Below, piece by piece: positions 1 through 11,151 of a DNA stretch of 11,151 bases; positions within the stretch are counted from its first letter, which is position 1, and every line of letters begins with the position of its first letter. Position numbers and translations under genes: made by a program. The DNA comes from a virus. Lineage: Duplodnaviria > Heunggongvirae > Uroviricota > Caudoviricetes. The stretch is from IMG/VR virus record IMGVR_UViG_2802429231_000004, positions 1 through 11,151 of that record; one strand, written 5' to 3'. The notes below the pieces were generated by a model. The model searched no databases. It had not been told where the DNA came from and saw only the letters and a list, made by a program, of their open reading frames with translations.

Positions 1-28
1 TGATGAGCTGGCAGCCTGAGTTCACAGG

Positions 29-34
29 TAAAAT
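29..34 (+). promoter_or_regulatory. Candidate -10 hexamer (TAAAAT) of a PR'-like late promoter; the -35 is poor or lies outside the window
   Basis: TAAAAT at 29-34 lies about 195 nt upstream of the tR'-like terminator U-run, matching the ~194-nt lambda 6S RNA spacing. No convincing -35 in the window. Confidence 0.25.
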
Positions 35-204
35 ACTCTCCAGGAAAACCGGGGCGGTTCAGAAAGGAAGGTGCGACCACAATTAATAACAAAATCTTAA
101 AAATTGCACATGGCACTATTAGTTTTCTAAATATTGTGTATTTTTTGTATTGCAGGATGACCCTGTAACGAAGTTTGCGTAACAGCATTTTGCTCTACGA
201 GTTT

Positions 205-234
205 GCCAGCCTCCCCCAGTGGCTGGCTTTTTTA
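205..234 (+). terminator. Rho-independent terminator, tR'-like (end of 6S-type late leader RNA)
   Basis: 7-bp GC-rich stem GCCAGCC/GGCTGGC with 9-nt loop, followed by TTTTTTAT; the 3' tail resembles the lambda tR' region. Confidence 0.6.
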
Positions 235-256
235 TGTCTGTAGCGTCAAAGCAGCA

Positions 257-355
257 ATGTCGCTGGGGCGTCGTGCAATTGGCGTTGAGCTGGAGACTGA
301 ACGTTTTGAGCAGACGGTCAGGGAAGTTCAGGATTTAGTCAGTCAGAACGGATGA
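257..355 (+). pseudogene. Possible C-terminal remnant of a DNA methyltransferase gene (about 32 codons)
   Basis: Translation MSLGRRAIGVELETERFEQTVREVQDLVSQNG matches the C-terminal GRxxIGxE...F/Y...R motif of N6/N4 DNA methyltransferases. The frame is open upstream through the terminator but shows no SAM-binding motif, so only a fragment is present. Confidence 0.3.
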
Positions 356-395
356 TATTGCAGGATTAGTTACGTACCGTTATTATCCTGCGCCC

Positions 396-471
396 GGCCC
401 TTTAGCTCAGTGGTGAGAGCGAGCGACTCATAATCGCCAGGTCGCTGGTTCAAATCCAGCAAGGGCCACCA
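396..471 (+). tRNA. ileZ: tRNA-Ile2 (anticodon CAU, lysidine type), ileX-like; tRNA-Met not strictly excluded
   Basis: 76-nt cloverleaf: acceptor GGCCCTT/AAGGGCC, D-arm TAGCTCAGTGG, anticodon loop CTCATAA, T-loop TTCAAAT, encoded CCA. Closely resembles E. coli ileX as remembered. First of the ileZ-argN-argO-type cluster of Stx phages. Confidence 0.85.
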
Positions 472-480
472 TATCACATA

Positions 481-557
481 CCGCCATTAGCTCATCGGGA
501 TAGAGCGTCAGCCTTCGAAGCTGGCTGTGCGGGGTTCAAGTCCCCGATGGCGGTCCA
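481..557 (+). tRNA. argN: tRNA-Arg (anticodon UCG; decodes CGA/CGG)
   Basis: 77-nt cloverleaf: acceptor CCGCCAT/ATGGCGG, anticodon stem TCAGC/GCTGG with loop CTTCGAA (U33, anticodon TCG, A37), T-arm CGGGG-TTCAAGT-CCCCG, encoded CCA. Confidence 0.85.
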
Positions 558-570
558 TTATCAGCATCAT

Positions 571-647
571 GCGTTGTTAGCTCAGCCGGACAGAGCAATT
601 GCCTTCTAAGCAATCGGTCACTGGTTCGAATCCAGTACAACGCGCCA
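571..647 (+). tRNA. argO: tRNA-Arg (anticodon UCU; decodes AGA/AGG)
   Basis: 77-nt cloverleaf: acceptor GCGTTGT/ACAACGC, anticodon stem ATTGC/GCAAT with loop CTTCTAA (anticodon TCT), T-arm ACTGG-TTCGAAT-CCAGT, encoded CCA. Confidence 0.85.
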
Positions 648-933
648 CACCACACTTATCTGCCCTGACTCTCTTTTGCGGGCTTTTTATTACAGGAAAG
701 ACACCGGACAGTGAAATGTTAAATGCCTCACAATTCAGGTAGTCGACTGTTGCCTGACATGCTGAGCGTTTGTTAAAAAAATCCTGCATGATGAATCCCC
801 CTGGGCGGCGGGGCATAATGACAGATGTTTGGTTGCGTATTGTATAGGCAAGTTGCGGATTCTGTCTGGTCATTGCAGAATTCACCGGGAGGCACCCGGC
901 ATCATGCTGTATACAGAGATTAGGCATATATCC

Positions 934-959
934 AGGCTCCTCATCGCAGGAGCCTTTTT
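934..959 (+). terminator. Rho-independent terminator
   Basis: Stem AGGCTCC/GGAGCCT around loop TCATCGCA, followed by a T-run (955-959). Confidence 0.55.
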
Positions 960-965
960 ACATGC

Positions 966-990
966 AAAAAAAGCCCGAGTAGGTTCGGGC
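966..990 (-). terminator. Hairpin with upstream A-run; would terminate on the minus strand, forming a bidirectional pair with the 934-959 terminator
   Basis: AAAAAAA then GCCCGA-GTAGGT-TCGGGC; on the minus strand this reads as hairpin plus T7. Confidence 0.4.
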
Positions 991-1050
991 AACAGCATGA
1001 GATACTTGCATTGTCATTTTTATCGTGTGGATTTTAACCAGGGTTTATCA

Positions 1051-1076
1051 GGCTGCGCAACTGCGTGGCCTTTTTT
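1051..1076 (+). terminator. Rho-independent terminator
   Basis: GGCTGCGC-AACT-GCGTGGCC hairpin (8 bp including two G-U pairs) followed by TTTTTT. Confidence 0.5.
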
Positions 1077-1084
1077 CATTTCTT

Positions 1085-1129
1085 GGGCTGTAGTCCCCGT
1101 GTGTCATTCAGGCTTCCGGACTACAGCCC
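1085..1129. repeat. Perfect 12-bp inverted repeat (GGGCTGTAGTCC ... GGACTACAGCCC) with 21-nt spacer, about 45 nt upstream of the nanS-p-like start
   Basis: Arms at 1085-1096 and 1118-1129 are exact reverse complements. No U-run follows, so not a canonical intrinsic terminator. Confidence 0.8.
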
Positions 1130-1172
1130 ACTCCATATCTGATTTAATACACTATCCCGGCCGGGAGGAATA

Positions 1173-3026
1173 ATGACATTTAAACATTATGATGTTGTCA
1201 GGGCGGCGTCGCCGTCAGACCTTGCGGAAAAGCTGACACACAAACTGAAAGAGGGCTGGCAGCCGTTTGGTAGTCCGGTGGCCATAACCCCTTATACCCT
1301 GATGCAGGCGATTACAGCAGAAGGTGATGTGATGGTCAGTGGTGCAACTGAGCCGGATTGGTACTACGTCATCGTACTGGCCGGGCAGTCCAATGCCATG
1401 GCTTACGGTGAAGGGCTTCCGCTTCCGGATTCATACGATGCGCCCCATCCGCGCATTAAGCAACTGGCCCGTCGTAACACAGTGACTCCCGGTGGTGAAG
1501 TATGCGTATTTAACGACATCATTCCTGCTGACCATTGTCTGCATGATGTTCAGGATATGAGTACGATTAACCATCCCCGGGCTGACCTGAGCAAAGGGCA
1601 GTACGGCTGTGTCGGACAGGGCTTACATATTGCCAAAAAACTGCTTCCGTATATCCCTAATAATGCGGGGATCCTGCTGGTACCATGCTGTCGTGGTGGT
1701 TCGGCATTCACCCAGGGCACGGAGGGGACATTCAGCGAGTCCACGGGGGCCAGTCAGGATTCGGCTCGCTGGGGAGTGGGTAAGCCGTTATATCAGGATC
1801 TGCTTTTCCGCACGAAGGCAGCATTGCAGAAAAACCCGAAAAACGTTTTGCTGGCGATATGCTGGATGCAGGGGGAATTCGATATGACGAATGCCAGTTA
1901 CGCCCAGCAGCCAGCAGCATTTCTTGCAATGGTACAGCAGTTCCGTGCTGACCTTGCCGGGCTGGCGGCGCAGTGTCACGGTGGAAGTCCGGCATCAGTC
2001 CCCTGGATTTGTGGCGACACGACATACGCGTGGAAACAAGAACACGGTACGCAATATGAAGTGGTATATGGTGCATATAAAGGTAAAGAATCCCAGCAGA
2101 TTTATTTTGTTCCCTTTATGACCGATGGTAGCGGAGTTAATACACCGACAAACAACCCGTCAGAAGATCCTGATATTGTCGGGTCTGGTTATTACGGTTC
2201 GGCATCCCGAACGAACAAAAACTGGGTATCATCAAATCGCCCGACGCATTTCAGCTCATGGGCGCGTCGTGGCATTATTCCCGATCGTATGGCAACCGCT
2301 ATTCTGAACGCAGCCGGGCGCACCTCAGCCTTCATCAGTGGTAAGGCACCGGAAATCAAACCCTCGCCCGGCGGCGACACGCCATCGGGTCCGTCTACAG
2401 ATACGTCCGTTCGCACAATCTCCCTGCTGCCGACAGCCGGAGAGGCTGCTGCGCAGGGCTGGACCATTAAGGACGGCGGAATTCAGTTGTCGGGTGGTGT
2501 ATTTAAGATCGCCAAGCAGAGCAATAAAACCTGGTCCCTGACGCGCCCGGTGGATGACGCAGTCTCCCTGCTGACACGGGGTGGCAGACTGAGCTGTAAG
2601 TTTCGACTGTCAGGCGCACTGACCAACAATCAGTTCGGTCTGGGAATTTATCTGTATACCGATGTAGCGTTACCTGACGTCGTGGCGATGACGGGTACCG
2701 GTAACCCGTTCCTGATGTCGTTCTTCACCCAGACCACAGACGGCAAACTGAATCTGATGCATCACAAGAAAGCAGGAAACACAAAGTTGGGCGAGTTCGG
2801 GAATTACAGTAACGACTGGCAGACGCTGGAGCTGGTGTTCACCGCCGGCAGTGCCACGGTTACTCCGAAACTGAATGGAGTGGCTGGCCCGGCATTCCAG
2901 GTCATAAAAGACAGTCTGACACTGGGGCTGAATGCGCTGACGCTGACGGATATTACCAAAAATGCAGCGTATGGCGTTGAGATAGAAAGTCTGGTGCTGG
3001 AGATAAATGCACCGGCATCATCATAA
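1173..3026 (+). CDS. nanS: NanS-p-like prophage sialate 9-O-acetylesterase (N-terminal DUF1737, central SGNH/SASA esterase domain, C-terminal probable carbohydrate-binding region), 617 aa
   Basis: Long ORF with SD GGGAGG 5 nt upstream. N-terminus MTFKHYDVVRAASPSDLAEKL is DUF1737-like; GQSN esterase motif in VLAGQSNAMAYGEG. Sits in the same place as the large yjhS/nanS-p ORF downstream of stx in Stx2 phages. Confidence 0.85.
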   Translation: MTFKHYDVVRAASPSDLAEKLTHKLKEGWQPFGSPVAITPYTLMQAITAEGDVMVSGATEPDWYYVIVLAGQSNAMAYGEGLPLPDSYDAPHPRIKQLARRNTVTPGGEVCVFNDIIPADHCLHDVQDMSTINHPRADLSKGQYGCVGQGLHIAKKLLPYIPNNAGILLVPCCRGGSAFTQGTEGTFSESTGASQDSARWGVGKPLYQDLLFRTKAALQKNPKNVLLAICWMQGEFDMTNASYAQQPAAFLAMVQQFRADLAGLAAQCHGGSPASVPWICGDTTYAWKQEHGTQYEVVYGAYKGKESQQIYFVPFMTDGSGVNTPTNNPSEDPDIVGSGYYGSASRTNKNWVSSNRPTHFSSWARRGIIPDRMATAILNAAGRTSAFISGKAPEIKPSPGGDTPSGPSTDTSVRTISLLPTAGEAAAQGWTIKDGGIQLSGGVFKIAKQSNKTWSLTRPVDDAVSLLTRGGRLSCKFRLSGALTNNQFGLGIYLYTDVALPDVVAMTGTGNPFLMSFFTQTTDGKLNLMHHKKAGNTKLGEFGNYSNDWQTLELVFTAGSATVTPKLNGVAGPAFQVIKDSLTLGLNALTLTDITKNAAYGVEIESLVLEINAPASS

Positions 3027-3111
3027 AAAGTGAGCCAGTCAAATGGAAGGTATCGTTAAACTCACCGGTAGTGTCAGTGGGTCGTCTGAGATGCCTGCAT
3101 GAGTTATCAGA

Positions 3112-3141
3112 GCCATCAGTACTTAACTGGTGGCTTTTTTT
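3112..3141 (+). terminator. Strong rho-independent terminator between the esterase gene and the holin
   Basis: 8-bp stem GCCATCAG/CTGGTGGC (one G-U), 7-nt loop, followed by TTTTTTT. Confidence 0.65.
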
Positions 3142-3176
3142 ATTGTTGTCAGCTTCCGGATAACGGGAGACGGGGT

Positions 3177-3392
3177 ATGTACCAGATGGAAAAAATCACA
3201 ACAGGTGTGTCATACACCACGTCAGCGGTGGGAACGGGCTACTGGTTCCTGCAGTTGCTGGACAGGGTTTCCCCGTCTCAGTGGGCGGCAATAGGCGTGC
3301 TGGGAAGTCTGCTGTTTGGGCTGCTGACATATCTGACTAACCTGTATTTCAAAATCAGAGAGGACCGGCGTAAGGCCGCCCGGGGAGAGTGA
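3177..3392 (+). CDS. S: Class II holin, phage 21 S-type pinholin (71 aa) with dual-start motif (Met1 and Met4)
   Basis: Sequence from [71 protein letters not shown] is near-identical in its C-terminal half to S21 as remembered; two TMDs. SD GGGAGACGGGG precedes ATG 3177. The track ORF from 3099 is an upstream extension through the terminator. Confidence 0.9.
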
Positions 3393-3395
3393 ATA

Positions 3396-3953
3396 ATGAA
3401 CCATGAAGAAATGAATCAGCGCTTCAGTCGCCTGGAAAATGAAATTGCTGAACTGAATAAAAAACTGTCGACGCTGATGCATTCTGAAGATGAAAAAAAA
3501 CGCCGCGATGAGCAGTTTGCTGCGTTTGACGATTATTGTCGGAAAGTGATGAGCAAAAATCTCGCAGAGTGTTTCAGTATTCATAATGATAATTTCAGTG
3601 AGCTGGAATGGGAGTGTAACCGGCCATCCTTTGTTGTATCCGGTGATGCCGGGAAAATAACCATCTCAGAAAATGGGAAAGTAACACCTCCATCGCACCA
3701 GCACAGTGAGGAGCTCATTGAATTTGCCATTGATTACCTGAAGAACAATAAAAAGCAGGGGCTGATGAAGCGCGTTGGCCGTTGCATGGGATATCTTCAG
3801 GTAGCCGCTGAGATTGAAGCGCTGGCCAGTGGTGCTGATAAGGATGCAATTGTGCGGGAGGCTCTTCTTCGTGATTTTAATACTCCACCCTTTAAAAAAG
3901 TGCCGGCTTACTGGCTTCATCCGGGGCTGACTTATCTTAAAGTGCGTATTTAG
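3396..3953 (+). CDS. Uncharacterised 185-aa soluble protein encoded between holin and endolysin (N-terminal predicted coiled coil, no TM segment)
   Basis: ATG 3396 lies 3 nt after the holin stop, with SD GGGGAGAG inside the holin 3' end (translational coupling). No motif I can assign. Looks lower in GC than the flanking lysis genes. Confidence 0.7.
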   Translation: MNHEEMNQRFSRLENEIAELNKKLSTLMHSEDEKKRRDEQFAAFDDYCRKVMSKNLAECFSIHNDNFSELEWECNRPSFVVSGDAGKITISENGKVTPPSHQHSEELIEFAIDYLKNNKKQGLMKRVGRCMGYLQVAAEIEALASGADKDAIVREALLRDFNTPPFKKVPAYWLHPGLTYLKVRI

Positions 3954-3989
3954 TGGGCCAGGGACAGCGGCTGAATATTTAATATATCC

Positions 3990-4523
3990 ATGAACACCAA
4001 AATCAAATACGGCCTGTCGGCTGCCGTTCTGGCGCTGATTGCCGCTGGTGCGTCTGCGCCTGACATTCTCGACCAGTTTCTGGATGAAAAGGAAGGCAAT
4101 CACACCACGGCATACCGTGATGGTGCAGGTATCTGGACCATCTGCCGTGGTGCCATCATGGTGGATGGCAAACCTGTCGTTCCGGGCATGAAGTTGTCGA
4201 AGGAAAAATGCGACCAGGTTAACGCCATTGAGCGTGATAAAGCGCTGGCGTGGGTGGAGAAAAACATCAAAGTGCCATTGAGCGAACCCCAGAAAGCGGG
4301 GATCGCGTCATTCTGTCCGTACAACATTGGTCCCGGTAAGTGTTTCCCGTCGACGTTTTATAAACGAATTAATGCAGGTGATCGCAGGGGAGCGTGTGAG
4401 GCGATTCGCTGGTGGATTAAGGACGGTGGCAGAGACTGCCGTATTCGTTCAAACAACTGCTACGGTCAGGTATCCCGTCGTGACCAGGAGAGCGCGCTGG
4501 CGTGCTGGGGTATCGACAGATAA
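3990..4523 (+). CDS. R: SAR (signal-anchor-release) endolysin, T4-lysozyme-like muramidase (GH24), phage 21 R-type, 177 aa
   Basis: N-terminal Gly/Ala-rich weakly hydrophobic segment YGLSAAVLALIAAGASA (SAR domain); catalytic triad spacing E-x8-D-x5-T (EGNHTTAYRDGAGIWT). No obvious SD upstream of ATG 3990. Confidence 0.9.
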   Translation: MNTKIKYGLSAAVLALIAAGASAPDILDQFLDEKEGNHTTAYRDGAGIWTICRGAIMVDGKPVVPGMKLSKEKCDQVNAIERDKALAWVEKNIKVPLSEPQKAGIASFCPYNIGPGKCFPSTFYKRINAGDRRGACEAIRWWIKDGGRDCRIRSNNCYGQVSRRDQESALACWGIDR

Positions 4524-4612
4524 GCAGAATATTTTGCTGAAAAATAAAGCATGGCCACGCGGGCGGATAACATGAAATCCTGCGAACTGGCGAAACGTAA
4601 GTGAATAAAAGT

Positions 4613-4651
4613 AAAAACCCCGTTTGTTGGCACCAAGCGGGGTTTTGTGTT
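4613..4651 (+). terminator. Rho-independent terminator-like hairpin between endolysin and spanin genes
   Basis: AAAACCCCG ... CGGGGTTTT with an imperfect inner stem, followed by a U-rich tract (TTTTGTGTTT). Confidence 0.45.
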
Positions 4652-4682
4652 TCCTGACTCCGGAAAAGTCAAAGGAGAAAGT

Positions 4683-4820
4683 GTGTTTGATTTTAGCAAA
4701 CTGATTCGGGAGATTCGAGTGATGGCTGAAAAATTATCCACCTGGAAGTTCATTCTTATCTGGCTGGTGTTTGTGATTATGGCCTCCGGTTATTTCATCG
4801 GTCAGATACGCTGGTGGTGA
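4683..4820 (+). CDS. Small hypothetical single-pass membrane protein (45 aa from GTG 4683; 32 aa if from ATG 4722)
   Basis: SD AGGAG (4673-4677) 5 nt before GTG. Product [45 protein letters not shown] has one C-terminal hydrophobic helix. Stop TGA 4818-4820 abuts the Rz ATG at 4822. Too short for the supplied ORF track. Confidence 0.4.
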
Positions 4821-4821
4821 A

Positions 4822-5286
4822 ATGAACCGCGTACTGTGCGTGGTCATCATTGCCCTGCTGGTGGCCTGTGGTGCGCTTAGTCTGGGGCTGAATCATTACC
4901 GTGATAACGCCATTACCTACAAAGCCCAGCGCGACAAAAATGTCAGAGAACTGAAGCTGGCGAACGCGGCAATTACTGACATGCAGATGCGTCAGCGTGA
5001 TGTTGCTGCGCTCGATGCAAAATACACGAAGGAGTTAGCTGATGCGAAAGCTGAAAATGATGCTCTGCGTGATGATGTTGCCGCTGGTCGTCGTCGGTTG
5101 CACATCAAAGCAGTCTGTCAGTCAGTGCGTGAAGCCACCACCGCCTCCGGCGTGGATAATGCAGCCTCCCCCCGACTGGCAGACACCGCTGAACGGGATT
5201 ATTTCACCCTCAGAGCGCGACTGATAATAATGCAAAAACAACTTGAAGGGGCACAGCTATACATTCGAGAGCAATGCCTCAGATAA
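4822..5286 (+). CDS. Rz: Rz i-spanin (inner-membrane spanin subunit), lambda type
   Basis: Near-identical to lambda Rz as remembered ([74 protein letters not shown]); N-terminal TMD. Confidence 0.95.
5042..5224 (+). CDS. Rz1: Rz1 o-spanin lipoprotein, embedded in the +1 frame of Rz
   Basis: [20 protein letters not shown] lipobox signal followed by proline-rich [15 protein letters not shown], matching lambda Rz1; fully nested in Rz. Confidence 0.9.
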
Positions 5287-5593
5287 AAACCGGCCAAGGA
5301 TAATCCGCTGAAGATTCGCCGGTGGCTAAAGTGTGCCAAGAGTTCAATTTACGCAATTACTCCTGTCGATGCTATGCACCGTCTTTGTGAAGTCAATGGA
5401 TACCTGATTTATTTCTGTGCGCTGTATCGTCGCTGTACTCTTGCATTAATTATGACTGTAGCCTGACGGGGAACTCCTTCTGCACAAGTGTGGGGGAATA
5501 ATCAAAAACGATGCACACCGGGGTTACCGGGTACACATATTTCATCATGCCAGCGAGTCCGGTTCTGGCACGGAAGAAACCGGACGTTATGAT

Positions 5594-6004
5594 TTAGTGC
5601 GGAAATATTTGTGTAGTGTTCTGAATGTTCTCAGTAAAGAGTAATGAATTATCAAAGGTATAGTAATACCTTTTGTTTTCGTGGATATTTGTAATCCATC
5701 TGAAAACCCCTGCTGTAGCAAGATTTTTCCTGTATTCGTAAAATGATAACTCTCCTGATTTGAATCCTTTTAAGGTGGCTTCTATAAGGCATTTATTTTT
5801 TGAAAATCTTACATTTACAACCTTACCCTGTCCTTTTATTAAAACCGTATTATCGTTTTCAAGAACAAGATGAATATTCTCTGTGGCTAAATAGTAAATG
5901 TAATGTGAGACATTGTGACGTTTTAGTTCAGAATAAAACCAGTGATAGTTTAAATTATTTCGCACTTTATCGAATATTTGTTTAAAAATGGCAACCTGAG
6001 CCAT
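5594..6004 (-). CDS. Hypothetical protein, possibly YbcV/YdfO-like (DUF1398) prophage family, 136 aa from the second Met; very AT-rich
   Basis: Minus-strand ORF; likely start is the ATG at 6004 with SD GAAGG 7 nt upstream (the track start at 6019 adds MEGTT). Size and C-terminal [18 protein letters not shown] resemble my recollection of DUF1398 proteins; a homologous region exists in the lambda right arm. Family assignment is from memory only. Confidence 0.6.
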
Positions 6005-6061
6005 TGTAGTACCTTCCATGTGATATGAGGGGGCGTAGTCTGCACGATTATCTAAATTGCT

Positions 6062-6295
6062 TCAATCTGGTCTGACCTGTTTTCTGAGCAATTCAGTAAT
6101 GTCACTCTTTTCTTTGTTTGCTTCAGGCGAAACTCTTTTTACTGAGCACAGTCTCCGGCGGCAGGCTTCAATGACCCAGGCTGAGAAATTCCCGGACCCT
6201 TTTTGAACAAGAGCGATGTTAATTTGTTCAATCATTTGGTTAGGAAAGCGGATGTTGCGGGTTGTTGTTCTGCGGGTTCTGTTCTTCGTTGACAT
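6062..6295 (-). CDS. Small ribbon-helix-helix (Arc/MetJ/CopG-like) DNA-binding protein, possibly YlcI/YnfO-like (DUF3950), 77 aa
   Basis: Basic N-terminus MSTKNRTRRTTTRNIRFPNQMIEQINIALVQKGSGNFSAWVIEACRRRL fits beta-strand/helix A/helix B of RHH regulators. Lies 42 nt upstream of, and co-oriented with, the 136-aa ORF. Confidence 0.65.
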   Translation of the reverse strand: MSTKNRTRRTTTRNIRFPNQMIEQINIALVQKGSGNFSAWVIEACRRRLCSVKRVSPEANKEKSDITELLRKQVRPD

Positions 6296-6494
6296 GAGGT
6301 TGCCCCGTATTCAGTGTCGCTGATTTGTATTGTCTGAAGTTGTTTTTACGTTAAGTTGATGCAGATCAATTAATACGATACCTGCGTCATAATTAATTAT
6401 TTGACGTGGTTTGATGGCGTAGATGCACGTTGTGACATGTAGATGATAATTATTATCATTTTGCGGGTCCTTTCCGGCGATCCGACAGGTTACG

Positions 6495-6506
6495 GGGCGG
6501 CGACCT
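6495..6506 (+). other. cos: cosN cohesive-end sequence (GGGCGGCGACCT) of a lambda-type cos site; cosQ-like sequence upstream and cosB downstream towards the small-terminase gene
   Basis: Exact lambda 12-nt cohesive end, preceded by GATCCGACAGGTTACG (lambda right-end sequence) and followed by CGCG..TTTTC.CTATTTATGA (lambda left-end-like). Confidence 0.85.
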
Positions 6507-6543
6507 CGCGCGTTTTCACTATTTATGAGATTTTTTGAGGGGG

Positions 6544-6555
6544 TGGTTGTTGTTT
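6544..6555 (+). repeat. cosB-region repeat TGGTTGTTGTTT (copy 1); candidate small-terminase binding element
   Basis: Exact 12-mer repeated at 6681-6692, with an inverted 9-mer ACAACAACC at 6604-6612, all between cosN and the small-terminase start. Confidence 0.4.
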
Positions 6556-6680
6556 AATTGTTTGGTATATCTAATTGATAAGTAAGGTGAAAATAAAATA
6601 AATACAACAACCTTACGATGTGTTTTGATGTCGTCAATGCAAAAAATGTCAATGATATCAAATGGTTTTGCAAAAACACA

Positions 6681-6692
6681 TGGTTGTTGTTT
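6681..6692 (+). repeat. cosB-region repeat TGGTTGTTGTTT (copy 2)
   Basis: Identical to the 6544-6555 12-mer; lies 31 nt upstream of the predicted small-terminase start. Confidence 0.4.
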
Positions 6693-6722
6693 CGCTTTTT
6701 ATCGATGACTTATGGAGAGGAG

Positions 6723-7229
6723 ATGGCCTTTTTATTGAATAAAAGTGATATGGCCTCCTCCATCGGTATCTCTGTTCAGGCATTTGATAAATGGGGCGTT
6801 CCTCCTGTTGAACGTCGGGGGAGGGAAGTTTTATATGACGTTAAAACTGTACTGGAGATAGATCGCGAGCGGCGACAACACAATCAGAGAACACCTGATG
6901 ACGGGGGAGAACTGGAGGAAAGGCTGCTTCGGGCCAGAGCTGAACTGACAGAAGAACAGGCTGTAGCTCAAAAACTTAAAAATCAGGTAACCGAAGGTAA
7001 GCTCATCGATTCAGACTTCTGCGTTTTCGCCCTCAGCAAACTGGCGATGGCATTGTCCAGTACGCTTGATTCCATTCCGTTATCCATGCAGCGACAGTTC
7101 CCGGATTTAACGCCACGTCATATTGACCATCTGAAAACCCTTATTGCAAAGGGGGCAAATCAGTGTGCGCGGGCAGGGGATAAATTACCGGATTTACTCG
7201 ATGAATATATCAGAGCAACAACTGAATAA
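6723..7229 (+). CDS. nu1: Terminase small subunit (Nu1 family), 168 aa
   Basis: C-terminal half aligns with lambda Nu1 as remembered (FCVFALSKLAMALSSTLDSIPLSMQRQFPDL..HIDHLK vs FCTFVLSRIAGEIASILDGLPLSVQRRFPEL..HVDFLK). Start chosen at ATG 6723 with SD GGAGAGGAG; the track ORF from 6618 is an extension across cosB. Overlaps the large-subunit start. Confidence 0.85.
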   Translation: MAFLLNKSDMASSIGISVQAFDKWGVPPVERRGREVLYDVKTVLEIDRERRQHNQRTPDDGGELEERLLRARAELTEEQAVAQKLKNQVTEGKLIDSDFCVFALSKLAMALSSTLDSIPLSMQRQFPDLTPRHIDHLKTLIAKGANQCARAGDKLPDLLDEYIRATTE

Positions 7230-9129
7230 TATGATGGCTGCCGTTTCGGTTGCGCTGCAGCCTCTGGTCAGGGTTGTACCAATGACGGCAGTTGAATGGG
7301 CTGATCAAAATTATTATCTGCCTAAAGAATCTTCATATGGTGAGGGAGAATGGAAAACGCTGCCATTCCAGATCGCCATTATGAACTGTATGGGTAACGA
7401 CCAGGTTCGCACGGTTAACCTGATTAAATCTGCCCGTGTTGGCTATACAAAGATGTTGCTGGGGGTGGTCGGGTATTTTATTGAGCATAAATCCCGAAAC
7501 AGTCTGCTTTTTCAGCCCACGGATTCTGCCGCTGAAGATTTTATGAAGTCTCACGTGGAGGCGACGATTCGGAACGTGCCATGCCTGAAAGACCTTTCCC
7601 CATGGCTGGGGCGTAAACATCGTGACAATACTCTCACGCTGAAACGCTTTTCATCGGGCGTCGGTTTCTGGTGCCTGGGCGGCGCTGCCGCCAAAAACTA
7701 CCGTGAAAAATCCGTGGACGTGGTCTGCTATGACGAACTTTCCTCGTTCGAGCCGGATGTCGAAAAAGAGGGCTCGCCAACCCTGCTGGGGGATAAGCGT
7801 ATTGAGGGGTCGGTGTGGCCAAAATCCATTCGCGGCTCGACGCCTAAAATCAAAGGCACCTGCCAGATCGAAAAAGCCGCTAACGAGTCGGCGCATTTTA
7901 TGCGTTTTTATGTGCCCTGCCCGCACTGTGGGGAGGAGCAGTATCTGAAATTTGGCGATGAGTCCACGCCTTTTGGGCTTAAATGGGAGAAGGACAGCCC
8001 TGAAAGTGTTTTCTACCTCTGTGAACATCATGGCTGCGTGATCCATCAGTCTGAACTGGACCAGAGCAACGGGCGGTGGATCTGTGAAAACACGGGCATG
8101 TGGACCCGTGACGGTCTGACGTTTTTCAGCGCCCGGGGTGATGAAATTCCGCCGCCGCGCTCCATCACGTTCCATATCTGGACGGCGTACAGTCCGTTCA
8201 CCACCTGGGTACAGATTGTCTATGACTGGCTGGATGCACTGAAAGATCCCAACGGCCTGAAAACCTTTGTGAACACCACGCTGGGCGAGACCTGGGAAGA
8301 GGCCGTGGGCGAAAAACTCGATCACCAGGTACTGATGGATAAGGTGGTGCGTTACACGGCGGCGGTGCCTGCCCGGGTGGTTTATCTGACGGCGGGCATT
8401 GACTCGCAGCGAAACCGTTTTGAGATGTATGTCTGGGGATGGGCTCCGGGAGAGGAAGCCTTTCTGGTGGATAAAATCATCATTATGGGGCGTCCTGATG
8501 AGGAAGAGACGCTGTTACGTGTGGATGCGGCGATCAACAAAAAATACCGCCATGCGGATGGCACCGAAATGACTATTTCCCGTGTCTGCTGGGACACCGG
8601 GGGGATCGATGGTGAAATTGTTTATCAGAGATCAAAAAAACACGGTGTTTTCCGGGTGCTGCCGGTAAAAGGCGCATCTGTCTATGGCAAGCCGGTGATC
8701 ACCATGCCAAAAACCCGCAATCAGCGGGGCGTGTATCTGTGTGAAGTGGGAACGGACACCGCAAAAGAAATTCTCTATGCCCGTATGAAAGCCGATCCCT
8801 CGCCTGCGGATGAAGCCACGTCGTATGCCATCCGTTTTCCTGATGATCCGGAGATTTTTTCGCAGACAGAGGCGCAGCAACTGGTGGCGGAAGAGCTGGT
8901 GGAGAAGTGGGAAAAAGGAAAGATGCGTCTGCTGTGGGATAACAAAAAGCGGCGTAACGAAGCGCTGGACTGCCTGGTGTATGCCTACGCGGCATTACGT
9001 GTGTCCGTGCAACGCTGGCAGCTTGATCTGGCTGTACTGGCAAAATCCCGGGAAGAAGAGACGACCCGGCCAACCCTGAAAGAACTGGCAGCGAAGCTGT
9101 CCGGAGGAGTGAATGGTTACAGTCGCTGA
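7201..9129 (+). CDS. A: Terminase large subunit (gpA family), 642 aa
   Basis: MNISEQQ start and strong collinear similarity to lambda gpA (TAVEWADQNYYLPKES, VGYTKMLLGV, CPHCGEEQYLKFGD, TTLGETWEE, ALDCLVYAYAALR). The track ORF from 7144 is an upstream extension. Confidence 0.95.
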   Translation: MNISEQQLNNMMAAVSVALQPLVRVVPMTAVEWADQNYYLPKESSYGEGEWKTLPFQIAIMNCMGNDQVRTVNLIKSARVGYTKMLLGVVGYFIEHKSRNSLLFQPTDSAAEDFMKSHVEATIRNVPCLKDLSPWLGRKHRDNTLTLKRFSSGVGFWCLGGAAAKNYREKSVDVVCYDELSSFEPDVEKEGSPTLLGDKRIEGSVWPKSIRGSTPKIKGTCQIEKAANESAHFMRFYVPCPHCGEEQYLKFGDESTPFGLKWEKDSPESVFYLCEHHGCVIHQSELDQSNGRWICENTGMWTRDGLTFFSARGDEIPPPRSITFHIWTAYSPFTTWVQIVYDWLDALKDPNGLKTFVNTTLGETWEEAVGEKLDHQVLMDKVVRYTAAVPARVVYLTAGIDSQRNRFEMYVWGWAPGEEAFLVDKIIIMGRPDEEETLLRVDAAINKKYRHADGTEMTISRVCWDTGGIDGEIVYQRSKKHGVFRVLPVKGASVYGKPVITMPKTRNQRGVYLCEVGTDTAKEILYARMKADPSPADEATSYAIRFPDDPEIFSQTEAQQLVAEELVEKWEKGKMRLLWDNKKRRNEALDCLVYAYAALRVSVQRWQLDLAVLAKSREEETTRPTLKELAAKLSGGVNGYSR

Positions 9130-9319
9130 ACTGCAGGCGCTGCGTCAGGCGCGCCTTGATTTATTAACCGGTAAACGGGTGGTGTCTGTCCAGAAAGATG
9201 GTCGCAGAATTGAATATACGGCGGCTTCTCTGGATGAGCTTAACCGGGCGATCAATGATGCGGAGTCGGTACTGGGGACAACCCGGCGTCGCCGTCGTCC
9301 GCTGGGAGTGAGGTTATGA
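9113..9319 (+). CDS. W: Head-tail joining protein gpW, 68 aa
   Basis: Similar to lambda gpW (LTGKRVVSVQKDGRRIEYTAASL vs [23 protein letters not shown]); SD GGAGGAG upstream; start overlaps the terminase end. Confidence 0.9.
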   Translation: MVTVAELQALRQARLDLLTGKRVVSVQKDGRRIEYTAASLDELNRAINDAESVLGTTRRRRRPLGVRL

Positions 9320-10908
9320 AACGAACGCCTGTCCTGATTGATGTGAACGGCGTTCCGCTTCGTGAGAGTCTCAGCTACAACGGGGGCGGTGCAGGATTTG
9401 GCGGGCAAATGGCGGAGTGGTTGCCACCGGCGCAGAGTGCCGATGCAGCCCTGCTGCCTGCGTTGCGTCTGGGGAATGCCCGGGCAGATGATCTGGTGCG
9501 CAATAACGGAATAGCGGCCAATGCGGTGGCACTGCATAAGGATCACATTGTCGGGCATATGTTTCTTATCAGCTACCGTCCGAACTGGCGCTGGCTGGGG
9601 ATGCGGGAGACCGCAGCAAAAAGCTTTGTCGATGAGGTGGAGGCGGCCTGGCCGGAATACGCCGAAGGGATGTCTGGCGAGATCGACGTGGAAGGAAAAC
9701 GCACGTTCACGGAATTTATCCGTGAAGGTGTGGGCGTTCATGCGTTTAACGGCGAAATCTTTGTGCAGCCGGTCTGGGATACGGAAACCACGCAGTTATT
9801 CCGTACGCGTTTTAAAGCCGTGAGTCCGAAACGGGTGGACACGCCAGGACACGGTATGGGGAACCGTTTTCTGCGGGCCGGGGTGGAGGTCGATCGATAT
9901 GGCCGTGCCGTTGCGTACCATATCTGTGAGGATGATTTTCCTCGCTCCGGGAGTGGACGATGGGAACGGATCCCGCGTGAACTTCCCACCGGGCGTCCGG
10001 CCATGCTGCATATTTTCGAGCCGGTGGAGGACGGGCAGACCCGTGGGGCCAACCAGTTTTACAGCGTCATGGAACGGCTGAAGATGCTCGATTCCCTGCA
10101 GGCAACACAGCTTCAGTCGGCCATTGTGAAAGCCATGTATGCAGCGACGATTGAAAGTGACCTTGATACCGAAAAGGCCTTTGAATATATCGCCGGTGCG
10201 CCGCAGGGGCAGAAGGATAATCCGCTTATTAATATTCTGGAGAAGTTCTCCACCTGGTATGACACGAATAACGTGACGCTGGGTGGTGTCAAAATTCCGC
10301 ACCTTTTCCCCGGGGATGATCTGAAACTACAGACTGCGCAGGATTCAGACAATGGATTTTCGGCGCTTGAACAGGCGCTGCTGCGGTATATCGCCGCCGG
10401 TCTTGGCGTTTCCTACGAACAGTTGTCCCGTGATTACTCGAAGGTCAGTTATTCAAGTGCCAGGGCCTCTGCCAATGAGTCGTGGCGCTATTTTATGGGG
10501 CGGCGAAAATTTATTGCGGCCCGGCTGGCCACGCAGATGTTTTCCTGCTGGCTGGAAGAGGCACTTCTTCGGGGGATTATCCGTCCGCCACGGGCGCGTT
10601 TTGATTTTTATCAGGCGCGATCAGCCTGGTCACGGGCAGAGTGGATTGGTGCCGGAAGAATGGCCATTGACGGGCTCAAGGAGGTTCAGGAATCGGTGAT
10701 GCGCATTGAGGCCGGACTGAGCACGTATGAGAAAGAGCTGGCGCTGATGGGCGAGGATTATCAGGACATTTTCCGCCAGCAGGTCAGGGAATCTGCAGAG
10801 CGGCAAAAAGCCGGACTCTCACGTCCGGTGTGGATAGCGCAGGCGTATCAGCAGCAGATAGCGGAGAGTCGCAGGCCGGAAGAGGAGACAACACCCCGTG
10901 AGACGTAA
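9316..10908 (+). CDS. B: Portal protein gpB, 530 aa
   Basis: Collinear similarity to lambda gpB (GNARADDLVRNNG, FEPVEDGQTRGAN, LQSAIVKAMYAATIES, LLRYIAAGLGVSYEQLSR, GRMAIDGLKEVQE); ATGA overlap with the W stop. Confidence 0.95.
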   Translation: MKRTPVLIDVNGVPLRESLSYNGGGAGFGGQMAEWLPPAQSADAALLPALRLGNARADDLVRNNGIAANAVALHKDHIVGHMFLISYRPNWRWLGMRETAAKSFVDEVEAAWPEYAEGMSGEIDVEGKRTFTEFIREGVGVHAFNGEIFVQPVWDTETTQLFRTRFKAVSPKRVDTPGHGMGNRFLRAGVEVDRYGRAVAYHICEDDFPRSGSGRWERIPRELPTGRPAMLHIFEPVEDGQTRGANQFYSVMERLKMLDSLQATQLQSAIVKAMYAATIESDLDTEKAFEYIAGAPQGQKDNPLINILEKFSTWYDTNNVTLGGVKIPHLFPGDDLKLQTAQDSDNGFSALEQALLRYIAAGLGVSYEQLSRDYSKVSYSSARASANESWRYFMGRRKFIAARLATQMFSCWLEEALLRGIIRPPRARFDFYQARSAWSRAEWIGAGRMAIDGLKEVQESVMRIEAGLSTYEKELALMGEDYQDIFRQQVRESAERQKAGLSRPVWIAQAYQQQIAESRRPEEETTPRET

Positions 10909-11095
10909 TCTTTCACACATTATTGCCGCAGCATTCAATGAACCGCTGCTTCTGGAGCCCGCCTATGCGCGGGTTTTCTTTTGCGCGCTCGGGCGCGAGA
11001 TGGGGGCAGCAAGTCTTTCGGTACCACAGCAGCAGGTACAGCTTGATGCTCCCGGAATGCTGGCTGAAACGGACGAGTACATGGCCGGAGGGTAA
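10898..11095 (+). pseudogene. C: gpC-like (prohead protease/scaffold) N-terminal ORF ending after 65 codons; truncated, frameshifted or replaced
   Basis: GTG start overlaps the portal stop as in lambda. The first ~30 residues (HIIAAAFNEPLLLEPAYARVFFCAL) match the lambda gpC N-terminus; the sequence then diverges and hits TAA at 11093-11095. The window ends 56 nt later. Confidence 0.45.
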
Positions 11096-11151
11096 GCGGC
11101 TCGTCAGAACCGTATTGATATTTACTGAGAGCTCAGATCAACTTTCCAGGG

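Follow-up and report, generated by a model that had tools for sequence, protein, structure and literature searches.

Gene context of the interval

The window (the whole stretch of 11,151 nt analysed here) contains a 525-bp interval at 648–1172, which extends from the end of the last tRNA at 647 (ARAGORN) to the start of a 617-aa ORF at 1173. The features in and around the interval are listed in Table 1. The order of a tRNA trio, a 525-bp gap and a NanS-p-like gene, on which the original prediction was built, is borne out by ARAGORN, the ORF list and Pfam. The tRNAs are named as RefSeq annotates them in Sakai Sp5 and in E. coli E2863, which contains an identical stretch, and the esterase gene is called 'SASA family carbohydrate esterase' in RefSeq. 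The left end of the window is an IS629 terminus that abuts PR' (blastn). The prophage is probably defective, and late read-through may therefore never occur here.

According to the ORF list and Pfam, there is no credible protein gene in 648–1172. Two ORFs run into the interval, and the original prediction had rightly dismissed both. Neither ORF has a Pfam match. The A-run at 966–972 consists of 6, 7 or 8 bases among the homologues (alignment A1), so that the frame of the ORF 829–1173 shifts. The hairpins were all found where they had been predicted: plus-strand terminators at 934–955 and 1050–1071, a minus-strand terminator at 990–973, and an inverted repeat of 13 nt at 1084–1130. A terminator scan of 1–3400 gave seven terminator-like sites, compared with 3.1 ± 1.9 in shuffled sequences. 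RefSeq has no feature in the gap of E2863, and none over the minus-strand RNA gene described below in 12 matching genomes, among the matches listed. As RefSeq carries no feature over the RNA genes, the gap looks "vacant" from the raw sequence.

Table 1. Features of the late region and of the interval 648–1172 (window coordinates)
Feature	Position	Strand	Remarks
PR'/tR' block	60–242		5' of tRNA trio; Rfam, blastn
tRNA trio	396–647	+	Left border of cargo site; ARAGORN, Rfam tRNA matches
ileZ-type CAU tRNA	396–471	+	ARAGORN label Met (anticodon CAT)
argN-type UCG tRNA	481–557	+	ARAGORN (TCG)
argO-type UCU tRNA	571–647	+	ARAGORN (TCT)
ORF	577–927	−	In ORF list; no Pfam match
Empty cargo (moron) junction	648–749		Between tRNA-Arg and sRNA promoter; blastn, alignment A1
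Predicted sRNA promoter	750–779	+	−35 TTGCCT 750–755; 18-nt spacer; extended −10 TGT-TAAAAA 771–779; start near G786
STnc100-family sRNA gene	757–965	+	Rfam RF02076
ORF	829–1173	+	In ORF list; no Pfam match
EcOnc03-type anti-sRNA gene	966–1025	−	5' variable part CGAUAAAAAUGACAAUGCA, then conserved scaffold and terminator AGUAUCUCAUGCUGUUGCCCGAACCUACUCGGGCUUUUUUU
Predicted anti-sRNA promoter	1031–1060	−	−10 TAAAAT (complement 1031–1036); 18-nt spacer; −35 TTGCGC (complement 1055–1060)
Second intrinsic terminator T2	1050–1077	+	9-bp stem 1050–1071, AACU loop, U-run
Strong hairpin in esterase 5' leader	1084–1130	+	13-bp perfect stem, 21-nt loop
Small hairpin CCCGGCCGGG	1156–1172	+	Overlaps esterase Shine-Dalgarno GGGAGG; fold prediction
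NanS-p-type sialate O-acetylesterase gene	1173–3026	+	Right border; Pfam DUF1737, SASA, DUF6645
P21-type holin gene	3177–3392		3' of esterase gene; Pfam
Phage lysozyme gene	3990–4523		After holin; Pfam
Rz gene	4822–5286		After lysozyme; Pfam

Plus-strand STnc100-family sRNA

The plus-strand RNA gene matches RF02076 with 175.6 bits (GA 47, E = 3.5e-41) over model positions 1–206 of 206. The gene ends at an intrinsic terminator (stem 934–955 followed by a T-run, 934–960 as a whole; terminator scan). Both this terminator and the context, a lambdoid late region with PR' and the tRNAs on one side and the esterase and lysis genes on the other, are those of an STnc100-family member. Judged from its sequence, the gene is the orthologue of EcOnc28 (Sp9), EcOnc27/sRNA103 (Sp5) and EcOnc06 (Sp17), and the identity is 99% to the Sp9 copy and 78% to the Sp5 copy. 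The terminator and the position directly 5' of an anti-sRNA gene are common to all of these relatives, whereas the gene lies directly after the tRNAs here and after stxB in the Stx2 phage. The northern probe sequence of EcOnc27 (supplement of PMC4104026) matches 905–940, and the Hfq peak of EcOnc28 corresponds to approximately 864–909. The minimum free energy fold of 757–965 is not strongly better than those of shuffled sequences (z = −1.55).

The promoter bases are invariant in alignment A1, and are aligned with TTGACT/TAAAAA of PasD2 in alignment A2. G786 is aligned with the 5' end of the PasD2 RIL-seq reads at position 741157 of NC_011601 (supplement of PMC8550237). These alignments point to a promoter at this place and a start near 786, and the transcript would probably cover 786–960 or so (~175 nt). 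The EcOnc27 bands on northern blots, 235 and 247 nt, are longer than this predicted size (PMC4104026). According to entries in Table S2 of the same paper, EcOnc27 (northern blot, Hfq-CRAC) and EcOnc28 (Hfq-CRAC) are expressed and Hfq-associated in Sakai. By analogy, the STnc100-type and EcOnc03-type copies of the window are presumably expressed as well.

PasD1/PasD2 of EPEC E2348/69 (Pearl Mizrahi 2021, PMC8550237; Zhu, Shabalina & Storz, preprint 10.64898/2026.05.13.724894) are distant STnc100 relatives, and are also located 5' of a sialate esterase gene. In alignment A2, PasD and the window sRNA correspond in their promoter elements and at the 5' end. However, PasD reaches only 41–46 bits against the STnc100 model, has a UGUGAG seed before a single terminator, and is accompanied neither by an anti-sRNA partner nor by T2 or the 1084–1130 hairpin. 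The same alignment places the window sRNA among the STnc100 type, together with Sp5 and Sp9, and apart from PasD2 of E2348/69 and the E. albertii locus L087. In the spacer between the esterase and holin genes, no obvious match to the PasA fragment printed in a supplement was seen by eye. Other species were sampled by a contig scan using the esterase N-terminus, which gave nine loci, of which two E. albertii loci and one E. coli locus were of use.

Minus-strand EcOnc03-type anti-sRNA

On the opposite strand, the EcOnc03 sequence given by Tree et al. 2014, Mol Cell 55:199 (PMC4104026, Fig. S4), is matched at 50 of 51 bases. The identity includes the whole 5' variable region AAAUGACAAUGCA, and the scaffold AGUAUCUCAUGCUGUUGCCCGAACCUACUCGGGCUUUU differs from that of EcOnc03 in one base of the terminator loop (CCU vs CCC). 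EcOnc03 belongs to the O157 Sakai prophage Sp9, is bound by Hfq, and is a relative of the anti-sRNAs AgvB and AsxR (PMC4104026). It gives northern bands of 56, 54 and 51 nt, is destabilised without Hfq, and ranks as the third most abundant unannotated Hfq-CRAC RNA (PMC4104026 with Table S2). The window gene has the organization of this class: a 3' scaffold of ~42 nt with a terminator, a variable 5' region of 14–18 nt, and a total length of 51–60 nt. The terminator is formed by the minus-strand stem 990–973 and a T-run, which corresponds to the A's at 966–972 on the plus strand, and it accounts for the opposing hairpin 966–990 of the original prediction.

The anti-sRNA gene and the STnc100-type gene are convergent, with back-to-back terminators at 934–990, and are located 3' of PR' in the moron site. 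In Sp9 the placement and orientation are alike, with EcOnc03 convergent with the STnc100-type sRNA between the tRNAs and the esterase gene, and the promoter block is also alike. Tree et al. 2014 described this convergent pair, located after the late promoter PR' and before the lysis genes, and convergent sRNA pairs are found 3' of PR' in at least eight Sakai prophages (PMC4104026). The bases of the anti-sRNA promoter are invariant in A1, and loci whose minus-strand sRNA is AgvB, AsxR or a fourth type retain the identical −35. A start at approximately 1018–1025 is in line with the beginning of the Rfam model and with the 56-, 54- and 51-nt forms mapped by Tree et al. 2014. We infer the promoter and the start from these correspondences.

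In Rfam, the anti-sRNA gives 56.2 bits with AgvB (RF02702; GA 56) and 44 bits with AsxR (RF02703; GA 63). The window copy has the ~42-nt 3' scaffold and terminator of these two RNAs, and is like them in its Hfq-binding class, in being short and in its place in the genome. The AgvB score reaches the cut-off only because the scaffold is shared: the 5' region CGAUAAAAAUGACAAUGCA is that of EcOnc03, and the GcvB R1 target mimic CACAACA of AgvB is missing. Thus, the label AgvB was rejected. AsxR was also rejected, since the score is below the cut-off and the AsxR 5' region, with its complementarity to the FnrS terminator loop, is missing here.

Potential targets were screened by RNAduplex against 20 K-12 sRNAs, with AgvB and AsxR as controls. 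The controls worked: AgvB paired with GcvB at −19.5 kcal/mol (next best −12.9), and FnrS was the top match of AsxR. Among the 20 sRNAs, no clear partner was found for the EcOnc03 5' region. The values were −11.5 kcal/mol for GcvB (z = 0.05), −10.5 for MicC and −10.3 for ArcZ; the GcvB value is weaker than the −19.5 obtained with AgvB. Sponge action of EcOnc03 on a host sRNA would be an extrapolation by analogy.

The original prediction offered three options for the gap, and a small-RNA locus was the right one, as the genes of STnc100 type and EcOnc03 type are present. However, its candidate, a plus-strand sRNA of ~90 nt over 991–1076 that ends at T2, had the wrong strand and coordinates. T2 is a good and highly conserved intrinsic terminator, and weak Rfam matches to MicA, OmrA-B and GcvB occur on the plus strand, although they are below threshold (14–21 bits vs cut-offs of 40–42). 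The 5' half of the proposed RNA is the antisense of the anti-sRNA, and the fold of 991–1078 is no better than those of shuffled sequences (z = −0.52). No conserved promoter precedes it, as the candidate TTTACA-17-TAGGTT at 955–986 loses the A at position 2 of the −10 in Sp9, BP-4795 and Sp5 (A1). In addition, among the entries covered from Table S2 of Tree et al. 2014, EcOnc28 is the one plus-strand Hfq peak beside EcOnc03 in Sp9. A plus-strand sRNA at 991–1076 is thus very improbable.

Cargo junction and comparison with Stx phages

The alignment suggested in the original prediction located the breakpoints. In the Sakai Stx2 prophage Sp5, a 1,341-bp stx2AB block is present in place of window 689–727, and window 60–688 and 728–1280 are collinear with its flanks (blastn). 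In the Stx1 phage BP-4795, the homology restarts at window 714, ~40 nt past stx1B. The point at which stx2AB or stx1AB joins the backbone is fixed within ~40 bp. The junction 648–749 itself folds no better than shuffled sequences (z = +0.31).

The PR'/tR' block, the sRNA pair and the esterase and lysis genes are common to the window and the Stx1/Stx2 phage site (BP-4795; Sakai Sp5, 933W-type), and the tRNA trio is common to the window and the Stx2-type phages. The same sRNA pair is located 3' of stx1B and of stx2B in Stx phages. In contrast, the toxin genes are missing from the window. The region 648–760 has no ORF and no stx similarity, and the window is not a Shiga-toxin-converting locus in this respect. 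These results support the view, drawn from sequence comparison, that the locus is the stx-less form of the Stx-phage cargo ('moron') site. The original description as a vacant toxin-cargo site is valid to this extent, but ~270 of the 525 bp belong to two known sRNA genes. On the same comparison, the truly empty part is only ~648–749.

Other cargos are found at the same point. In 67 related loci, the junction is empty in 35, carries an insert of ~620 nt in 22, TerB and DUF3927 in eight, a larger insert in one, and stx2 in one. The conserved tRNA and sRNA flanks probably allow cassette swapping by homologous recombination.

The original prediction also considered the gap to be the scar of an stxAB deletion from a former Stx phage. 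The backbone is shared with Stx phages, and window 875–1180 is 95.5% identical to the stretch that follows stx1B in about 50 Stx1a phages, as expected for such a history. On the other hand, blastn-short of 648–760 against the stx1 and stx2 cassettes gave only chance 8–13-mers (best E = 0.23), and no remnant of an stx promoter or coding sequence. The identical short junction is present in 35 of the 67 related loci and in Sakai Sp9, and cassette exchange between the conserved flanks explains the pattern of different cargos with no deletion. A deletion scar is therefore unlikely. As homologous exchange leaves no scar, stx may still have occupied the site in the past.

Sp9 is collinear with window 245–1300 with 89% identity (blastn). 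The region 380–1250 is nearly complete in 510 of 5,426 complete E. coli genomes. The original prediction named, as evidence against it, the same conserved interval in stx-negative phages with only read-through late mRNA. The interval is indeed common in stx-negative prophages (Sp9 and the 510 genomes), but for the Sp9 copy, RNAs beyond the read-through mRNA have been documented (PMC4104026). The EcOnc03-type 49-mer at 988–1036 was found in 532 of the 5,426 genomes. Thus, the EcOnc03 type is present in ~10% of complete E. coli genomes, and it also occurs 3' of stx1 in Stx1a phages.

Second terminator and esterase leader

T2 overlaps the −35 of the anti-sRNA promoter. Of 21 unique sequence variants in the alignment, 19 keep its core CTGCGCAA(C/T)(T/A)GCGCGG. 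The remaining two are a variant with a single-base difference and L093, whose match is unrelated and due to chance. Owing to a T–G wobble in the stem, folding is favoured in RNA of the plus strand. We propose that T2, lying before the esterase and lysis genes, may act as a back-up terminator or an insulator.

The inverted repeat 1084–1096/1118–1130 is 100% complementary over 13 nt. The hairpin has a predicted energy of −28 kcal/mol (z = −5.3), and none of 200 shuffled sequences was as good. The outer stem GGGCTG/CAGCCC is conserved, whereas the loop is variable. Two compensatory pairs are present in Sp9, and uncompensated mismatches are present in the type-B loci, with only three stem types in total. 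At the position equivalent to the small hairpin at 1156–1172, Sp9 has CCCGGAAAGGGG (A1). According to the fold prediction, the small hairpin is possibly a translational control element.

T2 and the 1084–1130 hairpin could constitute a regulatory leader of the esterase and lysis genes, which may hold alongside the sRNA pair. In lysogens, plus-strand transcripts that run past the first terminator would be halted at T2, and the late mRNA would be protected or processed at its 5' end through the hairpin. The two elements are kept as a block wherever a minus-strand sRNA occurs, the wobble pairing favours the plus-strand RNA, the hairpin is very stable, and Sp9 has the two compensatory pairs. The small hairpin also covers the esterase Shine-Dalgarno. 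However, the type-B loci with mismatches are common, the T2 core may be conserved only as the −35 region of the anti-sRNA promoter, and both T2 and the 1084–1130 hairpin are missing from esterase leaders of the PasD type and the AT-rich type. Thus, a regulatory leader is only a tentative proposal.

Proposed function and implications

Taken together, the interval is considered to be the stx-less late-region cargo site of a lambdoid prophage, mostly filled by a known convergent pair of Hfq-dependent sRNA genes. We estimate the probability of this explanation to be roughly 0.88. The identity to known RNAs, the terminators, the breakpoints and the distribution come from the present analysis, and the expression, Hfq binding and transcript sizes of the orthologues were shown by others (PMC4104026).

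According to this explanation, the STnc100-family sRNA would be transcribed from its own promoter with a start near 786, and would end at the 934–960 terminator (~175 nt). The EcOnc03-type anti-sRNA of 51–60 nt would be transcribed from the promoter 1031–1060, and would end at the 990–966 terminator, back to back with the first. From the homology with AgvB and AsxR, the 3' scaffold is expected to bind Hfq. The variable 5' end AAAAAUGACAAUGCA may pair with a host sRNA and block or destabilise it, and in the prophage state the phage would thus retune host regulation. In the lytic phase, none of the terminators would hold back Q-modified polymerase that starts at PR', and transcription would extend into the esterase and lysis genes. 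The junction 648–749 is the site of stx2AB, TerB/DUF3927 or other inserts in relatives.

A further interpretation is conceivable but rather doubtful. The specificity of the EcOnc03 type may be unlike those of AgvB and AsxR, with the anti-sRNA sponging a host sRNA that has so far had no link to the control by prophages, or a target beyond the 20 screened. The conserved block of T2 and the hairpin may, in addition, act as an independent leader by which the esterase and lysis genes are insulated in lysogens.

The sRNA pair and its arrangement are already known, and the current understanding is unchanged. The main value of the present result is a correction of the annotation: the gap holds two regulatory RNA genes of the kind that prophages use to retune the Hfq networks of the host. 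The junction beside the tRNAs is a multi-cargo swap point, which is empty in about half of the related loci sampled.

Gene layout of the interval

The window represents a late region from a lambdoid prophage of E. coli. A prophage of the O55:H7 strain DEC5D shows 99.4% identity across the whole window, and the bovine strain E2863 shows 100% identity over 380–1250. The IS629/IS1203 terminus directly adjoins the PR'/tR' block, and no Q antiterminator gene is present immediately upstream of the block. Late transcription of the prophage is therefore probably defective. In Stx phages, a late transcript that ends early at the PR'/tR' position yields the sRNA StxS (EcOnc15); the block of the window contains a hairpin followed by a T-run.

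Features in and around the interval 648–1172 (window coordinates)
Feature	Position	Remarks
IS629/IS1203 end	2–61	terminal 60 bp; 95% identity to IS annotated in Sakai Sp5
PR'/tR' block	60–242	99.5% identity to stretch right after gene Q of Stx1 phage BP-4795
Hairpin within PR'/tR' block	~207–236	GCCAGCC...GGCTGGC + T-run
DNA methylase remnant		between PR'/tR' block and tRNAs
Three tRNAs	396–647	
Interval in question	648–1172	525 bp, between tRNAs and esterase gene
Plus-strand terminator	934–955	stem, followed by T-run
Minus-strand terminator	990–973	stem; T-run = A's at 966–972 on plus strand
Plus-strand terminator T2	1050–1077	stem 1050–1071 + T-run
Perfect 13-bp inverted repeat	1084–1096/1118–1130	folds at -28 kcal/mol, z = -5.3
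DUF1737/SASA/DUF6645 esterase gene	1173–3026	
P21-type holin, unknown ORF, lysozyme, Rz		downstream of esterase gene, in that order

The structural features listed in the original prediction were all located where it had placed them. Its judgement that the two long ORFs across the gap are not credible genes also holds: neither has a match in the Pfam search, and the A-run inside ORF 829–1173 is 6, 7 or 8 bases long among homologues, so that this reading frame is not conserved.

Downstream, the 185-aa ORF at 3396–3953, between the holin and lysozyme genes, has no Pfam match and looks like an extra gene inserted into the lysis cassette. The esterase–holin spacer (3027–3176) has a strong plus-strand terminator at 3109–3137. 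In EPEC, the sRNAs PasA and PasC are situated between the esterase and holin genes, and by this analogy the spacer may be the site of another sRNA gene.

The interval contains a known sRNA pair

According to the Rfam scan, STnc100 (RF02076) scores 175.6 bits (cut-off 47) at 757–965 of the plus strand, and the whole model is covered. On the minus strand, 966–1025 matches AgvB with 56.2 bits (cut-off 56) and AsxR with 44 bits (cut-off 63). The terminator previously noted at 934–959 closes the plus-strand sRNA at its 3' end, and the opposing hairpin at 966–990 does so for the short minus-strand sRNA (anti-sRNA).

Convergent Hfq-binding sRNA pairs between PR' and the lysis genes have been reported in at least eight Sakai prophages (PMC4104026; review PMC7873438), with the partner RNAs EcOnc27 (sRNA103) in the Stx2 phage, EcOnc28 in Sp9 and EcOnc06 in Sp17. 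Sp9 is collinear with window 245–1300 at 89% identity, which identifies the locus as an orthologue of the Sp9 EcOnc28/EcOnc03 pair; as such, the content of the interval is already known. The pair is kept 3' of the toxin genes in both BP-4795 (Stx1) and Sp5 (Stx2); BP-4795 has the EcOnc03 type as in the window, whereas Sp5 has AsxR at this place. About 50 Stx1a phage records show 95.5% identity to window 875–1180. The stretch 380–1250 is near-complete in 510 of 5,426 complete E. coli genomes, and an EcOnc03-specific 49-mer is found in 532 genomes at 701 places, with no annotated feature under it in 12 of 12 genomes among the matches listed. STnc100, AgvB and AsxR in such flanks were described in earlier Rfam-based studies (preprint 10.64898/2026.05.13.724894; PMC12370729; PMC12711010). 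Two full STnc100 copies are present upstream of the esterase gene in some other prophages: in loci L039, L041 and L048 (2101–2291 and 2569–2778), and in locus L043 (835–1024 and 2569–2778) with an IS element between the copies.

Two results link the plus-strand RNA of the window to these partner RNAs. The northern probe for EcOnc27 is complementary to window ~905–940. The EcOnc28 Hfq peak corresponds to window ~864–909, after correction for a ~137-base coordinate offset between genome versions. The candidate plus-strand promoter consists of TTGCCT (750–755), an 18-nt spacer and the extended -10 TGT-TAAAAA (771–779). Its bases are invariant in the four-way alignment of the window, Sp9, BP-4795 and Sp5, and align with TTGACT and TAAAAA of EPEC PasD2. 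In the alignment, the first base of the PasD2 RIL-seq reads (NC_011601 position 741157; PMC8550237, supplement) coincides with the predicted start near G786. An RNA from this start would be ~175 nt long, similar in size to EcOnc06 (reported as ~177 nt) and shorter than EcOnc27 (235/247 nt).

The anti-sRNA is of the EcOnc03 type

The AgvB and AsxR matches are limited to the 3' scaffold, and the 5' end CGAUAAAAAUGACAAUGCA matches neither in the Rfam alignments. The window copy is identical in 50 of 51 bases to EcOnc03 of Sakai Sp9, printed as AAATGACAATGCAAGTATCTCATGCTGTTGCCCGAACCCACTCGGGCTTTT in Fig. S4 of Tree et al. (2014; PMC4104026), and the sole difference is in the terminator loop. EcOnc03 gave northern blot sizes of 56, ~54 and 51 nt, is destabilised without Hfq and ranks third in abundance among unannotated Hfq-bound RNAs. 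Its class has a conserved 3' region of ~42 nt and a variable 5' region of 14–18 nt (PMC4104026), and two members are known antagonists of host sRNAs, AgvB of GcvB and AsxR of FnrS. By homology, the scaffold of the anti-sRNA would bind Hfq, and its 5' end would base-pair with a host sRNA.

The candidate promoter elements TAAAAT (complement of 1031–1036) and TTGCGC (complement of 1055–1060), 18 nt apart, are also invariant in the four-way alignment, and the start would be placed at ~1018–1025, in agreement with the mapped sizes. The sRNA originally proposed at 991–1076 on the plus strand was misplaced in both strand and coordinates; that segment has no conserved promoter and folds no more stably than shuffled sequences (z = -0.52).

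The 5' regions of AgvB, AsxR and EcOnc03 were screened against 20 K-12 sRNAs (NC_000913.3) using RNAduplex. In the controls, GcvB was the best partner of AgvB (-19.5 kcal/mol; next best -12.9), and FnrS was the top match of AsxR. EcOnc03 gave no clear winner among the 20 sRNAs (GcvB R1 -11.5, z = 0.05; MicC -10.5; ArcZ -10.3; McaS -10.2; MicA -9.7), and none of the papers in the library searched names an EcOnc03 target.

Second terminator and leader

T2 is a good plus-strand terminator. Among 21 unique variants in the alignment, 19 retain its core, CTGCGCAA(C/T)(T/A)GCGCGG; of the exceptions, one has a single-base difference, and the other (L093) is unrelated and matches by chance. The minus-strand sRNA of the loci conserving T2 is of four kinds: AgvB, AsxR, EcOnc03 and a fourth matching the EPEC RIL-seq candidate 'E2348C_1409/1408 IGR' (PMC8550237, Fig. 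S5). The last (...CACGUUUUAUUGUUUAUUCCUUGCCGCCCGCGUCUCCCAGCGCGGGCUUUUUUU) occupies the anti-sRNA position in other prophages, namely in L039 (~2780–2900) and the class of L013, L038 and L047, and its promoter apparently uses the same -35 within T2. As the core includes the minus-strand -35, it may be kept for the promoter, for a back-up terminator that in lysogens would shield esterase and lysis genes, or for both.

The hairpin at 1084–1130 is very stable, with a conserved outer stem and a variable loop. Two compensatory pairs are found in Sp9, and uncompensated mismatches in the common 'type B' loci; the case for a conserved RNA structure is only moderate. A small hairpin overlaps the Shine–Dalgarno sequence of the esterase gene. 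PasD-type loci (EPEC E2348/69, E. albertii) and an AT-rich class differ from the window in having neither T2 nor the 1084–1130 hairpin. A common pattern, AGGCTxCxCAxxxGCxxxGCCT + T-run, is shared by the two plus-strand terminators of the interval and the single terminator of PasD (L095, L087). This resemblance hints that the anti-sRNA cassette may lie between duplicated terminators.

The toxin-cargo junction

In Sp5, window 60–688 matches the region ending 55 nt before stx2A (93.6%), and 728–1280 matches from 46 nt after stx2B (77.8%). These matches indicate that window 689–727 is replaced by a 1,341-bp toxin block. In BP-4795, window 60–242 matches the region after Q, and homology resumes at 714, 40 nt after stx1B; the toxin block stands in place of the methylase remnant, the tRNAs and a further 66 nt. 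The breakpoints sought by alignment to Stx prophages were thus located, and the search for stx remnants in 648–760 found none (best E = 0.23). Exchange between conserved flanks leaves no scar, so the window copy may once have held a toxin without any trace of it.

Among 67 sampled related loci, mostly from IMG/VR, in which the last tRNA and the STnc100 core are both present, the junction is short and empty in 35, has a ~620-nt insert carrying a 108-aa ORF in 22, TerB and DUF3927 genes in 8, a larger insert in one and stx2 in one. The ~620-nt insert, the commonest cargo in the sampled loci (L011 and 21 similar IMG/VR loci), lies between tRNA-Arg and STnc100, and its ORF has the sequence MVFSALNIYHSYGVGRVNIDEASG.... 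The census and the stx flank comparisons limit the truly empty part of the interval to ~648–749. The original prediction is partly right: the description as a cargo site without stx or ORF, possibly an sRNA locus, stands, and the term 'vacant' does not fit most of the interval.

To the known pair, our results make small additions: the negative target screen, the overlap of T2 with the anti-sRNA -35, the exact stx breakpoints and the census of alternative cargo. The junction at 648–749 is a multi-cargo swap point, and its empty state is common.

Follow-up and report, generated by a model that had tools for sequence, protein, structure and literature searches.

A predicted coiled-coil module and a conserved, structurally unmatched domain in a mosaic gene between the holin and endolysin of a lambdoid prophage

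The gene that separates holin from endolysin in the prophage DNA analyzed here, ORF185, is best explained (probability roughly 0.5) as a functional accessory gene encoding a late, cytoplasmic, oligomeric binding protein that belongs to a mosaic family occupying this slot. The window, i.e. the whole stretch under analysis, comprises 11,151 nucleotides (positions 1 to 11,151 of IMG/VR record IMGVR_UViG_2802429231_000004). The parts of this explanation differ in strength. We hold the identity and architecture of ORF185 with high confidence, and its late, cytoplasmic and accessory character is probable, whereas the idea that its C-terminal domain, D1, binds a partner in connection with RNA or RNase E is no more than tentative. 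ORF185 is a genuine gene and no chance open reading frame, because an identical RefSeq protein exists, 38/82 loci carry it intact, and its dN/dS is 0.18–0.23. It already had entries in RefSeq, as a hypothetical protein, and in PHROG 1085; it falls into the class of mosaic lambdoid late-operon accessory genes of the ydfR slot. New here are the domain dissection, the short forms without a YdfR domain, the recombination joint inside the gene, the pairing of D1 with phrog_1853, and the displaced Shine–Dalgarno (SD) sequence of the endolysin.

The window represents late genes of a lambdoid, Stx-phage-like prophage without stx (Table 1). Its gene order agrees with the annotation of the Escherichia coli O55:H7 DEC5D locus, and no stx gene was found between the tRNAs and the esterase. 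The lysis cassette is of the phage 21 type, with an S21-family holin, a SAR lysozyme (R) with an E-D-T triad, and an Rz with embedded Rz1; pinholin behaviour is predicted. The holin matched the Pfam family Phage_holin_2_1 (E = 2.3e-32), and RefSeq annotates its 216-nt coding sequence as a class II holin. A 97-codon mechanical reading frame beginning at 3099 was rejected as the holin in favour of the 71-codon frame from 3177; a terminator-like hairpin (3109–3137) falls within the longer frame. As read from the translation, the N-terminal helix of R (aa 8–24) is Gly/Ala-rich, and residues E35, D44 and T50, counted in the same translation, lie at the corresponding positions of phage 21 R.

Table 1. 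Features of the window, with positions counted from its first nucleotide
Feature	Position (nt)	Strand	Basis or remark
tRNA trio	396–647		coordinates converted from DEC5D annotation
sRNAs STnc100 and AgvB	757–1025		coordinates converted from DEC5D annotation
SASA/NanS-p-type esterase	1173–3026		coordinates converted from DEC5D annotation
Phage-21-type class II holin (pinholin type), 71 codons, dual-start MYQM motif	3177–3392	+	PF04971
SD GGGGAGAG within holin 3′ end, serving ORF185	3383–3390	+	read from sequence
ORF185 (WP_001015161.1), slot gene, 185 aa, coiled-coil module and D1	3396–3953	+	PHROG 1085; dN/dS
N-terminal helical module, aa 1–60: heptad zipper aa 10–27, then helix SEDEKKRRDEQFAAFDDYCRKV	3396–3575	+	tblastn, AF2, heptad spacing
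Conserved in-gene linker, ~73 nt, common to all slot-gene lineages; 5′/3′ module exchange site	3511–3583	+	DNA alignment
D1 domain, aa 71–185: basic, three beta strands then four helices (predicted)	3606–3950	+	alignments, AF2, pI, dN/dS
AT-rich spacer, 36 nt, without SD, ahead of endolysin start	3954–3989	+	
SAR-type lysozyme R, 177 aa	3990–4523	+	PF00959, E = 2.4e-24
45-codon ORF	4683–4820		between lysozyme and Rz
Rz spanin, closing the lysis cassette	4822–5286	+	PF03245, E = 1.4e-52
Rz1, embedded in Rz	5042–5224		+1 ORF with lipobox-like LVVVGC
DUF1398 and ynfO, AT-rich pair	5594–6295	−	
Small terminase subunit	6723–7229		
Large terminase subunit	7201–9129		
Head–tail joining protein	9113–9319		
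Portal	9316–10908		

ORF185 runs from ATG 3396 to TAG (3951–3953; 185 codons). The sequence agrees with the initial annotation on both junctions: the holin stop TGA (3390–3392) lies 3 nt (ATA) ahead of the start, whose SD is inside the holin, and the endolysin ATG, 36 nt past the ORF185 stop, is preceded by a leader (...GAATATTTAATATATCC) without a purine-rich SD. It had also described the gene as lower in GC than its neighbours and its product as soluble with an N-terminal coiled coil, and both descriptions were borne out. GC is 45.0% in ORF185 vs 54.6% in the holin and 53.9% in the endolysin (GC3 44.6%, 66.7% and 60.1%, respectively) and lowest, at 40%, in the N-terminal third, a dip that is real yet moderate. 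The protein has a GRAVY of −0.63, a heptad series (F10-L13-I17-L20-L24-L27) in 3-4-3-4-3 spacing, and N-terminal helices predicted by AF2 at residues 3–28 and 31–59. The highest 19-residue Kyte–Doolittle mean is 0.75, and no hydrophobic or transmembrane segment was found at this window size; having neither a transmembrane segment nor a holin-family match, ORF185 does not qualify as an antiholin or membrane-bound lysis regulator. No promoter-like site was detected upstream of it on the + strand, and its position and coupled start place it for co-translation with the holin, in line with the co-expression with lysis genes assumed earlier. The gene is identical to that of WP_001015161.1 of E. coli O55:H7 DEC5D, also at the DNA level (100%), and RefSeq labels the protein as hypothetical.

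The initial annotation had recognized no motif in the product. This stood for Pfam and NCBIfam, whose matches (e.g. Relaxase_C and HLH) were all coiled-coil noise below threshold, but not for PHROGs, where ORF185 matched phrog_1085 (PHROG 1085) at E = 8.1e-113 and 377.7 bits. The match is confined to profile positions 117–296 of 296. Long members of PHROG 1085 (268–329 aa) carry an N-terminal DUF1327/YdfR domain, which corresponds to the unmatched positions 1–116; PF07041 (DUF1327) is found in long relatives at E = 4e-45, and ORF185 has no Pfam match to it even at E ≤ 0.1. ORF185 shares the location of DUF1327/YdfR-family genes in lambdoid lysis cassettes, with the class II holin on one side and the lysozyme on the other. 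Alignment divides the slot family into an optional module A (DUF1327), an optional linker B, a module C (coiled coil, then the helix SEDEKKRRDEQFAAFDDYC), and a C-terminal domain that is D1, an unrelated D2, or missing. On these alignments, ORF185 is module C plus D1, and thus a domain-shuffled member of the slot family without DUF1327. The ydfR slot had been called known and its occupant not; the slot was recognized correctly, but the occupant is the non-YdfR part of extended YdfR-family proteins, which hold this position in many Stx and lambdoid phages. The N-terminal module of ORF185 also occurs in slot proteins that end in D2 or have no C-terminal domain, and in tblastn searches residues 1–62 alone matched the slot proteins of Stx2_14744, Stx1_499, PhiR12 and 2H10. 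The short forms (185–221 aa) fall into several diverged sublineages, all starting MN(H)EEMNQR.

Beyond DUF1327 in the long forms, no consistent domain appeared among the 41 family members scanned. ORF185 matched no defence-protein model of PADLOC-DB 2.0 (zero families at E ≤ 1), and a sequence profile search of the PDB gave coiled-coil noise alone (E ≥ 0.04). No similarity to a toxin, enzyme or adhesin emerged from the Pfam, NCBIfam, PDB profile or Foldseek searches. Profile searches and structure prediction thus left the protein where the initial annotation had placed it, outside any characterized family of known function. PGAP often leaves D1 unannotated, and intact 296-aa genes have been called truncated YdfR pseudogenes, an annotation error that the domain analysis explains.

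The two halves of ORF185 have separate histories. Codons 71–185 differ from the 296-aa long form of E. coli JCM 5491 (L020) by a single synonymous change (dS 0.013); over codons 1–62, dS is 0.64 and dN 0.24. Upstream of the in-gene linker, the window groups with a short-form lineage (L004, L018), and downstream of it is nearly identical to L020, while D2-type genes diverge completely beyond the same linker. The 5′ part of ORF185 (approximately the first 40 codons, starting MNHEEMNQR) belongs to this separate short-form lineage, which also heads proteins of 209–221 aa with 47–72% identity. Judging from these alignments, ORF185 is a recombinant of long-lived modules, joined at the conserved linker. 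A recent deletion or truncation of a long form was considered as its origin and rejected, because the 5′ end represents a distinct, widespread lineage. Whole-gene dN/dS was calculated against alleles 95–96% identical at the DNA level; for D1 it is 0.15–0.39, and on these ratios both ORF185 and D1 show purifying selection. About ten of the 82 loci carry frameshifted copies (e.g. of 158 and 134 aa), and since several copies are frameshifted, constraint on the gene is not strong everywhere.

D1 (~115 aa, pI 9.3) has eleven invariant residues, L115, G128, R129, L134, Q135, A137, P165, K167, W173, P176 and Y180, and the motif GRCMGxLQVAAEIE ... DFxxPPFK ... W..PG..YLK.RI. ORF185 holds the residues that mark D1 in PHROG 1085 (G128, R129, L134, Q135, A137, P165, K167, W173, P176 and Y180), and the eleven persist at 27–33% identity in Salmonella and metagenome homologues. 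Some members have serine or alanine in place of the GRCMG cysteine, which argues against a catalytic thiol. Structure prediction depended on alignment depth: with 21 E. coli-only sequences AF2 reached a pLDDT of 50, and the addition of Salmonella and metagenome relatives (41 sequences) raised the mean to 82, with 85–96 in D1. The predicted D1 consists of three short strands (residues 79–97) and helices at 101–117, 123–145, 151–161 and 178–184. Foldseek searches with the ORF185 model gave best E values of 0.6 in BFVD and 2.4 in the PDB; by sequence profiles and by these comparisons of the model, D1 resembles no known structure and is an orphan domain. As both D1 and the YdfR domain begin with strands followed by a helix, D1 was also considered as a diverged duplicate of the latter, an idea rejected on the hhalign probability of 0.2%.

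The ORF185 gene was matched in 811/5426 complete E. coli genomes; in 250 of these the match covered 80% or more of the gene. We recovered 82 loci through D1, comprising 80 from IMG/VR and two from GTDB genomes. Apart from frameshifted copies, the gene starts 3–4 nt past an S21-type holin in all of them, and about 70/82 have a 36-nt gap between slot gene and R. The intact 185-aa form, with the same junctions, accounts for 38 loci and the 296-aa form for 29. Named database relatives come from E. coli and Salmonella enterica. The scan of GTDB species-representative genomes gave two loci only, from E. coli and from Shigella, the latter an addition to these hosts, and a few further diverged relatives come from unassigned sequencing-run assemblies. 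A full-library profile search returned only 42 cluster representatives. Salmonella and metagenome relatives (27–42% identity) keep a DUF1327-like N-terminus, the coiled coil and D1. The genes of the Salmonella and distant relatives are found directly ahead of the holin, in the interval from Q to the lysis genes, with two different families of holin as neighbours. The short form of coiled coil and D1 recurs in P0135 (184 aa), one of the distant relatives. A convergent gene of ~104 aa (phrog_1853) follows the D1 gene in Stx2-86, Stx2_12E129, Salmonella L009 and metagenome L183. The proteins of these four lineages belong to one PHROG family (38–77% identity), yet the gene was present in 1/82 D1 loci and is absent from the window, where only the 36-nt spacer separates ORF185 from R.

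A second sample of 71 loci was chosen by the holin (at least 97% identical, with R in range) and provided the survey of S–R occupants proposed in the initial annotation. The slot was empty in 11 loci, held YdfR-only genes (86–176 aa), the commonest occupant, in ~35, D1-type genes in ~23, and D2-type genes in two. In the empty slots, the same holin lies 1–4 nt from R. Because S and R are adjacent in these 11/71 same-holin cassettes, the comparison shows that the slot gene is dispensable for the lysis cassette. The earlier view of an accessory cargo gene in a phage-21-type cassette therefore holds for a gene that is compositionally distinct, heavily mosaic and dispensable. Slot occupants did not co-vary with holin or R alleles in the sample, and the same S and R alleles accompanied every kind of occupant. 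Since these alleles do not track the occupant, a specific partnership of ORF185 with S or R is unsupported.

An endolysin start without SD is a property of every occupied slot, which the initial annotation had missed: whatever the occupant, an AT-rich leader without SD stands ahead of R. In empty-slot cassettes, R starts 4 nt past the holin stop and uses GGGGAGAG inside the holin. The comparison of these junctions shows the slot gene at the initiation site that the endolysin uses in empty slots. An occupant would thereby displace R from the holin-embedded SD and leave its translation to SD-less initiation or re-initiation. This effect in cis could lower or delay endolysin synthesis relative to the holin whatever the slot protein does, and suggests that cargo insertion is a simple way to retune the endolysin/holin ratio.

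The closest known cassettes place ORF185 within this family. Gp05 of Stx2-converting phage 86 (Stx2-86; YP_794052, 268 aa), Stx2_95 BCI50300 (329 aa) and the 296-aa E. coli "YdfR family protein" P0034 occupy the same slot next to the same holin type, with the same junctions (3–4 nt after the holin, 36 nt before R). All three share D1 with ORF185 (83–99% identity), its C-terminal 115 residues being nearly unchanged in gp05 and BCI50300, and the coiled coil and linker of ORF185 also occur in the 296- and 329-aa forms. In contrast to ORF185, which lacks both, these proteins carry an N-terminal DUF1327 and a ~30-aa linker; gp05, annotated as YdfR family, and BCI50300 match DUF1327 at E ~1e-45. Stx2_14744 BCI49172 (161 aa) and Stx1_499 BCI49509 (263 aa) have the N-terminal module, slot and junction of ORF185 (90% identity over residues 1–62 for BCI49172), but end in D2, which is unrelated to D1, and diverge right past the linker. 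YdfR of the Qin prophage of E. coli K-12 (P76160, 103 aa, DUF1327), the founding member of the slot family, holds the equivalent position, between essQ and rrrQ, and shares no sequence with ORF185. T4 encodes Srd, a phage modulator of RNase E. Srd offers at most an analogy to the long family forms, in that it is small and binds RNase E at its catalytic N-terminal half; it has no sequence relationship to the family of ORF185, and ORF185 lacks the docking domain.

In the literature on ydfR, DUF1327 and lysis-cassette morons, we found neither D1 nor genes separating S from R discussed, and functional data for Qin YdfR only. Qin YdfR is reported to bind RNase E, in its N-terminal catalytic half, through residues 1–72 and to co-purify with RNA; its overexpression had little effect on the transcriptome (2026 study, PMC13232886). 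In a screen, ydfR was one of the genes found to increase the streptomycin MIC threefold (PMC12924614). ORF185 has no region equivalent to YdfR residues 1–72.

We propose that synthesis of ORF185 is confined to the late phase, when the Q-antiterminated transcript is made, and keeps step with the holin, that the protein stays in the cytoplasm and that it oligomerizes through its N-terminal zipper. D1 would bind a protein or a nucleic acid and would be neither an enzyme nor a component of the membrane or peptidoglycan machinery. The long forms tether D1 to the YdfR domain, which reportedly binds RNase E and co-purifies with RNA; ORF185 would supply D1 untethered. Given this tethering to an RNase E-binding domain, the family would be more likely to target late RNA or to serve host takeover than to take part in lysis. 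For ORF185 itself, however, the connection to RNase E may not hold, because it lacks the equivalent of YdfR residues 1–72, and the conserved proximity to holins, seen in three lineages, could point to a role in lysis.

Such a role could be that of a trans-acting regulator of lysis timing, with ORF185 as a cytoplasmic modulator of pinholin triggering or of SAR-endolysin export or release. We consider this unlikely. It would fit the constant start of the E. coli slot gene 3–4 nt past the holin stop, the position of distant homologues immediately upstream of holin–lysozyme–Rz cassettes with two holin families, and production in step with the holin. Yet ORF185 has no transmembrane segment, holins at least 97% identical pair with empty, YdfR-only, D1 or D2 slots, and R alleles are untied to the occupant; work of the Young laboratory reportedly had the phage 21 S-R-Rz cassette lyse cells without a slot gene. 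A part in a phage arms race, either as anti-defence against late-sensing abortive infection or as defence or exclusion against other phages, is similarly unlikely. The absence of a PADLOC match and the missing phrog_1853 partner in the window speak against it, and anti-defence genes are usually expressed early. With no promoter-like site detected upstream and a holin-coupled start, expression in the lysogen is improbable; these observations and the PADLOC result disfavour a defence or exclusion role at that stage. What keeps the arms-race reading in play is the extreme degree of mosaicism in a single slot, where modules are swapped, the GC content below that of the neighbours, and the recurrent convergent pairing of D1 with phrog_1853 in four lineages, which resembles a two-gene module.

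More doubtful still is that ORF185 is an inert, decaying remnant of a long YdfR–coiled coil–D1 gene, kept in cis to carry ribosomes to the SD-less R. The low dN/dS of D1, its invariant residues kept in distant homologues and its confident AF2 model all argue against decay, as do the several diverged sublineages of short forms with a shared MN(H)EEMNQR start and the short architecture of the distant P0135; the frameshifted copies, the frequent lack of a PGAP annotation for D1, and the start of R, which relies on the holin SD in empty slots and has no SD in any occupied one, speak for such a remnant. We regard as very improbable an effector released to the environment at lysis, as are Stx and NanS-p, the esterase whose gene lies just upstream: although ORF185 is soluble, is a late-operon neighbour of nanS-p and would be most abundant at lysis if its late expression holds, it resembles no toxin, enzyme or adhesin, and the long forms bear a domain that binds RNase E, a cytoplasmic enzyme. 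The late, cytoplasmic binding protein proposed above remains our preferred reading.

A bolder extension of this preferred reading is speculative and rather unlikely. The slot as a whole might form a modular late-phase system in which YdfR docks on RNase E or RNA, the coiled coil allows homo- or hetero-oligomerization, and D1 and D2 are swappable effectors. D1 would then bring a new fold and activity, e.g. in host takeover or in countering abortive infection at lysis, with phrog_1853, where present, as its antagonist. ORF185 would be a free-standing D1 effector that might pair through its zipper with YdfR–coiled coil proteins of co-resident prophages.

For the biology of these phages, the understanding of lysis is unchanged, and lambdoid phages abound in mosaic genes without a known function. 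About 15% of complete E. coli genomes, EHEC and O55:H7 lineages among them, carry D1-type slot genes, as do Stx-converting phages. These genes are placed for production alongside the lysis proteins, at the time when Stx phages release toxin. The former "hypothetical protein" now belongs to a modular YdfR-slot family, contains a conserved domain that no known structure matches, and offers a clear experimental target.

Genes carrying D1, the conserved C-terminal domain of the 185-aa protein encoded between the holin and the endolysin R in the window (ORF185), are followed on their 3' side by a phrog_1853 gene in Stx phages of E. coli, in Salmonella and on one distant contig from a metagenome. 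The phrog_1853 genes form one family of unknown function (38-77% identity), and together a D1 gene and its convergent neighbor may represent a conserved two-gene module. The window contains no phrog_1853 gene. It does encode a 145-codon antisense ORF, for which we found neither database support nor a match to the phrog_1853 family. Their positions also differ: the phrog_1853 gene sits downstream of the D1 gene, whereas this ORF overlaps ORF185 itself, and we treated it as a chance ORF. Antisense ORFs unrelated to phrog_1853 were seen in the holin-R intervals (slots) of PhiR12_2 and vB_EcoS-783R2.

Locations of features in the window and in comparison loci (prefix L)
Feature	Location	Strand	Remarks
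phrog_1853 gene, ~104 aa	L002 4214-4528; L008 2154-2468; L009 5809-6126; L183 585-902	-	convergent
DNA methylase C-terminal fragment	window 242-355		pseudogene in the annotation of E. coli O55:H7 strain DEC5D
Three tRNA genes	window 396-647		anticodons CAT, TCG, TCT
sRNA STnc100	window 757-965	+	Rfam, at gathering score, 175.6 bits
AgvB (anti-GcvB sRNA)	window 966-1025	-	Rfam, 56.2 bits, at threshold
Terminator-like hairpin with T-run	window 3109-3137		between esterase and holin
145-codon GTG ORF	window 3666-4103	-	antisense to 3' half of ORF185 and start of R
Strong intrinsic-terminator-like hairpin	window 4614-4646		between R and Rz; 13 pairs, then GTGTTT
45-codon GTG ORF	window 4683-4820		3' of the hairpin at 4614-4646; RefSeq hypothetical WP_000459345.1
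AT-rich island	window 5594-6295	-	GC 32-45%; between lysis genes and terminase

The D1 slot gene decays in some prophages. Frameshifted or truncated copies occurred in about 10 of the 82 D1 loci (L060-L062, L096-L099, L102), where the longest ORFs, of 158 or 134 aa, began 83-590 nt past the holin. In E. coli JCM 5491 (NZ_AP035801.1; locus L020, 1053-1943), an intact 296-codon gene combining YdfR, the coiled coil and D1 is reduced by PGAP to a 336-nt pseudogene ("YdfR family protein, incomplete, missing C-terminus"), leaving D1 unannotated. Many matches to the ORF185 gene in complete E. coli genomes have no annotation beneath them and look like the same PGAP artefact.

The tRNA trio upstream of the esterase, the first member of which is tRNA-Ile according to RefSeq, resembles ileZ-argN-argO, the trio 5' of stx in Stx phages. 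The interval separating these tRNAs from the NanS-p-type esterase (at 1173) contains no stx gene, and the window prophage appears to be a relative of the Stx phages that lacks stx. AgvB abuts STnc100 on the opposite strand, both occupying the place where stx would sit. The methylase fragment lies directly 5' of the tRNAs.

The R-Rz gap, which holds an ant gene in Stx phages, is occupied in the window by the 45-codon ORF, which has a good SD (AAAGGAGAA) and ends 1 nt ahead of the Rz ATG. The AT-rich island, resembling a moron cluster, encodes two proteins on the opposite strand, one of the DUF1398 and one of the YlcI/YnfO (DUF3950) type; the label "head protein" assigned to the former by PHROG 413 seems doubtful because of its position and orientation. 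Upstream of the lysis genes, the hairpin preceding the holin falls within a 97-codon mechanical ORF starting at 3099, which supports 3177, with its dual-start MYQM motif, as the true holin start.

Across the window (3954-3989) and loci L103-L182, all occupied slots share an AT-rich leader lacking an SD before R. Where the slot is empty, R begins 4 nt past the holin stop, and its SD, GGGGAGAG, lies within the holin gene. Occupation of the slot therefore displaces the endolysin from its own initiation site, whatever the occupant.

Follow-up and report, generated by a model that had tools for sequence, protein, structure and literature searches.

The systems closest to the small gene described here are type I TA systems, such as symE/SymR, hok/sok and hokW-sokW, the last of which is carried by prophage Sp5 and assists phage release (PMC8621323). 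The gene lies between the endolysin gene R and the i-spanin gene Rz in an 11,151-nt stretch of viral DNA, which is referred to below as the window. It resembles the type I TA systems in encoding a hydrophobic membrane peptide shorter than 60 aa (45 aa, one TMD), in being prophage-borne, and in occurring in tandem or multiple copies. The likeness extends to the RNA level, where the initiation region lies in an RNA structure, and a candidate antisense RNA would cover the SD and the start codon and end at a rho-independent terminator. On the other hand, the peptide is unrelated in sequence to Hok, Ldr, TisB, Ibs, ShoB, Fst or similar families, and its TMD is C-terminal. Additionally, type I toxin genes are transcribed from their own promoter, but none could be found for the peptide mRNA; a terminator directly upstream forms the start of the conserved unit, and expression would come from late-gene read-through.

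The order of elements before the start codon also recalls the left end of IS200, where a terminator reportedly blocks impinging transcription, while a stem occludes the ribosome binding site of the transposase gene. The same two-hairpin logic of insulation followed by SD sequestration is seen here, although this is an analogy, the product is a 45-aa membrane peptide rather than a transposase, and no inverted ends or other transposon features were seen at the locus. Lambdoid morons (bor, lom, stx) are similar to the locus in being extra DNA between conserved late genes; their mosaic borders are sharp, and they are present in some genomes and absent from others. However, a classical moron consists of a promoter, a gene and a terminator in this order, while here the terminator is located 5′ of the gene, no sense promoter was seen, and the next gene follows right after the stop codon. 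Moron sites of late regions also contain short antisense sRNA genes with conserved terminators, such as those of the convergent anti-sRNAs AgvB and AsxR (PMC4104026), and a copy of AgvB is located at positions 966-1025 of the window. Lysis accessory proteins, including Mu gp25 (DUF2730), P2 LysA, and the antiholins S107 and T4 RI, are likewise small and membrane-tethered, with a cytoplasmic segment and one TMD, and are encoded beside endolysin and spanin genes. The Mu releasin gp25 is tethered to the membrane by an N-terminal TMD and is needed to release a SAR endolysin (PMC9239132). The peptide described here has no homology to these proteins, its topology is opposite to that of gp25, and most members of its family are encoded outside lysis cassettes.

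Layout of the locus and its genomic contexts

The R gene ends at 4523 and Rz starts at 4822, which leaves 298 bp between them, close to the 300 bp estimated in the first-pass annotation of this DNA. That annotation had also regarded the insert as extra DNA, which agrees with the direct R-Rz junction of the K-12 prophage DLP12. The features of the locus are as follows:

3990..4523, plus strand: endolysin R, 177 aa, with a Gly/Ala-rich hydrophobic N-terminus (PF00959, Phage_lysozyme, E 2.4e-24; phrog_7, endolysin)
4524..4605, plus strand: post-R spacer, common to phage 933W (R-ant spacer there), outside the cassette
4606..4613, no strand assigned: A-rich 5′ flank (AAAGTAAAAA region, 8 A out of 10), left cassette border, where the covariance-model match begins (4606)
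4614..4646, no strand assigned: hairpin with a G+C-rich stem of 13 bp and a loop of 7 nt, resembling a bidirectional intrinsic terminator (terminator scan, folding energies, compensatory pairs)
4650..4678, plus strand: predicted SD-occluding stem-loop, UUUCCU/GACU (4650-4659) with AGUC/AGGAGA (4667-4678), from the window MFE
4683..4820, plus strand: 45-codon ORF with a GTG start (PHROG 6632; identical to WP_000459345.1)
4690..4698, minus strand: candidate antisense promoter, an extended -10-like motif that reads TGCTAAAAT (ATTTTAGCA on the plus strand; codons 3-6), from motif position and synonymous suppression
4605..4684, minus strand: predicted cis-antisense RNA of about 80 nt, from fold, promoter motif and A-rich flank
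4708..4724, plus strand: internal GGGAG (4708-4712), followed after 9 nt by the Met14 ATG (4722-4724), a possible second start giving a 32-aa product
4812..4824, plus strand: junction TGG TGG TGA A ATG, in which Trp-Trp-stop reads as an SD-like GGUGGUGA right before the Rz start (direct reading)
4822..5286, plus strand: i-spanin Rz (PF03245, E 1.4e-52)
5042-5224, plus strand: o-spanin Rz1, embedded in Rz (PF06085, E 5.4e-20)

The N-terminus of the R endolysin is SAR-like and contains Lys residues.

The alignment to phage 933W showed that the two sequences are collinear until about position 4612 and divergent beyond it, and the mosaic breakpoints versus 933W are the borders of the cassette. At divergent loci the homology starts about 10 nt 5′ of the hairpin stem. 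On the other side, the TGA stop codon of the ORF (4818-4820) is followed by one A and then by the ATG of Rz at 4822, so the earlier remark that the stop abuts the Rz start is correct; at many loci the ATG of the next gene is located 1-8 nt past the ORF stop. That positions 4606-4820 form a single portable accessory-gene cassette of about 215 bp, rather than two independent features, is a view that we hold with evenly balanced confidence.

The leader and the ORF move together among many late-operon positions of unrelated prophages. Besides lysis cassettes, they were found between the baseplate V and W genes, between the portal and capsid protease genes, among tail genes, and among T7-like internal virion genes, while in Burkholderiaceae the cassette is located among type II TA modules and accessory genes. 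Lysis cassettes account for about 6 of at least 22 independent contexts, and even there the partners vary, with PF00959, GH19, GH108-like or phrog_873 endolysins and with Rz proteins of either PF03245 or DUF2514. In SEN34 and Rac-SA53, which are phages without known antitermination, the cassette is placed between baseplate genes. Several cassettes are followed by opposite-strand genes, and some genomes carry tandem or multiple copies (L107, L009, L015). Upstream of the Burkholderiaceae loci there are long 300-nt repeats, which could hold a promoter.

The R-Rz junctions of the K-12 prophages DLP12 and Qin do not contain the cassette, and in 933W and Sakai its place is taken by ant and another ORF; Sakai Sp15 also has the ant-type junction rather than the cassette. 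This other ORF of 933W and Sakai is again a small TM ORF, but homology of the peptide family to the 933W/ECs_5741 ORF is not evident and the latter has no R1-type leader. In phage vB_EcoS-569R3 four small TM ORFs are stacked at the endolysin/i-spanin junction. Neither the 49-aa ORF of 933W nor an ORF ending in KWW at locus L009 belongs to a family in Pfam, NCBIfam or PADLOC.

The 45-codon gene and its predicted product

The ORF matched the HMM of PHROG 6632 over its full length (E 1.2e-29), residues 1-45 being aligned to positions 1-45 of a profile of 45. Each of 12 divergent homologues has 45 codons, with 0 indels, so the frame-disrupting changes that had been named beforehand as a sign against the gene did not appear, and the other two frames were closed in each of the 12. 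The proposed check of synonymous versus nonsynonymous change in the same 12 sequences indicated purifying selection (pS 0.64, pN 0.20, dN/dS 0.16). The ORF is a real gene under purifying selection. A few decayed copies also exist (P0025, P0027, P0017).

Homologues of the peptide are present in Escherichia, Salmonella, Citrobacter, Edwardsiella, Yersinia, Pantoea, Brenneria, Sodalis, Haemophilus and Burkholderiaceae, as well as in Pseudomonas and Actinobacillus phages. At least 1000 contigs encode the identical protein, and among 5426 complete E. coli genomes the 45-aa protein was present in 871, or about 1 in 6. It also occurs in converting phages for Stx1, Stx2a and Stx2c, and in isolated phages of Salmonella, Pseudomonas and Actinobacillus. 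The expectation that such an ORF is routinely missed holds for most GenBank phage records, in which it is unannotated, but not for some RefSeq records, in which PGAP labels it as the 'hypothetical protein' WP_000459345.1 (about 5 of the 25 best matches). The peptide matched no family in Pfam, NCBIfam or PADLOC at E values up to 0.1, and the same searches gave no match to known families of toxins (among them Hok/Gef, Ldr, TisB, Ibs, ShoB and Fst), holins or defence proteins, while literature searches found no published work on the ORF.

These data bear on the simplest alternative, which is that a chance ORF and an incidental terminator lie in recombination junk DNA between R and Rz. Even though the hairpin pattern alone is no commoner than in shuffled sequence and a few copies of the ORF have decayed, this reading is refuted by the existence of a protein family that crosses orders, by the pattern of change at codon positions, and by compensatory changes in the stems, and its probability is practically negligible.

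The start codons of the cassettes are mostly non-ATG (17 of 24). Within the coding sequence, Met14 is invariant among Enterobacterales members and the GGGAG preceding it is conserved; some annotators call the 32-aa form (P0022, P0023). The best 19-residue Kyte-Doolittle window of the peptide covers residues 24-42 (2.13), while residues 2-19 are amphipathic, and the AlphaFold2 model of the peptide consists of a helix at residues 4-17, a break, and a helix at residues 20-44 (pLDDT 79), which bears out the C-terminal hydrophobic helix proposed for the 45-aa product. The charged segment lies at the N-terminus, and past the TMD there are just the residues IRWW. The amphipathic helix, a W-K/R-F motif and the TMD are kept in relatives at 30-40% identity, which have different C-termini. 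Judging from the hydropathy and the model, the product is predicted to be a tail-anchored inner-membrane peptide, in which an N-terminal amphipathic helix in the cytoplasm is followed by one TMD and, at the C-terminus, by RWW.

The leader and the candidate antisense RNA

The terminator scan found at positions 4614-4646 a stem of 13 pairs, 6 of them G-C, with a loop of 7 nt and the tail GTGTTTCCTG. As in an intrinsic terminator, this G+C-rich stem-loop is followed by a U-run (UUUUGUGUUU), while the minus strand after the stem reads UUUUUACUUUUAUU; the hairpin energy was -18.9 kcal/mol for the plus strand, as compared to -15.6 kcal/mol for the minus strand. The scan itself found 2 sites versus 2.3 expected, which means that the hairpin is not rarer than chance, and the hairpin is taken as real not because of the scan but because it is conserved with compensatory base changes across genera. 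In RNAalifold analysis of the MAFFT alignment, which finds the terminator only, 7 of the 13 hairpin pairs were compensatory. In the covariance-model alignment, which is fitted to the structure so that its pair counts lean towards it, the number was 8 of 13, and the second helix, the SD stem, was 91.7% paired with 4 of its 10 pairs compensatory. This SD stem is part of the window MFE, and a like stem was present in the folds of most homologues; it emerged only in such per-sequence folds and after the covariance-model alignment. The leader model covered at least 18 cassettes, with 93% of cells paired and 12 pairs with double changes, while 0 of 500 shuffles reached the observed values and slid controls stayed at or below 62%.

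The hairpin was located 27-42 nt 5′ of the start codon in every locus read. The leader precedes the peptide family in Enterobacterales, Pasteurellaceae, Burkholderiaceae and Pseudomonas phages, and it also precedes other, unrelated small TM ORFs (L009 3678-3757, L113 1410-1490, L107 3123-3204 and 4650-4730). Judged from these comparisons of sequence, the hairpin goes with the ORF rather than with R, and makes up the conserved 5′ end of the cassette to which the ORF belongs. The terminator-like hairpin of the first-pass annotation was found, but it is more than a terminator that separates R from the ORF, as it travels with the ORF everywhere. Similarly, the AGGAG was confirmed at 4673-4677, 5 nt before the GTG at 4683, but to call it a strong SD is not warranted, as it is predicted to be sequestered in the conserved stem by pairing with the U-rich tail of the terminator.

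Other descriptions of the leader were also considered. A search of the whole window against Rfam at E values up to 1 found nothing in 4524-4820, and nothing relevant was found at four related loci. On inspection, none of the core motifs of attC, REP and IS ends was seen in the hairpin or its flanks, and these interpretations were rejected. A covariance-model match in Qin (L003 8353-8435) was weak and reflected a generic terminator only. An anti-terminator, in which ORF codons 5-7 would pair with the ascending terminator arm, was possible in the window, but not in Salmonella, and was dropped.

The region just inside the ORF showed a further conserved pattern. A minus-strand TANNNT at positions +4..+13 of the ORF was present in 28 of 28 cassettes, as compared to 9.5% of 232 background ORFs, and the TG-extended form (TGnTANNNT) in 22 of 28, as compared to 0.4%. 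In Pasteurellaceae the motif is still located at +7..12, despite three extra N-terminal residues of the protein. Synonymous change was suppressed in codons 2-13 (pS 0.33 versus 0.69-0.79), although this constraint may be partly translational, because AU-rich sequence is common just after start codons. The -35 element of the proposed antisense promoter is poor (3/6), and the site is absent from the listing of the consensus promoter scan. Another promoter-like site on the minus strand, which the scan found at 4805-4776, was not conserved in homologues and was dropped, and the scan showed no plus-strand promoter-like site between R and the ORF (4524-4683). From its position and conservation, the minus-strand extended -10 motif points to a predicted antisense RNA with a length of about 80 nt, which would cover the start codon, the SD and the SD stem, and would end at the hairpin plus UUUUUACUUUUAUU. 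The predicted RNA folds into two stem–loops (-23.2 kcal/mol, z = -3.4). If the hairpin terminates minus-strand transcripts, the A-rich flank at 4606..4613 would serve as the U-tract. In the opposite direction, an efficient plus-strand terminator between baseplate genes would be polar, and therefore plus-strand termination may be weak.

Alternative readings and the proposed mechanism

The position of the gene between R and Rz suggested in the first-pass annotation an antiholin or a spanin regulator, and a lysis-specific regulator co-expressed with the spanins could tune holin triggering, the releasin-like release of a SAR endolysin, or spanin activity. The Enterobacteriaceae cassette is located between the endolysin and i-spanin genes in at least 5 different lysis cassettes, always with the stop 1 nt before the Rz ATG, and small TM ORFs occur at this junction in vB_EcoS-569R3, 933W and Sakai. 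The endolysin of the window has a SAR-like N-terminus with Lys residues, as would suit a protein acting like gp25 in Mu, and the internal start at Met14 recalls the dual starts of holin/antiholin genes. However, about three quarters of the independent contexts, between baseplate, head, tail, internal virion or accessory genes, are outside lysis cassettes, and the adjoining endolysin and Rz families vary, with one endolysin being a cytoplasmic GH108-like protein. The peptide also matches no holin family in Pfam or PHROG and not DUF2730, its C-terminal TMD is the reverse of the N-terminal TMD of the releasin, and its charged segment is N-terminal, so that it has no holin-like charged C-terminal tail. 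Hence, the evidence does not support a role specific to spanins or holins, and we consider the lysis regulator unlikely. Small membrane proteins are common exclusion factors, and we judge it just as unlikely that the cassette is a classical moron, which would produce the peptide at a low level in the lysogen from an unrecognised promoter, for superinfection exclusion or envelope modification. This would agree with the presence/absence polymorphism at typical moron sites, with the presence of the gene in only part of the complete E. coli genomes, and with the Burkholderiaceae cassettes among type II TA and accessory genes, where the upstream repeats could hold a promoter. It is in contrast to the lack of a plus-strand promoter-like site between R and the ORF, and to the conserved unit beginning at the terminator, which leaves no more than about 35 nt up to the start codon. 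The terminator, the SD occlusion and the mostly non-ATG starts point to repression rather than steady expression, and PADLOC gave no match.

It could also be that the peptide itself is functionless and the ORF is a cis-acting adaptor, which re-loads ribosomes after the terminator and couples the downstream gene. The Trp-Trp-stop sequence (UGGUGGUGA) is indeed SD-like, and in many loci it stands 1-8 nt before the downstream ATG. On the other hand, the purifying selection extends over the whole peptide, and its amphipathic helix, W-K/R-F motif and TMD are conserved while the C-termini differ. Moreover, where the neighbouring gene is on the opposite strand there is nothing to couple to, and this reading is very improbable.

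The gene of the cassette is real but uncharacterised, and it appears to be tightly switched off. The best reading, to which we give roughly an even chance on the sequence patterns described above, is an insulated, translationally gated and probably antisense-controlled cassette, from which a toxin-like tail-anchored peptide would be made only under strong late transcription. According to this mechanism the A-tract, the G+C-rich hairpin and the U-tract would form a symmetric bidirectional terminator, and the U-rich tail of the terminator would pair with the SD in the second, small stem. The peptide could then be translated only from transcripts that read through the terminator, which in the window would come from the Q-antiterminated late transcription of a lambdoid prophage, and its translation would also require the opening of the SD stem. 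The minus-strand -10 motif in codons 3-6 would drive the antisense RNA over the SD and the start codon, and would set a threshold like that of SymR for symE, while the stop context UGGUGGUGA would hand the ribosomes to the next gene, here Rz.

The combination of terminator, SD stem and candidate antisense RNA suggests that the product is most likely a potent membrane-perturbing peptide limited to the lytic end. The small toxin that had been offered as an alternative in the first-pass annotation fits this heavily repressed architecture, but not any known toxin family. By analogy to hokW-sokW in Sp5, the peptide may help cell killing or lysis, rather than being a dedicated partner of spanin or holin.

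The reading of hairpin, SD stem and ORF as one unit would turn an anonymous hypothetical protein, which has no name, Pfam family or literature despite its frequency in E. coli, into a concrete system with a predicted antisense RNA, a gate and a toxic peptide. It would also explain the recurrent 'intergenic terminator' within late operons, and the reusable leader flags other unannotated small membrane genes in prophages. Tentatively, and with somewhat less confidence than in the reading of the single locus, the cassette could define an undescribed, widespread class of prophage modules in Proteobacteria, which would be type-I-toxin-like and 'terminator-first'. Here a shared portable leader, consisting of the bidirectional terminator, the SD-occluding stem and the antisense promoter at +4..+13, would be fused to interchangeable tail-anchored peptides, many of them ending in (A/Q)IRWW, without a promoter of their own. 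The peptides would be made only when transcription of the phage late genes runs past the terminator and titrates out the antisense RNA. If this is true, the 'terminator-first' modules would be an RNA-set threshold for the release of a membrane-active effector at the lytic end. If the peptide affects lysis timing or killing, it would bear on how Shiga toxin is released from Stx phages, a process linked to late transcription and lysis.

The interval between R and Rz

The window corresponds to the late region of an E. coli prophage of lambdoid, Stx-phage-like type. Positions 4480-4860 are 100% identical to the O55:H7 strain DEC5D, whose annotation agrees with the window in gene order: SASA esterase, P21-type holin, a 185-aa protein (function not known), R, a 298-bp interval, Rz with Rz1 embedded, DUF1398, a YnfO-like gene and terminase. 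The first-pass annotation had placed a hairpin and a 45-codon ORF in a gap of about 300 bp between R and Rz, with AGGAG 5 nt before the GTG and the stop codon abutting the Rz ATG, and all these elements were present:

3990-4523, lysozyme R
4614-4646, hairpin of 13 bp with a loop of 7 (-18.9 kcal/mol)
4673-4677, AGGAG, 5 nt 5′ of GTG 4683
4683-4820, 45-codon ORF, ending one base 5′ of the Rz ATG
4822-5286, Rz
5042-5224, Rz1, embedded in Rz

The comparison with phage 933W showed that the collinearity of the window with it breaks off at about 4612 and resumes at the Rz ATG, hence the 933W ant gene and another small ORF are swapped for the cassette (4606-4820, from the A-rich flank of the hairpin to the ORF) exactly at its borders. 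At R-ant-Rz junctions a different 48-49-aa single-TMD ORF lies between ant and Rz (933W, L013, 5421-5570; Sakai Sp15, L116); it is annotated in Sakai (ECs_5741) and not in 933W, and no leader of the type described below was found with it in either phage.

Further features were seen in the window. Three tRNA genes, an STnc100 sRNA match (175.6 bits) and a convergent AgvB (anti-GcvB) sRNA match (score 56.2 vs. a gathering score of 56) occupy 396-644, 757-965 (+) and 966-1025 (-), which is a typical PR′-proximal moron site of EHEC-type prophages. The holin-endolysin gap is filled by the 185-aa ORF (3396-3953, +), which matches PHROG 1085 (E 8e-113) and no family in Pfam, NCBIfam or PADLOC, so the lysis cassette has one more unexplained insert. 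The holin itself is a 97-aa mechanical ORF (3099-3392, +) and has 71 aa in RefSeq (216 nt, from 3177); because the P21-holin domain begins at residue 31, alternative starts are possible.

Conserved leader and peptide gene

Judging from the homologous loci, the hairpin is part of the ORF's unit. Every such locus that was read has the same kind of G+C-rich hairpin 27-42 nt 5′ of the ORF, with A-rich 5′ and U-rich 3′ flanks, and the homology between distant loci extends from about 10 nt 5′ of the stem to the stop codon. The stem varies in a compensatory manner (for example, AAAACCCCG/CGGGGTTTT, AAAGCCCCG/CGGGGCTTT and AAGCTCCGA/TCGGAGCTT), with compensatory changes in 7 of the 13 pairs by RNAalifold. 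Between the hairpin and the start codon a second, smaller stem pairs the U-rich terminator tail with the SD, as UUUCCU/GACU with AGUC/AGGAGA in the window, and as CCUUG/CAAGG, CGUUA/UAACG, CCUUCUG/CAGAAGG or UUUCC/GGAAA elsewhere. This two-stem leader was found by a covariance model upstream of family members (PHROG 6632, uncharacterised small phage proteins) in at least 18 loci, including SEN34, Rac-SA53 and a Pseudomonas phage. In the model-guided alignment, which is itself fitted to the covariance model, 93% of cells were paired and 12 pairs had both-sided changes (8/13 in the terminator, 4/10 in the SD stem); these values were reached by none of 500 shuffles, and pairing fell to 62% or less when the partners were slid as a control. 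The AGGAG, which had been regarded as a strong SD, is indeed present, but it is most likely masked by this conserved stem.

By its conservation pattern, the ORF is a genuine gene. Its product matches the PHROG 6632 profile end to end (E 1.2e-29), and the exact peptide sequence is present on at least 1000 contigs. Relatives occur in E. albertii, E. fergusonii, Salmonella, Citrobacter, Trabulsiella, Edwardsiella, Yersinia, Izhakiella, Sodalis, Brenneria, Pantoea and Symbiopectobacterium, and the profile search added Haemophilus, Canicola, Burkholderiaceae, Mycetohabitans and Azoarcus, as well as isolated phages of Salmonella, Pseudomonas and Actinobacillus. All 12 divergent copies have 45 codons, no indel and both alternative frames closed, and the changes among them are mostly at third codon positions (pS 0.64, pN 0.20, dN/dS ~0.16). 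The supposition that it escapes annotation does not hold for some RefSeq genomes, where PGAP calls it as "hypothetical protein" WP_000459345.1. The literature search found no paper on the ORF.

The N-terminal 13 residues are kept as protein even in 30-40% relatives, which favors the start at 4683 over ATG 4722 alone. Among 24 family members the start codons are GTG (13), TTG (4) and ATG (7), and these mostly non-ATG starts together with the masked SD point to restrained translation. A conserved GGGAG (4708-4724 region) stands 9 nt 5′ of the ATG of Met14, a residue invariant in Enterobacterales members, and some annotators call the short form only. A start at Met14 could yield a second product of 32 aa, which recalls dual-start holin/antiholin pairs.

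The peptide consists of an amphipathic N-terminal helix and a single C-terminal transmembrane helix. The C-terminal hydrophobic helix noticed at first pass coincides with the best KD window (residues 24-42) and with the second of the two AlphaFold2 helices (4-17 and 20-44). Because five basic residues precede the membrane segment and IRWW alone follows it, the peptide is probably tail-anchored and N-in, according to the positive-inside rule.

Candidate antisense RNA and leaders of other ORFs

Synonymous change is low in codons 2-13 (pS 0.33 vs. 0.69-0.79 downstream), where the invariant plus-strand ATTTTAGCA at 4690-4698 corresponds to an extended -10, TGCTAAAAT, on the minus strand. A TANNNT hexamer lies at +4 to +13 from the start codon in 28 of 28 cassettes examined, and 22 of these carry the TG extension as well; the background in 232 long ORFs from those loci is 9.5% and 0.4%, respectively. 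The motif is kept despite different amino acids in Azoarcus and L117, it is still at +7 to +12 in Pasteurellaceae although their protein has three additional N-terminal residues, and it is also found in three unrelated ORF types having the leader. Hence, it does not reflect mere coding constraint, and its position is set relative to the leader rather than the protein. Transcription of the minus strand would start near the start codon, cross the anti-SD region and end at the hairpin, which is followed on the minus strand by the tail UUUUUACUUUUAUU. The predicted RNA of about 80 nt folds into two stem-loops (-23.2 kcal/mol, z = -3.4), and it would explain why a hairpin with an otherwise needless A-rich 5′ flank always accompanies the ORF. 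The proposed promoter has a weak -35, and we consider the chances that it produces this antisense RNA to be roughly even.

The covariance model also matches leaders before unrelated small TM ORFs. In E. fergusonii (L009, 3678-3908) a second cassette directly upstream of the family member combines the same leader (51 bits) with an unrelated TM ORF ending in VKWW; in L113 the leader precedes a 60-aa ORF between tail genes, and in Burkholderiaceae two ORFs ending in AIRWW. In phage vB_EcoS-569R3 (L015, 612-1180) the space between R and Rz is taken up by four small single-TMD ORFs in a row, the last of which terminates in AIRWW and is succeeded by TGATATGA and the start of Rz. Their order is a family member (mis-annotated as "TPR_REGION domain-containing protein"), an ECs_5741-like ORF, a 38-aa ORF and the AIRWW-ending ORF. 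The Trp-Trp-stop sequence (UGGUGGUGA) is SD-like and the ATG of the next gene is often 1-8 nt downstream, hence the cassette seems to be built to enter operons without orphaning the downstream gene.

The Burkholderiaceae locus L107 (2029-4884) has three leader-plus-small-ORF cassettes, each behind a non-coding repeat of about 300 nt (79-98% identity, no Rfam match), interleaved with ParE/TraY-like and YafQ/RelB type II TA pairs. In L113 an sRNA-Xcc1 (RF02221) match above the gathering score (3630-3718, -) lies beside a Bro-N gene downstream of the cassette.

Genomic contexts and possible role

Genomic contexts of the cassette
Between endolysin and i-spanin: the window, Salmonella L005, Citrobacter L017, Edwardsiella L018, E. 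fergusonii L009, phage vB_EcoS-569R3
Between baseplate V-like and W-like genes: Yersinia, Pantoea, Serratia, phages SEN34 and Rac-SA53
3′ of tail fibre or tail K genes, or of a large LPD38 protein
Between T7 gp14-like and SLT-domain internal virion genes
Between portal and ClpP-capsid: H. influenzae
Before a scaffold gene: Canicola
Amid ParE/RelB/HicB modules upstream of terminase: Burkholderiaceae

Even within the lysis cassettes the partners differ, in the holins, the endolysins (PF00959, GH19, GH108-like, phrog_873) and Rz (PF03245 or DUF2514). Judged by these contexts, the cassette is a promiscuous accessory unit of late or accessory regions, which makes a dedicated partner of spanin or holin less likely. 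The first-pass reading was thus right about a real gene and a small membrane peptide, and the toxin role that it named is plausible, but the lysis-specific (antiholin or spanin) role is not supported, given the same cassette amid baseplate, tail, head, internal virion and TA genes. A general end-of-cycle membrane role may be compatible with such scattered contexts.

The compared loci show that a conserved gene of a predicted tail-anchored peptide is preceded by a terminator and an SD-masking stem, both conserved as well, and that all three travel as one unit. No sense promoter was found between R and the ORF, so its mRNA would have to originate upstream and cross the terminator; in a lambdoid phage the source would be Q-modified late transcription, which is established lambda biology. 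After read-through, translation would require opening of the SD stem, and a cis-antisense RNA, if constitutively made, would set an additional threshold. Stacked repression is typical of deleterious products, such as type I toxins and the IS200 transposase, and the left end of IS200 carries upstream of its transposase the same terminator-plus-RBS-stem design as the leader. Because the three layers resemble those on deleterious products, we favor a potent membrane-perturbing peptide, which would be released only at high late transcription. Classical type I loci have a toxin promoter, in contrast to the cassette. A functional precedent is hokW-sokW, a prophage type I pair that aids Sp5 release (PMC8621323). 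Membership of a known toxin, holin or releasin family was ruled out, as nothing in Pfam matches the peptide, and no family was matched in NCBIfam or PADLOC. Mu gp25 (DUF2730) has its TMD at the N-terminus (PMC9239132), unlike the C-terminal one of the peptide.

The cassette is classified as akin to moron and type I TA-like kinds, and its architecture and shared leader appear to be undescribed so far. The cassette is widespread and occurs in Stx phages, and its inferred function can be tested directly.

Follow-up and report, generated by a model that had tools for sequence, protein, structure and literature searches.

A YlcI/YnfO-type ribbon-helix-helix gene and a DUF1398 gene between Rz and cos of a lambdoid prophage: probably two separate accessory units in the Qin ynfO-ydfO arrangement

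Two minus-strand genes are located between Rz/Rz1 and cosN of a lambdoid E. coli prophage, in a window (the whole stretch of DNA that was analysed) of 11,151 nt. The locus is a Qin-type ynfO-ydfO arrangement, which is ordinary, very widespread, and already known. The two genes are probably separate single-gene lambdoid accessory units that have become adjacent by chance. The first unit would encode a YlcI/YnfO protein of the ribbon-helix-helix (RHH) type with a strongly conserved core of 47-50 residues; its gene seems to be anchored at the lysis/packaging boundary, antisense to the late transcript, and the product may be expressed from the prophage as a dimeric DNA-binding regulator. The second unit would be an AT-rich 'moron' encoding a soluble DUF1398 protein. 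It presumably brings its own upstream control region, with a PdhR-type box as the first conserved element, and may be controlled by host regulators. Its product would be made in the lysogen and modify host physiology or stress tolerance; it appears not to serve phage growth.

The window represents the late region of a lambdoid E. coli prophage; over 5300-6620, its top match is E. coli O55:H7 DEC5D, at 99.5%. Three tRNAs and the sRNAs STnc100 and AgvB precede a NanS-p-type esterase; then follow a holin, an unknown 185-aa ORF, a lysozyme, Rz/Rz1 (4822-5286), and the two minus-strand ORFs, and thereafter cosQ, cosN, the Nu1-like and large terminase genes, gpW, and the portal. The prophage is apparently complete, with intact lysis and packaging genes. 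The cohesive-end site cosN (GGGCGGCGACCT, 6495-6506, plus strand) was read from the sequence, and the phage records ev099 and O276 end there. cosQ (GGGTCCT, 6465-6471) and a palindrome (ATGATAATAATTATCAT, 6443-6459) fall within the interval 6296-6494 between the RHH start and cosN, the expected place of the RHH promoter. On the Rz side, the variable cargo is bordered by a conserved segment of about 120 nt (5418-5536, blastn boundaries) that is common to lambda, ev099, and phage 2851; a 32-aa minus-strand ORF within it (5450-5548) is without a family match. Several observations of the first-pass annotation hold for this setting. Two minus-strand ORFs are indeed present between Rz and cosN (6062-6295, and 5594-6019 or 5594-6004), and the window harbors no other credible minus-strand protein genes, the strand being shared with the AgvB sRNA (966-1025). 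A bor ORF is absent: the gap between Rz and the pair comprises only 307 nt, and the homology to lambda, which amounts to 87% identity at this locus, starts at 5417, past bor.

Of 5426 complete E. coli genomes, 4284 (79%) contain DNA resembling the pair, in up to 13 places per genome; such DNA also occurs in 166 phage records, including lambda. The RHH core alone accounts for 9861 places in E. coli genomes. RefSeq already labels the products as 'YlcI/YnfO family protein' and 'DUF1398 domain-containing protein'. Both genes are members of the E. coli 'y-ome' and belong to its commonest prophage genes.

The YlcI/YnfO-family gene (6062-6295, minus strand) encodes 77 aa that match Pfam DUF3950 (2e-20; 72.8 bits, cut-off 25) and the NCBIfam model YlcI_YnfO_N (NF041551; 35.2 bits, cut-off 30). 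The DUF1398 gene (YbcV/YdfO family; 5594-6004, minus strand, 136 aa) reaches 147 bits against its Pfam profile (cut-off 22), covering positions 1-119 of 119, and aligns to E. coli YdfO, known from the NMR structure 2HH8, with an E-value of 1e-69. Given these Pfam, NCBIfam, and 2HH8 matches, the family identities that had been proposed for the two proteins are correct. The accompanying statement that both genes are markedly AT-rich applies to the DUF1398 gene (GC 0.314, window mean 0.507), but not to the RHH gene, which with a GC content of 0.449 is close to the Nu1-like ORF (6618-7229; 0.448) and little under the window. For the DUF1398 gene, the composition is that of laterally acquired cargo.

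As is usual for its family, the RHH protein is small (members have about 60-80 aa), resides in a lambdoid prophage, and has a gene adjoining the packaging genes, here 199 nt from cosN; the same packaging-adjacent position is occupied in lambda, ev099, 2851, and Lys8385Vzw. The protein consists of a basic N-terminal tail, a putative RHH-type core at residues ~14-50, and a variable C-terminal tail. Its motifs follow the order basic arm (MSTKNRTRRTTTRN), IRFP, helix, turn (KGSGN), and second helix. An AF2 monomer model displays an extended segment followed by helices at residues 19-32 and 34-53. In an hhalign comparison, residues 14-33 are placed in register on Arc 11-30, with NIRFPNQMIEQINIALVQKG opposite NLRWPREVLDLVRKVAEENG (local score 21.4, P 2.9e-4, probability 41%), and none of 200 column-shuffled controls attained this score (mean 8.0, maximum 16.7); the reference sequences used for it were confirmed with Pfam to belong to RHH families. 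PDB searches with the sequence and with a profile gave no match, and a Pfam search at E-values up to 10 gave no weak match to an RHH family. The best reading of motifs, model, and alignment is that the 77-aa protein is of the ribbon-helix-helix type and putatively DNA-binding. Relatives exist at greater distance: homologous ORFs from a Pasteurella element (unannotated, 29.8 bits in Pfam) and from a Clostridia MAG pass or approach the YlcI/YnfO family threshold. Distant RHH relatives retrieved in a scan of genome collections were mostly lambda control-DNA contamination.

The RHH gene is real and under purifying selection. From exactly its ATG (6295) to codon 47 (6155), it is homologous to phages 2851 and F349, and this conserved core (codons 1-47, 6155-6295, minus strand) is the sole part in common with the 2851-type Stx phages. 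Over these first 47 codons, dN/dS amounts to 0.04-0.07 against the copies of 2851, F349, and Lys8385Vzw (dS 0.74-1.47); in the other two frames of the same DNA, the ratios exceed 1. Among homologues, residues 1-50 are nearly invariant, and the C-terminal tails are hypervariable in length and sequence. The tail appears to be whatever the cargo junction encodes.

The DUF1398 gene, too, is real and under purifying selection, with dN/dS values of 0.23-0.34 against lambda, Tritos, and PhiR70_1. Two start codons have to be considered. ATG 6004 is preceded by a Shine-Dalgarno-like GAAGG (6012-6016, minus strand, 7 nt before the ATG) and is the position at which all homologues, close or remote, have their first residue; ATG 6019, which would give 141 aa (5594-6019), is without a Shine-Dalgarno sequence. 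The earlier description of 42 nt followed by a 136-aa protein combines two starts: 42 nt fits the 141-aa form, and the supported 136-aa start leaves 57 nt. The protein has the YdfO (2HH8) fold with a duplicated helix-helix-three-strand motif, lacks a signal peptide, and has in YdfO a homologue that was soluble in solution NMR (2HH8). PDB profile searches and weak Pfam matches returned its own family alone. Characteristics of morons are found in its presence/absence polymorphism, in its deviating GC content (0.314 vs 0.507), and in the dispensability of the lambda homologue lambdap78 (PMC10695390). Two database labels for this family appear to be wrong and to propagate. The label 'head protein' (PHROG 413) is rejected, since the gene lies on the strand opposite to the late operon and lambdap78 is non-essential; the label 'putative envelope protein' is unsupported, with a protein that has no signal peptide and a soluble homologue.

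The first-pass annotation had described a two-gene module in a compact operon, and this is not supported by the distribution of the genes. By tblastn, 153 phage records contain the RHH core and 43 contain DUF1398, and in more than 100 phage records the RHH gene occurs without DUF1398. This surplus consists largely of Stx1a-, Stx2c-, and Stx2a-converting phages. 2851, F349, and Lys8385Vzw have a solitary DUF3950 gene, which runs antisense to the late genes beside HNH-terS-terL; in phages of the 2851 type, the HNH endonuclease gene diverges from the RHH gene, its start being 41 nt away, and precedes terS-terL. Past the RHH gene of 2851, the sequence shows AT-rich DNA and a clear intrinsic terminator. 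Homology between 2851 and the window covers 6295-6155 and resumes at 5536-5418, i.e. the window's 5537-6154 is swapped for unrelated DNA between conserved flanks. Between these flanks, the RHH tail together with DUF1398 thus behaves like cargo that can be exchanged. The pair is split by an opposite-strand gene, ybcW/p79, on an insertion of ~560 bp in lambda, HK629, O276, and Tritos; the same applies to DLP12.

DUF1398 likewise occurs without its neighbor. Its distant homologues (25-45% identity) lie on chromosomes as monocistronic genes, away from any RHH gene, in Klebsiella pneumoniae, Pseudocitrobacter, and a JGI metagenome contig. A divergent 177-aa DUF1398 protein is encoded next to cos, without an RHH gene, in another E. 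coli prophage, and the lone paralogue ycgX is almost universal in E. coli. At a query cover of at least 80%, the RHH core is found in 4162 E. coli genomes and DUF1398 in 3011. The Qin-type adjacency was present in 79 of 83 fetched loci with an RHH match, a sample picked by its similarity to the query. Pairs nearly identical to that of the window adjoin terminases that are 64-66%, Nu1 proteins that are ~35%, and Rz proteins that are ~50% identical to those of the window; such near-identical pairs beside divergent neighbors are typical of lambdoid mosaicism. A conserved linkage of the antitoxin-toxin type was found in neither direction, and the pairing of RHH and DUF1398 is not obligate.

The sequences between the two genes point in the same direction. 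A PdhR-box-like palindrome, AACAGGTCAGACCAGAT (6065-6081, minus strand), overlaps the final five codons of the RHH gene, at a distance of 60 nt 5' of the DUF1398 ATG. This 17-mer is identical to the PdhR site that was reported from gSELEX for the ynfO-ydfO interval of Qin (PMC7660256). At loci of the lambda and DLP12 types, GGTCAGACCAGAT is kept at equal distance in otherwise unrelated upstream DNA, and the homology upstream of DUF1398 starts at this box and runs through a GATAAT and the Shine-Dalgarno sequence; in all arrangements, a GGTCAGACC box is situated 60 nt 5' of the DUF1398 ATG. GATAAT (6047-6052, minus strand), a -10-like hexamer with a poor -35 from a relaxed hexamer scan, is kept in all arrangement types and is a candidate DUF1398 promoter. 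According to genomic SELEX, PdhR binds the ynfO-ydfO and ybcV-ybcW boxes in vitro, and ybcV and ybcW mRNA is down ~10-fold in a pdhR mutant (PMC7660256). The site reported between ybcV and ybcW of DLP12 is the reverse complement of the Tritos sequence at the same place (PMC7660256). The box in the window is thus a putative host-regulation site, and DUF1398 would have its own promoter, probably an activator-dependent one.

An alternative reading makes the pair an operon of regulator and effector, in which repression by the RHH protein of a promoter located between cosQ and the RHH start would set the level of co-transcribed DUF1398 in lysogens. This is conceivable and rather unlikely. The genes share a strand, are separated by a 57-nt spacer, and a scan found no terminator between them; read-through co-transcription may take place in this arrangement, which recurs near-identically in many prophages. 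RHH proteins such as Arc, CopG, and ParD are generally autoregulated. On the other side, the upstream region offers neither a recognisable promoter nor a repeated operator: no consensus sigma-70 promoter was found on the minus strand in 6296-6520, and relaxed scans returned there only -10-like hexamers with poor -35 elements. An alignment of 52 distinct upstream regions was near-invariant from cosN to the RHH ATG and too similar for footprinting. Further, in the 2851 type the upstream DNA is replaced by the HNH gene 41 nt away and the RHH core is still strongly selected, and DUF1398 retains its upstream box when split from the RHH gene in lambda, DLP12, and Tritos. Counted against two separate units were the lack of an identifiable RHH promoter, the lack of an intergenic terminator, and the common Qin-type adjacency. 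Downstream of DUF1398, a hairpin (CCGGTTTCTTCCGTGCCAGAACCGG, 5559-5583, minus strand) begins 10 nt past the stop codon and has no T-run; the terminator scan after the gene called none, this hairpin included, and RNA fold z-scores were unremarkable.

The position of the RHH gene suggests a further alternative, in which its product is related to packaging or protects cos, for instance by binding nearby or by stopping read-through into the terminase genes in lysogens, and DUF1398 is unrelated cargo. The RHH gene is always the last before the packaging module and antisense to the late transcript, and this holds across unrelated terminase systems (lambda-type Nu1/A as well as HNH-terS-terL). Members of the family are also listed in capsid-forming PICIs (PMC13612085). 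ybcW and ylcI of MG1655 form a convergent excludon, i.e. overlapping convergent transcripts, in RNA-seq (PMC12288877); from this listing, ylcI therefore appears to be transcribed in K-12. All of this support is purely positional. The CRISPRi mapping of lambda left the RHH ORF untargeted (PMC10695390), and the homologous ORF of Pasteurella Pmp7 lies ~2.8 kb from the terminase gene, so that a packaging-related role is regarded as improbable. Similarly doubtful, in our view, is a more specific version, according to which the YlcI/YnfO protein would be a lysogen-made guard of the lysis/packaging boundary or, alternatively, act on the cos of superinfecting relatives. If true, DNA binding and/or convergent transcription would keep stray late transcription off the terminase genes and prevent the terminase product from cutting the prophage's own cos. 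Such a role would explain the selection on the RHH core beside unrelated packaging modules and in capsid-forming PICIs.

Published hints on function mainly concern the DUF1398 side. lambdap78 is non-essential (PMC10695390). ydfO is stress-inducible, with a 12- to 116-fold increase upon exposure to ionic liquid (PMC4077768), and its overexpression raises resistance to oxidative stress according to earlier work as cited in that paper. ybcV was up-regulated in a sabinene-tolerant strain, and its overexpression from the ASKA library yielded viable cells with changed glycogen content (PMC2853380). Upon expression of T4 MotB in BL21(DE3), ybcV and ybcW rose more than 1000-fold, a figure that reads from lambda DE3 may confound. 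The published phenotypes are scattered and stem from K-12 paralogues, not from the window locus.

That the pair might be a type II toxin-antitoxin or abortive-infection system, in which the RHH protein would be the antitoxin and DUF1398 the toxin, was suggested by its layout, where a larger partner follows a small RHH gene, and by the variable, antitoxin-like C-terminal tail of the RHH protein. The linkage, unconserved in both directions, speaks against it. DUF1398 matched no toxin family in Pfam. The sole match in a PADLOC scan was that of DUF1398 to Csx23 (E 0.025), with none for RHH, i.e. neither protein has a significant match to a defence system. Moreover, YdfO was produced for the NMR structure 2HH8, YbcV/YdfO overexpressors are viable, and the lone paralogue ycgX persists in almost all E. 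coli. A toxin-antitoxin function is thus very unlikely, and the pair should not count as a toxin-antitoxin or defence candidate. The view that the ORFs are untranslated relics conserved by hitch-hiking with cos, to which the near-invariance of the DNA from cosN to the RHH start among lambda-like phages and the weak RHH Shine-Dalgarno sequence in the window might be ascribed, is rejected as virtually untenable, since it is contradicted by the substitution pattern of both genes (including the off-frame ratios of the RHH core), by the strong Shine-Dalgarno sequence of the 2851-type copy, and by intact ORFs across thousands of genomes.

With two separate units as the preferred reading, the genes are best studied separately, one encoding a constrained small protein of the DNA-binding type, the other a DUF1398 cargo apparently regulated by a PdhR box. 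What seems worth pursuing is that the 47-residue RHH core is so strongly constrained and, at the same time, keeps a fixed place ahead of packaging modules that are unrelated to one another.

Compared with known systems, the RHH protein resembles Arc, Mnt, and CopG in its basic N-terminal arm, the IRFP strand motif, a predicted helix, a G-x-S/N turn, and a second predicted helix; at the sequence level, however, neither the RHH families of Pfam nor the chains of the PDB gave a match. DUF1398 resembles the lambda morons bor and lom in being non-essential (lambdap78), in its strand opposite to the late genes, in its deviant composition, and in its variable occurrence between conserved flanks of the Rz-cos interval; unlike these, it is neither a lipoprotein nor an outer-membrane protein. 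The Stx phages 2851, 1717, and F349 (Pankowvirus) carry stand-alone DUF3950 genes with an RHH core of 84-86% aa identity; like the gene of the window, these run antisense to the late genes, directly before the packaging module. They differ in the lack of DUF1398, the HNH gene 41 nt upstream, another tail, and an intrinsic terminator of their own. The right end of lambda and DLP12 (YlcI-like ORF, lambdap79, lambdap78; ylcI/ybcW/ybcV) agrees with the window in its orientation towards cos; the first 54 residues of the RHH protein have 94% aa identity and DUF1398 has 76%, with the same box 60 nt upstream of DUF1398. Lambda and DLP12 differ in the ~560-bp ybcW/p79 insertion, another RHH tail, and bor downstream, all of which are absent in the window. 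The window also resembles ynfO-ydfO of Qin in K-12, with the same families, order, and strand, the same place by the nohQ/cos remnant, and a reported PdhR 17-mer that is identical in the window. The window copy differs from Qin in residing in an apparently complete prophage and in encoding a different allele of the DUF1398 protein.

The RHH gene (DUF3950; 6062-6295, minus strand) carries at its end a PdhR-box-like 17-mer, AACAGGTCAGACCAGAT (6065-6081, minus strand), that overlaps the last five codons and is the same sequence as the published PdhR gSELEX site in the ynfO/ydfO interval of the E. coli K-12 prophage Qin. Loci of the lambda and DLP12 types retain its core, GGTCAGACCAGAT, 60 nt ahead of the DUF1398 start; the DNA upstream of the core in these loci is otherwise unrelated to the window. 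Ahead of the DUF1398 gene (5594-6004, minus strand), a C-run (approximately 6028-6036, minus strand) is located between a -10-like GATAAT and the Shine-Dalgarno sequence of this gene; it is a possible slippage tract in the 5' leader. Among loci that are otherwise near-identical (the window and the related loci L002-L083), the length of this run ranges from 4 to 7 C.

DUF1398 proteins are denoted as "head protein" (PHROG 413) in NC_001416, NC_049951, NC_049953, and other RefSeq phage records, and an earlier label in such records was "putative envelope protein". Both labels look like propagated errors: the gene runs antisense to the late genes, the lambda representative lambdap78 is non-essential (PMC10695390), and a solution NMR structure (2HH8) exists for YdfO, a member of the family.

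An unannotated 59-aa DUF3950 ORF of Pasteurella phage Pmp7 (OR544138; L096:3501-3680) scores above the Pfam threshold (29.8 bits) and is situated antisense within an annotated 224-aa "transcriptional repressor", for which the Pfam search gave no match. In a different E. coli prophage, which has a large terminase with 97.6% identity to that of the window, the same Rz-cos slot is occupied by a divergent 177-aa DUF1398 protein (25% identity; L087:5001-5534); this slot lacks an RHH gene, and approximately 970 nt of uncalled DNA separate the DUF1398 gene from Nu1. Most matches to this DNA in assemblies of Streptomyces, Pedobacter, Cohnella, Pseudomonas, and others (genome contigs L107-L141 and many ENA contigs of approximately 3.5 kb) are 3.5-kb or 48.5-kb contigs or small fragments that show the same protein-level identity to the query as lambda (approximately 93%); they most likely represent contamination of the assemblies with lambda control DNA.

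Upstream of the lysis genes, three tRNA and two sRNA genes, STnc100 (757-965) and the anti-GcvB sRNA AgvB (966-1025, minus strand), are clustered at 396-1025 ahead of a NanS-p-type esterase gene (1173-3026), with no stx genes in between. A 185-aa ORF (3396-3953), inserted between the holin and lysozyme genes, matches PHROG 1085, labeled "unknown function", and gave no match in Pfam, NCBIfam, or PADLOC.

The variable cargo is bordered on its Rz side by a conserved segment of approximately 120 nt (5418-5536), shared in this same position with lambda (from 46867), phage record ev099, and the Stx phage 2851. It harbors a 32-aa minus-strand ORF (5450-5548) without a match in the family search; in some phage records a small ORF is annotated at the equivalent position. 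On the cos side, an AT-rich palindrome, ATGATAATAATTATCAT (6443-6459), lies directly left of cosQ (6465-6471); it is kept in all related loci with one or two changes, and the best minus-strand -10-like hexamers fall inside it. The cosN-cosQ-RHH side is near-identical across phages whose Nu1 proteins share only approximately 35% identity (loci L004-L083), and right of cosN, on the Nu1 side (6507-6620), the window diverges completely from the lambda-type cosB.
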